From Nanobdellota archaeon (GTDB taxonomy: Archaea > Nanobdellota > Nanobdellia > Pacearchaeales > GW2011-AR1): DNA of 63,005 nucleotides. Shown here piece by piece: positions 1 through 63,005 of the stretch. The translations under genes were made by a program, and so were the position numbers. Each line of letters begins with the position of its first letter. Positions within the stretch are counted from its first letter, which is position 1. Below the pieces are notes generated by a model. It did no database searches. It saw only the letters and a list, made by a program, of their open reading frames with translations, and was not told the origin of the DNA. The DNA lies in contig JADFNI010000001.1 of assembly GCA_022563455.1 (NCBI GenBank), forward strand, positions 1 through 63,005. The letters are read 5' to 3'.

Positions 1-193
1 TTCCATCAAGATCTTCGTCTAGGCCTTTTGGTAGCATTTCGTGTCCGACTGATAAGATGAAAGGTTTTAGATCTTTTAAATCTAGATTCGCCTCTTTTGC
101 AATGGACTCCACATTTGTATCGAAGATTTCATCTGTACCTGTGATTTTTCCAGTGAACTCTAGCTCTATAAAATCGTTTTTATTAACTGTCAT
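1..193 (-). CDS. FKBP-type peptidyl-prolyl cis-trans isomerase, N-terminal part (gene runs off the window edge)
   Basis: Reverse-strand translation from the ATG at 193-191 gives MTVNKNDFIELEFTGKITGTDEIFDTNVESIAKEANLDLKDLKPFILSVGHEMLPKGLDEDLDG. The ..Y/FTG+..G..FDT...PF.L.VG....LP.GL.E pattern matches SlyD/FKBP-type PPIases. It is absent from the ORF track because it is open at the edge. Confidence 0.6.
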   Translation of the reverse strand, partial: MTVNKNDFIELEFTGKITGTDEIFDTNVESIAKEANLDLKDLKPFILSVGHEMLPKGLDEDLDG

Positions 194-212
194 AAAAGAT
201 GTTTGAGAGGAC

Positions 213-230
213 GGTTTTTAAGGGTTTTGG
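213..230 (-). promoter_or_regulatory. Putative BRE/TATA promoter of the FKBP gene (minus strand CCAAAACCCTTAAAAACC)
   Basis: An A/T box CTTAAAAAC lies about 20-30 nt upstream of the ATG at 193. A near-identical 18-mer sits at the same spacing upstream of the minus-strand gene starting at 9392. Confidence 0.4.
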
Positions 231-258
231 GAGATAGAATAAAATAACCACACACAAG

Positions 259-267
259 TTTTATAAA
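259..267 (+). promoter_or_regulatory. Putative TATA box (TTTTATAAA) for the mini-ORF/aIF5A transcript
   Basis: An archaeal-type TATA element lies about 24-30 nt upstream of the ATG at 291. This predicts a leaderless or near-leaderless mRNA beginning at the mini-ORF. Confidence 0.4.
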
Positions 268-290
268 CGAAGTTTTTTTTCAATATAATT

Positions 291-377
291 ATGGTACAAA
301 AAGTAATTGATGTAATAAATTTTAGATTATGCAATGAGGAAGTCCTTGCGGATCAAAAACTTGGGAGTTTTTGCTGA
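291..377 (+). other. Leader element / mini-ORF copy A (28 codons, MVQKVIDVINFRLCNEEVLADQKLGSFC)
   Basis: The ORF runs from ATG 291 to TGA 375-377, and the stop overlaps the aIF5A ATG at 377 (cTGATGg). The 3' ~55 nt are near-identical to copies at 11900-11986 and 16883-16966. A CAAAAAC(354-360)/GTTTTTG(367-373) stem holds a GGGAG Shine-Dalgarno in or beside the loop. Confidence 0.55.
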
Positions 378-772
378 TGGTACAAAAAGTAATTGATTCA
401 ACTGAAATGCGTGTTGGAACTTATATAATGATAGAAGGATCTGCTTATCAAGTTAAGAAGATGGATGTTTCGAAGACTGGAAAGCATGGACATGCAAAGG
501 TTAGGTATGAGGCTGTATCAGTCATGACTGGAAAGAAAAAAGTTAGTGTTGTTCCTGGACATGATAAATTTGAAGTTCCTATGATTGATAAGAGGACTGC
601 TCAAGTTTTATCGATTTCTAACAATACTGCTAGTTTGATGGACTCCGAATCCTTTGAAAATTTAGATTTACCAATAGCTGAAGAATTCCGAGATTCTCTT
701 AATGAAGGAGATAGTGTAGAATATTGGGACCTTGAAGGTGAAAAATTAATTAAGAAAATATTACAACAATAA
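377..772 (+). CDS. eif5a: Translation initiation factor 5A (aIF5A)
   Basis: Contains the hypusine-loop motif SKTGKHGHAK. The N-terminus MVQKVIDSTEMRVGTYIMIEG is typical of aIF5A. The track ORF 371..772 was trimmed to the ATG at 377. Confidence 0.93.
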   Translation: MVQKVIDSTEMRVGTYIMIEGSAYQVKKMDVSKTGKHGHAKVRYEAVSVMTGKKKVSVVPGHDKFEVPMIDKRTAQVLSISNNTASLMDSESFENLDLPIAEEFRDSLNEGDSVEYWDLEGEKLIKKILQQ

Positions 773-936
773 TGGCTACAAAAATACTCGCGGCACAAAA
801 TAGACTTTTTAAGAATGCATTTGTTTGTAAGGTTTGCAAGCATAAGATGAGGGTTGAGCCCCTAAAGATTATTGGTGGAAAGGTTCGATGTAGGAAATGT
901 AAGGGAACTGATTTTAGACCTATTCGGAAGAAGTAG
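772..936 (+). CDS. rpl40e: 50S ribosomal protein L40e
   Basis: A 54-aa ORF below the track cut-off: MATKILAAQNRLFKNAFVCKVCKHKMRVEPLKIIGGKVRCRKCKGTDFRPIRKK. It has a CxxC...CxxC zinc ribbon and a basic C-terminus (.RP.RKK) as in archaeal L40e. Its ATG overlaps the aIF5A TAA (TAATG). Confidence 0.75.
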   Translation: MATKILAAQNRLFKNAFVCKVCKHKMRVEPLKIIGGKVRCRKCKGTDFRPIRKK

Positions 937-966
937 GTTTTTAAACTGTTTAATTTTAGTATAAAG

Positions 967-2397
967 ATGGTAGATTTTTGGGTGTATGATGTTGCTTTTA
1001 TGATATTGTTTAGCGTTGGAGTTGCATGGTTTTTGTCTACTCGGAAAAAAGATTTGTCTCGTGAAGGTTTGATGTTTTTATATAGAACTCAGGCAGGAAT
1101 TAAGTTCATTAATTATGTTGGAGATACATACAAGAAAACTCTTTCACGTCTTCGTTATGTTATTATTGGTGTAGGGCTTGTTTTGATGGCTTCGATGATT
1201 TGGATGCTTGGCCAAACCCTTTGGATTTATATTAAATTTCCAGGGATCACGGATATTATTAAAGCACCACCTATAGCACCTTTAATTCCTTATTTTCCAA
1301 AACTATTTGGAATGGAGTCTTTCTTCCCGCCATTTTATTTTACTTATTTTATTGTAGCTCTTGCTATCGTTGCTGTTGTTCATGAGGGAAGTCATGGAAT
1401 TTTTATGAGAAGATTTAAAGTTCCAATAAAATCTACAGGATTGGTGTTTTTGGGCCCAATCTTGGGAGCCTTTGTTGAAGAGGAAAAAAGGGGATTTGAA
1501 AAAAAGAAAACAGTGGAGCAGATGACCATTCTTGGAGCAGGAGTGTTTGCTAACCTTGTTTTTGCAATGATATTTTATCTACTTTATGTTGCATTCTTCT
1601 TTTCTAGTTTTGCTGCTTCTGGATATATTTTTACCAGCTATGCTTATGTTTCTACACCAATAGATTCGATTGATTCTTTTGGAAGAGATATTGGAGAAAG
1701 AGAAATTATTATAAATGGTGGAACGACTATTATGAATTTTACAGAGGTTATCGTCGGCGAAGAGACTTATTTAATGAGTACCAATAACAGAAGATTGATC
1801 TTGGAGGGGACGGATTTTACTGGACAAAACGTTTTGTTGTTCCCACAAAATCCTGCGATAAAAACTGGACTTAAGGGGATTATAGTTGAAATTGATGATC
1901 AAAAAATACGTAACCATTACAGTCTTAGTTCATTTTTGAATACTAAGAAACCCGGAGATTTGGTTACTATAATTACAGAGAATGAAAATGGAAGAAGTAA
2001 TTATGAAATTGTTTTAGCCGAACATCCTGATGATTCTAATAGGGCCTATATTGGAATTGCACATACAAATCCTCAAAGAAGAGGATTTATTGGAAAATTA
2101 ATATCTTTGTTTATGGGATTTAAGGAATCTTCAACCTACTACCAGCCAACATGGGATGGAGAACTTGTAGAATTTATATTCTATTTACTTTGGTGGGTTA
2201 TGGTGATCAATCTTCTTGTAGCTCTATTTAATATGATGCCTCTTGGAATGCTTGACGGTGGACGATTCTTTTATTTATCCGTTTTATCTGTTACAGGTTC
2301 TTCGAAGTTTGCTTCGATGGCATTTAAATTCGCTACCTATGCTATAATATTTGTATTTGCATTCTTAATGTTTATTTGGGCTGTTAGGGTGTTTTAG
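967..2397 (+). CDS. Site-2 protease family (M50) intramembrane metalloprotease with internal PDZ-like segment
   Basis: Has HEGSHG (HExxH) inside a hydrophobic segment. The second M50 motif NMMPLGMLDGG (NxxPxxxLDG) is present, along with multiple TM helices. Confidence 0.8.
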   Translation: MVDFWVYDVAFMILFSVGVAWFLSTRKKDLSREGLMFLYRTQAGIKFINYVGDTYKKTLSRLRYVIIGVGLVLMASMIWMLGQTLWIYIKFPGITDIIKAPPIAPLIPYFPKLFGMESFFPPFYFTYFIVALAIVAVVHEGSHGIFMRRFKVPIKSTGLVFLGPILGAFVEEEKRGFEKKKTVEQMTILGAGVFANLVFAMIFYLLYVAFFFSSFAASGYIFTSYAYVSTPIDSIDSFGRDIGEREIIINGGTTIMNFTEVIVGEETYLMSTNNRRLILEGTDFTGQNVLLFPQNPAIKTGLKGIIVEIDDQKIRNHYSLSSFLNTKKPGDLVTIITENENGRSNYEIVLAEHPDDSNRAYIGIAHTNPQRRGFIGKLISLFMGFKESSTYYQPTWDGELVEFIFYLLWWVMVINLLVALFNMMPLGMLDGGRFFYLSVLSVTGSSKFASMAFKFATYAIIFVFAFLMFIWAVRVF

Positions 2398-2399
2398 AA

Positions 2400-2753
2400 T
2401 TATAACATTACTACACCGTCTTTTGTAAGTGCTGTGAATCTTATTCCTACTGGAAGAGAAAGAAGAGCTGATTGAAGAGCCATATGTTCTTTTCCGTTTC
2501 CTGAGGCAATTGATAAAGCGATCTCTAAACCTTGGAACTTTCCTTCTAGTTTTTTTTCTAGATCTTTTTTTAGAGGAATTAAAGATTTGTCTGCATCAAA
2601 TTCTATGAAATCAAAGGGTATATCTTTTACTTGAAACTCTTTTGCGAAGCTTGGACCTACAAGAATGATTTTTTCCCATTCGCCCTTTTGCATTAAACCT
2701 GCTATTTGTCCCCAAGTTCCTTTTCCTGTTGAGAGTAATGCTACTAGTTCCAT
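2400..2753 (-). CDS. Hypothetical protein (117 aa)
   Basis: Clean ORF filling the gap between convergent neighbours. No family was recognised from MELVALLSTGKGTWGQIAGLMQKGEWEKIILVGPSF... Confidence 0.5.
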   Translation of the reverse strand: MELVALLSTGKGTWGQIAGLMQKGEWEKIILVGPSFAKEFQVKDIPFDFIEFDADKSLIPLKKDLEKKLEGKFQGLEIALSIASGNGKEHMALQSALLSLPVGIRFTALTKDGVVML

Positions 2754-2868
2754 GTTTTTTGATACTTGGTTTGGTATTTAAGGATTTATGTGAAGGAGTT
2801 AAATATTTGAGTTAGTTTTAATAAAAACTTATGAAAAGTATTTTTTATTGAGATATTATTACAATAAC

Positions 2869-2876
2869 TTTATAAA
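2869..2876 (+). promoter_or_regulatory. Putative TATA box (TTTATAAA) of the L1-P0-P1 operon
   Basis: Archaeal TATA consensus about 25-30 nt upstream of position ~2900, where the structured leader begins. Confidence 0.4.
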
Positions 2877-2900
2877 CTAAAAATTCTCAAGGATTATACT

Positions 2901-2946
2901 ACTGTTGGTAGGAGGTCAATGACCGAACCTAAATAATTCTAACAGT
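2901..2946 (+). promoter_or_regulatory. Structured 5' leader of the L1 operon, candidate L1 autoregulatory binding site
   Basis: A closing helix ACTGTT(2901-2906)/AACAGT(2941-2946) encloses GGUAGGAGGUC-AAU-GACCGAACC, with an inner GGTC/GACC hairpin. This resembles the GGAGG...hairpin...GA..CC asymmetric-loop architecture of the Methanococcus L1 mRNA operator that mimics the 23S L1 site. It ends 9 nt before the L1 ATG. Confidence 0.35.
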
Positions 2947-2955
2947 TAATATAAT

Positions 2956-3588
2956 ATGGAAACAAAAGTTGCACTTGCAGAACTTAGAAAAGAAAAGAAA
3001 AGAAAGTTTGTACAAACCGTAGACTTAATTGTAAATTTAAAGAATTTTGATGTTCGAAAAGAGGCTCTTAATACTTTTATTGATATTCCTCATCCTACGA
3101 ATAAAAAAGTTGGAGCTTTCTTGACCAAGAGATCTAAACTTATTGAATCGATTACTGAAGAAGATTTTGTGAAGTACAAAGATATTAAGGACATAAAGAA
3201 GCTTGCTAAGTCTTATGATTCGTTTATTGCTGCGGCTCCAATGATGGGAAAGATAGCTACTAAATTTGGACGAGTTTTTGGTCCTATGAATAAAATGCCT
3301 AGTCCTCAGGCTGGGATTATTGCTAAAGAAGACGATGCTACAATTTCTGCCATGATTGAAAAGATGAAGCATGTTGCTAGGATTAAAAATAAAGAGGCTT
3401 CGATTAAGCTCGTCTGTGGAAAAGAAGATATGTCAGACGAAGATATTACTGAAAATATTGTTTCAATGCTTAAAAGTTTGGAAGGAAAACTTCCTAGGGG
3501 AAGAGATAACATTAGAGAGGTTTTGATTAAATTTACTATGACTAAATCTCTAAAGATAATGGAGGACATGTATGGAAGCAAAAATTAA
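2956..3588 (+). CDS. rpl1: 50S ribosomal protein L1
   Basis: METKVALAELRKEKKRKFVQTVDLIVNLKNFD... is a typical L1 N-terminus. The gene sits first in the L1-P0-P1 order. Confidence 0.92.
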   Translation: METKVALAELRKEKKRKFVQTVDLIVNLKNFDVRKEALNTFIDIPHPTNKKVGAFLTKRSKLIESITEEDFVKYKDIKDIKKLAKSYDSFIAAAPMMGKIATKFGRVFGPMNKMPSPQAGIIAKEDDATISAMIEKMKHVARIKNKEASIKLVCGKEDMSDEDITENIVSMLKSLEGKLPRGRDNIREVLIKFTMTKSLKIMEDMYGSKN

Positions 3589-4459
3589 GACTCATGTGTC
3601 GGAAGCTAAGAAAGCAAAAGTTAAAGATCTTGCTGAAAAGATGAAGAAGAAAACTGTTATGGTTATTTCTATTAAAGGACTTCCTTCGGCGCAGTTTCAA
3701 GACATAAAGAAAAAGCTTAGAAATAAGGCGGACGTTATGGTTGTTAAGAAAAGCTTAGTTAATTTTGCGTTGGACCACTCTGGAATAAAAGAGTTGCAGG
3801 AGCTTGTTCCATTTATTAATGATTCAACTGCTGTGTTATTTAGCGACTCTGACGCGTTTGAGCTCTCAAGTATTTTATCTAAAGAGACTAGTCCTGCTAA
3901 AGCTAAAGCTGGGCAAATTGCACCAATGGATATTGAAGTGAAAGCTGGGCCAACGGAGCTTCTTCCAGGACCTGATATTTCTGCGCTCTCTTCTGTTGGG
4001 CTTGCTCCGAAAGTTGAGAATGGAAAAATTGCAATTATACAGGATAAGATTATTGTTAAAAAAGGAGATGTCATTAGTGAAGCACATGCAGCTGTTATGG
4101 CGAAGCTTGATATTATTCCCTTTGAAGTAGGGGTGGAGCCTGTCGCTGCTTATATGGATGGAATTGTATACAAGGATATAAAGATTGATAGCGAAGCTAC
4201 AATTGCAGAGCTTGAATCTGCATATGGATCTGCCTTATCATTTGCTGTTGAGATTGTTTATGTTAATTCTCTGACATTGGATTATATTTTGTCAAAGGCT
4301 GGGGCATTTGAAAATGTTATAACAAGGATTGTTACGGGGGAGCCTGAACCTGTGGCTGTAAAGGCGATAGAAGAGACAAAGACTGAAGCTAAAGAGGAAA
4401 CTAAAGCGGAGGAGCCAAAGGCTGAGGCAGCTGAGGGTTTGGCTTCATTATTTGGATAA
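3572..4459 (+). CDS. rplP0: 50S ribosomal stalk protein P0 (L10)
   Basis: Position after L1, with an acidic/Ala-rich C-terminus ending EEPKAEAAEGLASLFG shared with P1. Confidence 0.92.
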   Translation: MEAKIKTHVSEAKKAKVKDLAEKMKKKTVMVISIKGLPSAQFQDIKKKLRNKADVMVVKKSLVNFALDHSGIKELQELVPFINDSTAVLFSDSDAFELSSILSKETSPAKAKAGQIAPMDIEVKAGPTELLPGPDISALSSVGLAPKVENGKIAIIQDKIIVKKGDVISEAHAAVMAKLDIIPFEVGVEPVAAYMDGIVYKDIKIDSEATIAELESAYGSALSFAVEIVYVNSLTLDYILSKAGAFENVITRIVTGEPEPVAVKAIEETKTEAKEETKAEEPKAEAAEGLASLFG

Positions 4460-4515
4460 TGGAAATATCAAAAGATACTCAACTAAGTAAATATTTAGGA
4501 GAGAATAAATAAAAA

Positions 4516-4812
4516 ATGGAATATGTATATGCTGCACTTTTGTTGCACAAGACTGGACAGGAAGTAAGTGAAGAGAACTTGAAAAAAGTTATCGCTGCTA
4601 CCGGGGCTAGTGTTGATGAATCAAAAGTGAAGGTGCTTGTCGCGTCTCTTAAGGGAGTCGATATAGATGAAAAGCTTGCAAATGCATCTCTTGCTGCGGC
4701 ACCTGCTGCTAGCGAAAAGGATGATGCAAGACCCGAGTCTGCACCTGAAGAAAAGAAGAAAGAAGAACCAAAGGCTGAAGCAGCTGAGGGTTTGGCTTCA
4801 TTATTTGGATAA
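4516..4812 (+). CDS. rpl12: 50S ribosomal stalk protein P1 (L12)
   Basis: MEYVYAALLLHKTGQEVSEENLKKVI... has the conserved stalk tail EEPKAEAAEGLASLFG. Confidence 0.92.
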   Translation: MEYVYAALLLHKTGQEVSEENLKKVIAATGASVDESKVKVLVASLKGVDIDEKLANASLAAAPAASEKDDARPESAPEEKKKEEPKAEAAEGLASLFG

Positions 4813-4970
4813 TTGCTTAATTGTGATTTTTGGGTTTTAAAGTTGAACTTAAGTCTTGCTTTAAAACTTCGAAGATGGAGCCTCTTTAGAGGATTCTGTT
4901 TTTAAATAGGAGGTTTTTTTAGATCGGACTTTTTAAAAAGTAATTTAAATGTGAATTGATATTAAATATA

Positions 4971-6032
4971 ATGAAAAATTTTGAATTTAAAGGAAAATTA
5001 TTTGGAGCGAATATTGAGATAGCGGTATTTGGAGAAGACGAGGAATTTTCTCAAGAGGTAACTCATAAGGCTTATTGGGAAGGTGTTAGGCTTGAATCTA
5101 TTTTTAATTTTTTTGATTCAAAAAGTGACATAAGTAAGCTTAATGAATCTCGGAAAATGAAGATGCCTTCTGAATTTATTGAAGTGCTAAAGAAAGCTTT
5201 AGAGTTATGTAGAAAGACTGATGGGAAATATGATGTTACGCTTGGAAAAGATTTTAATCTTAGAAAGGAAGGTTATGTAATAACTGGTGTTGGTGGATCT
5301 TATAATGATGTTAAAATTGAAGGGAATTTGGTTGAACTTAAAAATCCAGACATAGTTCTAGACTTGGGTAGTATTGCTAAGGGATATATCACTGACATGG
5401 TTGGAGAGAAAATGAAAATGCTTGGAATAAAAGAATTTTTGATTAATTCTCGAGGAGATATTTTGATTAATGGTAAACGTGAGCATGAAATCAAGATCCA
5501 GCATCCTAGAATTTCTAATGAATCAATTGCTACTTTGAAAATAAAGAAAGGTGGGCTTGCAACTTCTGGAGATTATAAGCAATATGGAAAGGATTATTCG
5601 GAATCTCATATTTTGAATGCTCGAGCTTATGCCTCTGTTTCTGTATATGCCCCAACACTAATGGAATCGGATTTATATTCTACGGTTTTTTCTGTTATTT
5701 CTAAACCTGAAATCGAAGAAATTTTAAAAGAAAAAACAATGTCTAAATTTAAAGTTCTTGGGATTGATAAAGACTTGAAAAAAGATACGTATAATAAGTT
5801 TGAGAAGTTGATTGTAAGTTTTGGAGAAGATGCTTTGATGAGGGAAGATGTTGATGATTATCTTTCGGGAGAGGAAAATCTTGTAGGGCTAAAAAGAAGT
5901 GGAGATATTGATGAGGAGGATGAATGGGTAATTGATGAAGAATATTCGGGAACTACTGGTGGCGGGAATTTTATTTTGCCAGGTAAGGAACATGATCCTG
6001 GACATCCTGATTTTATTGGTGGGGCTAGTTAG
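4971..6032 (+). CDS. ApbE-family FAD:protein FMN transferase with acidic C-terminal extension
   Basis: Carries DLGSIAKGY and ATSGDY motifs typical of ApbE. The track ORF was trimmed from a TTG at 4956 to the ATG at 4971. The last ~70 aa are an acidic, low-complexity tail. Confidence 0.7.
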   Translation: MKNFEFKGKLFGANIEIAVFGEDEEFSQEVTHKAYWEGVRLESIFNFFDSKSDISKLNESRKMKMPSEFIEVLKKALELCRKTDGKYDVTLGKDFNLRKEGYVITGVGGSYNDVKIEGNLVELKNPDIVLDLGSIAKGYITDMVGEKMKMLGIKEFLINSRGDILINGKREHEIKIQHPRISNESIATLKIKKGGLATSGDYKQYGKDYSESHILNARAYASVSVYAPTLMESDLYSTVFSVISKPEIEEILKEKTMSKFKVLGIDKDLKKDTYNKFEKLIVSFGEDALMREDVDDYLSGEENLVGLKRSGDIDEEDEWVIDEEYSGTTGGGNFILPGKEHDPGHPDFIGGAS

Positions 6033-6034
6033 GT

Positions 6035-6142
6035 ACGCCCACACCCTATAAAAAATTGTGTCTTCAGATTTATATAATTATTGAAGACCTAATTTTTTAG
6101 AATCAAAGGTTCGATTACGGTTGGGTGCTGACGCCCACACCC
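6035..6142. repeat. 12-nt direct repeat (ACGCCCACACCC) of the tRNA-Ser 3' end, copies at 6035-6046 and 6131-6142
   Basis: Exact 12-mer, GC-rich in an AT-rich context, with a 96-nt period. The intervening 84 nt contain a GTCTTCA/TGAAGAC hairpin. Confidence 0.7.
6060..6098 (+). terminator. Hairpin plus T6 tract downstream of the ApbE gene
   Basis: GTCTTCA(6060-6066)-15 nt-TGAAGAC(6082-6088) is followed by TTTTTT (6093-6098). Oligo-T is the archaeal termination signal. Confidence 0.35.
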
Positions 6143-6211
6143 GGAATCGAACCGGGATGCCACAAGGGCCCGGTGTTCAAGACCGGTGCACTACCATTAT
6201 GCGATGTGGGC
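6132..6211 (-). tRNA. tRNA-Ser (anticodon UGA), class II with long variable arm
   Basis: Reverse complement: GCCCACATCGCATAATGGTAGTGCACCGGTCTTGAACACCGGGCCCTTGTGGCATCCCGGTTCGATTCCGGGTGTGGGCG. It has a 7-bp acceptor stem, a CCGGT/ACCGG anticodon stem with loop CTTGAAC, and a 13-nt variable arm. The T arm is CCCGG-TTCGATT-CCGGG and the discriminator is G. No CCA is encoded. Confidence 0.85.
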
Positions 6212-6277
6212 TTTTGCCATATTGCAGTCATGAAACATTTATATGTTACTTTATGCGATGTGGGCTTTTGCCATATT
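6197..6277. repeat. 27-nt direct repeat covering the tRNA-Ser 5' leader plus its first 15 nt, copies at 6197-6223 and 6251-6277
   Basis: TTATGCGATGTGGGCTTTTGCCATATT occurs twice exactly, with a 54-nt period. The 27-nt spacer carries the likely tRNA TATA box (minus strand ACATATAAATG). Confidence 0.8.
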
Positions 6278-6332
6278 TGCTTAATATTTTTTCGAAGAAT
6301 AGCTTTTTAAATATAGTTGATTGAGGTTTTTT

Positions 6333-6917
6333 ATGAAAAATATTCTAAAAAATAAGGTTGTAGCAATCTTTTTAATAGCTGTTTTGCTTTTAGCTTTTAC
6401 AATATTTACAATGGAAGTTATAAAAACCATATCTCCTAGCAAGAACGTACAAGTAAAATTAGAAACTACTATTGGAGACCTGGTAATTGAGCTTTATTCG
6501 GATTCTCCAATTACTGCTGGAAATTTTGAGAAGCTTGTTAGAGAAGGATATTATGATGGAATTATTTTTCATAGAGTTATTGAAGGATTTATGATTCAGG
6601 GAGGAGATCCTACTGGAACTGGGAATGGTGGGCCTGGATATACAATTGAGGATGAATTTATTGATGGACGAACAAATCTTCGAGGAACATTATCTATGGC
6701 GAACAGTGGGCCTCAGAGTGGCGGAAGTCAATTTTTTATTAATCTACAAGACAATACTTTTTTAGATTTTGATAAAGAGCCTCTTGCTAGCAAACATCCA
6801 GTTTTTGGCGAGGTGGTTGAGGGACTTGATGTTTTGGATAAAATTGGATCGGTTGCGACAGGTACTAATGATAAACCTCTTGAGGAAGTTAAGATAATTA
6901 AGGCTAGTGTTATTTAA
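6333..6917 (+). CDS. Cyclophilin-type peptidyl-prolyl cis-trans isomerase with N-terminal membrane anchor
   Basis: FHRVIEGFMIQGGDP...GGPGYTIEDEF...LSMANSGPQSGGSQFFI is the cyclophilin signature. The start is set at ATG 6333, after a GAGGT SD. Confidence 0.9.
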   Translation: MKNILKNKVVAIFLIAVLLLAFTIFTMEVIKTISPSKNVQVKLETTIGDLVIELYSDSPITAGNFEKLVREGYYDGIIFHRVIEGFMIQGGDPTGTGNGGPGYTIEDEFIDGRTNLRGTLSMANSGPQSGGSQFFINLQDNTFLDFDKEPLASKHPVFGEVVEGLDVLDKIGSVATGTNDKPLEEVKIIKASVI

Positions 6918-6929
6918 TAATAACTTCTA

Positions 6930-7946
6930 TTACTTCCTAAATAACTCATTCAATTTTCCTTCTTTATAGAATTCTATTATAATCAATGCGTAAGCGAAAA
7001 CTAGTGGACCTAGAATAAGCCCAGATAAACCAAAGAAATAAAGTCCTCCTATTGTTCCTACAATGCTTAAGGGGATTGGAAGGTTTGATTGTTTTGCTAA
7101 GAAGTAGGGTCTTGCAACGTTATCAATTGAAGAAACAAAAAAGACACCATAGATTATTAAGAAAATCCCTTGAAATGTGAGACCACTAGCTAAAAGATAA
7201 AATGATACCGGAAGCCAGACTAACCATGAACCTAGTATTGGGATTACAGAAATAATTGCAGCGATTCCAGTTAGTAAAAGTGCGTTTGGAACTCCTAGAA
7301 AGTAAAATGCTACACCGACTGCCAAACCTTGCATTATTCCAATCAAAACTTGACCAAAAACAATTGCATTGGTTATTCCTCTTAATTCTTTTAGAAATCT
7401 TTCTTCAGTACTTTTTGAAAATGGAGACAATTTTGCGGCATACTCTTTTAATTCTTGTGAATCTCGAACTACAAAAAAGAATGTGAATAGGAAGACTGCA
7501 AACTGGAGTATAAATGAAGGTAATTCAAAGAGAACATTTTGTATGCTACTCATTCCTCCAGAGATTACTTGACTAATCATTGTATCGAAGCTAATCGACA
7601 AAGTCCGTGCTAGTTCTGTACTTAAAAAAGTATCTAACACTTCTCCAAAATTATAATTTTGGATTAATCTTAGAGATCTTGCTGCTTGCTTAATTATTGA
7701 AGATGCAAAATAAAATAAGGGGATAGTCACTATAGCAGTAATTCCTGCCATTAATATGGCTGCTGATAGATTTTTTCTTTTTGTTGATTTATACAATTTT
7801 TTATAGATTGGATTAAAAATATATGCGAATAAACCTCCAAAAATTAGTGGGATTATTATTGGCTTTATTATAAAAAATGCGAGAATAAAAATACCTGCTA
7901 TTATGGCCCCAACTAATCCCTTCTTTACTATTGAATCTTCTGCCAT
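6930..7946 (-). CDS. AI-2E family (PerM/UPF0118) transporter
   Basis: A protein with ~8 TM helices whose size and C-terminal GGLYFFGLSGLILGPLV region are typical of the family. Confidence 0.7.
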   Translation of the reverse strand: MAEDSIVKKGLVGAIIAGIFILAFFIIKPIIIPLIFGGLFAYIFNPIYKKLYKSTKRKNLSAAILMAGITAIVTIPLFYFASSIIKQAARSLRLIQNYNFGEVLDTFLSTELARTLSISFDTMISQVISGGMSSIQNVLFELPSFILQFAVFLFTFFFVVRDSQELKEYAAKLSPFSKSTEERFLKELRGITNAIVFGQVLIGIMQGLAVGVAFYFLGVPNALLLTGIAAIISVIPILGSWLVWLPVSFYLLASGLTFQGIFLIIYGVFFVSSIDNVARPYFLAKQSNLPIPLSIVGTIGGLYFFGLSGLILGPLVFAYALIIIEFYKEGKLNELFRK

Positions 7947-8036
7947 GTTATTATAGGAATCTCCAATTTATAAATATGCCTTTAAAAGGGTAAATTTTGT
8001 AGGAGAGTTTATAAATAGAATTTGATAATATGAATA

Positions 8037-8741
8037 ATGATTATTAGAAAAATTTTTGATGGTAATATCAATGAAGAAATTCATAACGAATTTTTGAAAT
8101 TTGGTAAAGGAGATTATAAAGATAAATTTTTGATGGAGGGTAAACGACAACCTAAGAAATGGAGCGTTAAAACAGGTCCTGAATTTGTTAATTTTTTAGT
8201 TCGGCGATCTCTCGATAAAGTTGGAAGGAGTGTTCAAGTTAAGGGAATAATCGTGTCCACAATAGACCTTAGAGGGGAAATTGATTTTGATATTGTTAAG
8301 GTTGGAAACTTCCAAGGAATTAGGAAGTTACAAATTGATACGGAGGTTGAGGTTGCAAAGATATTTGAATTGATGGATAAATATCCTCGAGCTTTTTTTG
8401 CATTGTCCTTTACTGGAGATGGTTTTGTTTTGAAGGTTAAAGCAAAAGCACCTAAAAGTGGAAAACCTGGGAAGTCTAGCGAAGAAGGGCCTAAGGTGGA
8501 TTTTTGCACCCTTAAAACTGATGACTCAACTTTGATTGATGAATTATTCTGGGAAAATATTGGATTTACTGAGATAAAAATTGCTCATGATATAAATGTT
8601 ACAGATATTGTTTATCCATCCAATATGGATGACTTAAAGCCTAGTGAAATTCGAGAACAAAGCAAAAGAAAGGGAATTCTTACTAGAAGGATTATATGTG
8701 ATGGCAAGAAAACCTCTAGTAAAGTTGAATTTGTTATTTGA
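8037..8741 (+). CDS. Hypothetical protein (234 aa)
   Basis: Long clean ORF with non-repetitive composition. No family was recognised. Confidence 0.5.
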   Translation: MIIRKIFDGNINEEIHNEFLKFGKGDYKDKFLMEGKRQPKKWSVKTGPEFVNFLVRRSLDKVGRSVQVKGIIVSTIDLRGEIDFDIVKVGNFQGIRKLQIDTEVEVAKIFELMDKYPRAFFALSFTGDGFVLKVKAKAPKSGKPGKSSEEGPKVDFCTLKTDDSTLIDELFWENIGFTEIKIAHDINVTDIVYPSNMDDLKPSEIREQSKRKGILTRRIICDGKKTSSKVEFVI

Positions 8742-9392
8742 TTAATAAATAATTCCTTTCTTTTTTACACATGAAGCACAAATTAATGCAGTATCTTTAA
8801 GTGACATGTAATACCTGTTTCCTTCTTCTAAGATGTCGTTGAATTTTTCCCATCCGTCTTCGAGTGTCATTTTTCCCTTGACTACTAGTTCTGGAACTTT
8901 TGATGCGTCCTCTAAAAGTTTTGCCCTTCTTTTCCACATTTTTGGATGATATAGATTTGGTTGGGCAGCTTTTGATATTTTTTTATTGCAGCTAAAACAA
9001 TTTTTTTGAGTCATTAAAAGTTCTTGCTCTCTGATTGCCCATTTTAATTGAAAATCTGCATCCTGAATTAAATGCTTATAGTTTCCAATTCCTCCAAGCC
9101 TGTTAAATGTTAATTCTATTTCTTCTTCAGAGGTATCTTTGTTTGTCACTAAAATTTCTCCGATTTTCCTAGAATATCTCCATACAGGATATTTTCTTCC
9201 CCCTCTTGGATTTGTGGTTGGCTTTCCAATTCTATATCCTTTAGATCCTGTTTTTATCTTTCCAATTTTAGAACCGCTTTTTCTAATGACTGCCCTATCT
9301 TTTTTTTCTTTTAGCTTTGTTCCTTTAGTTCGTTCTTTCTTTGAAATGTAACCTTTCTCTCCTGGAAGAATGTCTGGGGTTTTTATGACCAT
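8742..9392 (-). CDS. Hypothetical protein (216 aa) with basic N-terminus and CxxC...CxxC pair
   Basis: Long ORF. The N-terminal third is Lys/Gly/Arg-rich, and CFSC and CASC pairs suggest a zinc ribbon. No family was recognised. Confidence 0.5.
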   Translation of the reverse strand: MVIKTPDILPGEKGYISKKERTKGTKLKEKKDRAVIRKSGSKIGKIKTGSKGYRIGKPTTNPRGGRKYPVWRYSRKIGEILVTNKDTSEEEIELTFNRLGGIGNYKHLIQDADFQLKWAIREQELLMTQKNCFSCNKKISKAAQPNLYHPKMWKRRAKLLEDASKVPELVVKGKMTLEDGWEKFNDILEEGNRYYMSLKDTALICASCVKKKGIIY

Positions 9393-9412
9393 AATACTAA
9401 AGTATGAAAATG

Positions 9413-9430
9413 GGTTTTTAAGGGATTTGG
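9413..9430 (-). promoter_or_regulatory. Putative BRE/TATA promoter (minus strand CCAAATCCCTTAAAAACC) of the 216-aa orphan
   Basis: 17/18 identical to the element at 213-230 and placed at the same ~20-nt distance from its ATG. Confidence 0.4.
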
Positions 9431-9457
9431 TTTAGTGAAGATCAATATATAGTTAGG

Positions 9458-9466
9458 TTTATATAT
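9458..9466 (+). promoter_or_regulatory. Putative TATA box (TTTATATAT) of the L3 r-protein operon
   Basis: Lies about 25-30 nt upstream of ~9490. This predicts a ~115-nt leader that begins at the 9494-9518 hairpin. Confidence 0.35.
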
Positions 9467-9607
9467 GCAAAATTCTCAGAGTTTTTAAGGTTCCATCCAA
9501 AACTTAAATGTTTGGATGAGGAGAATTTTGTGATTGGTTGGTCACGTTAAGAGCGATTGTGCTATGTTGCTTTAAACAGAATAGTTAGACTGTTCAGGAA
9601 ATGTAAT

Positions 9608-10570
9608 ATGACAGACGAGAATGGAAGTAGATCAGGAAGTTTGCAATTTTACCCAAGGGTAAGAGCAAAGAAAGTTATTCCTAGTGTAAACTGGAGACCT
9701 GTTAAAAAAACGAGTGTTGGACTTTTAGGATTTGTGGGCTATAAGGTTGGAATGATTTCCGTTTTTGTTAAGGATGATACTGAGGCGAGTCTTACTAAAG
9801 GGAAAAGAATAACAGTACCTGCTACGATCGTTGAATGTCCTTCAATGAAAATTTATTCTGTTAGGTTTTACAAAGGGAGTAAGGTTCTAAAAGATGTTGT
9901 TGTAACTAAGGATAAAGATTTGAAGAAAAAAATTAAGCTTTCTTCTGAAATTAAAAATTTTGAAGAGGCTATTAAAGATTTGAAGGATTTGAATTTTGAG
10001 GATGTTCGAGTTTTACTTTATACAAATGTTAAGATAACTACAGTGGGCAAAAAGAAACCTGATATGATTGAGGTTGGGCTTAGCGGGTCTAATGAGGAGA
10101 AATTGATATTTATTAAAGAAAGAATTGGAAAGGATATTTTGGTTAGTGAAGTTTTTAGTGATGGATTAATTGATGTTCGTGGAGTTACTAAAGGATTTGG
10201 CACTCAAGGACCTGTTAAAAGATTTGGAATTTCGTTGAAATCTCATAAATCTGAAAAGGGGAGACGAAGACCTGGATCTCTTGCCCCTTGGCATCCTGCA
10301 AGGGTTACATTTAGAGCTCCTCAGGCAGGACAAACAGGATATCATAATAGAATTACTTACAATAATGTTATTTTAAAAATTGGAAACATTAATGAGAATG
10401 ATATTAATAAGAAAGGTGGATTTGAACACTATGGGGTTATCAGGGGAGAGTATATTGTTCTTAGGGGTTCAATTCCTGGTCCTTCGAAAAGGGGAATTGT
10501 TATGACTTTGGCAATACGTCCAAGTAAATATTTAGCAAAGAAAAAGTTGGAGGTTCTTGAGATACGATGA
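9608..10570 (+). CDS. rpl3: 50S ribosomal protein L3
   Basis: SRSGSLQFYPRVRAKK matches the archaeal L3 N-terminus (..RRGSL.F.PRKRA). The track ORF 9557 was trimmed to ATG 9608. Confidence 0.92.
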   Translation: MTDENGSRSGSLQFYPRVRAKKVIPSVNWRPVKKTSVGLLGFVGYKVGMISVFVKDDTEASLTKGKRITVPATIVECPSMKIYSVRFYKGSKVLKDVVVTKDKDLKKKIKLSSEIKNFEEAIKDLKDLNFEDVRVLLYTNVKITTVGKKKPDMIEVGLSGSNEEKLIFIKERIGKDILVSEVFSDGLIDVRGVTKGFGTQGPVKRFGISLKSHKSEKGRRRPGSLAPWHPARVTFRAPQAGQTGYHNRITYNNVILKIGNINENDINKKGGFEHYGVIRGEYIVLRGSIPGPSKRGIVMTLAIRPSKYLAKKKLEVLEIR

Positions 10571-10851
10571 ATGACGAAATAGAAAGTTGTGGAAATCAAG
10601 CGTCTTGTGAATATGCGTTTGGCTATCCTCGTCTGTACACTAAACTAGGTCCTGAAGATGCGTTATGCCTCGGGAAGTTAAGTTATGATACTAGAGAGGG
10701 AAGTTATCATGCAACCCTAACACCTATGCCAGGATTTAAGAGTTTCGAGAGGCGAATTCAGTGCGCTCCTGCAGTAATGCTTACATCTCAAAGAAAGGTT
10801 GAAGGGATGCTTGGAAAATTACTTGAAGCAATGGAGGCAACTGGAAAATGA
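10567..10851 (+). CDS. Orphan 94-aa protein inserted between L3 and L4
   Basis: An open frame of 285 nt in an AT-rich genome. There are ATGA overlaps at both ends (L3 stop/ORF start at 10567-10570, ORF stop/L4 start at 10848-10851). It is Lys-poor and has 5 Cys, unlike the neighbouring r-proteins. Confidence 0.55.
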   Translation: MNDEIESCGNQASCEYAFGYPRLYTKLGPEDALCLGKLSYDTREGSYHATLTPMPGFKSFERRIQCAPAVMLTSQRKVEGMLGKLLEAMEATGK

Positions 10852-11636
10852 AAGCAAAATTAATGGATAAAACTGGAAAGGAAAAAGGAACAGTAGAACT
10901 TCCAAAGAACTTTAGCGTAAGAATCAGAGAAGATATTTTGTCTAAGGTTTATGAAACTTTGAAGGGAATTTATGCGCAACCTTATGGTGCGATGGAAGGA
11001 GCTGGGGCTGGATATTCTGCTTCAGGGATTATAAAGAAAAAAAGGCATGATTGGAAGGGATCTTACGGGAAAGGAATTTCTAGAATTCCTAGGAAGATTA
11101 TGTCTAGACATGGATCTAGTTTTAATTGGATTGGGGCAACAGTTGCCAGTACTCGAGGAGGTAGAAAACCTCATGCTCCTAGATCTGCAATGAACCCTTT
11201 CAAAAAAATTAATAAGAAGGAACTAAGAATCGCATTTAATTCTGCACTTGCAGGAACTGTTAATTTAAAATTTTTGGAGAAAAAATACGGTAAACCAATA
11301 AAATCTGGTTTTGTTTTTTCAAGCGATATTTTGGACTTGAAAACTAAGAATTTTATAACGAGCATGAAAACGGCATTTGGTGAAGACAATATTAAAAGTG
11401 TAATGAAGACTAAAAAAATTAGATCTGGAGTTGGAAAGATGAGAGGAAGAAAGTATAAGTCTAATGCTGGACTTTTGTTTGTTCTTGGAAACGCTGAATC
11501 TATGAAGAGGTCTGGAATTGATGTTGTTAATGTAAGGGATTTAAGGATCAAAGATTTATCTCCAAATGGAGAGCCTGGAAGACTTGTATGTTATACTAAA
11601 GATGCAATTAAAGAAATAGAAGAGAGGTTTAAATAA
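10848..11636 (+). CDS. rpl4: 50S ribosomal protein L4
   Basis: Operon position, plus MKAKLMDKTGKEKGTVELPKNF... and the GRKPHAPR region typical of archaeal L4. Confidence 0.92.
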   Translation: MKAKLMDKTGKEKGTVELPKNFSVRIREDILSKVYETLKGIYAQPYGAMEGAGAGYSASGIIKKKRHDWKGSYGKGISRIPRKIMSRHGSSFNWIGATVASTRGGRKPHAPRSAMNPFKKINKKELRIAFNSALAGTVNLKFLEKKYGKPIKSGFVFSSDILDLKTKNFITSMKTAFGEDNIKSVMKTKKIRSGVGKMRGRKYKSNAGLLFVLGNAESMKRSGIDVVNVRDLRIKDLSPNGEPGRLVCYTKDAIKEIEERFK

Positions 11637-11637
11637 G

Positions 11638-11895
11638 ATGGCAGGAGTGATTATACTTGAAAAAATTAAATCTACAGAAAAGATGGTTAGGCAAATTGAA
11701 ATTGATAATGTTTTGGTTTTTGTTGTGGATCGCGCTGTTAATAAACGAGAGATTAAGGAAGAAGTTGAAAAATTATTTGATGTGAAAGTTGCTAAGGTTC
11801 GGACTCATACATTGAAAAATAAGAAACATGCTTTTGTTAAATTTAAACCGGAATATCCTGCAGTTGATATTGCGACGAAGTTGGGGTTAATGTAA
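11638..11895 (+). CDS. rpl23: 50S ribosomal protein L23
   Basis: An 85-aa protein between L4 and L2, with the ..VFVVDRAVNKREIKEEVEKLFDVKV.KV.T pattern. Confidence 0.9.
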   Translation: MAGVIILEKIKSTEKMVRQIEIDNVLVFVVDRAVNKREIKEEVEKLFDVKVAKVRTHTLKNKKHAFVKFKPEYPAVDIATKLGLM

Positions 11896-11899
11896 AAAT

Positions 11900-11986
11900 A
11901 TGGGTAATGAAAATATTGGAACAATAAGGATAAAATTATGCAATGACAAAGTCCTTGCGGATCAAAAACTTGGAGGTTTTTGCTAA
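11900..11986 (+). other. Leader element / mini-ORF copy B (28 codons, MGNENIGTIRIKLCNDKVLADQKLGGFC)
   Basis: The ORF runs from ATG 11900 to TAA 11984-11986, and the stop overlaps the L2 ATG at 11986 (cTAATGg). A CAAAAAC(11963-11969)/GTTTTTG(11976-11982) stem flanks the GGAGG SD. It fills the whole L23-L2 spacer. Confidence 0.55.
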
Positions 11987-12684
11987 TGGGTAAAAGGATA
12001 ATTCAACAGCGAAGAGGAAAGGGAAGTCATACTTATAAGACTAGAAATAAGGCGTCAATTGTTAGGCCTGGATATACGGCAAATTTAGAAGGAGAATATA
12101 AGGTCATTAAGTTAATTTCTTCTGTTGGGCACTCGGCTCCTATTGCTAAAATGATGAATGCTAAAGGAGATTTATTTTATAATTTTGCAGCTAACTTGCT
12201 TTATGTTGGTCAGACAATTAAAATTGGTGGAAATGCAAGCGGAGATGTCACAAAAATTGGAGACTTAAAGAATGGAACTAGAATATTTAATATTGAAAAT
12301 CATCCAAAAGATGGGGGGAAATTTGTAAGAACTGGGGGAAACTCTGTAATTATAGTTAGTAAAGAAGGAGGACTTGTAAAGGTTGCTATGCCTTCAAAGA
12401 AAGAGAAAAAATTTAATCCAGACTGCAGGGTTACTTTAGGTGTTGCTGCAGGGGATGGAAAATTGGATAAACCAGTTATGAAAGCTGGAACGAAGTTTTA
12501 TATAATGAAATCAAAGTCTAAATTATGGCCTAGAACTTCTGCTGTTGCAATGAATGCGATTGACCATCCTTTTGGTAGTGGACGAGGGAAAAGGATTAAG
12601 AGTAAGATTGCTAAGCGAAATGCTCCCCCTGGTAAGAAAGTTGGTTTGATTAGGCCTAGTAGAACAGGGAGGAAAAAACGATAA
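11986..12684 (+). CDS. rpl2: 50S ribosomal protein L2
   Basis: MGKRIIQQRRGKGSHTYKTR... and NAIDHPFGSGRG are L2 hallmarks. Confidence 0.95.
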   Translation: MGKRIIQQRRGKGSHTYKTRNKASIVRPGYTANLEGEYKVIKLISSVGHSAPIAKMMNAKGDLFYNFAANLLYVGQTIKIGGNASGDVTKIGDLKNGTRIFNIENHPKDGGKFVRTGGNSVIIVSKEGGLVKVAMPSKKEKKFNPDCRVTLGVAAGDGKLDKPVMKAGTKFYIMKSKSKLWPRTSAVAMNAIDHPFGSGRGKRIKSKIAKRNAPPGKKVGLIRPSRTGRKKR

Positions 12685-12689
12685 TTAAG

Positions 12690-13100
12690 ATGGTAGAAGA
12701 AACAATACAACAGAGGAGTAAGGATAAGTTTTATCGAGGAAGAAACATCGAGGAACTAAGGACTGTGGATACTCGAGAGTTTGCTAAGCTTGTAAAAGCT
12801 AGACCTAGAAGGGCACTTCTAAGAAATTATGATGTTATTGAGGCTTTTGTTGCTAAATGTAATGCATGCGACTCAAAAGGTAAAGCGATAAAAACCCATG
12901 ATAGAGCTCTTGTTATTGTTCCTGCATTGATTGGACGAACTATTGGAGTTTACAATGGAAAAGAATACATTAAGGTGGTAATCGTATCTGAAATGCTTGG
13001 GCACAGACTTGGAGAGTTTTCACCTACTAGAAAACCAACTAAACATGGGGCTGCAGGAATTGGAGCAACTAAATCTAGCGCTTCGAGGTCGGTGAAATAA
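12690..13100 (+). CDS. rps19: 30S ribosomal protein S19
   Basis: Operon position and the GRTIGVYNGKEYIKVVI..EMLGHRLGEF motif. Confidence 0.93.
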   Translation: MVEETIQQRSKDKFYRGRNIEELRTVDTREFAKLVKARPRRALLRNYDVIEAFVAKCNACDSKGKAIKTHDRALVIVPALIGRTIGVYNGKEYIKVVIVSEMLGHRLGEFSPTRKPTKHGAAGIGATKSSASRSVK

Positions 13101-13643
13101 ATGGCAGAAGAAATTAAGGACAAAAAGATAGATGCTGTAAAAGTTGAAGAAAAGGAAACTAAGGAGAAAACTGAGACTAAAGACATTAAGGTTGAAGAAA
13201 AGAAAGTTGAGAAAAAGAAGGAAGAAGTTAAAGTTAAGGATGTTGCAATTGCTAATGCTTATTCACTTAAGATCTCCGCAAAGTATTCGGTTTATATTTG
13301 TAAAGTTATAAAACATAAAACTCCTGAAAACGCGATTAAGCGACTTATGGAAGCTGCAACTGGTAAAAGGGCTATTCCTATGAGTGGCAGAGAAGTTGCT
13401 CACCAGAAAGGAAAAGGTATTAGTGGGGGAAAGTTTCCAAAAAATGCTTGTAATGATATCGCGACTGTTATTAAACAACTAAAGGCTAATGCGGACAATT
13501 TGGGAATTGAAAACCCTGTGATTACAATCGCTCAAGCGAATAAAGCTTCAATGCCATTTAGAAGTGGTGGGCGAAGAGGAAAAAGGACACACATACATTT
13601 AGAGGCAAGGGATAAAAGTAAATTGATGGAACCAAAAAAATAA
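13101..13643 (+). CDS. rpl22: 50S ribosomal protein L22 with ~45-aa K/E-rich N-terminal extension
   Basis: Operon position. The core begins around ANAYSLKISAKYSVYICKVIKHK, preceded by a low-complexity KE-rich tail. Confidence 0.9.
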   Translation: MAEEIKDKKIDAVKVEEKETKEKTETKDIKVEEKKVEKKKEEVKVKDVAIANAYSLKISAKYSVYICKVIKHKTPENAIKRLMEAATGKRAIPMSGREVAHQKGKGISGGKFPKNACNDIATVIKQLKANADNLGIENPVITIAQANKASMPFRSGGRRGKRTHIHLEARDKSKLMEPKK

Positions 13644-14428
13644 TGGAAGAAAAGAAATTTATAGAAGTTAGGAAGGACGAATATAACATTAAGCAATTTG
13701 TTAAGAGAATGTTTGGTAAGGGAAAGATTTCAAAAGTTAGAATTGAATATACGCCTGTTGGGGAAAAAATAATTATTTCGACTCATAAGCCTGGATGGAT
13801 TATTGGGAAGAGGGGGGAGAAAATTGCAGAATTAACTGAAATATTGAAGAAGAAATTTAAGATGGAAAACCCTCATGTAGATATTGAAGAGATCTTGCAT
13901 CCAGAATTTGATGCTCAATTGGTAGCAGATGACATTGCGCTTACGCTTGAAAGATTTGGAGCTATGAAGTATAAGGCTTCTAGTTATAGAATGCTTGGAA
14001 AGATAAAGAAGGGTGGTGCTCTTGGAGCAGAGTTAAGAGTTTCTGGAAAGCTTCCAAGTGATAGAGCTCGTAGCTGGAGATTTGCATTTGGATATTTAAA
14101 GAAAACTGGAGATGCTGCAAAGGTAGTTGACAGAGCCGAGTCTGTTGCCCAGACTAAGCAAGGAGTTGTTGGAATAAAGGTAGCTATTCTTGCTCCAGGG
14201 GTCATTGTGCACGATCAGATTACTGTAGATGAAGAATTTATGAAACAAGTTATTTCAAATGCTAGTATCGAAGAAGTTGAGGAGACTGTTAAAATAGTTA
14301 AGAAAAAAAGGAAAGTTGCACCTAAAAAAAAGGTATCTAAAAAGGAAGTACTAGTTGAAAAAGAAAAGAAAGTTGAGAAAGTTGAAGAGATTGAGAAAAT
14401 TGAGAAAATAAAGGAGACTAAGAAATAA
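13643..14428 (+). CDS. rps3: 30S ribosomal protein S3 with K/E-rich C-terminal extension
   Basis: A KH-domain region (PGWIIGKRGEKIAELTEILKKKF) plus operon position. Confidence 0.93.
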   Translation: MEEKKFIEVRKDEYNIKQFVKRMFGKGKISKVRIEYTPVGEKIIISTHKPGWIIGKRGEKIAELTEILKKKFKMENPHVDIEEILHPEFDAQLVADDIALTLERFGAMKYKASSYRMLGKIKKGGALGAELRVSGKLPSDRARSWRFAFGYLKKTGDAAKVVDRAESVAQTKQGVVGIKVAILAPGVIVHDQITVDEEFMKQVISNASIEEVEETVKIVKKKRKVAPKKKVSKKEVLVEKEKKVEKVEEIEKIEKIKETKK

Positions 14429-14430
14429 TA

Positions 14431-14637
14431 ATGGCAGATAAAAAAATATTGACAAATAAGGAAATTGAGACAAGAATCATAGATTTAAAAATTGAGCTTC
14501 TAAAACAACCACTTAAAAGGAAAAGCATTAAAAAGGAAATTGCGAGGCTTATTACCATGAGAACTATGAAAACCATGAGGACTATGAATGATTCAACTAA
14601 ACTAATTGAAGAAAAATCTTCAATGGAGGGTAAATAA
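14431..14637 (+). CDS. rpl29: 50S ribosomal protein L29
   Basis: Position after S3, with the LTNKEIETRIIDLKIELLK helix typical of L29. Confidence 0.85.
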   Translation: MADKKILTNKEIETRIIDLKIELLKQPLKRKSIKKEIARLITMRTMKTMRTMNDSTKLIEEKSSMEGK

Positions 14638-14638
14638 A

Positions 14639-14938
14639 GTGGATATTTGTCCGAAATGTGCATTGCCTCTTCCGGCTTGTGTCTGTAGCGAAATTGCTAA
14701 AACGCAACAGAATATAAACGTCAAGACGGAAAAACGAAGATTCGGAAAAGTGTCTACAATGATTGAAGGATTTGATGATGGCATTGATATCAAGGACATC
14801 GCAAAAAAGCTCAAGGCAAAACGAGCTTGCGGTGGAACTGTTAAAAATAAAGTTATTGAACTTCAAGGAAATCATAAGGGTCACATAAAACCAATTTTGG
14901 TAGAACTTGGATTTAGTGAGGATCAGATAAAAGATTAA
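14639..14938 (+). CDS. sui1: Translation initiation factor SUI1/aIF1
   Basis: (M)DICPKCALPLPACVCSEIAKTQQNINVKTEKRRFGKVSTMIEGFD... matches the archaeal aIF1 N-terminus (.ICP.CGLP...C.C). A GTG start at 14639 is preferred to the in-frame ATG at 14606, which lies inside L29. Confidence 0.85.
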   Translation: MDICPKCALPLPACVCSEIAKTQQNINVKTEKRRFGKVSTMIEGFDDGIDIKDIAKKLKAKRACGGTVKNKVIELQGNHKGHIKPILVELGFSEDQIKD

Positions 14939-14939
14939 A

Positions 14940-15323
14940 ATGGCAAAAGAAAAAGTAACCAAAAAAATAGTAAGGAAAGTAGTTTCAAAAGCGAAGAAGG
15001 CTCCAATAGGGGCAGTAAAATGCAATGATAGACTTTGTCCAAAACATGGAAGGGAAAAGATTAGGACTCGTGGGCGAACTTTTGAAGGGAATGTTATAAG
15101 GAAACATCATGGAAGAGTTACTATTGAGTTTGAAAGAATGATTAAGGTTCCAAAGTATGAGCGGTATGAAAAGAGGAAGACGAAACTCCATGCAAGACTA
15201 ACAGATTGTATGGCTGAAAAAGTGAAAATTGGAGATCTTATTCAAATTGCAGAAACTAGACCAATTAGTAAAATGATTCATTTTATTGTTGTTGGTGTTA
15301 AGGATCAGGAGGCATCAATATGA
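14940..15323 (+). CDS. rps17: 30S ribosomal protein S17
   Basis: CNDRLCPKHG...GRTFEGNVI....GRVTIEFER...VPKYERYEKR..K.HA is the archaeal S17 pattern. Confidence 0.92.
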   Translation: MAKEKVTKKIVRKVVSKAKKAPIGAVKCNDRLCPKHGREKIRTRGRTFEGNVIRKHHGRVTIEFERMIKVPKYERYEKRKTKLHARLTDCMAEKVKIGDLIQIAETRPISKMIHFIVVGVKDQEASI

Positions 15324-15721
15324 AATCTGTAAGTGCAAAGCCTACAAGGGGTCTCAATATTGGAAGCATAGTTGATGCATGTGATAATAGCGGAGCTAGA
15401 ATTGTAAGAATAGTTTCTATTAAACATGGGAAAACTAGAAAGGGAAGACAAGGATATGCAAAGATTGCAGACTGGGTTAAAGTTTCAGTTAGAAAGGGAG
15501 ATCCAAAAATGAAAGGCGAAGTATTTGATGCTATTGTTGTTAGACAAAAAAAGCCTTGGAGAAGAAACACTGGAGAGAGAATTTGTTTTTCAGATAATGC
15601 TGTTGCACTTTTAAAAGATGAGAAGGGGAATCCCAAAGGGACACAGATCAAAGGACCAATTGCTAGAGAAATTCAAGAAAGATGGAAGGAGGTTGCTAGA
15701 ATTGCTAGTATTGTATATTAA
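15320..15721 (+). CDS. rpl14: 50S ribosomal protein L14
   Basis: DNSGARIVRIVSIK... is the L14 signature. ATGA overlap with S17. Confidence 0.94.
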   Translation: MKSVSAKPTRGLNIGSIVDACDNSGARIVRIVSIKHGKTRKGRQGYAKIADWVKVSVRKGDPKMKGEVFDAIVVRQKKPWRRNTGERICFSDNAVALLKDEKGNPKGTQIKGPIAREIQERWKEVARIASIVY

Positions 15722-15724
15722 AAT

Positions 15725-16222
15725 ATGAAATCAAAATTTAATAAAACATGGAATTCCAGTAAGCAACCTCGAAAGCAGGTTAAATTTAGAGCTAATGCGC
15801 CTAACCATATTAGAAGGAAATTTATGGGGGCTAATCTTGATAAGGCGCTTCGGACAAAGTATGGTATTCGAACTATTCAAGTTAGAAAGGGTGATGAGGT
15901 TAAGGTTATGAGGGGAAAATTTAGGGGAAAGCTTGGAAAAGTTGGAGATGTTGATTTAAAAAATACTCGGCTTCAAATTGAGGGGCTTCAAAGAGAAAAG
16001 AAGGGTGGAGAAAAACTAGTGACTTGGTTTAATCCATCTAATGTTAAAATAATCTCTCTTGAAGGAAATGACAGTAGACGGTTTAAACGAGGTAAGGTTA
16101 AGGCTGAATCCCCTAAGAAAGTAGAGGATAAGAAGCTAAAAACTTCTGTTAAGCCATTACCAAAAATGGATAACAAGGAAGTTGAAAAGATTGAAGCTAA
16201 AAGTAAGGAGGCTAAGAAATAA
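15725..16222 (+). CDS. rpl24: 50S ribosomal protein L24 with K/E-rich C-terminal extension
   Basis: Contains the KOW motif VRKGDEVKVMRGKFRGKLGKV. Operon position fits. Confidence 0.9.
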   Translation: MKSKFNKTWNSSKQPRKQVKFRANAPNHIRRKFMGANLDKALRTKYGIRTIQVRKGDEVKVMRGKFRGKLGKVGDVDLKNTRLQIEGLQREKKGGEKLVTWFNPSNVKIISLEGNDSRRFKRGKVKAESPKKVEDKKLKTSVKPLPKMDNKEVEKIEAKSKEAKK

Positions 16223-16223
16223 A

Positions 16224-16880
16224 ATGCACATAAAGAAAAGTTTAATGCCTAGAACGTGGCCAGTACCTAGAAAGGCTCAAGGAAAGAAGTATATTTCTGT
16301 TCCTAGCCATGCGACTAGAAAAGGGATTAGTTTATTGTTTATACTTAGAGATATTTTGAAGATTGCGAATACTAAGAAAGAAGTTAGGTTTATGACTCTA
16401 AACAGCCTTGTTAAGGTCAATAATAAGATTAGGTGTGATGAGAATTTTCCTGTTCAAGTTTTTGATACAATCAATCTAGAAAAGGCTGGAAAGAATTATA
16501 GACTTGAGATAGTTAACCGTAAATTTAGCTTGAAGGAAGTGAGTGATAAGGAATCTATGGAGAAAATTGTAAAGATTACTGGTAAAAAACTTTTAACTGG
16601 AAACAAGATTCAGATGAATTTAGATGATGGGCATAATATCCTTGTGAAAGAGAAGTTTTCTGTTGGAGATTCTGCTTTGATTGATAACATTAATCAGAAA
16701 GTTTTGAAGATTCTTCCATTAAGTGAAGGAGCAAACATTGAAGTTGTCTTGGGAAAACATGCAGGAGAAAAAGGTAAACTTGTTGCTATTGAAAATCTTG
16801 TTCGTGGAAGAAATTATAAAATTAAACTGGAGGGAGGAATGGTTAGTCTTCCATTTAAGACTATCCTAGTGATTAAATAA
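16224..16880 (+). CDS. rps4e: 30S ribosomal protein S4e
   Basis: MHIKKSLMPRTWPVPRKAQGKKYIS matches the S4e N-terminus (.HLKR...P..WP..RK). The track ORF was trimmed to ATG 16224. Confidence 0.9.
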   Translation: MHIKKSLMPRTWPVPRKAQGKKYISVPSHATRKGISLLFILRDILKIANTKKEVRFMTLNSLVKVNNKIRCDENFPVQVFDTINLEKAGKNYRLEIVNRKFSLKEVSDKESMEKIVKITGKKLLTGNKIQMNLDDGHNILVKEKFSVGDSALIDNINQKVLKILPLSEGANIEVVLGKHAGEKGKLVAIENLVRGRNYKIKLEGGMVSLPFKTILVIK

Positions 16881-16882
16881 CA

Positions 16883-16966
16883 ATGGGTAAAAATATTGAA
16901 ACAATAAAGATTGAATTATACAATGGCAAAGCCCTTGTGGATCAAAAATCTGGAGGTTTTTGCTAA
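16883..16966 (+). other. Leader element / mini-ORF copy C (27 codons, MGKNIETIKIELYNGKALVDQKSGGFC)
   Basis: The ORF runs from ATG 16883 to TAA 16964-16966, and the stop overlaps the L5 ATG at 16966. The CAAAAAT(16943-16949)/GTTTTTG(16956-16962) stem is kept via a G-U pair. It differs from copy B by one in-frame 3-nt indel. Confidence 0.55.
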
Positions 16967-17496
16967 TGGCAGAGAATATTATGAAAACTATAAAGCTTGA
17001 GAAAGTTATTTTGAATATTGGTGGGGTTGGCGATAAGCTTGATAAAGGAGTAATTTTACTTGAAACTGTTAGTGGAAGAAAAGCTGTACGAGTTAAAGCT
17101 ACAAAAAGAATTCCTACATGGAGTATTCGACCTGGACTTGAAGTTGGAACAAAGGTAACTCTTCGAGGAAGCGCAGCACTGGAGATTATTAAAAAACTTC
17201 TTCCAGCAATTGACAATACTTTGAAGGAAAAACAAGTTCAGAATAATTTCTTTTCTTTTGGAATACATGAATATATTGAAATTCCTGGGATTGAATACAT
17301 TAGAGAGGTTGGAATTATGGGGTTCGAAGTTACTGTTGTGTTTTCTAGAGCTGGAAAATCTGTTGAAAAGAAAAAAGTTAAAAGGGGAAAACCTAAGAGA
17401 ATTGGTGTCTCTAAAGAAGATATTATAGAATATTTAGTAACTAAATTTAATACTCAGATTCTTCGAAAGAAGAAGACTCACGAGTTGGACGAATAA
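16966..17496 (+). CDS. rpl5: 50S ribosomal protein L5
   Basis: MAENIMKTIKLEKVILNIGGVG matches the archaeal L5 N-terminus. Operon position fits. Confidence 0.93.
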   Translation: MAENIMKTIKLEKVILNIGGVGDKLDKGVILLETVSGRKAVRVKATKRIPTWSIRPGLEVGTKVTLRGSAALEIIKKLLPAIDNTLKEKQVQNNFFSFGIHEYIEIPGIEYIREVGIMGFEVTVVFSRAGKSVEKKKVKRGKPKRIGVSKEDIIEYLVTKFNTQILRKKKTHELDE

Positions 17497-17497
17497 G

Positions 17498-17728
17498 ATG
17501 ACTGCAAGTGACTGGAGGAAAATAACTAGGCAGCTTCGAGGAAAACCTGTTATTTTGAAGAAATTTTTGAAGCATAACAAACCAAAGCCTAGAAAATTTG
17601 GAGTTGCTGCTCAAAAATGTGAGGTTTGTGGAAGACACGGAGCCCATATTTCATCTTACAATCTAAATATCTGTAGGCACTGCTTTAGAGAACTTGCAGT
17701 TGAACTTGGGTTTAAGAAATATAGTTAA
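17498..17728 (+). CDS. rps14: 30S ribosomal protein S14 (zinc-ribbon type, N-terminally extended)
   Basis: The C-terminus is CEVCGRHGAHISSYNLNICRHCFRELAVELGFKKYS. Confidence 0.9.
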   Translation: MTASDWRKITRQLRGKPVILKKFLKHNKPKPRKFGVAAQKCEVCGRHGAHISSYNLNICRHCFRELAVELGFKKYS

Positions 17729-17764
17729 AATGGAAATTAAAAAAATAAATAACGGAGATAGAAT

Positions 17765-18142
17765 ATGAGTCAAGACGTAGTTTCAGATGGACTGAATCAA
17801 ATCATGAATGCTAGACGAGTCGAGAAAAAAGAACTCACAATTAATTTGTATTCTAAGGTTTTACTAAATATATTTGAAATGATGAAAGAAAAAGGCCATA
17901 TTGATTATACTGTTAATGAGGAAGAGCGTAGCGTTACTGTTCAAATAATTAAACTTAATAAATGTAAATCTGTAAAGCCAAGGTATTATGCTAGTATTGC
18001 TGATATCGATAAATATGCTAGACGATTTTTACCTTCTAGAAATTTTGGAAGTTTGATTATTTCTACTAATAAAGGTTTGAAGACTCATGATGTTTGTATT
18101 AAAGAAAAATTTGGAGGAAGCGTTATCGCTTATTTTTATTAA
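17765..18142 (+). CDS. rps8: 30S ribosomal protein S8
   Basis: MSQDVVSDGLNQIMNARRVEKKE... and the C-terminal GGSVIAYFY fit S8. Confidence 0.92.
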   Translation: MSQDVVSDGLNQIMNARRVEKKELTINLYSKVLLNIFEMMKEKGHIDYTVNEEERSVTVQIIKLNKCKSVKPRYYASIADIDKYARRFLPSRNFGSLIISTNKGLKTHDVCIKEKFGGSVIAYFY

Positions 18143-18143
18143 A

Positions 18144-18686
18144 ATGAATAAAGATTTGTCACGAGTTGTTGAAATTCCAGAAGGAGTAACTGTAACACTT
18201 GAAGGAAATAAGATAACTGTTAAAGGGAATGAAAAGGAATTATCTAAGACTATGAACTTGTATAAGATCAATTTTAAGATTGATGGTGGCCTTGTTACTA
18301 TTTCTGCAAAGGGTGCTACTCGAAGAGAATCTAAAATGATTGGAACTATCCATGCTCATTTGAAGAATATGATTAAGGGAGTTTTCGAAGATTTTATTTA
18401 TACTCTCGAAATTTGTAATGTTCATTTTCCAATGAATGTTAAGGTAAATGGAAATAAAGTTATTATAAAATCATTTTTGGGAGAAACAACTGAGAGGACT
18501 TCTAAGATTCTTGACAATGTTAAGGTGGATATTAATGGAAGTAAAATCATTGTTAGTTCTTTAAACATTGAGGCTGCTGGACAAACTGCGGCAAACTTAG
18601 AGAAAGCTACGAAACTTACTGGACGAGACAGGCGAATTTTTCAGGATGGAATTTTTATTACAAATAAATGTGGGAGAGCTATATAA
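18144..18686 (+). CDS. rpl6: 50S ribosomal protein L6
   Basis: The start is set at ATG 18144 (MNKDLSRVVEIPEGVTVTLEGNKITVKG), directly after the S8 stop. Confidence 0.92.
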   Translation: MNKDLSRVVEIPEGVTVTLEGNKITVKGNEKELSKTMNLYKINFKIDGGLVTISAKGATRRESKMIGTIHAHLKNMIKGVFEDFIYTLEICNVHFPMNVKVNGNKVIIKSFLGETTERTSKILDNVKVDINGSKIIVSSLNIEAAGQTAANLEKATKLTGRDRRIFQDGIFITNKCGRAI

Positions 18687-19102
18687 TGGTTGAAGGTATA
18701 AAAGTGATTAGAAAGAAACCAACATTTCTAAGATCTGATTGGCACAAAAAAATAAAGCTTGGAAGTACTGTGAAGAAAAACAGAAAATGGAAGGGTGCTA
18801 AGGGACGACATAATAAAATTAGACTTAATAGAAAAGGGCATTCTGGGAGGCCAAGGATTGGTTGGGGATCTGTTGTTAAAGAGAGGAATATGATTAAAGG
18901 GTTTAATGTTGTAATGGTTTTGAATCTTAAAGATTTTGAAGGTTTGAAAAAAACTGATGGAATTATAATTGGAAAAGTTGGAGCAAAGAAAAGAGAATCT
19001 TTGATTTCTAAAGCAAAGGAGCTGAAAATTGAAATATTAAATAGATATAGGGCACCGCTCGGTGTACCCCAAAAGGCTAAAAAAGGGGGCAAAACAGAAT
19101 AA
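18686..19102 (+). CDS. rpl32e: 50S ribosomal protein L32e
   Basis: FLRSDWHKKIKLG..WKGAKGRHNK.R....G is the L32e pattern. The ATG at 18686 overlaps the L6 TAA (TAATG). Confidence 0.9.
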   Translation: MVEGIKVIRKKPTFLRSDWHKKIKLGSTVKKNRKWKGAKGRHNKIRLNRKGHSGRPRIGWGSVVKERNMIKGFNVVMVLNLKDFEGLKKTDGIIIGKVGAKKRESLISKAKELKIEILNRYRAPLGVPQKAKKGGKTE

Positions 19103-19503
19103 TGCAACTTGCAAAGAAAAAAGAACTGGCGGCTAAGGTCTTAAAGGTTGGGAAGAATAGAATTTTGTTTATGGAGGGGCACTTAAGTGAGATTAAGGAG
19201 GCGATTACTAGACAAGATATAAGGGATATTGTGGAGAGTGGTGCTATTCAAATAAAGGATGTTAATGGTAGACGAAAAATTGTTAAGAGAAAACACCGAA
19301 GAAGAACTGGAAAAGTTAAGAACAAAGTTAATAACAGAAAGCAAGAGTATGTGATAATTACTAGAAAGCTAAGGGCATTTACTAGGGGACTTATTAGAAC
19401 TGGAGCAATTGATAAAGATAAGAATAAAAATATTAGGCGGATGATTCGCGCTAGAAAATTCAGAAGTAAAAGACATTTAAAGGAGAGTTTGGAGGAATTA
19501 TAA
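19102..19503 (+). CDS. rpl19e: 50S ribosomal protein L19e
   Basis: MQLAKKKELAAKVLKVGKNRI... plus the basic RRKIVKRKHRRRTGK segment. Confidence 0.92.
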   Translation: MQLAKKKELAAKVLKVGKNRILFMEGHLSEIKEAITRQDIRDIVESGAIQIKDVNGRRKIVKRKHRRRTGKVKNKVNNRKQEYVIITRKLRAFTRGLIRTGAIDKDKNKNIRRMIRARKFRSKRHLKESLEEL

Positions 19504-19595
19504 TAATATGGAAATTTTAAAAACTAAAATTGGAGGAAAGATTGTGAAGTGAGCATCGCTGATGCTTGCTTACTTAAAATCTAAAACTTTTTCAA

Positions 19596-20084
19596 ATGAG
19601 ATTAAGAACAATGAAGCGTAGAAGACTGGAAGGTAAAACTGATTATAAGCTTAGACGAGGGCTTTTGTCCTCAGGAGTTTTAAGAATTGTTGTTAGAAGG
19701 ACTAATAAATATTTTATTGTTCAAGTAGTGGAGAGCCACGAGGCACAAGATAAGGTGATAGCTAGTGTTACTTCAAAAGACTTACTAAGTAAGGGATGGG
19801 ATCTTAAAAAAGGTGGAAGTTTGAAATCAATTCCTGCTGGATATTTAACTGGACTTCTTCTTGCGAAAAAGATTGGTAAGGGAAAATTTATTATGGATCT
19901 TGGAATGTCTAGGACGATTAGAGGATCTAGAATATTCTCTGTCGTTAAAGGTCTTGTTGATGGTGGGCTTAATATAAATGCGGATTCGAAAATTTTTCCA
20001 ACAGATGAGAGGATATCTGGAGAACATTTAAAGGAAGATGTTAAGGAAATGATTGTTAAAGTTAAGGGGGGAATTGTAAACTAA
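19596..20084 (+). CDS. rpl18: 50S ribosomal protein L18
   Basis: RRRLEGKTDYKLRRGLL...RIVVRRTNKYFIVQV is the L18 signature. Confidence 0.9.
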   Translation: MRLRTMKRRRLEGKTDYKLRRGLLSSGVLRIVVRRTNKYFIVQVVESHEAQDKVIASVTSKDLLSKGWDLKKGGSLKSIPAGYLTGLLLAKKIGKGKFIMDLGMSRTIRGSRIFSVVKGLVDGGLNINADSKIFPTDERISGEHLKEDVKEMIVKVKGGIVN

Positions 20085-20986
20085 TGGCAGATTCAAATAT
20101 AGATAAGAAAGAAGCTCAGGCGGAGGAACTGAGGGAAAGAGAAATGGAAAAAGATATTCAAGAACCAAAGGAAGCTAATGCTGAAGAAAATCTAAAAGAG
20201 GTTGTTAAAATTGTTGAAGAGAAAGAGAAGAAGGAAGAAGAGAAAATATCTAAGGAGGCTGAAAAGAATTTTAAGGTTGAAGAGGGCCGAGGAGAATATA
20301 AGAGAGAGAGTAGGGAAGACCGATTCGCTAGAGAAGCTCAGGAAAAATTGGATGCTTGGGTTCCTAAGACGGACTTGGGGAGAAAAGTTAGATCAAATAA
20401 GGTTAAAGATATTGATGAAGTTTTAGAATCTGGACTTAAGATAATGGAGCCCGAGATAACTGATATTTTAATGCCTGGACTGAAAGTAGATACATTATTT
20501 ATCGGACAGGCTAAGGGTAAGTTTGGTGGTGGAAAGAGACGAGCATTTAGACAAACACAGAAGAAGACAAAGGAAGGAAACGTTTTGACTTTTGGTGTTA
20601 TGGCGGTTGTAGGAGATGGTAAGGGTCATATTGGGATTGGATATGGAAGGGCTGCTGAAACACTTCCTGCAAAAGAGAAGGCTATTCGAAAAGCTAAGAT
20701 GAACATGGTTAAGATTAAGCGAGGATGTGCCTCATTTGATTGTTCTTGTAGTGAACCTCACAGTGTCCCATTATCTGTTAAAGGGAAATGTTCTTCAGTA
20801 GTTATTGAATTGATTCCGGCACCTCAAGGGACTGGACTTGTGGTAAACGATGAAATAAAAAAGATATTAAGAGCCGTTGGGATAAGAGATATATATAGTA
20901 AAACTTCTGGTAAAACAAGAACTACATTTAATATGGCAAAAGCTTGTATGGCAGCACTAAATAAAATAGGAGATATACAATACTAG
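20084..20986 (+). CDS. rps5: 30S ribosomal protein S5 with ~95-aa acidic/K-E-rich N-terminal extension
   Basis: The core begins around WVPKTDLGRKV. FRQTQKKTKEGNVLTFGVMAVVGDGKGHIGIGYG is typical of S5. Confidence 0.92.
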   Translation: MADSNIDKKEAQAEELREREMEKDIQEPKEANAEENLKEVVKIVEEKEKKEEEKISKEAEKNFKVEEGRGEYKRESREDRFAREAQEKLDAWVPKTDLGRKVRSNKVKDIDEVLESGLKIMEPEITDILMPGLKVDTLFIGQAKGKFGGGKRRAFRQTQKKTKEGNVLTFGVMAVVGDGKGHIGIGYGRAAETLPAKEKAIRKAKMNMVKIKRGCASFDCSCSEPHSVPLSVKGKCSSVVIELIPAPQGTGLVVNDEIKKILRAVGIRDIYSKTSGKTRTTFNMAKACMAALNKIGDIQY

Positions 20987-20990
20987 AAAC

Positions 20991-21338
20991 ATGGAAAAAA
21001 TATTAGTTATAAGAATTGCTGGGAGAGTTAAGAATAAGATTAAAGATAACGAAACTCTTAGTCGGTTGAAACTTAGAAGGAAATTTACTTCAATCATAGT
21101 GAACAGTGACGACAAGATTAGAATGGGAATGGTTAATGCTGTCTCTTATATGGTTGCTTATGGAGTTGTAGATGATAAGTTTGTTAAGGAGCTTAATAGT
21201 AAGAGACCTGCAAAGGAAGGTGTTTATTTCTTACATCCACCTGTTGGAGGTTTTAAGAAGAGCTCTAAGGTTGCAGCACCGAAGGGAATCTTGGGGAAAA
21301 ATGAAGATATTACTAAACTTGCAGGGAGGATGTTGTAG
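20991..21338 (+). CDS. rpl30: 50S ribosomal protein L30
   Basis: MEKILVIRIAGRVKNKIKDNETLSRLKLRRKF, with operon position after S5. Confidence 0.88.
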   Translation: MEKILVIRIAGRVKNKIKDNETLSRLKLRRKFTSIIVNSDDKIRMGMVNAVSYMVAYGVVDDKFVKELNSKRPAKEGVYFLHPPVGGFKKSSKVAAPKGILGKNEDITKLAGRML

Positions 21339-21339
21339 G

Positions 21340-21666
21340 ATGGGAATTAGTGAGAGAAATATGGTTGCGTGTGAAGTTTATGATTTGGCAAATAGTCCTG
21401 ATTTGAGACTTGCTAGGCATGGAGATTTTATTAAATATGGAAAATGTAGAGCATTTGTATTAGGATCAAATCCTGAAGAAGGCGGCCTTGGTGAATTAGT
21501 TGTTATTAAAAGAGGCAATCATAGGAATTTTATAGGGAATTCTTTATATTTTAATCAAAACTCTGGAATGGTTGTTAGATCTGACGAAATAATGGAGTTT
21601 CATCATTTTAGTGATCCAGATTTATATAGGGAATGTGACTTAATGTTTCAAGAGGTAGATCGATAA
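21340..21666 (+). CDS. Orphan 108-aa protein inserted between L30 and L15
   Basis: ATG 21340 lies 1 nt after the L30 TAG and is preceded by a GGGAGGA SD. Its TAA overlaps the L15 ATG (TAATG at 21664-21668). It has only 3 Lys in 108 aa, so it is not r-protein-like. It corresponds to the 3' two-thirds of track ORF 21172..21666. Confidence 0.5.
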   Translation: MGISERNMVACEVYDLANSPDLRLARHGDFIKYGKCRAFVLGSNPEEGGLGELVVIKRGNHRNFIGNSLYFNQNSGMVVRSDEIMEFHHFSDPDLYRECDLMFQEVDR

Positions 21667-22211
21667 TGGTAAAAGTACATAAGAGAACAAAGAATTCTAG
21701 ACTTCGAGGGTCTAGAACTGCTGGATGGGGATTTAGGCAGTCACATAAGGGACATGGAAGTAGAGGGGGATTTGGTATGGCTGGAACTGGAAAACGTGCA
21801 GACCATAAAAAGCAGAAGGCGTTAATGTCAGATAAGAAGAAAAAATATTTTGGTAAACAGGGAGCAACTTCTAGAGGGACTGCTCGCAAAAAAAATGTTA
21901 GTATTAATTTATATGATATTAAGGATAATATTTTTAAAAAGGAAGGGACAACGCTCAGTGTACCCTCTGAAAGAATGAATAAGGGGGCAAAGATTAATCT
22001 TTCTAAATATAAGATTTTGGGGAGTGGGGAGGGATTTAAGGCAGAGATTACTGCTAGAGCTGCGACTGCACTTGCTATTGAAAAGATGACTAAGGCTGGA
22101 GGATCAATTATCATTGTTGGAGCTGGAAAAAAAGATGTTAAGCAGTATGTTAAAGCGGAAAAAGAAGGGAATGATGAAGAATCAAGTGCAAGTGAAGAAG
22201 CAAATAATTAA
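21666..22211 (+). CDS. rpl15: 50S ribosomal protein L15
   Basis: RLRGSRTAGWGFRQSHKGHGSRGGFGMAGTGKR is the L15 signature. Confidence 0.92.
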   Translation: MVKVHKRTKNSRLRGSRTAGWGFRQSHKGHGSRGGFGMAGTGKRADHKKQKALMSDKKKKYFGKQGATSRGTARKKNVSINLYDIKDNIFKKEGTTLSVPSERMNKGAKINLSKYKILGSGEGFKAEITARAATALAIEKMTKAGGSIIIVGAGKKDVKQYVKAEKEGNDEESSASEEANN

Positions 22212-22256
22212 TATTTTCTCACAAAACTTTATAAAACAAATTCTTGTCTATGGAAT

Positions 22257-23624
22257 ATGGCTCTTAGAGATTTATTAAAGAACTTGCCTGAAGTAAGAGG
22301 TCCTACTGAAAAGAAAGTTAGTTTTAATGTTAAATTAAAATGGACATTGATTATTCTTGTTGCTTATTTTGTCTTGTCTAATATTCCTCTTTTTGGCATT
22401 AGTGAAGGCTCACTTTCTCGTTTTGAATATTTGGCAATTTTACTTGGAACTTCATTTGGCTCAATTATTACGCTTGGGATTGGTCCTATTGTTATGTCGT
22501 CTATTATCTTGCAACTTTTAAAAGGTGCTCAAATTTTGAATGTTGATACCAATACTTTGGAAGGAAAACGATTTTTTCAAGGGTTGCAGAAACTTTTGGC
22601 ATTTGCATTTGTTGTTTTTGAATCGATTGTTTATGTTCTTATGAATGGGATTGCCGCACTAGAAGGGTTTGCCGGACTTGTTATTTTTCAACTTATTCTA
22701 GGAGGGATCTTGATTTTATTAATGGATGAAGTTATTCAGAAATGGGGCTTTGGTAGTGGAGTATCTCTATTCATTGCTGCAGGAATTGGATGGAGACTTT
22801 TCGCCCAGTTATTTCAGTTTATTGGACCTGAAGGAACTCTTGCCCCAATTGGGAAAGTTCTTGCATTTGTAGCCTCAGTTATAGTTGCTGATGGACGAGG
22901 GGCTATGGCCGCATTGTTTCCAATAATTGTTACGGCCCTTTTGTTTTTGGCTGTTGTTTTTGCACAGAGTTTGAAGGTAGAAATTCCACTAGCGTTTGAT
23001 CGAGTCCGAGGACATTCAGTTAAATGGCCATTGCAATTCTTTTATGCAGGAGTTATTCCAGTTATTTTAGTTTCTGCACTTACGGCCAACTTGCAGTTGT
23101 TTGCGTCTCTTATTCAAAATTGGGCTGGAGGGGCAACGTTTCTTGGAGGATTTAGCAGTGGTGGACTGGCCATATCCGGACTAGCATTTTGGATTGGTTC
23201 AACTCCAATATTGGATGCTGCAATTAACGGAACATTTAGGTTGATTTATATTCCTCAATCATTTTTTCATATAATATTTTATGTATTCTTCTCAGTTTTA
23301 TTTTCTTTCTTTTGGGTGAATACGTCAGGAATGGACGCTAGAAGTCAAGCAAATAAGATTGTTAATAGTGGTATGAGTATGCCTGGATTTAGAAAGGATG
23401 AAAGAGTTTTGGAATCTATTTTGAAGAGATATGTTGGACCTTTGACTGTCATGGGTGGTGCTGCTATTGGACTGCTCGCGTCAGTTGCAGATTTACTTGG
23501 AGCACTTGTGGGTGGAACTGCAATTCTTTTAGCGATTATGATATTGTATCAGTTATATCAAAACATTGCACAACAGCATGCAGTTGATATGAATCCTGCA
23601 CTTAAGGGATTTTTCGGTGCATAA
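22257..23624 (+). CDS. secY: Preprotein translocase subunit SecY
   Basis: A 10-TM protein at the canonical position after L15. The N-terminus has the ..LPEV..P..KVSF..KL.WT pattern. Confidence 0.95.
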   Translation: MALRDLLKNLPEVRGPTEKKVSFNVKLKWTLIILVAYFVLSNIPLFGISEGSLSRFEYLAILLGTSFGSIITLGIGPIVMSSIILQLLKGAQILNVDTNTLEGKRFFQGLQKLLAFAFVVFESIVYVLMNGIAALEGFAGLVIFQLILGGILILLMDEVIQKWGFGSGVSLFIAAGIGWRLFAQLFQFIGPEGTLAPIGKVLAFVASVIVADGRGAMAALFPIIVTALLFLAVVFAQSLKVEIPLAFDRVRGHSVKWPLQFFYAGVIPVILVSALTANLQLFASLIQNWAGGATFLGGFSSGGLAISGLAFWIGSTPILDAAINGTFRLIYIPQSFFHIIFYVFFSVLFSFFWVNTSGMDARSQANKIVNSGMSMPGFRKDERVLESILKRYVGPLTVMGGAAIGLLASVADLLGALVGGTAILLAIMILYQLYQNIAQQHAVDMNPALKGFFGA

Positions 23625-23722
23625 AATCCCATGAATAAAGTCATAAAGACTTTCTAAAGGGATTTTTCGGTGCATAAAATCCCATGAATAAAGTCATAAA
23701 GACTTTCTAAAGGGATTCTTTG
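23604..23722. repeat. 53-nt tandem repeat, ~2.2 copies, starting inside the last 7 codons of secY
   Basis: AAGGGATTTTTCGGTGCATAAAATCCCATGAATAAAGTCATAAAGACTTTCTA occurs exactly at 23604 and 23657. A diverged partial third copy starts at 23710. Each unit contains the hairpins GGGATTTT/AAAATCCC and AAAGTC/GACTTT. Confidence 0.85.
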
Positions 23723-23760
23723 GGGCGAAGTATTAAAAAGGATGTTTTGTTATTTGCTTA

Positions 23761-24156
23761 ATGGGAGTTGTTGAATTAATTAATTTATATCCGCTGTATT
23801 CTCTTGCTGGTATTTCAGTTATAGTTACTCTTATCTCTACTATTCTTCAAAAGAAGCTTACTGATCAGGAGCATTTAAAACATTTGAAGCAAAGGCAGAA
23901 AGAGATTCAAAAAGAACTTAAGAATTGTAAGGATGATTGTTTGATGAAAGAACTTAATTCTGAGCTCCTTAGCCTTACTGGACTTATGTTTAAGTCTTCG
24001 ATGAAACCAATTTTTGTTACGATTGTTCCATTTATTCTTTTATTTACCTGGCTTAGGGGAATTTATACACCTATTATTAGTGGGTGGATTTGGTGGTATT
24101 TAGGATTTAGTATGGGATCTAGCATTGCTCTTAGAAAAATTTTTAATGTGGCTTAG
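23761..24156 (+). CDS. DUF106/EMC3-like membrane protein (archaeal YidC/Oxa1-like insertase)
   Basis: The topology is TM, a charged coiled segment (KKLTDQEHLKHLKQRQKEIQKELK), MFKSSMKP, then 2 TM. The location downstream of secY matches Methanocaldococcus MJ0480-type genes. Confidence 0.65.
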   Translation: MGVVELINLYPLYSLAGISVIVTLISTILQKKLTDQEHLKHLKQRQKEIQKELKNCKDDCLMKELNSELLSLTGLMFKSSMKPIFVTIVPFILLFTWLRGIYTPIISGWIWWYLGFSMGSSIALRKIFNVA

Positions 24157-24209
24157 AAGACTCCCCAAGATTTAAAAATATGTATTTGTATAGTTGCTGA
24201 GGAGATAAA

Positions 24210-25064
24210 ATGATTGAACTATTTATAAAGGCAAAAAGGGCTGAGAGACATCCTTGGGAACTGTTTTTTATTGGTGCTTTTTGGGCCTCGGTTGCTCTTC
24301 TTCTTGTAACTTTTTTCTTTGGAAATGATTCTATTTTGAAAGAGGGTAGCGGACTTTTAGTTGTAATATTCACTGTGATTTCTTGCCTCCCTTTTATGTA
24401 TTATATTATAAAACTTGAAGAAGGAAAGGACGTCGAGATTGATGACTCTGGGAGGCTCATTAAAGAACACTCTAAGGCAATTCATGCTTTGATATGGATG
24501 TTTTTAGGATTCGTAGTCGCATTTTCTTTTTGGTATATGGTTTTACCTGAACAAGCTGCACAAAATTTCAATTTTCAAATAAAAACTTTTTGTGCAATTA
24601 ACAGTCCATCAAATTACAACTATTGTTTGGATCAGCATGGAATTCCAATAACGACTGGGGCAGTTACTGGAACCAATGCAGTGTTCGCAATTTTTGCAAA
24701 TAATATATCTGTCCTTATTTTTACTATTGTATTTTCTTTGGTTTTTGGCGCGGGTGCTATTTTCATTTTAGTTTGGAATGCGTCAGTTATTGCTGCAGCT
24801 ATTGGAATTTTTGCTAAAGGAGAACTTGTGGATCTTCCACTTGGGCTCCTTAGATATATGTTTCACGGGATACCGGAGATTGGGGCCTATTTTATAGGAG
24901 CTCTTGCTGGAGGAATAATATCTGTAGCAGTTATTAGAAAGGATCTTCGAGGAGAAGGAGCTTGGAAGATACTGCAAGATTCACTCACATTAATGATCAT
25001 CGCTATTGTTGTTTTGATGGTCGCAGCTTTGATGGAAGTTTATCTTACTCCCTTGATGTTTTAG
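24210..25064 (+). CDS. SpoIIM/DUF95-family integral membrane protein
   Basis: The IFANNISVLIF..., VWNASVIAAAIG and HGIPEIGAYFIGALAG motifs are typical of DUF95. Confidence 0.65.
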   Translation: MIELFIKAKRAERHPWELFFIGAFWASVALLLVTFFFGNDSILKEGSGLLVVIFTVISCLPFMYYIIKLEEGKDVEIDDSGRLIKEHSKAIHALIWMFLGFVVAFSFWYMVLPEQAAQNFNFQIKTFCAINSPSNYNYCLDQHGIPITTGAVTGTNAVFAIFANNISVLIFTIVFSLVFGAGAIFILVWNASVIAAAIGIFAKGELVDLPLGLLRYMFHGIPEIGAYFIGALAGGIISVAVIRKDLRGEGAWKILQDSLTLMIIAIVVLMVAALMEVYLTPLMF

Positions 25065-25158
25065 TTAGTTTCCTGATTCGATCAAAGATCTCATGTAAAA
25101 AAAATCTTGAGATTTTTTCTGATGGAAGTTTATCTTACTCCTTTGATGTTTTAGTTAG
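25030..25158. repeat. 39-nt direct repeat of the DUF95 gene 3' end (25030-25068 and 25120-25158, 1 mismatch) flanking a 51-nt insert
   Basis: TGATGGAAGTTTATCTTACTCC(C/T)TTGATGTTTTAGTTAG occurs twice with a 90-nt period. The insert carries an AAAAAATC-TTGA-GATTTTTT hairpin followed by CTGATGG. Confidence 0.85.
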
Positions 25159-25188
25159 ATTTTTAAGTGAGAAAAATTAGAATAGATT

Positions 25189-26181
25189 ATGCACTATTTA
25201 TTGTTGATCTCTGTAGTTGTTAGTTTTGTTTTGGCAGCAGGAACTCTTCCATATTGGATTCGTAAATGCCAAAGTATTGGCCTTCTTTGGGAAGATATGA
25301 ATAAGAAAGGACATCCTAAAAATGTTGCGGCTAGTGGAGGAATTGTGGTTGTCATGGCGTTTATCCTTGGTGTTTTTACATATGTTGCTCTTAAAACTTT
25401 TCTTTTTGGAGGAACTGTTCGTGCTCTTGAAATATTTTCTCTTTTAAGTATGGTTTTAATTATTGGGTTAATTGGTCTTGTAGATGATTTACTTGGGTGG
25501 AGAAATGGCGGACTTTCAAATAGATTTAGGCTTCTTTTAGCACTCATTGCTTCAATTCCTTTAGTTGTTATTAATGCGGGGGTCCATACAATTGCGCTTC
25601 CTTTTTTTGGAGCTATTAATTTTGGAATACTTTATCCTCTTTTTTTAATTCCGATTGGTGTTGCTGGAGCAGCTACAACTTATAATTTTTTAGCAGGATA
25701 TAATGGTCTTGAAGCTGGACAAGGAATTTTAATTTTATCTTTTTTATCTTTTGTCGCATATTCTACTGGTTCACCTTGGCTTGCAATAATTAGTTTATGT
25801 ATGGTTGCTTCTCTTCTTGCATTTTATATATACAATAAATATCCTGCAAAAGTTTTTCCAGGAGACTCCCTAACTTATTCAATTGGAGCTTTAATTGCGG
25901 GTATGGCAATCCTTGGAAATTTTGAAAGAATCGCAATTGTTGTATTTATTCCTTATATTCTAGAAGTTATTTTAAAAGTCAGAGGCAAATTGAAAAAACA
26001 TTCTTTCGCAAAAATAGACTCTAAGGGAAATTTGAAGATGCCTTATCCAAAAGTATATGGACTTGAACATTTAGCTATTGGTGTTTTAAATAAGTTTGGA
26101 AAAGCTACCGAAAAGGGAGTTGTTTACCTTATTTATTTAATTCAGATAGTTTTCATATTGGTTGGATTTTCTATGTTGTAA
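25189..26181 (+). CDS. aglH: UDP-GlcNAc:dolichyl-phosphate GlcNAc-1-phosphate transferase (GT4/MraY-WecA superfamily, AglH-like)
   Basis: A polytopic protein with VDDLLGWRNG and NFLAGYNGLEAGQG motifs. It is adjacent to AglB. Confidence 0.75.
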   Translation: MHYLLLISVVVSFVLAAGTLPYWIRKCQSIGLLWEDMNKKGHPKNVAASGGIVVVMAFILGVFTYVALKTFLFGGTVRALEIFSLLSMVLIIGLIGLVDDLLGWRNGGLSNRFRLLLALIASIPLVVINAGVHTIALPFFGAINFGILYPLFLIPIGVAGAATTYNFLAGYNGLEAGQGILILSFLSFVAYSTGSPWLAIISLCMVASLLAFYIYNKYPAKVFPGDSLTYSIGALIAGMAILGNFERIAIVVFIPYILEVILKVRGKLKKHSFAKIDSKGNLKMPYPKVYGLEHLAIGVLNKFGKATEKGVVYLIYLIQIVFILVGFSML

Positions 26182-26269
26182 GATTAATTATTAATTGTGG
26201 TGTGGATGTTTTGAATGAAGTTTGGAAACAAGGCCAAGTTTTTTAAATAGACTCAAATTATAGATTCTA

Positions 26270-28954
26270 ATGGGAGAAGATAGCATAGATATTGATTATG
26301 GAGAGATTAAGAAGCAAACTTTAAAGATTGTCAAAGATAGAAGATTTCAATGGGCCGCCACGATTGTGATTCTTTTTGCAGTATTGTTTATTAGTTCTTC
26401 AATTAGACTTTCTAATTTAGACTTACTAAAAGATCCAACGACTGGAGAAAATATTCCTCTTGCCTTGGATCCTTATTATTTTTTAAGGGTTAGTGAAACT
26501 TATGTAGATAATGATGGTGTTTTGCCGAAGATTGATCCATTAAGAAGCCCATCTATGAATATTCCTTGGCATCCAGAGATCCTTCCGAAGGTAGTGTATT
26601 TTATGTACAAAGGTGTCAGTATGTTTAATCCAGATATTACAATTCAATATATTGTGGTTATATCTCCTGTGATATTTTTTGTTATGGGTTTGTTGATGTT
26701 CTTTTTAATGTCGTATGTGCTATCTAAGAGAAAGAGTGTTGCATTAATTGCAACAACAATACTTGCATTTACTCCTGCGTATCTATACCGAACTATGGCC
26801 GGTTTTTCGGACCATGAAGCTATTGGTATGGTTGCTGTTTTCTCGTTTTTTTTGGTTTATGCCATTTCATTAAAATACTTTGAAAAAAACTGGAGATATG
26901 TAGTTGGTTGTGGATTACTTTCTGGATTTATGATTGCCCTCGTTTTAGCTACTTGGGGAGGTGCTGTTACTTTTATTATTACTACATTACCTTTATCTTT
27001 TTTAATGTATTGGGCAATTATAAGGAAAGATGATTTGAAAGCTATTTCATTTTATGGGTTATTAATTTTATCTTCAGTTTTTTCACCCCTAATCTTTGGA
27101 TTTACATGGACAAATATGTTGAATAGGTTTAGTGGATCATATGGTTTGCTTCTTCCATTTGTACTAGGTTATATTTTAATTGATTTTGGATTGTCAAGAT
27201 TAATTAAACTTGGTAAATATAAAGATGCAAAATTAAAGGAGCGTAAAGCATTTTATGGAGTTGGAATTACTGGAATTTTGGGTATTGTTGGCTTGAAAGT
27301 CCTTGGAATGAGTGTTCTTGGAGTCCTTAGAGATATATGGGTAAAGTTGATTAATCCTTTTGGAAATCTTGGTGGTGGGCGGCTTGGATCTACTGTTGCT
27401 GAAAATTCACAACCCTACCTTATTGATTGGATGAATCAAACTGGAAAGATTGTCTTTTGGTTATTTATTATTGGAGTTATATTTATTGGAGTGGATTTTA
27501 TTAGAAAAATAGAAAATAAAAGGCATAAATTACTTTTTATTTCTTCATGGGTTATTGTTGTTTCTGGCATCCTATTTAGTAGAGTCTCATCGGTTTCATT
27601 GTTTAATGGAACAAGTTTTATTAGTCAAACGTTTTATTTCTTGAGTCTTATATTTTTTGGAGCTTCGTTCTTGGTTATTTTGAATAAAGGCAAGTTTAAA
27701 GTTGATTCTAGAATTGTTATTATTCTTTCCATTTTGTTCTTTACATTGATAAATGGGAGAAGTGCTGTTAGAGTTTTCTTCTTAATTGCTCCATTTGTTT
27801 CCTTTGCTGCAGCATATTCTATTGGAAAGTTTTATTATTATGCTAAAGATTCTAGGGAGAATACTTATAGGATGATCTTTAAGATGTTGCTTGTAATTTC
27901 TGTAGTTCTTTTAGGGTATTCTGTGTATACTTCTTACGAGACTATTAAAAATCAAGCTCCAAATACCGGTCCAATTAATCCCCAGTGGATCACTGCAATG
28001 GAATGGGTTAGAGAAAATACTCCTGAAGGAGATATTTTTGTTCATTGGTGGGATTATGGATATTGGATTCAGACACTCGGAGAAAGACCGACAGTTACTG
28101 ATGGAGGGCATTCTGGGCAAGATCAAGCAGACCACTATATTGGAAGATATGTGTTGACTACTCCAAATCCTGCGAGTGCGCTAAGCTTTATGAAAACTTG
28201 GAATGTATCATATTTATTAATTGATCCGACAGACCTTGGTAAATATACGGCCTATAGTCAAATTGGGGGTGGAAGTGAGGATCCTCGAGATAGATTTGCA
28301 GCTATACCTGTTATGGTTTTAGATCCTAAACAAACAAGAGAAACATCTAATGGGACTTCGATGGTTTATAATGCTGGAAGTGTTTTATTTGAGGATATTA
28401 TTTATAGGGATAACGGAACTGAAATATTTCTTCCATCTGGAAAATCTTTTCTTGCAGGGGTGGTTGTTAATACTGGAATAAAAGATGGAAATCTTTTTTT
28501 AACTCAGCCAATTGGAGTTTATGTACTTAATAATCAACAGGTAAGAATACCAATTAGATATATTTATGCCGAAGGAAAGTTAGTTGATTATGGAAGTGGA
28601 ATAGACGCAGTTATTGATATTATTCCCTCATTAGAGGGTCAAGGGATTAATCCTTTAGGATCTGCAATCTATTTGTCTTCGAAAGTTTCTAAAGGGTTAT
28701 TTGCACAGTTGTACCTTTTAGATGATGCGTTTGGAAATTATCCTACTGTGAAGATAGCCCATGAGGAGTCAAACAGTGTTATAAAATCTATAAGATCTTC
28801 TGGATACTCTGGTGGGGAATTTATTTATTATCAGGGACTTCGAGGGCCAATTAAGATTTGGGAGGTGGATTATCCATCCGAAACAGAAATTATCGAAGAG
28901 TTTAAAGAAGTATTGGATGGTGTTTATGCTAGGTTTGACGAGAGGTTTTATTAA
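26270..28954 (+). CDS. aglB: Oligosaccharyltransferase AglB (STT3 family)
   Basis: An N-terminal multi-TM domain followed by the catalytic WWDYGYW (WWDYG) motif. 894 aa. Confidence 0.92.
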   Translation: MGEDSIDIDYGEIKKQTLKIVKDRRFQWAATIVILFAVLFISSSIRLSNLDLLKDPTTGENIPLALDPYYFLRVSETYVDNDGVLPKIDPLRSPSMNIPWHPEILPKVVYFMYKGVSMFNPDITIQYIVVISPVIFFVMGLLMFFLMSYVLSKRKSVALIATTILAFTPAYLYRTMAGFSDHEAIGMVAVFSFFLVYAISLKYFEKNWRYVVGCGLLSGFMIALVLATWGGAVTFIITTLPLSFLMYWAIIRKDDLKAISFYGLLILSSVFSPLIFGFTWTNMLNRFSGSYGLLLPFVLGYILIDFGLSRLIKLGKYKDAKLKERKAFYGVGITGILGIVGLKVLGMSVLGVLRDIWVKLINPFGNLGGGRLGSTVAENSQPYLIDWMNQTGKIVFWLFIIGVIFIGVDFIRKIENKRHKLLFISSWVIVVSGILFSRVSSVSLFNGTSFISQTFYFLSLIFFGASFLVILNKGKFKVDSRIVIILSILFFTLINGRSAVRVFFLIAPFVSFAAAYSIGKFYYYAKDSRENTYRMIFKMLLVISVVLLGYSVYTSYETIKNQAPNTGPINPQWITAMEWVRENTPEGDIFVHWWDYGYWIQTLGERPTVTDGGHSGQDQADHYIGRYVLTTPNPASALSFMKTWNVSYLLIDPTDLGKYTAYSQIGGGSEDPRDRFAAIPVMVLDPKQTRETSNGTSMVYNAGSVLFEDIIYRDNGTEIFLPSGKSFLAGVVVNTGIKDGNLFLTQPIGVYVLNNQQVRIPIRYIYAEGKLVDYGSGIDAVIDIIPSLEGQGINPLGSAIYLSSKVSKGLFAQLYLLDDAFGNYPTVKIAHEESNSVIKSIRSSGYSGGEFIYYQGLRGPIKIWEVDYPSETEIIEEFKEVLDGVYARFDERFY

Positions 28955-28956
28955 AA

Positions 28957-29481
28957 ATGAAGAAATTGCATTTAGGCTGTGGACTTGATAAAAGAAAGGG
29001 TTATATTAATTGTGATTTATCATCAAAAGTAAACCCTGATAAAATAGTCGACTTGGAAAAAAAACTCCCATTTAAGAATAACAGTATCGATGAAATCTTG
29101 GCAAACCATGTGCTTGAACATGTAGTTAATTTCATACCCTTGATGCATGAGATACGAAGGATCTGTAAAAAAGGAGCTTTGATCAAAATAAAAGTTCCTT
29201 TTTATTCTGCTTGGGGACAGTTTAATGACCCTACCCATGTGAGGTTTTTTTCTCCAAAGACGTTTGATTATTTTAAGAAAGGAACATATTCTCATGAGGT
29301 GGGTTTAGAAGAAGATATGTTTGATATAAAACATGTTAAGATTAATTTTGCTATTGGAAGGGCTAAAAAGCTTAATTGGATCATGAATCCGATTATTAAT
29401 TTTCATAAGGATTTTTATTGTAGATTTTTTGCATGGACTGTACCCTCTAGCGAGATAGAATATATATTGAAGGTTAAATAA
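28957..29481 (+). CDS. Class I SAM-dependent methyltransferase (174 aa)
   Basis: MKKLHLGCGLDKRKGYINCD (motif I LGCG) and ANHVLEHV. It is a paralog of the gene at 53349-53846. Confidence 0.75.
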   Translation: MKKLHLGCGLDKRKGYINCDLSSKVNPDKIVDLEKKLPFKNNSIDEILANHVLEHVVNFIPLMHEIRRICKKGALIKIKVPFYSAWGQFNDPTHVRFFSPKTFDYFKKGTYSHEVGLEEDMFDIKHVKINFAIGRAKKLNWIMNPIINFHKDFYCRFFAWTVPSSEIEYILKVK

Positions 29482-29531
29482 AGATAGCTTAATGCAGAGA
29501 TATTTATAAATGAGATTGTGGAATTAATGAG

Positions 29532-30125
29532 ATGAGTATAAAACTAAATCTTGGTTGTGGATGGAGAGATTTTGGAAGTGATTGGGTCCATATAGATGGT
29601 GGCAATTATCCACATGTTAAGTCTCATGATATCACTAAACTTGATTATGAAGATAGAAGTGTTGATTTAATTTATGCTTCTCATGTTTTTGAATATTTTG
29701 ATAGGGAAGAAGGATTAAATGTTTTAAGGGAGTGGTTTAGAGTATTAAAGAGTGGAGGAATATTAAGAATAGCTGTTCCTGATTTTGAGATGATGGGAAG
29801 GCTTTATACTGAAGGGAAATTTCCTTTGAAGAATTTTTTGGGACCAATGTATGGAAAAATGGAAAGGGGGATGAAGGGTGGAGAAACTGGAAAGATAATA
29901 TATCATAAGACAGTCTATGATTTTGATGATTTAAAAGAATCTTTGGAGAATGTAGGATTTGAAAAGATAGAAAAATATGACTGGAAAACTACGCCCCCTC
30001 ATGATAAGATTGATGACCACTCTCAAGCATATCTACCTAGTGAAAATTTTGTCCCAACAGAAGAGAAACGTTTTGATAAGGAGGGTGGCTATCTTGTAAG
30101 TTTAAATGTTGAAGCGACAAAATAA
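29532..30125 (+). CDS. Class I SAM-dependent methyltransferase (197 aa)
   Basis: LNLGCGWRDFG, IYASHVFEYF and GGILRIAVPD motifs. Confidence 0.75.
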   Translation: MSIKLNLGCGWRDFGSDWVHIDGGNYPHVKSHDITKLDYEDRSVDLIYASHVFEYFDREEGLNVLREWFRVLKSGGILRIAVPDFEMMGRLYTEGKFPLKNFLGPMYGKMERGMKGGETGKIIYHKTVYDFDDLKESLENVGFEKIEKYDWKTTPPHDKIDDHSQAYLPSENFVPTEEKRFDKEGGYLVSLNVEATK

Positions 30126-30173
30126 TGTAAGGATTGAAAAAATAGATTTTGAAGAAAAAATTAATAAAAAAAT

Positions 30174-30371
30174 TTGAGAGAAAAGAACTTACCAAAGATA
30201 AGAAAAGAGAACGCTGATAAGAAAATAGTATTTTGTATAGAATGTTATGATATATTGCATTCAGGGCATGTTAGATTTTTTAATAATTGTAAATTCTATG
30301 GAGATATATTAGTTGTTGGATTTGGAGAAGGTTCAATAACTAGGAACACCACTAATCAAAATTCTTCATAA
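30174..30371 (+). pseudogene. Truncated cytidylyltransferase-family remnant (N-terminal ~50 aa only)
   Basis: KKIVFCIECYDILHSGHVRFFNNCKFYGDILVVGF aligns to the (G.FD.lH.GH)...GD.L.VG nucleotidyltransferase core, but the GxFD is degenerate. The ORF stops after 65 aa and starts at a TTG. Confidence 0.5.
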
Positions 30372-30432
30372 AGGCTATCTTATTCAACTCCCTTACAATA
30401 ATCTTTAAATAGAGACTTTTTCTGTGCAAATA

Positions 30433-31554
30433 ATGGAAAATTGGCATTGGAATGGAAAAGTTGCATTGATCACTGGAATTGGCGGTCAGGATGGAAGTTA
30501 TTTAGCTGAATTTTTACTTTCTAAGGGATATAAGGTCCGAGGGATTGTAAGAAGAGCTAGTTTTCCGAATACAAAAAGAATTGATCACTTAGATATTTAT
30601 GATGATAAATATGGAAAAACTGATGAATCTCCATTTTATCTTTTATATGCAGATTTGTCCGATGGTATAAGTTTAAAAAATATTTTAAATAAAATTAGAC
30701 CTGATGAGATATATAATCTTGGGGCACAAAGTCATGTTGGAATAAGTTTTCAGTGTCCAGAATCTACAATAAACTATAATACCTTAGGGCCTTTAAGAAT
30801 ATTAGAATCCATTAAAGATCTTAAATTAGATGCAAAATATTATCAAGCTTCTTCAAGTGAAATGTTTGGGAAAAGCCCCCCTCCACAAAATGAGGAGACA
30901 CGAATGATTCCCCAAAGCCCATATGGTGTATCCAAATTGGCTGCATTTCATTTAACAAGACTTTATCGTGAAGCCTATGGGTTGAAGACATATAATGGGA
31001 TATTATTTAATCATGAAAGTCCAAGAAGAGGACTCAACTTTGTGACTAAGAAAATAACTGCAAGTATTGCAAGCATCCTTGTTGGAACTAAGGATAAAAT
31101 AACTCTTGGAAATCTTGATGCAAAAAGAGACTGGGGTTTTGCAAAGGAATATGTTGAAGGTATGTGGCATATAATGCAACATGAAACTCCTGATGACTTT
31201 GTGATTGCAACAAAGGAGACACATACAGTGAGAGAATTTTTGGAGGAAGCCTTTAATTTATTTGATTTAAATTGGAAAGATTTTGTAAAGATAGATGATA
31301 AATTTAAGCGCCCTGCAGAAGTTCCAGCACTTTTAGGAGATGGAGAAAAAACTCTTCGACTTTTAAATTGGGAACCTAAAACAAAATTTAAAGCTCTTGT
31401 TAGAATGATGATAATTGAAGACTTAAAAGAGAAGTTAAATGAGAAAGGGCTTGTTAATATAAATGACAATAATTCTGATGAATATTATATTAATATTGGA
31501 AAAGAAATTGCAAGAAAGATTTGTGAAAAAAGAAATATCACTCAAAAATTTTAA
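30433..31554 (+). CDS. gmd: GDP-mannose 4,6-dehydratase
   Basis: KVALITGIGGQDGSYLAEFLLSKGYKVRGIVRRASFPNTKRIDHL...YQASSSEMFG...SPYGVSK is the classic Gmd pattern. The start is set at ATG 30433. Confidence 0.92.
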   Translation: MENWHWNGKVALITGIGGQDGSYLAEFLLSKGYKVRGIVRRASFPNTKRIDHLDIYDDKYGKTDESPFYLLYADLSDGISLKNILNKIRPDEIYNLGAQSHVGISFQCPESTINYNTLGPLRILESIKDLKLDAKYYQASSSEMFGKSPPPQNEETRMIPQSPYGVSKLAAFHLTRLYREAYGLKTYNGILFNHESPRRGLNFVTKKITASIASILVGTKDKITLGNLDAKRDWGFAKEYVEGMWHIMQHETPDDFVIATKETHTVREFLEEAFNLFDLNWKDFVKIDDKFKRPAEVPALLGDGEKTLRLLNWEPKTKFKALVRMMIIEDLKEKLNEKGLVNINDNNSDEYYINIGKEIARKICEKRNITQKF

Positions 31555-31606
31555 TTAATATATTCTAGATAATTAAATTTAAAAAGATTGATGGACAAAT
31601 AGAGCT

Positions 31607-32701
31607 ATGGCAAGAATAAACTGGAATGAACCTTTGTTTGGGGAGGAAGAAGTTGAAAGTGTTTCTGAGGTTATAAGGGCTGCTTATGTTAATGAAGGAC
31701 CAAAGACTAAAGAATTTGAAGAATTACTTAAGGAATATCTTGGGGTAAAATATATAATTTTTACAACGAATGCAACTGCTGCATTATACCTCTCTATAAA
31801 AGCTGAGGCAAAATTAAGAGATGCTAGCAAATTTGATGTAATAATTCCTGGAATGACGATGATTGCATCAGCAACATCTATAGGATGGGCAGGAGGACGA
31901 CCAAATCTTGTGGACATTGAAAGTGATAGATTAACAATTAATGCAGATAAAATAGAAGAGAAAATAACTCCAGATACAATTGCAATAATGCCTGTCCACA
32001 CTATTGGAAGAGCTTGCGATATGAATAAGATTATTAAAATTGCAAAAAAACATGGGCTTGCAGTTATTGAGGATGCTGCTGGAGCCCTTGGTTCTAAATT
32101 AAATGGAAAATATTTGGGAACTTTTGGAAAAGTTGGATGCTTTAGTCTTCAAGCAAATAAAATTATTAGTTCTGGACAAGGAGGTATAATTGCGACTAAT
32201 GATGAGAAGTTATATATAAAAATTAGGAGGCTAAGGGATTTTGGAAGATTTTCAAATAAGGAATTGTATCACGAGGAAGAGGGATATAATTTAAAGTTTA
32301 ATGATCTTTCAGCGGCCTTGGGACTTGAACAATTTAAAAAAATAGATAAGAGAAAAGAATTACTTTTATCTCAAAGAAAAAAATATTTGGAGGAATTAAA
32401 GAATCAAAAAGAGATAATCTTTCCAAGGTATACCTCTGAAGAAATTCCCCTTTGGATTGATGTTTATTCTAAAGGAAGAGATGAACTTATCAAATATTTG
32501 AATAGCTTTGAAATTTATCCAAGACCTTGTTGGCCAGCAATACATCAAAATCCTCCCTATAAGTATCTCGGAACTGATGAAGACCTTCCAAATTCAGTTA
32601 GAGCTGCAAAAGATATAATCTGGCTTCCAAATGGACCTGCAATAACTGATGAAAATATTGAATTTGTTTGCTCAAAAATAAAAGAATTTTATTTGAAATA
32701 A
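31607..32701 (+). CDS. DegT/DnrJ/EryC1-family PLP sugar aminotransferase (GDP-perosamine synthase-like)
   Basis: The catalytic-Lys motif FSLQANKIISSGQGG is present. The position directly after gmd suggests a GDP-4-keto-6-deoxymannose substrate (inference). Confidence 0.75.
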   Translation: MARINWNEPLFGEEEVESVSEVIRAAYVNEGPKTKEFEELLKEYLGVKYIIFTTNATAALYLSIKAEAKLRDASKFDVIIPGMTMIASATSIGWAGGRPNLVDIESDRLTINADKIEEKITPDTIAIMPVHTIGRACDMNKIIKIAKKHGLAVIEDAAGALGSKLNGKYLGTFGKVGCFSLQANKIISSGQGGIIATNDEKLYIKIRRLRDFGRFSNKELYHEEEGYNLKFNDLSAALGLEQFKKIDKRKELLLSQRKKYLEELKNQKEIIFPRYTSEEIPLWIDVYSKGRDELIKYLNSFEIYPRPCWPAIHQNPPYKYLGTDEDLPNSVRAAKDIIWLPNGPAITDENIEFVCSKIKEFYLK

Positions 32702-32751
32702 AATTAATTTGATATAATAATATTTATAAACAGATACCTTATCAATTTTAT

Positions 32752-33273
32752 ATGATATATAAGGAATATAGAATTGGAAATGATGGGATTGATTTGTGTT
32801 CCTTAAAAGCTTCTCGAATGGAACTAGAAGACTATAGAGTTGCTCATCAAAATCTTCCAATTCTATGTCATGATGTTTTTATAGAATTTGATGAGGGAAT
32901 AATCTTTGGAAAAAGGAATAATGAGCCTGCAAAAGGAATGTTTTGGCCAATAGGTGGGCGACTTGAAAGAGGTATTCCAATGGAAGAATCTTTAAGAAAT
33001 AATGCTAGAAAAGAATCTGGGTTGGAACTTGAGAACTTGGAGATTTTAGCACTCACAAGATATTACTATCCTACCGATCCCTTTGATCATGGAAAAGGTA
33101 CTGATACCCCTACACTTGTTTATTTTGCAAATGGGGTTGGAAGTATGAAGAGAGATAGTCAACATGAAACCCTCATTACAATTTCAAGAGAGGAATATCT
33201 TAGAGGAAATTATAAATTAGACCAGTTTAATACAGATATGATGGATGAAATAATTCGAAGAGGATTAATTTAA
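32752..33273 (+). CDS. Nudix-family hydrolase (possibly GDP-mannose mannosyl hydrolase-like)
   Basis: GGRLERGIPMEESLRNNARKESGL is a loose Nudix box (GG..E.G......a.RE..E.G). The context is next to gmd. Confidence 0.5.
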   Translation: MIYKEYRIGNDGIDLCSLKASRMELEDYRVAHQNLPILCHDVFIEFDEGIIFGKRNNEPAKGMFWPIGGRLERGIPMEESLRNNARKESGLELENLEILALTRYYYPTDPFDHGKGTDTPTLVYFANGVGSMKRDSQHETLITISREEYLRGNYKLDQFNTDMMDEIIRRGLI

Positions 33274-33308
33274 CAAAGATATTTAAAGTTTGATTTTTAG
33301 AATATAAT

Positions 33309-33692
33309 ATGGATTTAAAAAAAATATTTGAAGATGAAAGGGGTTATATTTATTTAGTTGAAGATTTGTTTGAGAGTGGACGAGAATTTACTTTTTTGGA
33401 AATTAAAAATGGATTTGCAAGAGGTGGATGCTTACATTCGAAAGACGAACAGATGGTAGTCCTTAAGGGAAAGATAACTTTTATTTGTGGAGATATTGAA
33501 GAAACATTGGTTAAGGGAGATTCTAGAAAAATTCCTGCTGAAGAACCTCACGCATTTATTGGATTAGAAGACTCTATTGTTAGTGAATGGGGAATAACAA
33601 GTGAGGATAAAAAGATGGATAGAAAAAATCCTGAACTTAGAGCAAGAGTGGATAAGATTAATGAAAATCGAAAAGAAGAATTAAAAGAATAA
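33309..33692 (+). CDS. Cupin-fold sugar epimerase/ketoisomerase-like protein (RmlC/FdtA/WxcM-like)
   Basis: FEDERGYIY...GFARGGCLHS...GD....PAEEPHAF is a cupin pattern. 127 aa. Confidence 0.5.
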   Translation: MDLKKIFEDERGYIYLVEDLFESGREFTFLEIKNGFARGGCLHSKDEQMVVLKGKITFICGDIEETLVKGDSRKIPAEEPHAFIGLEDSIVSEWGITSEDKKMDRKNPELRARVDKINENRKEELKE

Positions 33693-33721
33693 TATATAAA
33701 CAGCCTTGTTTTTTTTTATAT

Positions 33722-34831
33722 ATGAAAAATATTAAGGTATATCTTCAGCGCCCTTGGAAGTTTGCTGATTCTCCTTATTATCAATATTTACTTGGTAATC
33801 CTCCTAAAGGAATTACATATATTGGGCAAAATCAAAAAAAAGGTACATATAGTAATCGGTGGAAGTTTATTTTTTTGAGAGAAACTAAATTTTTGATTAG
33901 GAGAATCTTTAGAATTGTTCCAATTCCATTTCCTAATGCTCACCTAACAAAGTCTAAGGAAAAATATGATTTAATTCACTGTGCACACTGTTTGAGTCTT
34001 AATAATCGACCGTGGATTACAGATACTGAATGGGTTGGACAGTTCTGGCTTGCTGCGAATCATGAAAAACATCCAAATAGGAGAATTGTTAAGAAGATTC
34101 TTATGAATGACAATTGTAAGAAGATTCTTGCTTGGACTGAATGGTCAAAAAAAGGAATTCTAAAGGAATTTCCTGAAGTTAAAGATAAGGTGGAACTTAT
34201 TTATCCAGGGATTCCAGTACAAAAAATGAAGAAAAATAAAACTGATAAAGTTAGGCTTTTATTCGGTTCTAGAGCTTTTTATTTTAAGGGGGGACTCTAC
34301 GCATTGGAAGTAATTGACAGAATGACTAAAAAGTATGATAATGTTGAGGGCATTATTATTTCTGATGTTCCGGCAAAGGTGGTGAAAAAATATTCAAAAA
34401 ATAAAAAAATAAAATTTCATAATTTAATTCCTCAGAAAAAGTTTTTCAAAGAAATTTATCCAAATACTGATATCCTAATTTATCCTTCATTTACGGATAC
34501 TTTTGGATTTCATATGACTGAAGCTATGTCTTTTGGGATTCCTGTTGTAACTGCTAGTGGAACCTCTAGAAAAGAGATTGTAAGGAATGGTAAGACTGGA
34601 TTTGTTATTGAGTCTGGAATTGGTGAATCACTTCCAAAAGGCTTTTTGGAAAATTTGGAAAGGTATGGAAAAATTATAGATAGGATGTGTTTGAAAGTTT
34701 CTAAATTGATTGAGGATAAAGACCTAAGAGAGCGAATGTCAAAGGCAGCCTATGAAGAAATAAGCATTGGGAGATTTTCTATTAAGAAAATGCAGGAAAA
34801 ACTTATAAAGGTTTATAGAGAATCTATATGA
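33722..34831 (+). CDS. Glycosyltransferase family 4 (GT-B, group 1)
   Basis: The C-terminal motif is YPSFTDTFGFHMTEAMSFGIPVVTASGTSRKEIVRNGKTGFVIE (E..7E). Confidence 0.8.
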   Translation: MKNIKVYLQRPWKFADSPYYQYLLGNPPKGITYIGQNQKKGTYSNRWKFIFLRETKFLIRRIFRIVPIPFPNAHLTKSKEKYDLIHCAHCLSLNNRPWITDTEWVGQFWLAANHEKHPNRRIVKKILMNDNCKKILAWTEWSKKGILKEFPEVKDKVELIYPGIPVQKMKKNKTDKVRLLFGSRAFYFKGGLYALEVIDRMTKKYDNVEGIIISDVPAKVVKKYSKNKKIKFHNLIPQKKFFKEIYPNTDILIYPSFTDTFGFHMTEAMSFGIPVVTASGTSRKEIVRNGKTGFVIESGIGESLPKGFLENLERYGKIIDRMCLKVSKLIEDKDLRERMSKAAYEEISIGRFSIKKMQEKLIKVYRESI

Positions 34832-34845
34832 GACCCTAGTTTAAG

Positions 34846-35433
34846 ATGGATAAGATAGAAATTGCAGAAAAATGTTGGAAAAGTGCTATTCAGAGGAAGA
34901 GCTCATACTACAAATCGCTTTACAGGGATTTGAAATTTAAAATTGAATATCCTGTGCTTGAAATTGGGGGCGGTGCCGGAACATTTCTTAGATACAATGA
35001 TATAAAAGAGGCTACAATTTTAGATGTTGCAGGAGGGACGAGTTTGGCAGGAGATTATAAATTTATAAAAACAGATATTACTCAAAGATTTCCAAAATTA
35101 AATAAGAAATTTAAAACAATCTTTGCAATGGAAGTTCTAGAACATATAAAAAATCCACTCTATATTATGTCTCAGGTTTATGATTTGTTAGAGGGCGGCG
35201 GGAGGGGATATATTGCAATCCCATATACCCCCTTAGATCCCAAAAGGATTGGTAACGAAAATCCTTTTGATTGTCACGTTTGTAGATGGACAAAAAATGA
35301 AATAATTGACCAAATGCAAAAAATCGGATTTAAGGTAAGAGTTATCCAACAAAGGAGGAGATTTAAGAATACTGCTTTTTATCTTCCGCACTGTTGGTTA
35401 GTCTTGGAATTAAAAAAGAGAATGGAGCACTAA
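34846..35433 (+). CDS. Class I SAM-dependent methyltransferase (195 aa)
   Basis: VLEIGGGAGTF (motif I) and IFAMEVLEHIKNP. Confidence 0.75.
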   Translation: MDKIEIAEKCWKSAIQRKSSYYKSLYRDLKFKIEYPVLEIGGGAGTFLRYNDIKEATILDVAGGTSLAGDYKFIKTDITQRFPKLNKKFKTIFAMEVLEHIKNPLYIMSQVYDLLEGGGRGYIAIPYTPLDPKRIGNENPFDCHVCRWTKNEIIDQMQKIGFKVRVIQQRRRFKNTAFYLPHCWLVLELKKRMEH

Positions 35434-35434
35434 G

Positions 35435-36304
35435 GTGATAATTGTTGAAGTTGGAAGAGGTCTTGGAAATTCTATGTATGTTTATGCGGCTGGAAGATCT
35501 CTTGCCGAACACTATAAAACAGATTTTAGAATTGACACATCCTATTTGGATGCATGGCCTAGACCAAACTATAAGTATGGTGGTTCGTGGGATGTTGTTA
35601 TTGAAAAGTTCAATATTTCTGCTAAAAGGGCTAACAGAAAAGAATATGGTAGATTTCTTTTTAGAACTGGAATAAGATATATTGATAGATTTTTGTACAA
35701 ATTTAAACTGCTTGAAAAAAATGTGGTTAGATTTCCGACTAGTGGAAAAATTGAAGATTTTTATAAAATTCCCAAGGATACTTACCTTATAATATATGGG
35801 GGTGAAGATAAATTCTTTAAAAAGATTAAGAAAATTATTCAGAAAGAATTTACATTGAAAGAAAAATTTAAGAAGAATATATCTGAAGACTTAAAGAGGA
35901 TTTCTATGGAAAATTCTGTTAGTATACATGTTAGACACGGAGATGTTTTGGAGATAAAGAATGCAAACGTAATAGGACTTGAATTTTATAAACCTGCAAT
36001 TGAAATGATAAATAAAAAGGTAAAGAATCCTGTATTTTATGTTTTTTCAGATGACATTGATTGGTGTAAAAAGAATTTTAAAAAGTTGGGAGTTAAGATA
36101 AAATTTATGGAAGGGAATAAAGATTATGAAGATTTAGAACTTATGAAAGCTTGTAAACATAATATTATTACTAACAGTGCCCTTAGCTGGTGGGCGGGAT
36201 ATCTTAATACTAATACTCAAAAAATGGTTATTGCACCTAAGAATTTTACGCATTTCAAGGGAGCTAAGAGTACCATTTTGCCAAGAGAATGGATTAGGAT
36301 TTAG
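35435..36304 (+). CDS. Alpha-1,2-fucosyltransferase (glycosyltransferase family 11)
   Basis: (M)IIVEVGRGLGNSMYVYAAG, HVRHGD, YVFSDDIDWCKKNF and ITNSALSWWAGYL correspond to GT11 motifs I-IV. GTG start. Confidence 0.8.
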   Translation: MIIVEVGRGLGNSMYVYAAGRSLAEHYKTDFRIDTSYLDAWPRPNYKYGGSWDVVIEKFNISAKRANRKEYGRFLFRTGIRYIDRFLYKFKLLEKNVVRFPTSGKIEDFYKIPKDTYLIIYGGEDKFFKKIKKIIQKEFTLKEKFKKNISEDLKRISMENSVSIHVRHGDVLEIKNANVIGLEFYKPAIEMINKKVKNPVFYVFSDDIDWCKKNFKKLGVKIKFMEGNKDYEDLELMKACKHNIITNSALSWWAGYLNTNTQKMVIAPKNFTHFKGAKSTILPREWIRI

Positions 36305-36355
36305 AATAGGGTCTACGGGATAAGTATTTAAATACCTGTAAAATTACTTTTTTTG

Positions 36356-38566
36356 ATGGAAAATATAGTAATTGTTGGAACTGGAGACCATTATCATAGG
36401 TTTTTGGCCCCTTGTTTTGATACACTACAGCAGCAAAGAATATCAAATTTAGTTGCTACTGTAAGTATTAGTAATAAGGAATTTGATGATATATTTGAAG
36501 ATGTTAAAAATATTGTAAGAAATAAGGAAGACTTACTTAGTGATACTCTTAATGATATTAGGGATTTAGATCCAATTGTTATACTGGGACATGCCAATGA
36601 TTTTCATTTTAGAGATTTAAAAGACTTGGTGGAAAATGGTTTTAGAGTTATGGTTGAAAAGCCTTATGCTATAAATTTTGAAGAGTTTGATGGATTAAAG
36701 AAATTACTCAATGAATATCCTAAGAAAATATTTTTGCTTGATTCTTATCTTCTTAGAAAGTATGCCCCATTATGGTTAATAGGAGGGCTTATTAAAAAAG
36801 ATAACTTCTATCAAAATACAGGGAGTGTTTTTCAAGACTGTGCCACCCCTATATGTGAAAAAGAATTTAATTTAAATAAATTAAGAGAGATTGTTGGGGA
36901 GCCAACAGGAGTCTTTATATCTCTTTTAGAGGGGGAATTTGTTTCTTCAAATTTAAATCACCGTGGACCTCATCTTTTTGATAAAAGAAGAGGTGGGGGG
37001 ATGATTCAAGACTTATTTTTACATATGGTTTCTCCACTCTTTGTCTTTGAGGATTATTTAGGAAAAACGGATTCCTCGTTCTTGAATGGAGAATTGAAAG
37101 TTAGGAGGTGTAAGGAATTTGTTGATTTAGCCTATAAAAATCATGGAATTTCTAGGGAAAATGTAGCTGAGACTGCAATTAGTGCTAAGATTGTTACTTC
37201 TAGTGGGGTTCAGGTAAAGATAAGTGTTGGTAAATATATCTCTAAAGAGAATGAAAAGAGAATTGTGATTAAGGGCGAAAAGGGAAAAATTGATCTTGAT
37301 ATGGAAACTAATATTTTGTCTATTTATTCAGGAGATCGGTTGGTTGAAGAAATAAGACTTAATAATCAAAAGGACTTTAGGTATTATCCAGTTATAAGAT
37401 CTGGTTTGGAGTTTTTTGAGGGGAATAAACTATTTAATTTTGATATGGGGCAGGTATTGCTTGACTCACAAGAATTTTCCTTAAATGTGATTAAGAAATC
37501 TTTGGATTTAGAAGATCTTCAGAAATATGATTCTGGAGAGGAATATTCTGAAATCTTTGGGGAGAAACTAGATTATTTAAGTTTGGGAAAGATCACTTCA
37601 AGAAATTACTTTAATGAAAAGTTGTCCGTTTCTTCAAATAGCTTTTCCAAAAATATATCTCTGGTCTCTAATGCCAGTGAATTATTTCCAAATATGAATA
37701 TTAACAAACTTGATAGGAAATATACTAATGAGGAATTTATTGAGAACTTTAAGGATGCCGAAGTTGGAATTGTAGGCTTGGAACCTGTTGATGAGGAATT
37801 TTTGAAGGCCTGTAAGAAATTGAAGGCTATATCAAAGTATGGTGTTGGACTAAATAATATTGATTTTGGGGCTTGTAAAAAATATGGTGTTGAAGTTTTG
37901 TGGACGCCTGGAACTAATAGACTTTCAGTTGCTGAATTGACACTTTGCTTTATGATCTCTTCAATTAGAAATGTCAACAAAACATCAACTCAATTAAAAA
38001 GGGGACTTTGGAATAAAGCAGGAGGGGCTAATTTGAGTGAGAAGACTATTGGAATAATAGGAGTTGGGCATGTTGGAAAAAGATTAATTGAGTTGTTGAA
38101 ACCGTTTAATTGTAAAATTCTTATCAATGATGTTATTGATCTTGGAGATTATCCTGAAGAGAATAATGTTGAACTTGTTTCAAAAGAGAGAATATTTAGA
38201 GAATCTGACATCATAACTACACATACCTCATTAACAGATATTACAAGAAACTTAATCAATAAAGAAACTCTTTCTTTGATGAAGCCTTCTTCATTTATTA
38301 TTAATACTTCCAGAGGTGAAATAGTTAATGAGGAAGATCTATTTGATGCTTTAAAAAATGAGAAGATTGCAGGGGCAGCATTGGATGTTTATCAAACTGA
38401 GCCACCAAATGAGGATTGGTTGATTAGTTTGGATAATGTTATTTGTACACCTCACATTGGTGGAAATTCTAAAGAATCTATATTGGCTATGGGATTTTCA
38501 GCCATAGATAATTTACAGGAGTTTTTGGAAAATGAATCTAAAGGAAGAACTGAACTTAGCAATTGA
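36356..38566 (+). CDS. Fusion protein: Gfo/Idh/MocA-like oxidoreductase (N) + D-isomer-specific 2-hydroxyacid dehydrogenase (C)
   Basis: The N-terminus has IVIVGTGDHY...VMVEKPYA (EKP motif). The C-terminus has GIIGVGHVGKRL (NAD fold), INTSRGEIV and CTPHIGGNS. Confidence 0.7.
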   Translation: MENIVIVGTGDHYHRFLAPCFDTLQQQRISNLVATVSISNKEFDDIFEDVKNIVRNKEDLLSDTLNDIRDLDPIVILGHANDFHFRDLKDLVENGFRVMVEKPYAINFEEFDGLKKLLNEYPKKIFLLDSYLLRKYAPLWLIGGLIKKDNFYQNTGSVFQDCATPICEKEFNLNKLREIVGEPTGVFISLLEGEFVSSNLNHRGPHLFDKRRGGGMIQDLFLHMVSPLFVFEDYLGKTDSSFLNGELKVRRCKEFVDLAYKNHGISRENVAETAISAKIVTSSGVQVKISVGKYISKENEKRIVIKGEKGKIDLDMETNILSIYSGDRLVEEIRLNNQKDFRYYPVIRSGLEFFEGNKLFNFDMGQVLLDSQEFSLNVIKKSLDLEDLQKYDSGEEYSEIFGEKLDYLSLGKITSRNYFNEKLSVSSNSFSKNISLVSNASELFPNMNINKLDRKYTNEEFIENFKDAEVGIVGLEPVDEEFLKACKKLKAISKYGVGLNNIDFGACKKYGVEVLWTPGTNRLSVAELTLCFMISSIRNVNKTSTQLKRGLWNKAGGANLSEKTIGIIGVGHVGKRLIELLKPFNCKILINDVIDLGDYPEENNVELVSKERIFRESDIITTHTSLTDITRNLINKETLSLMKPSSFIINTSRGEIVNEEDLFDALKNEKIAGAALDVYQTEPPNEDWLISLDNVICTPHIGGNSKESILAMGFSAIDNLQEFLENESKGRTELSN

Positions 38567-39260
38567 GGCTGCAAGAAAAGCAGGAGAATATCTTAGAGAT
38601 CTTAAATTAAAAGATATTGAAGTATTAAGTAATTTAGATAATGATATTAAATTAGATGTTGATAAAAAAGCAGAGGGAATAATTTTAAATCAGCTTAAAG
38701 ATTCTATTCATGGGATTCTTTCTGAAGAATCAGGGAATGTTAGGGAATCTAAGACGGGCCTTAAGTGGGTGATTGATCCACTTGATGGAAGTCTTAACTT
38801 TTTTAAGGGCTTGCCACAAAATGTTGTTTCAATAGGCCTTTTTAAAGACTTAAAGCCAATAGCCGGAGTTGTTTATGATTATAATCAGGATGAGATGTAT
38901 ACGGGAATTGTAGGAAGTGGTGCATGGTTAAATGGCCAAAATATTAAGGTTAGCGATATAAGTCCTGCTGACAAATCAATTATGGCCATAGGATTTCCTT
39001 CGAAATTAGAAATTACTGAAGAACACTTATTAGATTTTGTTAAAAAAATTCAGACATATAAAAAAATAAGATATTTTGGGAGTGCTGCTCTTTCCCTTGT
39101 ATATGTTGCTTCTGGAAAACTTGAAGCATACACTCAAGAAGGAATTAAGTTTTGGGATTTTGCAGGGGGTTTGGCCATAGCTGTGGCGGCAGGGGCAAAA
39201 ACTAAAATAGAAAAATTAGGAGGAGATAATAACTTTAAGATAGAAGTGTTTAATATTTAA
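38532..39260 (+). CDS. Inositol monophosphatase-family phosphatase
   Basis: ILSEESG, WVIDPLDGSLNF and WDFAGG motifs. Confidence 0.85.
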   Translation: MNLKEELNLAIEAARKAGEYLRDLKLKDIEVLSNLDNDIKLDVDKKAEGIILNQLKDSIHGILSEESGNVRESKTGLKWVIDPLDGSLNFFKGLPQNVVSIGLFKDLKPIAGVVYDYNQDEMYTGIVGSGAWLNGQNIKVSDISPADKSIMAIGFPSKLEITEEHLLDFVKKIQTYKKIRYFGSAALSLVYVASGKLEAYTQEGIKFWDFAGGLAIAVAAGAKTKIEKLGGDNNFKIEVFNI

Positions 39261-39942
39261 TTCTGGTTAACTTTTCAATGTTTTCAATGTTTTCAATAAT
39301 TAATTTGGCCATTAAAAAATCTAGCTCTACATCTATATCAATTCCCTCTATTTCGTCAATCTCTAATAAGTAGGGTTTATCTCCAACTCGCCTCTTTAAA
39401 TTCATTAGGGGTTGATTTTTTATGGCATATAATCCAGTAGTTTCAATTATCAATGGGATGGCGTCCTGACTTCTAGATAAATTTCCAGGAGTGTAAGTTA
39501 TGGGATTCCCGTCATACCATGCCCAGTCATGCCTTTTATTAACTGTAAAAACCGAATCGTATTCTTGCCTTTTTTCAAGAATATCAATCGCCTTATTTAT
39601 AGTCTCTACTCTTAAAAATGGGGCTGTGGCAAATAATTGAATATAAATATCTGATTCAATTTTCTCCGCAGATTTAAGGAGCATATTATCTCCAGTGCTT
39701 TTAACACCGTAATATTCCGGAGGTTGATCTAATATTCTAACTTTTTTATCCCCCTTCGAGTTAATTTCTTCAATTGCTTCTTTACTGTCAGTAGTTATAA
39801 ATATAATATCTAAATTACTCTTTCTTGCAGTTTCAACTATTCTTTCATAAAGCTTCATTCCACCCAACTCTCTAAAATTCTTTCTAGGTACTCTCTGACT
39901 ATTTTCCTTAAATGCAATAAACCCTACGGAGTGATATTTCAT
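39250..39942 (-). CDS. Acylneuraminate/CMP-sugar cytidylyltransferase family protein (NeuA/KdsB-like)
   Basis: IAFKENSQRVPRKNFRELGGMKLYERIVETA...IFITTDS is the CTP_transf_3 pattern. Confidence 0.7.
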   Translation of the reverse strand: MKYHSVGFIAFKENSQRVPRKNFRELGGMKLYERIVETARKSNLDIIFITTDSKEAIEEINSKGDKKVRILDQPPEYYGVKSTGDNMLLKSAEKIESDIYIQLFATAPFLRVETINKAIDILEKRQEYDSVFTVNKRHDWAWYDGNPITYTPGNLSRSQDAIPLIIETTGLYAIKNQPLMNLKRRVGDKPYLLEIDEIEGIDIDVELDFLMAKLIIENIENIEKLTRIKY

Positions 39943-39976
39943 AAATTTTTTAAGATCTGCCCTTTTTTATATCTTG

Positions 39977-41308
39977 TCATAGATTATTTTTACTAATTAT
40001 ATTCATCACTTCCCTATAATAATTCTGGGGAACTGTTCCCCTTGAAGGGATAAAAAAGTTTTTCTTAAACTCTTTTTCATAGAGGTCTATCCATCTTTTA
40101 TGGGTTTTGGAATTTTCTATATTTTTTATTAGCATTTCTAATTCTTTAGAACTCCCAAAAGTGTCATTATTTTTCCAAAGACTTACAAGTGCATCATCTT
40201 TGAATCTAAAAATTGGTTTATGATGGCCTAGAGCCTCTATAGCAACAGTACTATTATGGAGAATCATGAAATCATGAGAGGATAAAATATCCTTTATTGA
40301 TACTCCATTTTTGATAAAGGATATGTTTTTTGAAGTGATTAGTTTTTCATAATTTTTAGGATCATCAAAAGGGTGTAATGAAATTTCAAGTTTAATTTTT
40401 GGATTTTTGTGAGCAAATTCATTTATTAGATTGCATATTTTTGGACTACTACTATCTGGACCTATTACCGGCAAAAATACTACACCTTTTTTTGAACGAG
40501 ATATTCTTTTTGATTTTTTTTCCATTGATGAAATTTTAGGGTTACCTGCAACCAATATTGATTTTTTATTAGTATATTCTTTTAGAACATCTGCTGTTTT
40601 TTCACCCCATATGAGATTATAATCAGATACTATATTTTCTTGAAGTATTGATGCTGCATGGAAGCGGGGATATTCTATTATAAAACCATGCTGCAAGGTA
40701 AATGTTGGAACATTATTATTTTTGCAAATTAATGTTAGAATAGCCTCTTCTGGAAAAGCCTGAGAGCAAAATGAGATATATGCTTTTGGAGTATATTCCT
40801 CGTAAATTTTTTGAAATTGTTCTATTTGTTTATATCTAAAGTATGTTCTTGCAATAAAGAAGAAATATTTATCTTCTAGTACTTCTTTCATATTTGATTT
40901 TTTAAATTTCTTCCAGATTTTGTATAATAGAAAGATATTTGGTATTTTATAAGAAACTTTGAATGGAGAGTTACTTTTTTTATATTCATATGCATCTAGC
41001 ATTGTTATGTCTTTTTTAGGAAATTTCTCTAATGCCTTCTTTACTAAATTATGATGATCCTTTCTAGCCATGATATATGAAGCTAAAATGTTTCCTTTTT
41101 TTCCTTTTATATTAAATTTATCTTTTGTAAATAAACACTTTAAGATCATTGCAATTTTTCTCCAAGGTACTTTTTCAGGACTTTTGTAATATACATATAC
41201 CTCAGGAGCCATGATCGGCCATAGGGAGATTCCTTTGTATGAAATTTTTGAATAAAATTTCTTTGATTCTTTTATGAAAAGTATTTTTTGATCCCAAGGG
41301 GTTACCAT
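39977..41308 (-). CDS. Hypothetical protein, possible GT-B-like glycosyl/capsule-polysaccharide transferase (443 aa)
   Basis: A long ORF co-directional with the NeuA-like gene. No confident motif, so the functional guess rests on context only. Confidence 0.35.
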   Translation of the reverse strand: MVTPWDQKILFIKESKKFYSKISYKGISLWPIMAPEVYVYYKSPEKVPWRKIAMILKCLFTKDKFNIKGKKGNILASYIMARKDHHNLVKKALEKFPKKDITMLDAYEYKKSNSPFKVSYKIPNIFLLYKIWKKFKKSNMKEVLEDKYFFFIARTYFRYKQIEQFQKIYEEYTPKAYISFCSQAFPEEAILTLICKNNNVPTFTLQHGFIIEYPRFHAASILQENIVSDYNLIWGEKTADVLKEYTNKKSILVAGNPKISSMEKKSKRISRSKKGVVFLPVIGPDSSSPKICNLINEFAHKNPKIKLEISLHPFDDPKNYEKLITSKNISFIKNGVSIKDILSSHDFMILHNSTVAIEALGHHKPIFRFKDDALVSLWKNNDTFGSSKELEMLIKNIENSKTHKRWIDLYEKEFKKNFFIPSRGTVPQNYYREVMNIISKNNL

Positions 41309-41383
41309 TAATTTTTTAAAAAAACTTGTTTTATATAATTATGTTTTAAGTAGATTTAAAAAAGAGATAGAATTAATTATTTT

Positions 41384-42310
41384 ATGGTAAAAAAATCCTA
41401 TGATGTTCCAATCTTATATATGATCTTTAATAGGCCTGCTGAAACAAGAAGATCGTTTGAAGCAATTAGAAATATCAAGCCAAGAAAACTTTTTATTTCT
41501 TCAGATGCTCCAAGGAGGAATAATAAAAAAGATAAGATATATAATGATGAAGTTAAAAGAATTGTATCAAAAATAGATTGGCCTTGTAAGGTTAAAAGGC
41601 TTTATAGATCTAAAAATCTTGGATGTAAGTTGTGTTGCACATCTGCTGTTACTTGGTTTTTTAAAAATGTTGAGAAAGGAATAATAATTGAAGATGATTG
41701 TTTAGTTTCTGAAGACTTTTTTAGATATATGAAAGAAATTCTAGAAAAATATAGAAATGATGAAAGGGTGATGCATGTTGCAGGAGATAATTTCTTAAAT
41801 GGTTGGAGAAGAGATGAATATTCTTATTATTTTTCTAAATATCCTTTCATGTGGGGGTGGGGAACATGGAGACGAGCTTGGGCAAAATATGATATAAATA
41901 CTAAACTTTATCCGGAAATAAAGAGAAAAGGATATTTTAAAGATCTTTATAGAAATTGGAGAGATATTAAAACCATTACTTCAAATTTAGACTTAACCTA
42001 TTATAAGAATTTCGATACATGGGATTATCAGTGGGTTTTTTCTATAATGATTAATAACGCACTCGTAGTAGTTCCAAATAAAAACCTTGTACAAAATATT
42101 GGGTTTGAAAATACTGCAACGCATACAAAGTATTCGCTAGATAATGAATTTCACCTTCCTCTTGAAAAAATAAAATTTCCACTAAAACATCCACCTTATG
42201 TGATAAGAGATCATGAATCCGATAGGAGATATTCTAAATGGTTATGGAAAATTAAGCTTAGAAATTTCTTTTTAAAAAAGTCTGGTTTATTGAATTTGTA
42301 TAAGGCTTAA
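41384..42310 (+). CDS. GT-A fold glycosyltransferase (GNT-I/HlpA-like)
   Basis: PILYMIFNRPAETRRSFEAI...IIIEDDCLVSEDFF carries the EDD motif of the GNT-I-like family. Confidence 0.5.
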   Translation: MVKKSYDVPILYMIFNRPAETRRSFEAIRNIKPRKLFISSDAPRRNNKKDKIYNDEVKRIVSKIDWPCKVKRLYRSKNLGCKLCCTSAVTWFFKNVEKGIIIEDDCLVSEDFFRYMKEILEKYRNDERVMHVAGDNFLNGWRRDEYSYYFSKYPFMWGWGTWRRAWAKYDINTKLYPEIKRKGYFKDLYRNWRDIKTITSNLDLTYYKNFDTWDYQWVFSIMINNALVVVPNKNLVQNIGFENTATHTKYSLDNEFHLPLEKIKFPLKHPPYVIRDHESDRRYSKWLWKIKLRNFFLKKSGLLNLYKA

Positions 42311-42329
42311 ATTTATTTTGATCCTTGAA

Positions 42330-44813
42330 TTATCTAAGAGTTATAAAATTAACCCCCTTGTCCACTAATTCTTGATTATTCTTTTTAATTTCTTCTGCAA
42401 AATTCCATGCAAGAATTAGTATGTTATCAGGAATATCTTCAGAGAAATTTTTTGGTCTTATAGGAATATTAACTATTGGAATAAACTTTCCATGTTTTAA
42501 TTTATTATCTTCTATTATATAGTCTATTTTTGAATCATCTATTCCAAAATAGTTTAAAACTGTTGTTGCTTTTGCTGGAGCACCATAACCTACAATTGAA
42601 CCTTTTAGACTAGAGATGTCTTCTGAGGCTTTCTTCTTTAAAGCTTCAACTCTTCTAGCAAATAATTTATACGTGTGGTAATTTTTTAGACCAAATTCTT
42701 CTTCTTCTTTCATAAATTTTATTACAGATTCCTCAGCTTCACCACTCCTTTTAATATATACTCTGATGGACCCTCCATGGGTATCAATGTGTTCTACATT
42801 AATTATTTTCATGTTTTGTCTCTCAAAAAAATTATTAAGTGAGGTAACTGACCAATAAGAGACATGTTCATGATAAATATTATCAAAAGTTAAATCTCTT
42901 AAGGTATCTAAAAGGTATTGTACTTCTATTATAAACGTTCCATCCTCTTTTAATAATTTTTTAACTGTATCTGTAATTGTCTTTATTTTATCCGTATGTG
43001 CAAAAACATTAAATGCAGTTATGATATCTGCCTTTTTATCAGTTTTGTTTACAACTGATTCGTCAAAATAGGAATTAAGGGTTCTTATTCCATTTTCATT
43101 TGCTAATTCTGAGATATTTTTAGCAGGCTCTATTCCTAAAATTTCTACATTTTTCTCTTTTAATGGTTTTAAGAAAATTCCGTCATTGCTTCCAACATCA
43201 ATTACAAATCCAGGATTATATTTCTCTACAATTTGTTCTGATAATTTTCTAAAATGATCCCTAAATGATTTAGTTGTTGAAGAAACATAAAGATAATTAT
43301 CAAATAGCTTCTCTGGAGGTACTGTGTAGGAAAGTTGACAGTAATGACATTTATCACAATAATTCATTTCTAATGGAAATGTTTCAGCCTTTGTTTTCGA
43401 ATCTAATAAATTATTAGCTAAGGGGGAATTTCCCAAGGATATGACTTTTTTCAGATTAGTGTTGTCACATATTCTGCAACTAATTTTGTAGTTGTTAAAA
43501 AGGTTTTCTCTTTCCTCTTCACTTACTAATTGATATGGAATCGTATGTTTCCCAAAATTCTCATGTTCTCTTTCTCCATTAACTAAATTTAAGAATAATG
43601 AATCTTCTAAGAATACCATTGTATGTGCAACATTAGGGGTAGTTACGACTACATCTCCTGCCTGAACAAGGTGAGTTTGTACGATTGAATTTTTTTCTTT
43701 TAAATCCTTAAATACGCTTATAAATTTTCCACTAATTAAGAGTACTTTTTGTTCCTGTATTGGATGATAATGATTTGCCCTCATAGTTCCTGCCTTGGAA
43801 GTAATCCACCCTATCCAGTTAATATGTCCTGGTAATTCATAATTTTTTATTATTCCCCTATCATCCTCAAATCCTTTGTCACTTTTAATAATATATTCTA
43901 ATTCCGTTTTATTTTTCCATTTATTTATTATAGATTTTAATTCTTCTTCTATTTTATACTTAAATTTAAATCCAGTGTCCAATAATTTTTTATTGGATAA
44001 AGTGTATCCTAAGTTTGGAATCTCATCGTCTGTTAAATTTAGTTGTATGTTTGACGCCTCCCTACATATTTCAGCAACTTCTTTCACTGTTTTGTTTTGG
44101 CTTACAATATTAAAAATTTCATTGTATATTTTGGATTCTGCAAGAAATTTTAAACATCTAGCTGTATCTTTTACACAACATAGCGGCTTATAATTTGCTC
44201 CTCCAGAAAATAATTTTAGATTCTTTCCCTGAGAGGCCATCTTTGAAAAAAGATTAGGCATTATATTTAATCTCATCGAAAGTCCATATCCATAATTTGT
44301 CGATAGTCTACAAATAATGTACTTTTTTCCACTTGCAACTAAATCTTTTTCTGTTTGTAATTTTCCAGATGAATATGTTAGAATGGGAGATGGTGAAGTT
44401 TCTTCAGTTATATTTAGTGTAGTTTTTTTTAACCCTTCAAAAATAACATGGGATGAAGGAAAGATAATTTTGCAATTGTCAGATATTGAATTTATTATAT
44501 TGATAGATCCTTCTTCCCCTATACCCTTAATTTCAAGTTCCCTTTCTTTATTTTCTTCACTAGTCAGGTGAGCTACATCAGTAACCCCAGCTAAGTGATA
44601 AACAATATCTGCACCCCTTAGAGAATTTTTTAATAAGTCTTTATTCATAATATCTCCTTCAATATAATCAATACCCCATTTTGTTAGCTCCCTTACGCAT
44701 TCAGGTATAAATCTCTTATCTAAAACTATAACCTCGTGAGTAGAATCTTTGTATAACTCGCATAATTGCATACCTATATATCCTAGTCCTCCTGTAATTA
44801 CTATTTTTACCAT
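42330..44813 (-). CDS. Tri-domain fusion: extended-SDR NAD-dependent epimerase/dehydratase + cupin (WxcM/RmlC-like) + zinc-ribbon sugar C-methyltransferase (TylCIII-like)
   Basis: The N-terminus is VITGGLGYIGMQL. The middle is FEDDRGIIKNY...RANHYHP. The C-terminus has CRICDN..L..V.SLGNSPLANNL...CDKCHYCQL followed by VIDVGSNDGIFL. Confidence 0.7.
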   Translation of the reverse strand: MVKIVITGGLGYIGMQLCELYKDSTHEVIVLDKRFIPECVRELTKWGIDYIEGDIMNKDLLKNSLRGADIVYHLAGVTDVAHLTSEENKERELEIKGIGEEGSINIINSISDNCKIIFPSSHVIFEGLKKTTLNITEETSPSPILTYSSGKLQTEKDLVASGKKYIICRLSTNYGYGLSMRLNIMPNLFSKMASQGKNLKLFSGGANYKPLCCVKDTARCLKFLAESKIYNEIFNIVSQNKTVKEVAEICREASNIQLNLTDDEIPNLGYTLSNKKLLDTGFKFKYKIEEELKSIINKWKNKTELEYIIKSDKGFEDDRGIIKNYELPGHINWIGWITSKAGTMRANHYHPIQEQKVLLISGKFISVFKDLKEKNSIVQTHLVQAGDVVVTTPNVAHTMVFLEDSLFLNLVNGEREHENFGKHTIPYQLVSEEERENLFNNYKISCRICDNTNLKKVISLGNSPLANNLLDSKTKAETFPLEMNYCDKCHYCQLSYTVPPEKLFDNYLYVSSTTKSFRDHFRKLSEQIVEKYNPGFVIDVGSNDGIFLKPLKEKNVEILGIEPAKNISELANENGIRTLNSYFDESVVNKTDKKADIITAFNVFAHTDKIKTITDTVKKLLKEDGTFIIEVQYLLDTLRDLTFDNIYHEHVSYWSVTSLNNFFERQNMKIINVEHIDTHGGSIRVYIKRSGEAEESVIKFMKEEEEFGLKNYHTYKLFARRVEALKKKASEDISSLKGSIVGYGAPAKATTVLNYFGIDDSKIDYIIEDNKLKHGKFIPIVNIPIRPKNFSEDIPDNILILAWNFAEEIKKNNQELVDKGVNFITLR

Positions 44814-44891
44814 TTGTTAAATTATTTTTATTATGTGAGTGGTTCTATTCTTCTATTTAAATAGATTACTATGTTAAAAGTTTAATTAGAA

Positions 44892-45629
44892 CTATGATTT
44901 TTTCAAGATTGTAACTCTTTCTAATCCTTCTTTTATTCCACTCTCGGGTCCCTTGGGTTTAAATTCATCAGGTCTTCCATCAAGGAATATTCCTTCAATT
45001 TTGGGATCCTGAAAGCTTTTGAATATTTTTTCTGCTACTTCTTTTCCATCCATCCCATAAGTTCCATCATCTAGCCTAATCTTTGTTGGATATACATCCA
45101 TAACCCTAATTCCGTGTTGCTTTCCTTCTGCTCTTAGAACGTCTGAAAAACCCCTTAGGCCCCACTTAGATGCTGAATAAGGAATGCTTCCCCCCTTTGT
45201 TTCTAAACTAAATACAGAGTTCATATTTATTACTGATCCACTACCCCTTCTTAAAAAAAGATCGTAAACCCCTCTTGTTATTAGTATTGGTGCAATTAAA
45301 TTAGTCTGCAGATTCCCCTGAATTTCTGTGTACGCCCATTCTTCAAATGAGATTCCTGCACGCGAGTCCGCTGCATTATTTATTAATACTGAAATATCCA
45401 TATCACTTGCTTTTTCAACAAGATCCTTTATTGTTTTATCCTCTTTTAAATCTCCTAAGACATATGAAACTCCATACCCATATGCTATTACCTCACTCAT
45501 CGTTTCTTCTAATCGACCCTTATTTCTTCCATGAAGTATAACACCATAACCATTTCTTGCAAACTCATTAGCAAGTAGCCTTCCAAGACCTTTACTTGAA
45601 CCAGTTATTAGGACGTATTCTTGACTCAT
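44892..45629 (-). CDS. Classical short-chain dehydrogenase/reductase (SDR)
   Basis: LITGSSKGLGRLLA (TGxxxGxG), NNAA and YSASKWG (YxxxK). Confidence 0.85.
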   Translation of the reverse strand: MSQEYVLITGSSKGLGRLLANEFARNGYGVILHGRNKGRLEETMSEVIAYGYGVSYVLGDLKEDKTIKDLVEKASDMDISVLINNAADSRAGISFEEWAYTEIQGNLQTNLIAPILITRGVYDLFLRRGSGSVINMNSVFSLETKGGSIPYSASKWGLRGFSDVLRAEGKQHGIRVMDVYPTKIRLDDGTYGMDGKEVAEKIFKSFQDPKIEGIFLDGRPDEFKPKGPESGIKEGLERVTILKKS

Positions 45630-45732
45630 CTAAGTTTATAAAATTGGGCGTTTTTAAATATTATGTAGATCTTTGGAGGTGTTTACTTAATTATCTAAAT
45701 CCTTATATAACTCAAATTTGCCCTTGAAGAGT

Positions 45733-46881
45733 ATGGCAAGACAAGATTATAGAATTAGTTTTGGAGATTTGAAAGTAAGTGAAAGAGCTAAAGAATATGT
45801 TAAGGATGCACTTGATACTAATTATGTTTCTGGAGGTCCTAGAGTTAGGGAATTTGAAGATGGTTGGGGAATATTATTTGGACATAAATACAGTGTTGCA
45901 ATGAGTAACGGTACTGCTGCAAATACTGCGGCATGTATGGCATTATATGATTTTGGGGCGACTAGAGGGGATGAGATAATTGCTCCTGCTTTAGCTTTTG
46001 CAGCGGTTGGAAATTCAATAATGCAGGCAGGATTTGAGCCAGCTTTTGTTGATATAAGAAGAGATACTATGAATATTGATTCTGACTTAATTGAAAGAAG
46101 AATTAATAATAAAACTAGAGCGATAATAGCTGTACATACTATGGGTAAACCCTGTGATATGGAGAGAATTATGGAAATAGCGAAGGAATATGATCTGAAG
46201 GTAATTGAAGATTGTTGTGAAGCTTATGGTGGAACTTATAGCGGAAGATATAATGGAACTATTGGAGATTTGTCTACTTCAAGCTTTTATGTTGCCCATA
46301 TTATTTCTTGTGGAGATGGGGGGATGGTTTCTACAAGTGACCCAGAAATAGAATCAGTTCTTAGATCAATAAAAGACCATGGAAGAAGGCCAGGATCTAT
46401 GTATTTTGATCATGAGAGACATGGAGCAAATTTTAGGATGAATGCGTTAACAGCCTAAGTTGGTCTTCCAGAGATAGATACTTTTTGGCAAACTTTTGGG
46501 AAAAGAGTAAAAAATTTTAGAGATTTAAGTGAAATGACTAGGGATCTGGAGGATAGGGCATATTTTGTAAAATCATCTAAGAGAGAGGGTTTGGCCCCCC
46601 ATGCCTTTAGTTTAACCTTAAAAGATCCTAGCCTAGATTATGGGAAATTTTATGATTTCTTGGATAAGAGAGGAATAGAATGTAAGAGAAATTTTGGAAG
46701 TATGCCAACTCAACATGGCGCATTTAAACATCTTGGACATAAATTAGGAGAATTTCCTGAAGCCGAATTTGTTGGAGATAATGGACTTCATTTTGGAATT
46801 CACCAATTTTTAAGCAAAGATGATATGTCATATGCTTCAGAGGTTATACATGAGTATTTTAGTAAAAAAATAATGATCTGA
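45733..46881 (+). pseudogene. ColD/RfbH-like PMP-dependent sugar 3-dehydratase (DegT family, His in place of catalytic Lys) interrupted by one in-frame TAA at 46456-46458
   Basis: Track ORFs 45718..46458 and 46534..46881 are in the same frame, and translation continues ...NFRMNALTA*VGLPEIDTFW... The motif SSFYVAHIISCGDGG has His where aminotransferases have Lys (SF...K....GEGG). Confidence 0.6.
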
Positions 46882-48927
46882 TTATTTATATGTATTCCAG
46901 GTTTTAGCTCCCTTTGATTCAAAATTAAAATTCATTATTTCCCCACCACCATTTCTGAGAGCATCCCTTATTTTATTTGTTAACTTTGGTGGATGGATAA
47001 ATAGGAGGTATCCCCCACCCCCAGACCCTAGTAATTTTCCTCCATAACAACCCTCCTGAATACCTACTCCATATAAACCATCTATTTTTTCATTAGAAAC
47101 ATCTAGAGATAAAAGTCTTTTGTCTTCCCAAGACCTTCCTATAATATTTCCAAGCTCTCTAAAATTTGGTTGTGTAGAAAATAGATTTCTTCTAAATTTT
47201 TCAGCAGAAACTTTTATCCTATTTAGTCTTTCTATATTGTCATGGAAATTATTTGTATATGCTCTTTGTTGGGCTTCATGTTGAGATCCTGAATCATGAG
47301 AACTTCCAGTGTAACATAAAGTTATATGACTTAGAAATTCGTGTCGAGATTCGTCTCCGAGGCCTAGAGGATTCATAGTGATATCATCCCTTTCAAACTC
47401 CATCCAATTAAATCCCCCATAAACGGCGGCGTATTGATCTTGTTGTCCACCTTTTATCCCCAATTCGCTTACTTCAGCTTCATAAGCAATTTCAGCAATT
47501 TTTTTTTTAGCAAATCCTAACCCTCCAAGTTCTCCTAACGTCTTAACTACTAGTGTAGCCAAACTTGCGGAGGAGCCAAGTCCTCTTCCGGGGGGAATGT
47601 CATTTCTAAGAAAAAAATCTACACCGAATCCTGGATTAACTAAGGTGTATGCAGCCTTCACAATATCAAATTCTCCATTATACTCGAGATTTGCCCCTTC
47701 CAAAATGACAGGGTCGGAATTATTATCTGATACGATTGTTAGAATTTTATCTGCCCTTCTACTTGCAATTAGATGAACATACTTATCGATGGTTGTAGAG
47801 ATTACTTCACCCCCATGATCTTTAAAATGATATTCAAGGTCTGTTCCCCCTCCTGCAAAGCTAATTCTTAGGGGCGCTTTACCGCTTACTGTTGGAAAGA
47901 TTGTTTTTATGGATGCTGTATCTTTTCTGAATCTCATATCTACAACCATTCTTCCCTCATCTAATATTGGAACGATACTTGTTCCAGTTTCCAATAATCT
48001 TTGAATATCATTTTCGCTATCTGATGTAGATCCCATTACCGTTGGATCTATAACCATTGCATCACCGATGGAATGTTCGAGATCTCCTCCATCGGTTATA
48101 TACCTCATTAAGATACTTGAATTTGCAATTCCTGCAAGCACTCCGTCTTCTTCTGTCAGGTATAATATATCAGATCCGCTATTTCTAATATGCCTAAGAG
48201 CTTCTCTTACAGTGATATCTTGGCTTGCACTTAACTCCTGTATAAGGTCTTGTCTAAATTGGAAGTAGGTTTCTGGTCTTCCAATATCAATAAAATGGCC
48301 ATCGTGTGGAAATCCATAAAGTTGCCCACTCAAAGCAATTTCTGGCAGAACTGTTTCTTCAAGAGATACTTTTCCCTGTGAGGGTATCCTCTCCAAAATA
48401 CCTTTAGAAAAAATGTAGGCTCCATTATTTACCAATCCTTCTCCTTGGCTCCCCTTCTCTAAGAAATTTTCTATCCTATCTCCACTTAATAATACACCCC
48501 CATAATCTGAAACATCTGGAACTAAGACTAGAGATATACTTCCAACAGCCCCTTTTTTTGATTCATGAAATTCTAAGAGTCTAGATAAATTTAGAGTTGA
48601 AAAGGTGTCTCCATTAAGAACAAAGAAAGGTTCATCTCCTAGGTACCCCCTTGCTAATCTTATTGCTCCTGCTGTTCCTAGAGGGGCGTCTTCTTCTGAA
48701 TAAGTAATTTTCACCCCGTGACGAATACATTCTCCAAAATGAGATTTAATATCATCTGCCATATGACCAACTCCAAGGATTATATCTTCCAGACCTTGTT
48801 TTTTTAAAGAGTTTATTTGATGTTCTAGAAAGGGCCTTCCAGCAATTGAGGCCATAGGTTTTGGCCGGTCACTTACTACCTTTCTTAATCTAGTTCCTAA
48901 TCCTCCTGCAAGAATTAAAGTTTTCAT
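46882..48927 (-). CDS. Fusion: sugar-1-phosphate nucleotidyltransferase (HddC-like) + CBS pair + GHMP sugar kinase (HddA-like)
   Basis: The N-terminus is ILAGGLGTRLR...PKPM. The middle has two CBS-like segments. The C-terminus has APLRISFAGGGTDL and PPGRGLGSSASLA (GHMP motif). Confidence 0.75.
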   Translation of the reverse strand: MKTLILAGGLGTRLRKVVSDRPKPMASIAGRPFLEHQINSLKKQGLEDIILGVGHMADDIKSHFGECIRHGVKITYSEEDAPLGTAGAIRLARGYLGDEPFFVLNGDTFSTLNLSRLLEFHESKKGAVGSISLVLVPDVSDYGGVLLSGDRIENFLEKGSQGEGLVNNGAYIFSKGILERIPSQGKVSLEETVLPEIALSGQLYGFPHDGHFIDIGRPETYFQFRQDLIQELSASQDITVREALRHIRNSGSDILYLTEEDGVLAGIANSSILMRYITDGGDLEHSIGDAMVIDPTVMGSTSDSENDIQRLLETGTSIVPILDEGRMVVDMRFRKDTASIKTIFPTVSGKAPLRISFAGGGTDLEYHFKDHGGEVISTTIDKYVHLIASRRADKILTIVSDNNSDPVILEGANLEYNGEFDIVKAAYTLVNPGFGVDFFLRNDIPPGRGLGSSASLATLVVKTLGELGGLGFAKKKIAEIAYEAEVSELGIKGGQQDQYAAVYGGFNWMEFERDDITMNPLGLGDESRHEFLSHITLCYTGSSHDSGSQHEAQQRAYTNNFHDNIERLNRIKVSAEKFRRNLFSTQPNFRELGNIIGRSWEDKRLLSLDVSNEKIDGLYGVGIQEGCYGGKLLGSGGGGYLLFIHPPKLTNKIRDALRNGGGEIMNFNFESKGAKTWNTYK

Positions 48928-48928
48928 T

Positions 48929-49876
48929 TTATAAATTTGTATGGGGATTATTTCTCAAGAGAATATTATAACCTTTAATTAGTTCATCTATTCCCTCTTC
49001 AACTGTTATATTTGCTTCAAATCCTGCTCGTCTAATTTTTTCATTTAAAACAATATAATTTCTTTTGTCTGGATCAGTTCCCTCTTCAGAAGTATATACA
49101 CTAAAATTAGGAATTTTTTTCTTTACTTTTTCTGCTAATTCTAATTTAGACATGTTTCCTGAATCAATACCTACATTATAAGGTTCATTTTTCATATATT
49201 CAAAGTGATCCATGCTGTGCATAAAAGCTCTTGAAGCGTCAGAGATGTGTAAAAAGTTTCTTCTAAAATTGGACTCATATAATTTGATGCATCCTGCAGT
49301 TAAAGCCTGATAAACAAAATCATTTATAAGAAGGTCTCTTCTCATTCTAGGGCTAATCCCAAAAACTGTTGCAAGTCTTAAGGTTACTGCATCTTTATCT
49401 GAATCAAGAAGGACTTTTTCTGCATCAACTTTTGTCCTCCCATAAAGAGATATTGGATCCATAGGAGTTTCTTCAGTACAAAGATCTGCTCCAGTTTTCG
49501 TACCATATCCACTATTTGAAATTGGGCAAACTACTTTTTGATTAGGAGACCTTAATCTATCTAAACTTCTAATTGCTTCGAAATTTATAGCGGTTGACTC
49601 AGGATTTAAGTCGCATGCAGGTGCTCCTACAATTGCTGCAAGTGGAATAATTACATCACTTTTTTTAAGGAGAGTTTTTAATATCCTATCGTCTCTAACA
49701 TCTCCATATACAAAATTATAGTTTGGATTAGAAACTAATGGGAATATTGATTGTCCTTGAGAATACATTAGATTGTCCAAACAAGTAACCTTATGGCCCC
49801 TATCTAGTAAATCTCTAGATAACACATTGCCCAAATATCCTGCCCCTCCAGTAATTAAAACGCTTTCGTTGTCCAT
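48929..49876 (-). CDS. NAD-dependent sugar epimerase/dehydratase (extended SDR)
   Basis: VLITGGAGYLGNVL and YGRTK (YxxxK). Confidence 0.8.
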   Translation of the reverse strand: MDNESVLITGGAGYLGNVLSRDLLDRGHKVTCLDNLMYSQGQSIFPLVSNPNYNFVYGDVRDDRILKTLLKKSDVIIPLAAIVGAPACDLNPESTAINFEAIRSLDRLRSPNQKVVCPISNSGYGTKTGADLCTEETPMDPISLYGRTKVDAEKVLLDSDKDAVTLRLATVFGISPRMRRDLLINDFVYQALTAGCIKLYESNFRRNFLHISDASRAFMHSMDHFEYMKNEPYNVGIDSGNMSKLELAEKVKKKIPNFSVYTSEEGTDPDKRNYIVLNEKIRRAGFEANITVEEGIDELIKGYNILLRNNPHTNL

Positions 49877-49974
49877 AAAAATTATTCTAAAGACTCCTTT
49901 TAATACTTTATTGTTGCGGAATATGAGGAATTGTATATGTGAATGTTTAAAAGGAAATTTTAAATTGTTTTTTT

Positions 49975-51576
49975 ATGGATAAGTTGTTAAATAAAATAGC
50001 TGTTGTTACAGTTACAGATTATAGGGACTATCCAAGATATTTTTGGGAAGAAATTTTAAGAGAAAAGTGCGAAGAATTTCTCTGGTTTGATCTAGAAAAA
50101 GAGTATTTTAATAATGGGAAGAAGAAAACTCAAGAAAAATTACTTAATTTTTTAGAAAAAGAGAAACCGGACTATGTTTTTATGTTTGATAGTCTTTTTT
50201 ATGATCTTGATTTGTTGTCCATATTTACGAAAATGAAGGAAATTTCTCCAAAAACTAAGACAGTTTGTTTTGCAGGGGACGATGACTTTACTTTTGATGC
50301 TTCAAGATATTTAGCATTATTTTTTGATTATTATTTAGTTGCTCAAAACGATTTTATTCCGCTTTATGAAAAAGATGGCTTAAGTAATTCTTTTTTCATT
50401 ACGCAGATCACTCCTTGCAATATTAATAAAAATGCTAAGAAAATTTATGACGTTTCGTTTATTGGTGCTCCAAAATCTGATAGAAAGGAGATTATAGAAT
50501 ATCTGATGAATAGGGGAATAGATATTTCCCTTTTTGGGGCTCCAGGATGGAATAAACATCATGAAATAAAGAATATCTATAAGGGGCCCCTTTCTTCAGA
50601 GGATTTGCCTATAACAGTTGATAAAACTAAAATTAATATATGCCTCTCTACAAATATGGCTGGAGTCCCCCATATGAAGGGAAGATTCTTAGAATATTTA
50701 GAATGCAAAGCATTTTCTCTAGTAGAATATAGTCCCCAAATGGCTGAGCTTTTTAAGGAAAATAAAGAAGTTGTTTTTTTTAGAGGCAAGGAGGATTTAG
50801 TTAAGAAAATAAAATATTATCTAAAAAATCCAAAAGAGAGAGAGAAGATAATTGATGCAGGGTATAAAAAGCTAAAGTCGAAATTTGATTTTAGAAAAGA
50901 GTTAGATAAATTTATTAAAAAAACTAAAAACGAATCAAAAAGAGATTCCTTGCCTAAATTAGATGCTACAATAATTAATCTTGATGAAGGAAGTATGAGG
51001 CTCTCTAAGAAGGACTTACTCGAAAAAATTGGAAATGACGAATATATCTCTTTTTCTAAGGGAGATGTATTAAAATCAAAGTTTAAGGATTATTTGCAAA
51101 TTTACTCATTGATAAAGAATAATAAAGATATAAGTTGTTGTGATTATTTTATCTCTTCAAAATCAATGGGAGATATTGGAAGATTTAGATATTGTCCTTT
51201 TGGAAAACTTGATGGGGCGAAGTATAATATCTTTTTAGATATAAATCAAGTAGTTGTATCTAGGAAATATTTTATTAAGAACTTTAATGTATTAAAAAAG
51301 TCTTATATAACTAATGAGGTGAGGTTTATTAATAATGATAACACTGCTTTTGTATCGGTTCCCCTTTTGAAAATAATAAAATTTAGAAAAGGTTTTTTCA
51401 ATAATCCTGAATTCTTAAATGATCTAGGGTTGTTTCTTTTTTCATTTCATAGAGAACTTTATTCCAGAAGAAAAAGGCCATTAAAAATGTTTATTTACTC
51501 TTTCTTTCTCTTTAAGGAAATATTTTTTGGAAAAACATTTATTTTTAAATATCTAATAAAAAATCTAAGAAGATAA
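49975..51576 (+). CDS. CgeB-family/Glyco_trans_1_2-like putative glycosyltransferase (533 aa)
   Basis: The middle region ..RFLEYLECKAFSLVEY...VVFFRGKEDLVKKIKYYLKNPKEREKIIDAGYKK resembles the DUF3880/CgeB family. Confidence 0.45.
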   Translation: MDKLLNKIAVVTVTDYRDYPRYFWEEILREKCEEFLWFDLEKEYFNNGKKKTQEKLLNFLEKEKPDYVFMFDSLFYDLDLLSIFTKMKEISPKTKTVCFAGDDDFTFDASRYLALFFDYYLVAQNDFIPLYEKDGLSNSFFITQITPCNINKNAKKIYDVSFIGAPKSDRKEIIEYLMNRGIDISLFGAPGWNKHHEIKNIYKGPLSSEDLPITVDKTKINICLSTNMAGVPHMKGRFLEYLECKAFSLVEYSPQMAELFKENKEVVFFRGKEDLVKKIKYYLKNPKEREKIIDAGYKKLKSKFDFRKELDKFIKKTKNESKRDSLPKLDATIINLDEGSMRLSKKDLLEKIGNDEYISFSKGDVLKSKFKDYLQIYSLIKNNKDISCCDYFISSKSMGDIGRFRYCPFGKLDGAKYNIFLDINQVVVSRKYFIKNFNVLKKSYITNEVRFINNDNTAFVSVPLLKIIKFRKGFFNNPEFLNDLGLFLFSFHRELYSRRKRPLKMFIYSFFLFKEIFFGKTFIFKYLIKNLRR

Positions 51577-52506
51577 TATTCTTTGGACTTCAGATCCATC
51601 ATTAAGTATCTTGCTTAAACCTTCTTTGAATCGCATTGGTTTGAATCCAGGATAAATTTCAAGAAATCTTGAATTGTCTGTTAATTTCTGATAGGTTCCA
51701 TCGGGTTTTGAAGTGTCCCAGTTTATTCTTCCTGTAAAACCAATTTCTTCCCCTATCGTTTCCGCGAATTCTTTTATTGAATAATCCCTCCCCATCCCTA
51801 CGTTAACTAAGTCGTTTGAGGAGGAATTCATTAGATGAATTAGGGAGTTAGCACAGTCCTCTGAATATAGAGCTTCTCTTCTTGGTTTTCCAGATCCCCA
51901 GAGGATAATGTCATCTCCACTTTTTTTAGCTTCTAGGAATCTTTTTATTAGTCCTGCAATTTGGTGACCTTCTTCAAGATTATAATTATCTCCAAGGCCA
52001 TAAAGTGATGTCGGCATAGCACATACTGTATCAAGACCATGTTGCTCATTATACTTTTGAAATCCTATAATCCCTAATATTTTTGCAGCTGCATATCCAA
52101 TGCTTGTTTCTTCAAGCTTACCTGAAAGAAAACTTTCTTCTTTTATTGGTTGGGGACAATTTTTTGGATATACACATGTTGCTCCAGTATAAAGAAGCCT
52201 GCTGTTCGGCACTTCGGTACGTGATGATTCAAGTAAATTTAATGCCATCATAGAATTATCATATAGGAAGTTTGCTTGGTGAGCCCTATTTCTTTGAATT
52301 CCTCCTACGAGTCCAGCTACCATAAATATATTATCAGGCTTTGCATCTGCAAGGTAATCTATTACCACATCTCGTTGTAATAAATCAACTTCATCATGTG
52401 ATGGTGAGGAGATATTAGAATATCCTTGTTGGTCTAAAACTTTGCATATTGCTCTTCCGAGTAATCCGCTACCCCCAAATACTGCAATTTTTGAATCTTG
52501 ATCCAT
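51565..52506 (-). CDS. fcl: GDP-L-fucose synthase (GDP-4-keto-6-deoxymannose 3,5-epimerase/4-reductase)
   Basis: IAVFGGSGLLGRAI, EVDLLQRD, KPDNIFMVAGLVGGIQRNRAHQANFLYDN and YAAAK fit the Fcl/WcaG pattern. A ColC-type reductase cannot be excluded. Confidence 0.75.
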   Translation of the reverse strand: MDQDSKIAVFGGSGLLGRAICKVLDQQGYSNISSPSHDEVDLLQRDVVIDYLADAKPDNIFMVAGLVGGIQRNRAHQANFLYDNSMMALNLLESSRTEVPNSRLLYTGATCVYPKNCPQPIKEESFLSGKLEETSIGYAAAKILGIIGFQKYNEQHGLDTVCAMPTSLYGLGDNYNLEEGHQIAGLIKRFLEAKKSGDDIILWGSGKPRREALYSEDCANSLIHLMNSSSNDLVNVGMGRDYSIKEFAETIGEEIGFTGRINWDTSKPDGTYQKLTDNSRFLEIYPGFKPMRFKEGLSKILNDGSEVQRILSS

Positions 52507-52545
52507 AATTAGCCTGATAGTTGGGGATTTATAAGTATTTATGTT

Positions 52546-53352
52546 CTATTTTCTCTTTTGTAATATATAAAATACTGATTGTGGTCTTAATTTTTGAAAG
52601 AAATTCTTTGCATGATACTTGTTATTCCATGAGAATAGTTTACTTAGTACTGCATCAAGCCAAACAAGAATCATTGAATTTCCCCCGCTATGTTCCCATA
52701 GGTTTAATCTAATTAATAAGGGAAAGAGAATTTTTTCTTCAGAGAGTATATTTAGTTTATTTTCTTTGATTATTTTTCTGAATATATTTATTGGAATGCC
52801 CCTTTCTCTTTTTGTAAGACCTTTTCTTGGTTTTCTCCAATCTCCCATTGAGACTATTGGCTCTCTTATTAATAGATGGCCTTCTTTTGTTAGAACTCTT
52901 GTTAATTCTTTTATTATTGCACTAACATTTGGAATATGGTGGAGGACTCCAAAACATACAATTAAATCAAAAGTGTTATCATTGAAGTCTAGTTTTCCAT
53001 TCGGTTTTGGTGATATATATTTAACCTTTTTTCCACCAATATCTTTGGAAATTAATTCGCTTGAAGGTTCAACTATGGTAATCTTATCTGCTTTATTGAT
53101 TATTGGAAGAAGGTCATCCCCAAGAGCACTTCCAAAACCTAGAACGTTTGAAAATTTTTTAATTTTTTTTAACTTTCGGTAACCATGATATATATTTATT
53201 GCATGATCTCCATATTTATGATATCTTGGGAAAATTAATCCAGAATACCCTTCTTTTTCATCCTTAAACCATTCTTTTATCTCTTTATCATTAAAATCAT
53301 CTCCATATAATTTCTTGCCCATTAAAAAATCTTTGAAATTATTGTCTTTCAT
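52546..53352 (-). CDS. Class I SAM-dependent methyltransferase (268 aa)
   Basis: VLGFGSALGDD (motif I) and LIVCFGVLHHIPN. Confidence 0.7.
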   Translation of the reverse strand: MKDNNFKDFLMGKKLYGDDFNDKEIKEWFKDEKEGYSGLIFPRYHKYGDHAINIYHGYRKLKKIKKFSNVLGFGSALGDDLLPIINKADKITIVEPSSELISKDIGGKKVKYISPKPNGKLDFNDNTFDLIVCFGVLHHIPNVSAIIKELTRVLTKEGHLLIREPIVSMGDWRKPRKGLTKRERGIPINIFRKIIKENKLNILSEEKILFPLLIRLNLWEHSGGNSMILVWLDAVLSKLFSWNNKYHAKNFFQKLRPQSVFYILQKRK

Positions 53353-53846
53353 TTTACAACTTTTACCCTTACTCTAAGTTCTACAATAATGTTTCCCAAA
53401 AATCTTTTTAAGATGTTCAAAATTAATTTTGGAATAAATCTAAGAAATCTTTGAGGAACTGAATTTAGTTCTAGAATTTCAAATTTTTCTTTTTGATTTG
53501 AATGGCTATATTCTACTTTTCCAAGAGTCTGTTCCATTGAAGTTTCGTTGAAATAATTCACATGAGTTGGATCTGCATAAGCATAATAGCTATTATAATA
53601 TGGAACTATGATCCTTACAATTGCTGATTTTTTACATATTCTCCATATTTCCCTCATAATTCTCCAAGGATTCTCAAGATGTTCTAATACATTATCTATT
53701 AGAACTTCGTCAAATGAATTAGCTTTGAATGGGTATGGATACTTGTAAAAATTAAATGTCTTATCTATTCCCTTTCCTTTTTGCATGTCTACATTAATAT
53801 AACCTTTCTTGATTATAGTTCCACATCCAAAATTTAGTTTTTTCAT
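53349..53846 (-). CDS. Class I SAM-dependent methyltransferase (165 aa)
   Basis: MKKLNFGCGTIIKKGYINVD, IDNVLEHLENP and ADPTHVNYF. It is a paralog of 28957-29481. Confidence 0.75.
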   Translation of the reverse strand: MKKLNFGCGTIIKKGYINVDMQKGKGIDKTFNFYKYPYPFKANSFDEVLIDNVLEHLENPWRIMREIWRICKKSAIVRIIVPYYNSYYAYADPTHVNYFNETSMEQTLGKVEYSHSNQKEKFEILELNSVPQRFLRFIPKLILNILKRFLGNIIVELRVRVKVVK

Positions 53847-54982
53847 TTTAATTCTTTCAATATTATTTTATTTAAGGCTACTTCTGATTTATCTGCTGTA
53901 TAATTATCTTTAAAATACTTTCTTATTTTTTTTCTATTAACTTTGTTTTTAATCTTTAGAAAATTATCTACTAGATCTTCTGGAGTTTTTTTAGATGAAA
54001 CATATCCTAAGAAATCTTTGATTATTATATCTTTGATTGCACCTGTATCATATGATAAAACAGGGATTCCATACATTAGGGCTTCTAAAATAACTAAGGG
54101 GTAACATTCCATCTTATATTTTGTTGGAAATATTAAAAAATCTGTATTTGCGATTATTTTATTTTTTTCTTTACCATATTTAGGACCAAGGTAGAAACAA
54201 TTCCTCTCAAGTCTTAACTTTTTTAGTTCTTTATTCCATATTTTCTCAAAGGTTGGATCTAGAGAAACCCCTACAAAAAAGCAATTAAAATTAATTTTTT
54301 TCTTCTTTATTATGTTGCAAAATTTTAATACATCCAGGGCACCTTTTTCTTCGATCATATTTGATAAGAAAAGAAAATTGGTCTTTTTTTCTTTTTTTCT
54401 TTTTGAGATTATTCTTTCTAATTCATGGGTTGAAGTTTCATCTTTTATACCGTTTGGAAGAATATATGTGTCTTTAGTTTTAAATAAAGCTTTAACTTCT
54501 GGAAATAATAATTCTGAAAGAATTATCATTTTTGTTTTTCTAAATATGAAGTTGTAATATTTTGAATCTTTGTTATTTTTTGAGCTAAGGCCCCTTGAAT
54601 GACTTGCAAATATTATCTTTCTTCTGAATAATTTACATAGAAGAACATATGTGCTATCTTTGAAAAGGGCAATGCCACTTGGAGCTATTTCGAAATAAAT
54701 TATATTTGGACGAAAAAATGTTAGAAGAAATATTGTTTTTATTAGGCCCACTACTTGGAAAAATATAGTATTTAAGTTTAATTTACCCATATCTTCTAAG
54801 GAATTATAGGAATTTAATTTAATTTTTTTGACATTAAACTTTTTACCCAATGAATTAAAATAAATTTCATTCATTACAGAAGCCCCATGAATTGGAGGAA
54901 CAAATCTTCCAAGGAAAAGAATTTTATTTTTCACTTTAGTTTTATCCCTCCCAGATAGCTTAAAGATATAAGACTTCTCCAA
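53843..54982 (-). CDS. Glycosyltransferase family 4 (GT-B)
   Basis: The C-terminus FPTKYKMECYPLVILEALMYGIPVLSYDTGAIKDII is an E..7E-type motif. The start is uncertain because the ORF overlaps the upstream gene by 52 nt. Confidence 0.7.
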   Translation of the reverse strand: MEKSYIFKLSGRDKTKVKNKILFLGRFVPPIHGASVMNEIYFNSLGKKFNVKKIKLNSYNSLEDMGKLNLNTIFFQVVGLIKTIFLLTFFRPNIIYFEIAPSGIALFKDSTYVLLCKLFRRKIIFASHSRGLSSKNNKDSKYYNFIFRKTKMIILSELLFPEVKALFKTKDTYILPNGIKDETSTHELERIISKRKKEKKTNFLFLSNMIEEKGALDVLKFCNIIKKKKINFNCFFVGVSLDPTFEKIWNKELKKLRLERNCFYLGPKYGKEKNKIIANTDFLIFPTKYKMECYPLVILEALMYGIPVLSYDTGAIKDIIIKDFLGYVSSKKTPEDLVDNFLKIKNKVNRKKIRKYFKDNYTADKSEVALNKIILKELK

Positions 54983-55647
54983 ACTTTTTTCCTTGCATTT
55001 TTAAAATCTGTTAAGAGTCTATAAAGCCATTCAAGACCTAGAAATCTTATAAATTCTGGAGCTTCCCTTTTTTTGCCCAATAGGAAATCTATTGCTGCAC
55101 CTACATTAAAAAAGTACTTTGCATTTGATTTTTCATATAGTTCTTTAGACAATATATTTTGTTTTGGACTCCCTATTCCTATCCAGACATAACATATATT
55201 CTTAGAATTAATTAAATTAATAATTTTTTTTATTTCTTCTTTTTTAAATTTTGGTCCACTTATGAATGGAAGATTGTAGTTTATTGGATTTTTTAAATGA
55301 GGATATAATTTTTTTAGATCTTTTAGACCATTATTGTTAAGTCCTAAAAATAAATGTTTTTTTTCTTTTGAAAGAAGAGAACTTGATAAATATCTTTTTG
55401 TAAATTTAGGACCACTTAATCTTGAAACTTTTCTAAAACTAGTTAAGGAAAGATATATGGATGGAATAAATCCATCTATAAAAGATATGTTTGAAGCCTT
55501 ATCAAAGGTTCTTCTAAAATCCTTATTGTTTTTGAATTGATATAAATCATGTAGATTTAAAAAATTTATAATTTTTCGTGAACTATTTGATTCTAAAAAA
55601 TTCTCTAATTCTTTTTCTGTTTTTGTTTCAAATTCTAGTTTTCCCAT
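54931..55647 (-). CDS. WecB/TagA/CpsF-family glycosyltransferase (GT26)
   Basis: IGIGSPKQNILSKEL...NVGAAIDFLLGKKREAPEFIRFLGLEWLYRLL is the GT26 signature. Confidence 0.8.
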   Translation of the reverse strand: MGKLEFETKTEKELENFLESNSSRKIINFLNLHDLYQFKNNKDFRRTFDKASNISFIDGFIPSIYLSLTSFRKVSRLSGPKFTKRYLSSSLLSKEKKHLFLGLNNNGLKDLKKLYPHLKNPINYNLPFISGPKFKKEEIKKIINLINSKNICYVWIGIGSPKQNILSKELYEKSNAKYFFNVGAAIDFLLGKKREAPEFIRFLGLEWLYRLLTDFKNARKKVWRSLISLSYLGGIKLK

Positions 55648-55692
55648 TTAAAAATTGTGTGGCTAAGAGTTTTTAAGATTTTTGAGAAAAAT

Positions 55693-56673
55693 TTAACCTT
55701 GGCCCTTATTCTTTTCTACTTGCTCTGCAATCCATTTGTAAGTTTTTTTCATTCCTTCTTTTAGTGGATAGCTAGGTGCCCAGTCTAATTTTTCAAGTAT
55801 TAATGAATTTTCAGATGTTCTCCCACGAACTCCTAAAGGCCCTTCAATATGCTTTAGACTTATACTTTTTCCAGCTATTTCTGCAGCCATTTCTGCTAGA
55901 GCATTTATTGAAATAATCTCCTCTGAACCAATGTTTACAGGCTCCATAAAATCTGAATCCATTAATCTTCTTATTCCTTCCAAACATTCATCAATATATA
56001 AAAATGATCTTGTTTGTTCCCCATCCCCCCAAATCTCAATTTCTCCACCATCAGAACATTCTGCTACTTTTCTACACATTGCTGCAGGAGCTTTTTCTTT
56101 TCCACCAGTCCAAGTCCCCTCTGGACCAAAAATATTATGAAACCTTGCAATCCTTACTTCAGACCCAACATTCCTATTTAATGCTGCATATAATCTTTCA
56201 CTGAATAACTTTTCCCATCCATATTCTGAATCTGGGTTTGCAGGATATGCATCTCCCTCCTTTAATCCTTTGTTATCAGTATCTAACTGAATTTCTTCTG
56301 GATAAATGCATGCGGAAGAAGAGTAAAATATTTTCTTATATCTACCGTTCAAATTTGTAAAGTTCAAATTTACTGATGCAGAATTATGCATAACGTTAAA
56401 ATCATTTTCTCCAGTAAATATATAGCCTGCACCCCCCATATCTGCTGCTAATTGATAAACTTCATCAAATTTATCTCCTGATTCTAAAGATAATGCTTTC
56501 TTGCAGATCTCCTCATTCACTAGATCACCAATGATAAAATCATCGGCAACAGTTTTTGAGAATTGGTGTTCCTTTAAGTCTGCTCCTCTAACCCAATAAC
56601 CTTCACTTTTTAGTCTTTTCACAAGATGGCCTCCAATAAAACCTCCTGCACCACATACTAGCGCTGTTTTCAT
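55693..56673 (-). CDS. GDP-mannose 3,5-epimerase-like NAD-dependent epimerase
   Basis: CGAGGFIGGHLVKRLKSEGYWVRGAD, LAADMGGAGYI, YSSSACIYPEE, YGWEKL and RFHNIFGPEGTWTGGKEKAPAAMCRK closely follow the plant/bacterial GME pattern. Confidence 0.75.
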   Translation of the reverse strand: MKTALVCGAGGFIGGHLVKRLKSEGYWVRGADLKEHQFSKTVADDFIIGDLVNEEICKKALSLESGDKFDEVYQLAADMGGAGYIFTGENDFNVMHNSASVNLNFTNLNGRYKKIFYSSSACIYPEEIQLDTDNKGLKEGDAYPANPDSEYGWEKLFSERLYAALNRNVGSEVRIARFHNIFGPEGTWTGGKEKAPAAMCRKVAECSDGGEIEIWGDGEQTRSFLYIDECLEGIRRLMDSDFMEPVNIGSEEIISINALAEMAAEIAGKSISLKHIEGPLGVRGRTSENSLILEKLDWAPSYPLKEGMKKTYKWIAEQVEKNKGQG

Positions 56674-58073
56674 TTTTCTTGAAAGTTGAAGCTATTTTTA
56701 AACTTTATCATACTAAATTGTCTCTTCCTAAAGAACATCAAAGTTCCTAAATATATTATTCTACTAATTACTGTTGCTACTCCTGCCCCCATTACTGCTG
56801 CAAACATTCCCCTAGGTAAAAGAGAGACTATTAAGACATAGTTTAGAACTATGTTTATTATTGTTGATAGGATCAGAAGGGCCGCATATTCCTTAGTTTT
56901 TTTCTGAGAAATATAATAGGTACTATAAAGGGCTATTATTGGTGCAGTGATTACTATAATTGAGAAAAGCTTTAGTAAAGGGACTGCAATTTGATAATCC
57001 TGCCCATAGGCAAGTATTATAATCTCTGCAAATAAATAGGTGAATATTCCCGCAGATAATGTAATTAGTAATGTAATTGACATTGCTTTTTTGAATCCTC
57101 TTTCGAGTTGATTGCCTTTTAGTCCACTTAATATTGGAAGAAGTGCTGTCGCAGAAAATGCAAGTATTGCCGAAGCTGCAATTGCAAGACTGAAGGCTGC
57201 TAGATAATATCCCAGGAATTCTGTAAGTGGGATATAATGACCAAGCATCATCATATCTATACTCCCAAAGAATGAACCTGAAAGAGCCGTTACTGATAGG
57301 GGTAATACAAATCTTTTTAACTCTAATTTTTCCCTTGAATTTATTTTTTCCTTAACTGACTTCAAAATACGAGAACCTTTTAATTTAAAAGAAACATATA
57401 GAGTAGTTAATAAATATGAAAACGTCAATATTAAAATAATTGATGCAATTAGTAATTGATCGTTCACATTTCCTAAAAGAAGAATAATTACTAATGGGAC
57501 TAAGATGAGTCTTAGAAATTGAAAAATTGTTTCTTTAATCAACCCTATCTTGAAATTGTTCATTGAAATAAAAACTTCGGTAAAAAAGCCAGTCAATCCT
57601 ATTAAGGGAATATAAATTATTCCTGCAAGAAGTGCATAAAAAAGGGGTTTGTTATAAAAAATATTTGAGATGTAATAACTTGAAGCCAATAATGCAAGAG
57701 AAATTAATAATAATAATAATAATTTATATTTTAAGAGATATTCTAAATATCCTCTTGCTTTAGAATCTTTATTTTCTGATAAATTATTTGATATAAATGT
57801 TATTGCTGTAATTCCAATACCTAGGTCTGAAAAAGATGCAAAAATGAGTATTGTTGAAAGCGCTAACCCATATAATCCAAATAATTCTGGTTGAAGCAGT
57901 CTTGCTATAATAATTGTAAAAGCTAATGCACTTACCTTTGAAACTATTGTAATTCCTATTTGATATGTTGAATTCTTTACCGCTTGACCAGTGTTTCCTC
58001 TGAAATCTCTATTAATAATTCTGTTGCCTAAGCCTTTTAATTCATTAAAACTGTTTACTACTCTTCTTCTCAT
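56670..58073 (-). CDS. Wzx-type oligosaccharide flippase (MOP/polysaccharide biosynthesis protein family)
   Basis: 467 aa with ~12-14 TM helices, and a position at the end of the glycan cluster. Confidence 0.7.
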   Translation of the reverse strand: MRRRVVNSFNELKGLGNRIINRDFRGNTGQAVKNSTYQIGITIVSKVSALAFTIIIARLLQPELFGLYGLALSTILIFASFSDLGIGITAITFISNNLSENKDSKARGYLEYLLKYKLLLLLLISLALLASSYYISNIFYNKPLFYALLAGIIYIPLIGLTGFFTEVFISMNNFKIGLIKETIFQFLRLILVPLVIILLLGNVNDQLLIASIILILTFSYLLTTLYVSFKLKGSRILKSVKEKINSREKLELKRFVLPLSVTALSGSFFGSIDMMMLGHYIPLTEFLGYYLAAFSLAIAASAILAFSATALLPILSGLKGNQLERGFKKAMSITLLITLSAGIFTYLFAEIIILAYGQDYQIAVPLLKLFSIIVITAPIIALYSTYYISQKKTKEYAALLILSTIINIVLNYVLIVSLLPRGMFAAVMGAGVATVISRIIYLGTLMFFRKRQFSMIKFKNSFNFQEK

Positions 58074-58531
58074 AAGTCTGTAATCCTTTTCTTGTTTTTA
58101 TTTCTTTTTAGAACGTAACCCAGTGAAATTTTTTGAAGTATGCTTTCGTCTATCTTTTTTAGAACTACCAAATCTGGAATTATATGAATCACAAACCCAA
58201 CGAGGGTGTAAAAAAATATTTGGTTTAAAAATCCTAAAGCCAACAATATACTCCAACAAATCCAGTTATGGAAAATGAATACTCCTTTTGTATATTCTTT
58301 CCTTTTCTTAGAGGGCATTTTTTTTATTTTTGGAGAGGACCTGATATACCAACTAATTGCATTAAATGGATTTAGGTCCTTTGATTCTGCTGCATACCAA
58401 AAATAATGATCAATATCTATTAGAACTGATGCAAGACTAATCGTTACTGCAGCAAGTATTGGTATGTCAAAGTAGAAATATAAAAACCCTGGTACTAAAA
58501 TTCCTGTTAATACATGATATTTAAATTCCAT
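58070..58531 (-). CDS. Predicted membrane protein (153 aa), possibly DUF457/YdjM-like
   Basis: 4-5 hydrophobic segments with His residues near helix ends. The family call is weak. Confidence 0.4.
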   Translation of the reverse strand: MEFKYHVLTGILVPGFLYFYFDIPILAAVTISLASVLIDIDHYFWYAAESKDLNPFNAISWYIRSSPKIKKMPSKKRKEYTKGVFIFHNWICWSILLALGFLNQIFFYTLVGFVIHIIPDLVVLKKIDESILQKISLGYVLKRNKNKKRITDL

Positions 58532-58532
58532 A

Positions 58533-60083
58533 TTATTCTTCTAATTGTCTTGCTATATCTGCAAACGCTGGCCTAGATACTAAAACTCCTGTTGTAATTC
58601 CGATTATTGTAGTTATTGCGAAACCCTTTAGAAGGCCTGCTGATGCTGCACCGATTCCCATGAATCCTAGAAGGCCTGTTAAAGGAATCATTGCAACTGT
58701 TGTTGTTGCGAACGCTGTCACGATTATGAAAAGCGCTTTTTTAATTCGTGCCTTTGCTGAGTCTCGTTTGTCTCGTGCCTCATCTAAGATAATTATTTGT
58801 GAATCTATACCCGTACCTATTGCAGCAATTATTCCGGCAATTGAAGGAAGGTCTAAATTCCACCCGATAAGCGATGCAACACCCAATATTATTAAAACTT
58901 CAGATAATGAAACTGTGACTAATGCTGCAGAGATTTTTAATTTTCGATATCTTACAAAAACAATTATTGAAACTGCGATAATTGCAAATATTCCTCCGAG
59001 CATTATTTGTCTTGTAAATTCCCCCCCTAATTTTGGAGAGATTTTGTCAAGCTTTACTATGTCTAATTTATATGGAAGAGATCCGGTTATGAGAATTGTT
59101 TGAAGTCTTTTCATTTCTTCATTTGCATTAGCTATTGCATCTTGTCTTGTTAAACCTGAGCCTGAGCCTGAAATTGATATTTGGGTTGCGACTACTCCTT
59201 TTAAGCTAATACCTATATTTAGAGAAGATATTAATTGGTCGTCGATAAAAAAGTCTAGTTGCTTGCTTAAATAAGAGCCATTGACTTTTAAATCTCCAGT
59301 TACATCTGCATGATGCTTCGCTGCTTCCTCACTTAAATAAATTGTAAATTGGAATGTACAAATATCTCCTGAAGATCCTCTAGATCTCTGACAGTTTGTT
59401 ATTAGTGCTTCAGTACCTGATCTTGCTACTCTTGTTATGTCTTTATCTCCCCCAATAAATACCGTTTCGTTTCCGATTTTTGCTTCAAACTTTCCTTGCT
59501 CCGAAATTAATTCTTCTAAATCTTTTGGAGTTGAGCCTGCAATTTCTACACCCATTAATCGATCTCCAGAGGAAGTTAAAACCTTAAAGAATTTTACATC
59601 AGAAAAACCATAGACATTTAATCTTTGCTCAGATACTGCTATAAGATCCTCTAATTCTTCTTCTGTTAATCTTTGATCTGCTTTGACTAAAGCACGCGAG
59701 CCTCCTTGTAAATCTAATCCGCTTTTTATTCTAGTATTGGGTATTTCTTTTACAGAGATTTGATCTGCTAAAGAACTTGAATATAGATTTATTATTTCTG
59801 GGTTGTTTGTTATTGTTATTATTACTTTTTCTGTTGTATTCTTTGGAATGTTTCTTATTTTTTCTATTTGGGATCTATAATCTTCAAGATTTGTTATTGA
59901 AACTCCATTTATTCCTGTGATGGTCATGCCTTCCCTAAGGCCATCTTCTCTAATTGTTGTGTTTCTCTCTACAGAATCTACGAGAACCCCTTCGCTTAAG
60001 AAAATTGGGGGAATCGAAAAAATTGAAATTAAGGATAAAATTACTGCTATTATTAATATCCAAATTCTGAAAGTTATTTTCAT
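58533..60083 (-). CDS. secD: Protein-export membrane protein SecD
   Basis: A large periplasmic-type loop followed by 5 C-terminal TM helices (..GIDSQIIILDE..). The start is set at the ATG (60083-60081) that forms an ATGA overlap with the SecF stop. The track ORF extends to 60101. Confidence 0.85.
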   Translation of the reverse strand: MKITFRIWILIIAVILSLISIFSIPPIFLSEGVLVDSVERNTTIREDGLREGMTITGINGVSITNLEDYRSQIEKIRNIPKNTTEKVIITITNNPEIINLYSSSLADQISVKEIPNTRIKSGLDLQGGSRALVKADQRLTEEELEDLIAVSEQRLNVYGFSDVKFFKVLTSSGDRLMGVEIAGSTPKDLEELISEQGKFEAKIGNETVFIGGDKDITRVARSGTEALITNCQRSRGSSGDICTFQFTIYLSEEAAKHHADVTGDLKVNGSYLSKQLDFFIDDQLISSLNIGISLKGVVATQISISGSGSGLTRQDAIANANEEMKRLQTILITGSLPYKLDIVKLDKISPKLGGEFTRQIMLGGIFAIIAVSIIVFVRYRKLKISAALVTVSLSEVLIILGVASLIGWNLDLPSIAGIIAAIGTGIDSQIIILDEARDKRDSAKARIKKALFIIVTAFATTTVAMIPLTGLLGFMGIGAASAGLLKGFAITTIIGITTGVLVSRPAFADIARQLEE

Positions 60084-61093
60084 TGTTGTTCCATGTGCCA
60101 TTTAAGAATTGAAGCATTAGTTACCCATGTGTTGAATAGATCGATTGTAAGCCCTATTAGAAGGATTATAAAAATTTGATTTAGAACTGAGCCGAAAGAA
60201 TAGACTACAATTAATGCAGTTGTTACGGCGGTGATTGAGGTTAATGTCATCGTTGTTCCTGTTTTGAAGGCTCCAAGAAGTGCTTCATTTATACTTTCTC
60301 TTTTTCGAAGAAGTCTTGTTGTTAGAAGGATATCTGTGTCAACCGAGTAACCTATGAGCATTAAGAACGCTACGATTCCTGCAGTGGACAATTTCATGCC
60401 GATGATATTTACTACTGCCAAAGTCATAGTAATCCCTGCGAAGGCTGAAAGCATTACTGCAAAAGCTGGAACCGAATTTTTGATATAGAGATAAATTAAA
60501 TATGAAATAAATGCTATGAAAATAATTCCTGAAATTATTGGATTAATGGATAAGAAAAATTTTCCCATGAAAAAGCCAAAGAGGATATTTATGAAAATTA
60601 CTTTTGCCTTTAGCTTTTTGCCTTTAGCAAAAATTACAAACACTACTGCTGCCATCCAGAAAAACGCTAGAAGAACTGCAACTATTAGTTGTTTGTAAAA
60701 ATCATTTGATAATGAGGCGCTTGTTGTTTCTATTGAAGAATTTTCCTCACTTAATTCTTCACCTAAAATTTCTTCTAAAGACGACTTTAGAGTTTCGGTG
60801 TTTTCTTCAGGAGTCGTTATTACTAATTGTAGTTGCCTTCCTGAATTATCTGAAATTGTTTTTATTTCGAAGTCGCTAAGATTATTTAATAGAAGATCTT
60901 CAAGCTCTGTTGACGACATGCTTGTGAATATACTTATTGAAGTTCCTCCAGTTAAAGATACGTCTTTTAAGATAACGTCGCCAGTTTGGAAATAAAAAAC
61001 GGATAGGAATATGAATGAAGCTAAAAGTAAAACTATTGGAGCGATTAGCATTTTCTTGTAATTGTTGTCGTACCACTTTTCGAAATCTTTCAT
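60080..61093 (-). CDS. secF: Protein-export membrane protein SecF
   Basis: Shows the archaeal secF-secD gene order. The C-terminal TM bundle has GYSVDTDILLTTR. Confidence 0.85.
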   Translation of the reverse strand: MKDFEKWYDNNYKKMLIAPIVLLLASFIFLSVFYFQTGDVILKDVSLTGGTSISIFTSMSSTELEDLLLNNLSDFEIKTISDNSGRQLQLVITTPEENTETLKSSLEEILGEELSEENSSIETTSASLSNDFYKQLIVAVLLAFFWMAAVVFVIFAKGKKLKAKVIFINILFGFFMGKFFLSINPIISGIIFIAFISYLIYLYIKNSVPAFAVMLSAFAGITMTLAVVNIIGMKLSTAGIVAFLMLIGYSVDTDILLTTRLLRKRESINEALLGAFKTGTTMTLTSITAVTTALIVVYSFGSVLNQIFIILLIGLTIDLFNTWVTNASILKWHMEQQ

Positions 61094-61206
61094 TGTAATA
61101 AATAGATAAATATGAGATTTTAAATGTTTGGTGTTTTTTGGCTTCGTGGAAAGGTTTATGTAATGTAAATGTTTAGATAATCTAGGTATTAAAAGGAGGT
61201 TGATTG

Positions 61207-61473
61207 ATGGAAGGAAATGTTTGTAAAACTTGTGGCGGAAATTGTATGTTCTGTAAAGTTACTCTAGTCGTTGGTTCTTTAGTGATTGTCGCACTTGCTT
61301 GGACGCTATCTCTATGGTGGGATATTCTTTATAGTAAGATTGCAATAACTGTTGTTGCTTTAGTTGTATCTATGACAATGTTTTGCCCTTGTAAAAATGA
61401 GGGAGGAGCTAACGCAATGAAAGCGCCAGCCGCTGTGGTTGCAAAGCCTGCTGCTAAAGCAGCTGTTGTTTAA
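61207..61473 (+). CDS. Small Cys-rich membrane protein (88 aa), hypothetical
   Basis: A GGAGGT SD lies 7 nt before ATG 61207. The N-terminus is CKTCGGNCMFC, followed by two TM helices, FCPC and an Ala/Lys-rich tail. Confidence 0.5.
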   Translation: MEGNVCKTCGGNCMFCKVTLVVGSLVIVALAWTLSLWWDILYSKIAITVVALVVSMTMFCPCKNEGGANAMKAPAAVVAKPAAKAAVV

Positions 61474-61483
61474 ACAATATAAA

Positions 61484-61502
61484 TTTTATTTTTATTTTTT
61501 TT
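61484..61502 (+). terminator. Oligo-T tract downstream of the 88-aa ORF
   Basis: TTTTATTTTTATTTTTTTT lies 10 nt after the stop codon. Archaeal termination occurs at T-runs. Confidence 0.4.
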
Positions 61503-61511
61503 AGAATTGAT

Positions 61512-61654
61512 TTTCGGACTCGAAGGTTCGATTCCATTATTTGCTTAGATGCGCGGACTGCTCAAGATCATCTCTTTGTTTATGTTTATTTTATCAAAGA
61601 GTTAATCTTTCGGACTCGAAGGTTCGATTCCATTATTTGCTTAGATGCGCGGAC
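61512..61654. repeat. 47-nt direct repeat (61512-61558 and 61608-61654) covering the tRNA-Gly 3' end plus 38 nt of trailer
   Basis: TTTCGGACTCGAAGGTTCGATTCCATTATTTGCTTAGATGCGCGGAC occurs twice exactly with a 96-nt period. The 49-nt spacer holds the CTCTTTG(61572-61578)/CAAAGAG(61595-61601) hairpin. Confidence 0.85.
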
Positions 61655-61736
61655 GGGGACTCGAACCCCGGTCAATTGGTTTCTTCAAACTTAAAATATT
61701 TGGAAGCCAATTATTCTGCCACTAAACTATCCACGC
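61646..61736 (-). tRNA. tRNA-Gly (anticodon UCC) with a 20-nt intron after position 37 (about 61681-61700)
   Basis: Reverse complement: GCGTGGATAGTTTAGTGGCAGAATAATTGGCTTCCA[AATATTTTAAGTTTGAAGAA]ACCAATTGACCGGGGTTCGAGTCCCCGTCCGCGCA. The acceptor stem is GCGTGGA/TCCGCGC. The intron pairs with the anticodon region (CAAA/TTTG, CTT/AAG) in a BHB-like fashion. Confidence 0.8.
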
Positions 61737-61789
61737 ATTAAAGGTAATATCCTTAAGAGGGTTTTAAAGTTTATCGTTGTATATTGCAA

Positions 61790-61865
61790 CGCTCACGGCA
61801 GGATTTGAACCTGCGACTTCTTCCTTAGGAGGGAAGCACTCTAATCCAGGCTGAGTTACGCGAGC
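61790..61865 (-). tRNA. tRNA-Arg (anticodon CCU)
   Basis: Reverse complement: GCTCGCGTAACTCAGCCTGGATTAGAGTGCTTCCCTCCTAAGGAAGAAGTCGCAGGTTCAAATCCTGCCGTGAGCG. The cloverleaf is complete, with anticodon loop CTCCTAA. Confidence 0.88.
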
Positions 61866-61984
61866 ATGAGGGAAGGAGGATTCTGCTCACATTTACGTCT
61901 TGAGATTTTTATAATTGTTCAAAACCTAAACGATCGCCCCCGTAACGGGTGTTCTCATTCTTTCTCATGAGGGAAGGAGGATTC
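61865..61984. repeat. 19-nt direct repeat (61865-61883 and 61966-61984) of the tRNA-Leu 3' end, the distal copy abutting the tRNA-Arg 5' end
   Basis: CATGAGGGAAGGAGGATTC occurs twice exactly with a 101-nt period. Confidence 0.8.
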
Positions 61985-62050
61985 GAACCCCCGTAGGCAT
62001 AAGCCAACAGATCTTGAGTCTGCCCCGTTTGACCGCTCCGGCATTCCCTC
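61968..62050 (-). tRNA. tRNA-Leu (anticodon CAA), class II
   Basis: Reverse complement: GAGGGAATGCCGGAGCGGTCAAACGGGGCAGACTCAAGATCTGTTGGCTTATGCCTACGGGGGTTCGAATCCTCCTTCCCTCA. It has a long variable arm and discriminator A. Confidence 0.88.
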
Positions 62051-62142
62051 TGGATCTAAATTTAGTGGGAGAGATTGATATAAAAAGGTGTTGCTAACTC
62101 GAGAATATGAATTCTTTTATACACCTTGATATTAAATAACTA

Positions 62143-62625
62143 ATGGAGAAGAAGCGAGTTTTAATGACCTTAGTGTTATACCATGATTCTAAAAACAGTA
62201 GAATTCTTTTGGGTCAACATAAAAGAGGGCCAGGAAAAGGAAAATGGAATGGATTTGGGGGTAAAGTTGAAGATGGTGAGACACTTACTAGATCTGCAAG
62301 ACGCGAACTTTTTGAAGAGGCAAACATAATAGCAGGAGATATGGAGAAAGTCGGAGTTTTAGAATTTGAAGATGTAAATTTTAAAAAAGAAATATGGGAA
62401 GTCCATTTTTTTAGGATCATGAAGATTTATGGAGATCCTCGAGAGAGTGAAGAAATGAGGCCCCGATGGTTTGGGGTAGACTTTATTCCTTATAAGGAAA
62501 TGTGGGACGATGATAAATATTGGATGCCTTTGTTTTTAGAAGGAAAGAATTTTTCTGGAAAGTTTTTATTTGATACAGAAGGTTCTATGATTAGTCATGA
62601 AATTAATATTAATAAAAAGCTTTAA
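62143..62625 (+). CDS. MutT/NUDT1-type Nudix hydrolase
   Basis: GKWNGFGGKVEDGETLTRSARRELFEEANI is a canonical Nudix box (G.5E.7REL.EE). Confidence 0.85.
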   Translation: MEKKRVLMTLVLYHDSKNSRILLGQHKRGPGKGKWNGFGGKVEDGETLTRSARRELFEEANIIAGDMEKVGVLEFEDVNFKKEIWEVHFFRIMKIYGDPRESEEMRPRWFGVDFIPYKEMWDDDKYWMPLFLEGKNFSGKFLFDTEGSMISHEININKKL

Positions 62626-62628
62626 AAA
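62621..62628 (+). promoter_or_regulatory. Putative TATA box (TTTAAAAA) of the 5S rRNA gene
   Basis: Lies ~25-30 nt upstream of the predicted 5S 5' end and overlaps the Nudix stop codon. Confidence 0.4.
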
Positions 62629-62650
62629 CCGATAATCTCTAGGAATATTA

Positions 62651-62762
62651 GACGGCCATAGTGGTTTGGTCACACCTGATCCCATTCCGAACTCAGAAGT
62701 TAAGCAAGCCTCCGTTTCTAGCTGTACTGTACTTTGTACGGGAAACTAGGAAAGCTGTCCAC
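62651..62762 (+). rRNA. rrf: 5S ribosomal RNA (ends +/- 5 nt)
   Basis: GACGGCCATAGTGGTTTGGTCACACCTGATCCCATTCCGAACTCAGAAGTTAAGC... matches the universal 5S core (CCATAG...CAC..GATCCCAT.CCGAACTC.GAAGTTAAGC). The terminal helix is GACGGC/GCTGTC, followed by a T-run. Confidence 0.9.
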
Positions 62763-62830
62763 CTTTTCTTATTCAACTTTGATTTTTATTAGGGTAAGGT
62801 TTTTAAATGGATTTCTATTTTCGCAGTAAT

Positions 62831-63005
62831 ATGAAAATATCGGTTATAGGTACAGGGTATGTAGGACTGGCTACAGCAACAGTATTTGCAGAACTGGGAA
62901 ATGATGTAATTGCTGCTGATATTGATAAGGATAAGATTGAAAAACTGAATAAAGGAATAATGCCTATTTTTGAGCCTGGTCTGAAAGAATTAGTAAAGAG
63001 AAATA
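62831..63005 (+). CDS. UDP-glucose/GDP-mannose 6-dehydrogenase family, N-terminal part (runs off window)
   Basis: [55 protein letters not shown] is the classic Ugd N-terminal Rossmann fold plus the PI.EPGL motif. Confidence 0.85.

Follow-up and report, generated by a model that had tools for sequence, protein, structure and literature searches.

Few gene orders in biology are as fixed as that of the array from L3 to L15, which is used routinely as a phylogenetic and binning marker and is assumed to hold housekeeping genes only. The window analysed here, a stretch of 63,005 nucleotides (positions 1 to 63,005, forward strand, of contig JADFNI010000001.1, assembly GCA_022563455.1) from a DPANN archaeon of the Nanobdellota with an AT-rich genome (33% GC; assembly ~0.97 Mb), carries the full archaeal ribosomal protein (r-protein) cluster from L3 to L15, followed by SecY, and within it an open reading frame (ORF) of 108 aa lies between the genes for uL30 and uL15. 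What kind of gene is this ORF, where does it come from, and how does it persist inside such an array?

Anatomy of the uL30/uL15 junction

The uL30 gene (20991..21338, + strand; 115 aa; Pfam PF00327) ends with TAG at 21336-21338, its product ends with ...GRML as in 48 congeners, and a single base (G 21339) separates this stop from the ATG at 21340 of the inserted ORF, named P0001 here (21340..21666, + strand; 108 aa). The TAA of P0001 (21664-21666) overlaps the ATG (21666-21668) of the intact uL15 gene (21666..22211, + strand; 181 aa; Pfam PF00828), forming a TAATG at 21664..21668 (+ strand). A Shine-Dalgarno (SD)-like GGGAGGA, as read from the sequence (21324..21330, + strand), precedes the P0001 ATG by 9 nt, which places the ribosome binding site (RBS) used by P0001 within the last codons of uL30, and an SD-like GAGGT in the 3′ end of P0001 (21652..21656, + strand), a putative relay RBS, precedes the L15 ATG by the same 9 nt. 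A sequence-only reading of this DNA had given the coordinates of P0001, the 1-nt gap after the L30 stop, the GGGAGGA motif and the TAATG overlap, and had described the product as acidic and with only 3 Lys; all of these were reproduced, including an identical 108-aa translation with a pI of 5.27.

In most congeners, the L30 and L15 genes overlap or are at most 4 nt apart, with the junction reading ...GRML-stop/ATG-(V/K)K(V/T)HKR, and at these insert-free junctions the same L30-internal motif region precedes the L15 start. P0001 begins where L15 begins in genomes without the insert. The N-terminus of uL15 in the window, compared with that of the congeners, is the usual M-(V/K)-K-V-H-K-R. Therefore, as the termini of both L30 and L15 match those of insert-free relatives, both genes are complete and P0001 is a clean insert. 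A frameshifted L30 tail and an N-terminal extension of L15 were both rejected as origins of the ORF on the same grounds, namely that the two genes end and begin exactly as they do where no insert is present.

By its sequence properties, the stretch at 21340-21666 looks like a genuine protein-coding sequence. When the ORF body was subjected to 200,000 mononucleotide shuffles, only 3 stayed open in frame, which puts its chance openness at ~1.5e-5, and the other five frames contain 6-20 stops. The codon-position GC1/2/3 of 0.47/0.33/0.19 follows the gradient of real genes here, and the overall GC of 0.33 and the codon-position profile are identical to those of the host. The encoded protein contains 3 Lys, 12 K+R and 17 D+E, and its pI of 5.27 compares with a median of 10.2 for the r-proteins of the window; no transmembrane or hydrophobic segment was found in it. 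Because the identical protein occurs on three contigs in public assemblies, the longest of 272,662 bases, an assembly artefact is unlikely.

Orphan status and the protein family at the same junction

Searches of Pfam, NCBIfam, PHROGs and PADLOC gave no family for P0001 at E<=1, and comparison with PDB sequences gave one match at E 0.38 and nothing below that value. A word-index search of 5.8 billion proteins and an exhaustive phmmer search of 1.84 billion representative proteins both returned only P0001 itself, tblastn against 60 relatives gave one chance-level match only (E 0.0095), and tblastn against its own genome found only the query, that is, neither a paralogue nor a second copy. Among metagenome and genome contigs, no relative closer than ~80% identity in the flanking r-proteins was found, and Rfam gave no structured-RNA match at P0001. 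The view that the ORF is an orphan of no recognised family was thus borne out by the curated-family, word-index and phmmer searches, and a known family unrelated to translation, which the sequence-only reading had named as the alternative, was not identified by homology searches. Orphan status stands as far as curated families go, but is softened by a weak and non-random similarity to a family of ORFs at the same L30/L15 junction, described below.

Two identities were tested against these data and found unsupported. An r-protein is contradicted by the lack of any curated r-protein match, by the pI of 5.27 and by the emptiness of the junction in most of the 49 congeners, and the earlier description of the product as non-ribosomal accordingly holds, the junction being empty in, for instance, G062, G021 and G071. 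A mobile, phage or defence gene is likewise disfavoured, with 0 families from PHROGs and PADLOC, no boundary duplication around such inserts as a class and no second copy in the genome.

The AlphaFold2 (AF2) single-sequence model of P0001 is compact (pLDDT 67, pTM 0.58), with N-terminal helices, a 5-6-stranded sheet and a C-terminal helix predicted in this order (strands E30-33, E36-44, E50-58, E63-72, E77-79 and E87-89; helix H93-107). Fold searches gave no match at E <= 0.001 for P0001 or the family model against the PDB, nor for the family model against viral structures, the best E-values being 0.4 and 0.18 for the PDB and 0.037 for the viral structures; weak matches to PUR-alpha/PC4-like folds, with a TM of ~0.35 at most, were set aside.

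The junction is empty in the nearest representative-genome relatives in which it could be read (G062, G021 and G071 on a concatenated r-protein tree). P0001 is thus missing from its nearest representative relatives, and is therefore dispensable. An ORF is found repeatedly at L30/L15, in deep branches of the genus as well as in G048, a member of another family of the order, and the junction has at least four or five sequence-distinct occupants. The ORFs of G024, G014, G032 and G061 (98-103 aa) form one clear family, those of G011 and G068 (96 and 103 aa) are mutually related (E 2e-4), the metagenome contigs L125, L129 and L130 carry ORFs of 108-128 aa, and that of G048 is ~105 aa long. The sister of the window on a three-gene tree is contig L129, and its 128-aa same-junction ORF has no measurable similarity to P0001 (z = -1.0). 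In G010, the ORF is ~200 aa long and metallo-beta-lactamase (MBL)-like, with an HxHxDH motif; read as THGHVDH, this motif makes the product look like a metallo-beta-lactamase-fold hydrolase, and the gene is coupled to both L30 and L15.

The measurable L30/L15 family comprises seven database members (P0002-P0008) together with the ORFs of G024, G014, G032, G061 and L130, and every member whose locus was read sits at L30/L15. Its AF2 model, built from a 7-sequence alignment (pLDDT 86, pTM 0.75), shows successive strands and then a C-terminal helix (E29-32, E35-42, E45-51, E57-63, E78-82 and H89-99). In these predictions, strands and C-terminal helix come in the same order in P0001 and in the family, a likeness that is tentative given the pLDDT of 67 of the P0001 model. 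In close family pairs, the dN/dS of the ORF is 0.20-0.27, compared with 0.03-0.09 for the flanking L30 and L15, and in the other pairs it is 0.47-0.69, compared with 0.02-0.11; the closest pair shows significant purifying selection (p = 2.8e-5). Therefore, the pLDDT 86 model and a dN/dS below 1 together indicate that at least the L30/L15 family encodes a folded protein under relaxed constraint. The weak constraint, with dN/dS of up to 0.7, could also reflect only the cost of a harmful abundant peptide and not a function. One pair of ORFs is 73% identical where its L30 and L15 are 98-99% identical, and from such comparisons the family proteins are estimated to change 10-40 times faster than their ribosomal neighbours, a rate at which a family copy would become unrecognisable in species whose r-proteins are 70-80% identical.

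P0001 shares the placement of this family, lying between uL30 and uL15, at ~100 aa and coupled at both ends, and its sequence was compared with the family in several ways. Against the full-family profile, it ranks 77 of 2,076 genome ORFs (empirical p 0.033), and hhalign gives a probability of 0.4%. Smith-Waterman alignment with the G032-type members is collinear (P0001 residues 4-89 with residues 2-88), and 6-9 of 5,000 shuffles reach its score (p ~0.001-0.002). With a G032-type sub-profile, picked after the best pairwise score had already been seen, P0001 comes first of the 2,076 genome ORFs (8.7 bits vs 7.2 for the next best; residues 8-68; per-target E 1e-4), and it also comes first of 58 against the ORFs of other junctions; the two other family sub-profiles gave no signal for it. 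Against the family profile, six L30/L15 ORFs that seem unrelated jointly outscore the genome background (Fisher p = 0.0017 and 0.0009) and the ORFs of other junctions (Mann-Whitney p = 0.017), and the ORF between L3 and L4, used as a negative control, gave p 0.5-0.7 against the same profile.

The N-terminal MCxxxGC motif is absent from P0001. In P0002-P0008, residues 1-7 hold an invariant MC-x(2-3)-GC, for which disorder is predicted (pLDDT below 50), and no other Cys or His is invariant. The motif is not strictly family-defining, since L130, a clear member (profile E 2.9e-8), also lacks it. On these sequence comparisons, P0001 is probably a remote homologue of the L30/L15 family, a judgement kept only somewhat above even because the sub-profile was selected with the best pairwise score already in view.

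Inserts at other junctions in the window and the genus

P0001 is not the only insert in its cluster. The L3/L4 junction of the window holds a 94-aa ORF (10567..10851, + strand) of the same architecture, which is also a singleton among 5.8 billion proteins and, as had been noted from the sequence, bears no likeness to P0001 (Smith-Waterman z = -0.1). Six congeners have ORFs of 66-102 aa at L3/L4, four of them Cys-rich like that of the window, with only weak pairwise similarity (e.g. z = 3.6 for L095 vs L106). Several junctions hold short inserts of 91-97 nt, namely L23/L2 (11896-11985) and L19e/L18 (19504-19595) of the window, and S5/L30 (L088, L092, L104 and L107) and L30/L15 (L104 and L102) of congeners; the insert of G022 carries the tandem repeat GGTCGCTTCGCTTGTGGG. 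These 91-97-nt inserts fit a mini-cistron relay element. Alignment revealed no relationship between the 3′ end of P0001 and the L2, L5 and L18 leader copies of a 66-93-nt mini-cistron element.

To place P0001 in its genus, the L3-to-SecY clusters of all 49 genus genomes were compared, with inserts defined as 150-600 nt at internal junctions. There are 66 such inserts in 21 of the 49 genomes, up to 10 per cluster, and a same-strand open frame spans at least 90% of the gap in 54 of the 66, compared with 4 for the reverse strand. Therefore, the earlier remark that small non-ribosomal genes within an r-protein cluster are unusual is true of archaea at large, with this lineage as an exception. In other genera of the order, junction ORFs are rarer. 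The junction ORFs have a GC1/2/3 of 0.457/0.361/0.261, compared with 0.442/0.350/0.256 for r-protein genes, a median pI of 5.9, and a possible transmembrane segment in 1 of 64. Stop/start geometry of the coupling type was found in 54 of 63 (ATGA in 32, TAATG-type in 10 and stop+1 nt in 12), and an SD-like motif occurs in the 3′ end of 39 of the 63 (62%, vs a background of 19%).

The comparison also bears on how such ORFs arise and whether they move. Around the junction inserts, real pairs of termini or target sites were no more alike than shuffled pairs, giving no sign of duplication, and the ATGG shared by the starts of P0001 and L15 is too short to count as one. After removal of clear homologues, ORFs of the same junction remained more alike than those of different junctions (p = 0.0014, all junctions), and the best cross-junction similarities (p ~3e-4 to 2e-3 among 1,880 pairs) were not significant after correction, giving no sign of movement between junctions. 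The other junctions carry unrelated ORFs and show no consistent pairing with a particular r-protein.

Several further observations concern neighbouring loci. Two heavily loaded genomes also have non-conserved ORFs (67-101 aa) wedged between the conserved genes of their second r-protein cluster, S13 to S9 (4734-4946 and 5332-5535 of L157 from G024; 3584-3889 and 5043-5285 of L160 from G026), indicating that junction ORFs are not confined to the L3-to-L15 cluster. In the genome of the window, a conserved ORF at 4226-4816 of L161 (G000 contig C21) is 196 aa long, compared with ~120 aa in four congeners, and may contain an N-terminal extension or a fused junction ORF. On L131 and L136, metagenome contigs that carry the L30/L15 family, genes of 79-97 aa without a Pfam match lie between L18/S5 and S5/L30 (754-993 and 1862-2155 of L131; 1069-1320 of L136). 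The L15/SecY gap of congeners is a hotspot for larger cargo (L076, L090, L094, L095, L108 and L111). Two genomes have homologous ORFs of 263 and 269 aa there (E 4e-58), and the other occupants include a DNA-methyltransferase-like ORF of 419 aa, an ORF of 159 aa that is deaminase-like and carries HAE...PCxxC, and an ORF of 468 aa.

Explanations for the junction gene and their meaning

Based on these findings, we propose that P0001 is a passenger gene in the uL30/uL15 junction which is translated by coupling, relays ribosomes to L15, descends from an old junction gene of the genus and has an accessory role; we hold this proposal as a whole to be probable, though with considerable room for doubt, and our best reading of the locus is of a passenger gene that is dispensable, evolves very fast and owes its expression to translational coupling. 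P0001 would have no promoter of its own, being transcribed with the operon, and would be translated by termination-reinitiation at about the r-protein level, its start taking over the RBS embedded in the end of L30. The GAGGT in its last codons would serve as a new RBS and its stop overlaps the restored L15 start, such that the 3′ end may relay ribosomes onward to L15. The frame and the 3′ relay signals would then be held by selection on L15 expression, because ribosomes would have to cross P0001 to reach L15. The product is predicted to be a soluble, acidic alpha/beta protein of 12 kDa that is probably not a component of the ribosome, and most likely derives, with extreme divergence, from an old junction gene of the genus. 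Its persistence could be explained by a mixture of cis constraint, L15 being dependent on the relay, and weak selection acting on the protein. As the family is fast-evolving under relaxed purifying selection, P0001 most likely has some accessory, lineage-specific role.

The same cis signals permit a starker interpretation, wherein P0001 is purely a relay spacer whose frame, 3′ SD and stop/start overlap are kept only for reinitiation on the essential L15, and the peptide is a tolerated by-product. The exact fit of the insert to the junction, the coupling geometry at both of its ends, the class-wide enrichment of 3′ SD-like motifs with coupling-type spacing in 54 of 63 ORFs, the extreme sequence turnover and patchy presence, and the mini-ORF inserts of ~90-100 nt in other junctions of the same cluster would all be expected of a spacer. 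However, the measurable L30/L15 family is under purifying selection (dN/dS 0.2-0.3 in close pairs, p = 2.8e-5) and is predicted to fold confidently (pLDDT 86), the GC1>GC2>GC3 gradient of P0001 is that of long-standing coding sequence, its single-sequence model is predicted to be compact (pTM 0.58), and ~100 codons are needless when relays of 27 codons exist in the same genome. We therefore consider a pure spacer unlikely, although worth keeping in view.

The opposite extreme would give the protein a dedicated role in translation. In its broad form, the junction genes would be old, vertically inherited, ribosome-stoichiometric and species-specific partners of the translation apparatus, with P0001 a local uL30/uL15-associated factor of a new hyper-variable class, which we regard as quite improbable. 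In a narrower form, P0001 would be a lineage-specific ribosome-associated protein, for example a dedicated chaperone or assembly factor that serves uL30 or uL15, both very basic, or a species-specific accessory subunit, whose synthesis would keep pace with that of ribosomes. A roughly ribosomal stoichiometry is implied by its position and coupling, its pI of 5.27 stands beside neighbours with a pI above 10, same-junction ORFs recur in deep branches of the genus and in G048, and eukaryotes possess acidic dedicated chaperones for single r-proteins. Nevertheless, the protein is absent from most congeners, the nearest representative relatives included, its kind outpaces, by a factor of 10-40, the evolution of the r-proteins that it would need to fit, it matches no r-protein or known assembly-factor family, and the unrelated ORFs at other junctions show no consistent r-protein pairing, which makes the narrower form very doubtful.

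Highly improbable, finally, is the recent capture of a foreign cassette, viral or from a mobile element, which would have reached the junction independently in the manner of phage morons or integron cassettes and be unrelated to the L30/L15 ORFs of other species: the four or five or more distinct occupants of L30/L15 (the ~200-aa MBL-like ORF of G010 among them), the larger and clearly foreign-type genes in the adjacent L15/SecY gap of congeners and the empty junction of the nearest representative-genome relatives would accord with it, but the GC of 0.33 and the codon-position profile are identical to those of the host, searches of PHROGs, PADLOC and viral folds gave nothing significant, no repeat, target duplication or paralog was found, ORFs of different junctions show no significant similarity to one another after multiple-test correction, and same-junction ORFs are more alike than different-junction ones, with the non-family L30/L15 ORFs jointly above background.

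The passenger gene proposed here resembles several known systems in part. The closest described kind is the insertion of ORFans into native operons, wherein ORFans are placed next to native genes and use the native promoter, are mostly functional and under purifying selection, and are much more rarely inserted inside pre-existing operons than added at their ends (Price, Arkin & Alm 2006, 'The life-cycle of operons', PMC1480536). The likeness lies in a taxonomically restricted gene beside native genes; however, unlike the typical ORFans of that study, P0001 is internal, sits in the most conserved operon known and is coupled at both ends, and this lineage holds up to 10 inserts per cluster. Non-ribosomal genes are present in archaeal S10-spc clusters as well, with SUI1/aIF1 and the RNase P protein Rpp29 within them and secY at the end, as in the cluster maps of a survey of archaeal r-protein clusters (PMC10833476). 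Like P0001, these are non-ribosomal and co-transcribed with r-proteins, but they are ancient, widely conserved and of known families, whereas P0001 belongs to one organism and no family. A keyword search of that survey gave no mention of junction inserts, and no description of this junction-ORF pattern was found in the literature searched.

A likeness to relay mini-cistrons and synthetic bicistronic designs is found in the stop that overlaps the next start, the SD in the last codons of the upstream frame and the reinitiation, although the mini-cistron elements are ~27-30 codons long, repeated and hairpin-bearing, and P0001 is 108 codons long and unique. Phage morons, additional genes of lambdoid phages that separate two genes lying side by side in related phages, typically bring their own promoter and terminator and a deviant composition. 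P0001 resembles them as a small extra gene in a seam of a co-directional array, present or absent among close relatives and dispensable to the array, but differs in lacking a promoter and terminator, in its host-like composition and in its dependence on translational coupling.

In conclusion, here and in 20 other species of the genus, the junctions of the r-protein array hold small, apparently translated genes. If the passenger reading is true, the next r-protein would be translatable only after the passenger has been read, and the array would provide a natural system in which to study how genes that are new or evolve fast come to be expressed and are then locked into position. It would also mean that orphan status can arise purely from evolutionary rate, with unrelated-looking ORFs at the same junction keeping a faint common signal, and that annotation pipelines leave these highly expressed proteins as unexplained hypotheticals.

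Follow-up and report, generated by a model that had tools for sequence, protein, structure and literature searches.

A start-codon repeat family, R1, and a duplicated gene tail at the SpoIIM-like locus of a DPANN archaeon

Introduction

DPANN archaea have tiny genomes of ~1 Mb, which are thought to be poor in mobile elements, and diversity-generating retroelements (DGRs), with their VR/TR pairs, are common among them. Template switching at microhomologies and templated insertions are established in bacteria and eukaryotes, in the form of FoSTeS/MMBIR and of polymerase-theta-type end joining, and we know of no experimental demonstration of template switching in archaea of the group considered here. 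Among short repeats, the Rickettsia palindromic elements (RPEs) described by Ogata et al. in 2000 are reportedly selfish sequences that are tolerated inside expressed genes.

The locus described here belongs to a DPANN (Pacearchaeota-type) genome, G000, and lies in a stretch of 63,005 nt, which is called the window below. At this locus the end of a gene is repeated behind a short, hairpin-bearing insert. The insert belongs to a family of ~86-nt start-codon mini-cistron elements, which has no Rfam entry and to which we give the name R1; a full-text literature search found no description of such an element.

Results and discussion

The repeated tail of the SpoIIM-like gene

The gene in question encodes a SpoIIM-like (former DUF95) membrane protein of 284 amino acids (24210-25064, plus strand, from the ORF list; Pfam PF01944, E = 1.2e-15), for whose exact product in G000 no identical protein record was found by look-up. 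The tail of the protein, (L/I)(M/I)EVY(L/I/F)TP..F, is kept across 77 related genomes. A repeat search on the sequence confirmed the tail-insert-tail arrangement: positions 25030-25071 (TGATGGAAGTTTATCTTACTCCCTTGATGTTTTAGTTAGTTT) recur on the same strand at 25120-25161, over 42 nt and with 2 mismatches. The upstream copy, A1, is the functional gene tail, made up of the last 10 codons and the TAG at 25062-25064 plus 7 nt, and the downstream copy, A2, runs seamlessly into the ancestral downstream sequence. Since the sequence that follows A2 is unlike the one that follows A1, the structure is not a simple A-B-A-B tandem.

The sequence-only reading of this DNA had described a 39-nt gene end recurring with one mismatch, and this is borne out, the single difference being a synonymous CCC versus CCT. 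It was also right that the ATGG behind the insert opens a 10-codon ORF which is the duplicated gene end: A2 carries the free ORF MEVYLTPLMF* at 25122-25154, and its ATG corresponds to Met275 of the SpoIIM-like tail rather than to a gene start. The insert length of 51 nt needs correction: depending on where the repeat is taken to end, it is 48 nt (between the repeats) or 57 nt (between the stop codon and the ATG).

The next gene downstream encodes a glycosyltransferase of family 4 (GT4; MraY/AglH-like, 25189-26181, plus strand; Pfam PF00953, E = 1.8e-32). A TATA-like TTTTTAAG at 25160-25167 stands ~25 nt 5' of its ATG (promoter region 25160-25188, plus strand) and is likely a promoter, which would give a leaderless transcript of the glycosyltransferase gene. 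A TTTTAAG motif occurs at the equivalent distance before this ATG in all relatives, and in insert-free genomes a single tail leads into ..TAGA.TTTTAAG... The A2 stop and the GT4 ATG lie 34 nt apart. Because the promoter-like TTTTAAG lies 3' of A2, the GT4 transcript does not have to include A2.

The insert is a diverged R1 element

An R1 unit opens with a 5' part that begins at an ATG. Two hairpins follow, the first (hairpin 1) closed by an ARA triloop and the second (hairpin 2) built on an A5/T5 stem whose loop is purine-rich and resembles a Shine-Dalgarno sequence; CT(G/A) then leads straight into the next ATG. In this genus the usual seat of the element is exactly on the start codon of a gene, always in the same direction as that gene. 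The window holds three such copies, all on the plus strand: an 86-nt unit before aIF5A (291-376; empty site in G017, G021 and G009), a canonical 86-nt unit before L2 with a 28-codon mini-ORF and a TAATG overlap (11900-11985; empty site in G021 and G011), and a canonical 83-nt unit before the L5 gene (16883-16965).

The insert at 25065-25121 belongs, in diverged form, to the family of these leader elements of aIF5A, L2 and L5. When a covariance model was trained on 10 other G000 copies, with the tail-site copy left out, it matched core and ATGG at 25076-25125 on the plus strand with 34.8 bits (cmsearch, filters off, E = 3.6e-10), while the next unrelated match in the window reached 17 bits. In the register of the model hairpin 1 is degraded at the insert, yet a GATC-AAA-GATC hairpin occupies the equivalent place. 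The 26-nt module at 25100-25125 agrees with the L5-leader copy at 22 of 26 positions and ends in CTGATGG like the aIF5A copy, both as noticed earlier from the sequence. The likeness also stands out from the background, as that reading had proposed to check: besides the covariance-model score, BLAST with a 27-mer within the genome gave E = 3.9e-5, and a 26-mer at no more than 4 mismatches found 3 matches in the real genome against a total of 2 over twenty order-1 Markov genomes. The proposed nhmmer search gave a divided answer, since a profile from a six-sequence seed misses the tail-site copy at E < 10, whereas the covariance model detects it.

The insert shares the architecture of the family at its 3' end and in its spacing. 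R1 cores end in CT(G/A) right before ATG(G/A), and here ..TTTTTTCTG is followed directly by ATGG (25119-25125); the ATG-to-ATG unit, about 83-90 nt in R1, measures 90 nt from 25032 to 25122, the other G000 copies having units of 83-86 nt. The tail-site insert does not stand directly before the start codon of a gene, and it lacks an own mini-ORF of ~22-36 codons with a stop overlapping the next ATG: the gene tail has taken the place of the element's 5' part, and the TGA of CTGATGG closes no ORF. In Rfam searches, only tRNAs and 5S rRNA reached the gathering score in the window, and at E <= 1 the region 24900-25300 gave only a chance CrcZ match of 12 bits. A metagenome scan with a 21-mer from the insert found only a chance match, in an unrelated GC-rich contig.

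The G000 tail-site copy rests on one assembly, together with homologous structures elsewhere. An assembly artefact, or an unrelated local tandem duplication with a leader-like hairpin arising by chance in AT-rich DNA, would be in keeping with the short-read MAG source, a repeat spacing of 90 nt that is below the read length, two related contigs that terminate within the insert, and the miss by the small-seed nhmmer profile. Such an origin is nonetheless extremely improbable given the covariance-model score and the simulation control, the different sequences 3' of A1 and A2, and homologous structures from different studies and assemblers whose copies are diverged and whose junctions are common to them.

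A conserved and an apparently patched half

The two halves of the insert differ in their history. The 5' half (25068-25100, plus strand), delimited by comparison with L178, L186 and L187, three other metagenome assemblies, reads GTTTCCTGATTCG, hairpin 1 (GATC AAA GATC, 25080-25090) and TCTCATGTAAAA. It is conserved: 30 of its 33 positions are identical in L178, against a 46% difference at the third codon positions of the gene (P ~9e-6), and in L186 and L187 as well the motif comes right behind the stop codon. Hairpin 1 is kept with different stems in five assemblies (RNAalifold: 3 pairs, all with compensatory changes).

The 3' half (25100-25121, plus strand), delimited by comparison with paralogues and orthologues, holds hairpin 2 with its purine-rich loop and then CTG. 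The stem around TTGA had been described before and was found as described, AAAAAATC (25099-25106) pairing with GATTTTTT (25111-25118). This half is identical at 21 of 22 positions to a paralogue on another contig of the genome (G000:C31, 7474-7499), or at 25 of 26 counting ATGG, and has only AAAATC in common with its orthologues in L178 and L179. On these comparisons, the G000 insert is a mosaic of a conserved 5' half and a 3' half apparently patched recently from a paralogous copy. Predicted hairpin stability is ordinary compared with shuffled sequences (z = -0.5 for the tail-site copy, -1.2 for a canonical copy).

The conserved 5' half and the intact A2 ORF sit badly with a purely tolerated passenger and point to some function. 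If the 5' half is functional, a selfish insert would have been recruited as an intergenic RNA element.

The tail site in related genomes

Comparison with relatives indicates that the tail locus is old and partly conserved, and not a fresh insertion. In four other assemblies (L178, L179, L186 and L187), whose gene has 87-90+% amino-acid and about 80% DNA identity to that of G000, the same insert stands right after the stop codon, and A2 is also there wherever the contig continues. L176 and L177 resemble a deletion derivative. No fewer than three lineages further removed also have the tail-insert-tail structure at this ATG: the site is filled in G005 and empty in its sister G018 (support 98/97), the copy in G043 carries its own 24-nt subfamily insertion and an older decayed core behind A2, and the pair L102/L106 has a copy at the same ATG. 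Altogether, the tail-site insert occurs in 5 of 77 surveyed genomes, plus G000. Sequence comparison across independent assemblies and lineages thus shows the same tail architecture at the same ATG, so that the comparison of this region across related genomes, suggested earlier, came out in favour of recurrence in diverged relatives.

In a two-gene tree, which is weakly resolved, G005 groups with the empty G018, and G000 groups with G021. A single clade of tail-site copies was dropped on this tree, which separates G005 from G000 at that weak resolution; for the same reason, repeated insertion is not cleanly separable from one ancient insertion followed by many precise losses. Inverted short fold-back fillers lie at the junction of A1 and insert in G005, L102/L106 and G043. 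Two further observations speak for conversion: some A1/A2 states co-vary within the genomes of L102 and L106, and in L178, L179, L102 and L106 A2 reaches further upstream, so that copied codons of the gene stand where hairpin 2 would lie.

The insert and A2 may now serve the host as an exapted module, a conserved structured RNA or DNA element in the SpoIIM 3' UTR. Hairpin 2 and the T6 run would be a putative terminator or processing signal, and a translated A2 would restore the ancestral termination of ribosomes 34 nt before the GT4 start, a distance that equals the stop-to-ATG spacing in several insert-free relatives. This is consistent with a 5' half far better conserved than synonymous sites and with the compensatory changes in hairpin 1. 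The A2 ATG, frame and stop are intact in G000, L178, G005, G043, L102 and L106; all A1/A2 differences in L102 are synonymous, and those between the A2 copies of L102 and L106 are at third positions in 5 of 5 cases. We nevertheless consider such a host role unlikely, though not far-fetched: the module is absent from most genomes of the genus, A2 is decaying in L179 (P>L, M>I) and L118, the 3' half is unconserved and comes in two different versions, and repeated conversion from a selected A1 could mimic purifying selection on A2.

The order of repeat, stop, hairpin and repeat also recalls recoding or splicing, with A2 as the expressed tail: either ribosomes would hop over the insert, as in the translational bypass of T4 gene 60, or the insert would be cut out as an archaeal intron. 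In L102/L106 the downstream copy has undergone only synonymous change and the upstream copy has L>F and M>I, as would be expected if A2 were expressed. Against this, every genome has a complete A1 that ends in a stop of its own, which makes bypass superfluous; L179 has non-conservative changes in A2, a bulge-helix-bulge motif is not evident, and the insert contains stops and differs in frame between G000 and L178. Skipping of the insert is therefore judged highly improbable. Stop-codon read-through into the insert was dropped, as the frame is open in L178 and shifted and closed in G000 and L179.

R1 as a mobile or duplicative family

R1 is present in 22 of the 49 genomes of the genus, with 0-28 copies each (13 in G000, 5 in G005, 16 in G051), and forms tandem arrays and lineage-specific subtypes. 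In three comparisons of a filled with an empty site, the net difference at the ATG is exactly 86 nt, and compensatory changes affect 6 of 15 pairs in the R1 hairpins. The earlier idea of a mobile or duplicative cassette gains from this patchy distribution, the arrays and subtypes and the clean filled and empty sites, and the sequence data support a mobile or duplicative behaviour of the family.

The unit ends, ATGATACAT.. and ..TTTCTAATG, form no terminal inverted repeats, and a search of G000 for Y1 transposase and TnpB found none, for which reason an IS200/IS605-type origin was dropped. A K-turn (L7Ae) formed by the hairpin 2 flanks GCGGAUC...GCUGAUGG was likewise dropped, the GA dinucleotides being unconserved across 84 distinct copies; in some R1 subfamilies the columns concerned extend hairpin 2 instead.

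How insertions and duplications relate

Ordinary R1 insertions duplicate only the ATG, with a net gain of 86 nt, and long duplications are found at about 7 of 74 R1 copies. At the aIF5A copy, the unit opens with 21 nt identical to the aIF5A gene start, G000-specific substitutions included, and the net insertion is still 86 nt, the duplication replacing element sequence in register and adding none. A trace of the same resemblance extends through the family: the start of the mini-ORF matches the start of its own downstream gene at a mean of 8.73 of 18 positions, compared with 7.81 ± 0.17 for the starts of other genes, and the own-gene resemblance of the R1 5' part (74 copies) was reached in 0 of 5000 permutations.

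The SecY-end and tRNA-end duplications in the window gave no match to the R1 covariance model; the tRNA-end duplications carry a second, unrelated hairpin family, and at other A-B-A loci most inserts are unique in the genome. The proposal that the ribosomal-protein leader elements are linked to terminus duplication holds for the tail insert, which is R1. As a general link it is unsupported, given the ATG-only duplications and the unrelated SecY and tRNA inserts.

SINE-like retroposition by target-primed reverse transcription could account for the junctions. Here, copying would be primed by base pairing between a nicked CCAT of the target and the ..CUGAUGG end of an element RNA; target duplications of variable length that start at ATGG would follow from a staggered cut in the second strand, and 5'-truncated elements from copying that stopped early. 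The precise 3' junction and variable 5' junction, duplications of 3 to about 50 nt that always start at ATG, and reverse transcriptases in 19 of the 49 genus genomes all fit this scheme. However, a PF00078 search of G000 (87% complete) found no reverse transcriptase, and none was found in G005 and G051 either, despite the copies that all three genomes contain, although at a completeness of 69-92% the gene may have been missed; the enzyme occurs in 8 of 22 element-bearing and in 11 of 27 element-free genomes, and the unchanged net length at aIF5A despite the 21-nt duplication is in line with replacement, not addition. Retroposition is accordingly rated very unlikely, and a reverse-transcriptase link to R1 was dropped, as the presence of PF00078 fails to track the element.

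Proposed origin of the tail locus

The best explanation, which we hold to be probable, is that 25065-25121 is an old non-autonomous R1 copy on an internal ATG, with tail duplication and patching by conversion or template switching. R1 would have taken Met275 of the SpoIIM-like gene, ten codons before the stop. The gene would have survived with the 5' part of the element replaced by the tail copy A1, which has its own stop, and the original tail, A2, would persist 3' of the element as a free ORF of 10 codons. Both the tail duplication and the later patching may have come about by short-tract gene conversion or polymerase template switching, anchored in microhomologies at T(G/A)ATGG on one side and at TTTTAG/AAAATC runs on the other. 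The same process may homogenise the first mini-ORF codons with the downstream gene at other loci, and selection for an intact, highly conserved C-terminus would set which products survive.

A wider reading, which we put forward tentatively and regard as rather doubtful, takes terminus duplications around hairpin inserts as traces left by a single, undescribed DNA-copying process in reduced DPANN archaea, with a cassette retained at the SpoIIM tail. The process would be driven by a polymerase or by recombination, anchored by microhomology and without a dedicated transposase, and would spread "expression-signal cassettes". One kind would be R1, with its ribosome-binding hairpin and stop/start junction, and a second the tRNA-end family with its TATA-like hairpin; the SpoIIM-tail cassette would have been maintained by selection, forming a structured element between the cistrons together with a 10-codon ORF that is translated.

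R1 is an ~86-nt repeat active in part of one genus, precise on start codons and bringing restart signals of its own along. The SpoIIM-tail locus is an informative exception, as it displays the outcome of the element on an internal ATG, at a site that seems to have been struck repeatedly and where short-tract conversion may reshape both element and flanks. In practice, R1-type loci break contigs, yield spurious mini-ORFs and false "duplicated gene ends", and may be mistaken for DGR repeats or att sites.

Comparison with known systems

A near-identical copy of a gene 3' end just downstream is what the tail locus has in common with DGR VR/TR pairs. The repeats, however, measure only 33-50 nt (42 nt in G000), whereas those of DGRs are ~100 nt or more; the differences are C/T and synonymous instead of adenine-specific, no reverse transcriptase was found in G000, and the target is SpoIIM-like rather than a variable ligand-binding protein. 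Integrative elements at att sites likewise place a direct repeat of a gene 3' end around foreign DNA and keep the gene end complete. The tail insert differs from them in its size of 48-85 nt, in having no integrase between the repeats and in a repeat length that varies by lineage; G000 has three tyrosine recombinases, none of them near the tail locus.

With template switching the locus shares an insert copied from elsewhere and flanked by a re-copied stretch of the target, junctions at short identities (TGATGG, AAAATC, TTTTAG) and fold-back fillers. It differs in recurring at one site with one element family, and no polymerase is implicated. Like MITEs and REP/BIME/Correia-type repeats, R1 is small, multi-copy and patchy, with tandem arrays, lineage subfamilies, clean filled and empty sites and a short fixed duplication, here the ATG. 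Unlike MITEs, it is without terminal inverted repeats, and neither a Y1 transposase nor TnpB accompanies it in G000; it targets start codons, is always co-directional and has a content resembling translation signals.

The RPEs, finally, are like R1 short hairpin-forming repeats of ~100 nt, unevenly spread among close relatives, which leave the host gene expressible, and an own transposase is not known for either. The likeness is one of general description. The RPEs lie in frame within ORFs, so that their translation product forms part of the host protein. R1, in contrast, forms a separate mini-cistron at the ATG with a stop/start overlap, and at the tail locus it is tolerated by way of the duplicated gene tail.

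The duplicated gene end and its insert

The duplicated tail lies directly 3' of the ribosomal-protein/SecY cluster, at a locus involving three genes: an EMC3/YidC-like gene (23761-24156), a SpoIIM-like gene (formerly DUF95, Pfam PF01944; 24210-25064) and a family-4 glycosyltransferase gene (GT4; 25189-26181). The source genome, G000, is a 974-kb MAG of 74 contigs with 33% G+C and 87% completeness, of which the window is contig C23; its relatives were deposited as Pacearchaeota, Woesearchaeota or Nanoarchaeota MAGs by many studies using many assemblers. The duplication of the SpoIIM-like gene end proposed in the sequence-only reading was recovered, with 25030-25071 recurring at 25120-25161 (42 nt, 2 mismatches). 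The first copy (A1) comprises the final 10 codons and TAG of the gene, while the second (A2) holds a free ORF, MEVYLTPLMF plus stop (25122-25154). Because the DNA 3' of A2 seamlessly continues with what follows the single tail in insert-free relatives, the structure is A-B-A and not an A-B-A-B tandem.

That reading had further claimed that the insert shares a module with the aIF5A, L2 and L5 leader elements, and this was borne out. These leaders belong to R1, a family with 12 clear copies in G000 (nhmmer), some in tandem arrays of three, which precede aIF5A, L2 and L5 in the window, a thermosome gene, and others elsewhere. The R1 unit spans 83-90 nt from ATG to ATG and consists of a 5' part (35-38 nt), hairpin 1 (triloop AAA or AGA), a linker, and hairpin 2 (CAAAAAC-loop-GTTTTTG), whose loop is GGAG-like and after which CT(G/A) follows; compensatory changes occur in 6 of 15 modelled base pairs. 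Against a covariance model of 10 copies, with the tail-site copy left out, 25076-25125 scored 34.8 bits (E = 3.6e-10). The 3' 26 nt of the insert are identical at 25 of 26 positions to a copy on contig C31 (7474-7499), and composition-matched simulation with this module predicted approximately 0.1 matches of such quality per genome. Hairpin 2 (25099-25118) and the ...CTG/ATGG ending were both as the sequence-only reading described. The insert matched no Rfam family. A weak model match at 43373-43424 (17.1 bits, E = 0.0013) is possibly a further decayed copy.

Several other identities were rejected: an assembly artefact, given diverged copies in independent assemblies; a DGR, since no reverse transcriptase was found in G000, the repeat length is small and substitutions fall at bases other than adenine; an integrase att site, the insert being only 48 nt; an IS200/IS605 derivative, neither a Y1 transposase nor TnpB having been found in G000; a K-turn, as the GA dinucleotides vary among 84 distinct copies; and read-through, the frame being closed in G000 and L179.

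Distribution and insertion geometry of R1

R1 was present in 22 of the 49 genomes of the genus, at 0-28 copies per genome, and the family behaves like mobile DNA. Lineage-specific variants carry in-frame additions inside the core, namely +24 nt in genome G043 (loci L063-L070), by which the mini-ORF gains HPVGDLVI, and +12 nt (GNKS) in G051 (L028, L074, L077), a hint that the mini-ORF is held in frame. Filled and empty versions of three sites delimit the insertion, with a net gain of 86 nt at each: G005:C7 against the empty G018:C31, on an ATG and with an ATG at either end; the L2 site of G000 against G021 and G011; and the aIF5A site of G000 against G017, G021 and G009. The first 21 nt of the aIF5A unit copy the gene start, G000-specific substitutions included, so that the long "duplication" at this site takes the place of element sequence, in register, and adds no target duplication. 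Across 74 copies, mini-ORF starts were closer to the start of their own gene than to those of others (0 of 5000 permutations), a resemblance due to about seven copies that are identical at 16-18 of 18 positions. The consensus mini-ORF start (M-I-N/H-K-I-x-E-A, ATGATAAATAAAATATTGGAGGCAGG) is similar to the aIF5A N-terminus of the genus (M-V-A-K-V-I-E-A, ATGGTAGCAAAAGTTATTGAAGCG), and the family may have originated at the aIF5A start.

The tail junction beyond G000

A second tail within 450 nt was found in 5 of the 77 species-level genomes having the SpoIIM-like gene. R1 inserts occur in G005 (L121; tail match 33/36, 38.9 bits) and G043 (L131; 32/36, 32.8 bits); the sister pair L102 and L106 (the latter from G022) has a common decayed insert and L118 a non-R1 insert with a decayed tail copy, all without an R1 model match at E <= 1. 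G018, the sister of G005 (support 98/97), is empty at the site, and G021, with which G000 groups, is without an R1 insert there. The G043 lineage was hit, or converted, again, as its tail-site copy has a G043-specific 24-nt linker insertion and a second, decayed core lies 3' of A2. G014 has a different duplication of approximately 290 nt in the same spacer, and the SpoIIM-GT4 junction is a hotspot. At G014:C2 (L006/L015), the spacer holds an A-B-A of a different kind, in which approximately 57 nt, covering the gene end, the promoter and the initial codons of GT4, are present twice and flank some 230 nt of inserted DNA containing a truncated start of GT4.

Other metagenomes yielded proteins that share the 90% cluster of the G000 protein or are 87% identical. 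A1, insert and A2 lie at the identical ATG (Met275 of the G000 gene) in L178 and L179, while in L186 and L187 the start of the insert directly follows the stop codon and the contigs end within it. These ends fall 33-39 nt past the stop (L186, JGI 3300028583; L187, a TARA scaffold), suggesting that short-read assembly fails at the element or the tail repeat. L176 and L177 appear to represent a derivative formed by deletion. Between G000 and L178 the gene differs at 20% of positions and 46% of third positions, compared to 3 of 33 positions in the 5' half of the insert (25068-25100; P about 9e-6). Two of these three changes keep hairpin 1 paired, and across five assemblies its stem varies with pairing preserved. 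The 5' half is either constrained or recently exchanged, and the G000 copy is old.

This conservation favours a host function of insert and A2, as does the intact A2 ORF of six genomes, in which start codon (ATG), frame and stop are all retained and most differences are synonymous. As the main rival or complement to the insertion reading, such a function is nevertheless rather improbable: A2 is decaying in L179 and L118, the module is absent from most genomes, and apparent selection on A2 can arise through conversion from A1, which is itself selected.

Proposed conversion and possible routes of duplication

Downstream of ...GTAAAATC, the inserts of L178, L179, L102 and L106 run into a copy of the pre-tail gene codons (..GGTTGCTGCGGCTTTG/ATGG); A2 therefore extends upstream there and the 3' strand of hairpin 2 is gone. 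The G000 insert instead has a full hairpin 2 and CTG (25100-25121), identical at 21 of 22 positions to its C31 paralogue, and the simplest reading is that this half would be a patch copied from the paralogue between AAAATC and TGATGG. Together with the within-genome co-variation of A1 and A2 in L102/L106, the patch and the aIF5A and family evidence point to short-tract conversion or template switching as the recurring process at these loci.

Two routes could have duplicated the tail. In the first, R1 would have inserted on the internal ATG and replaced the C-terminus, conversion from the downstream tail would then have overwritten the 5' part of the element, with selection favouring the restored, highly conserved C-terminus. 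In the second, a nascent strand would have quit its template near the stop codon, copied an element at another locus as far as ..CT(G/A)ATGG and rejoined at the T(G/A)ATGG of the tail in a single event. The observed microhomologies are used by both alike; we hold insertion followed by conversion to be a tentative explanation, the single template switch an equally tentative one, and leave the remaining probability to some other process. Short inverted "fold-back" fillers at the A1-insert junction (GTTGTT..AACAAC in G005; CTATTC-TGAC-GAATAG in L102/L106; TGCTGCGAAT opposite ATTGCAGCA in G043) would fit polymerase-driven repair, or may alternatively be read as terminator-like hairpins.

Other terminus duplications

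The proposed unifying link between leader elements and terminus duplications held at this locus and at aIF5A, but failed for the other duplications in the window, because the SecY end and the tRNA-Gly, tRNA-Leu and tRNA-Ser ends gave no R1 model match and the inserts at the tRNA ends constitute a separate, second family. Located between duplicated tRNA 3' ends (tRNA-Gly, tRNA-Leu/Arg; 61559-61607 and 61884-61965) and on contig C30 (about 647-696 and 743-816), this family has the form TGCTCA..GTCTTTG-(TATA-like loop)-CAAAGAC-CTAA and reads TGCTCA..ATCATGTCTTTG-(AT-rich, TATA-like loop TTTTATAATTG)-CAAAGACCTAA, with pairing in its variable stem maintained by compensatory changes. Such a cassette could supply a promoter to the next minus-strand tRNA. 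At the SecY 3' end (23601-23736), a 53-nt unit occurs twice, each with ..LKGFFGA plus stop, followed by a third, diverged copy encoding LKGFFGAKY plus stop with synonymous differences, which looks like the displaced original gene end. Genome-wide, G000 has many more direct repeats at short range, their periods being 52-112 nt and several of them adjoining tRNA-like sequence (e.g. C34 10184-10499, C58 18887-19008, C16 8122-8236 and C36 6793-6940); most repeat units are unique within the genome.

The tail locus is thus a real, old and recurrent insertion of a small element at a non-canonical site, tolerated through duplication of the tail and reshaped by conversion, the proposed mechanism being short-tract conversion or template switching. 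R1 itself is an undescribed element of an already known kind, the small non-autonomous repeats.
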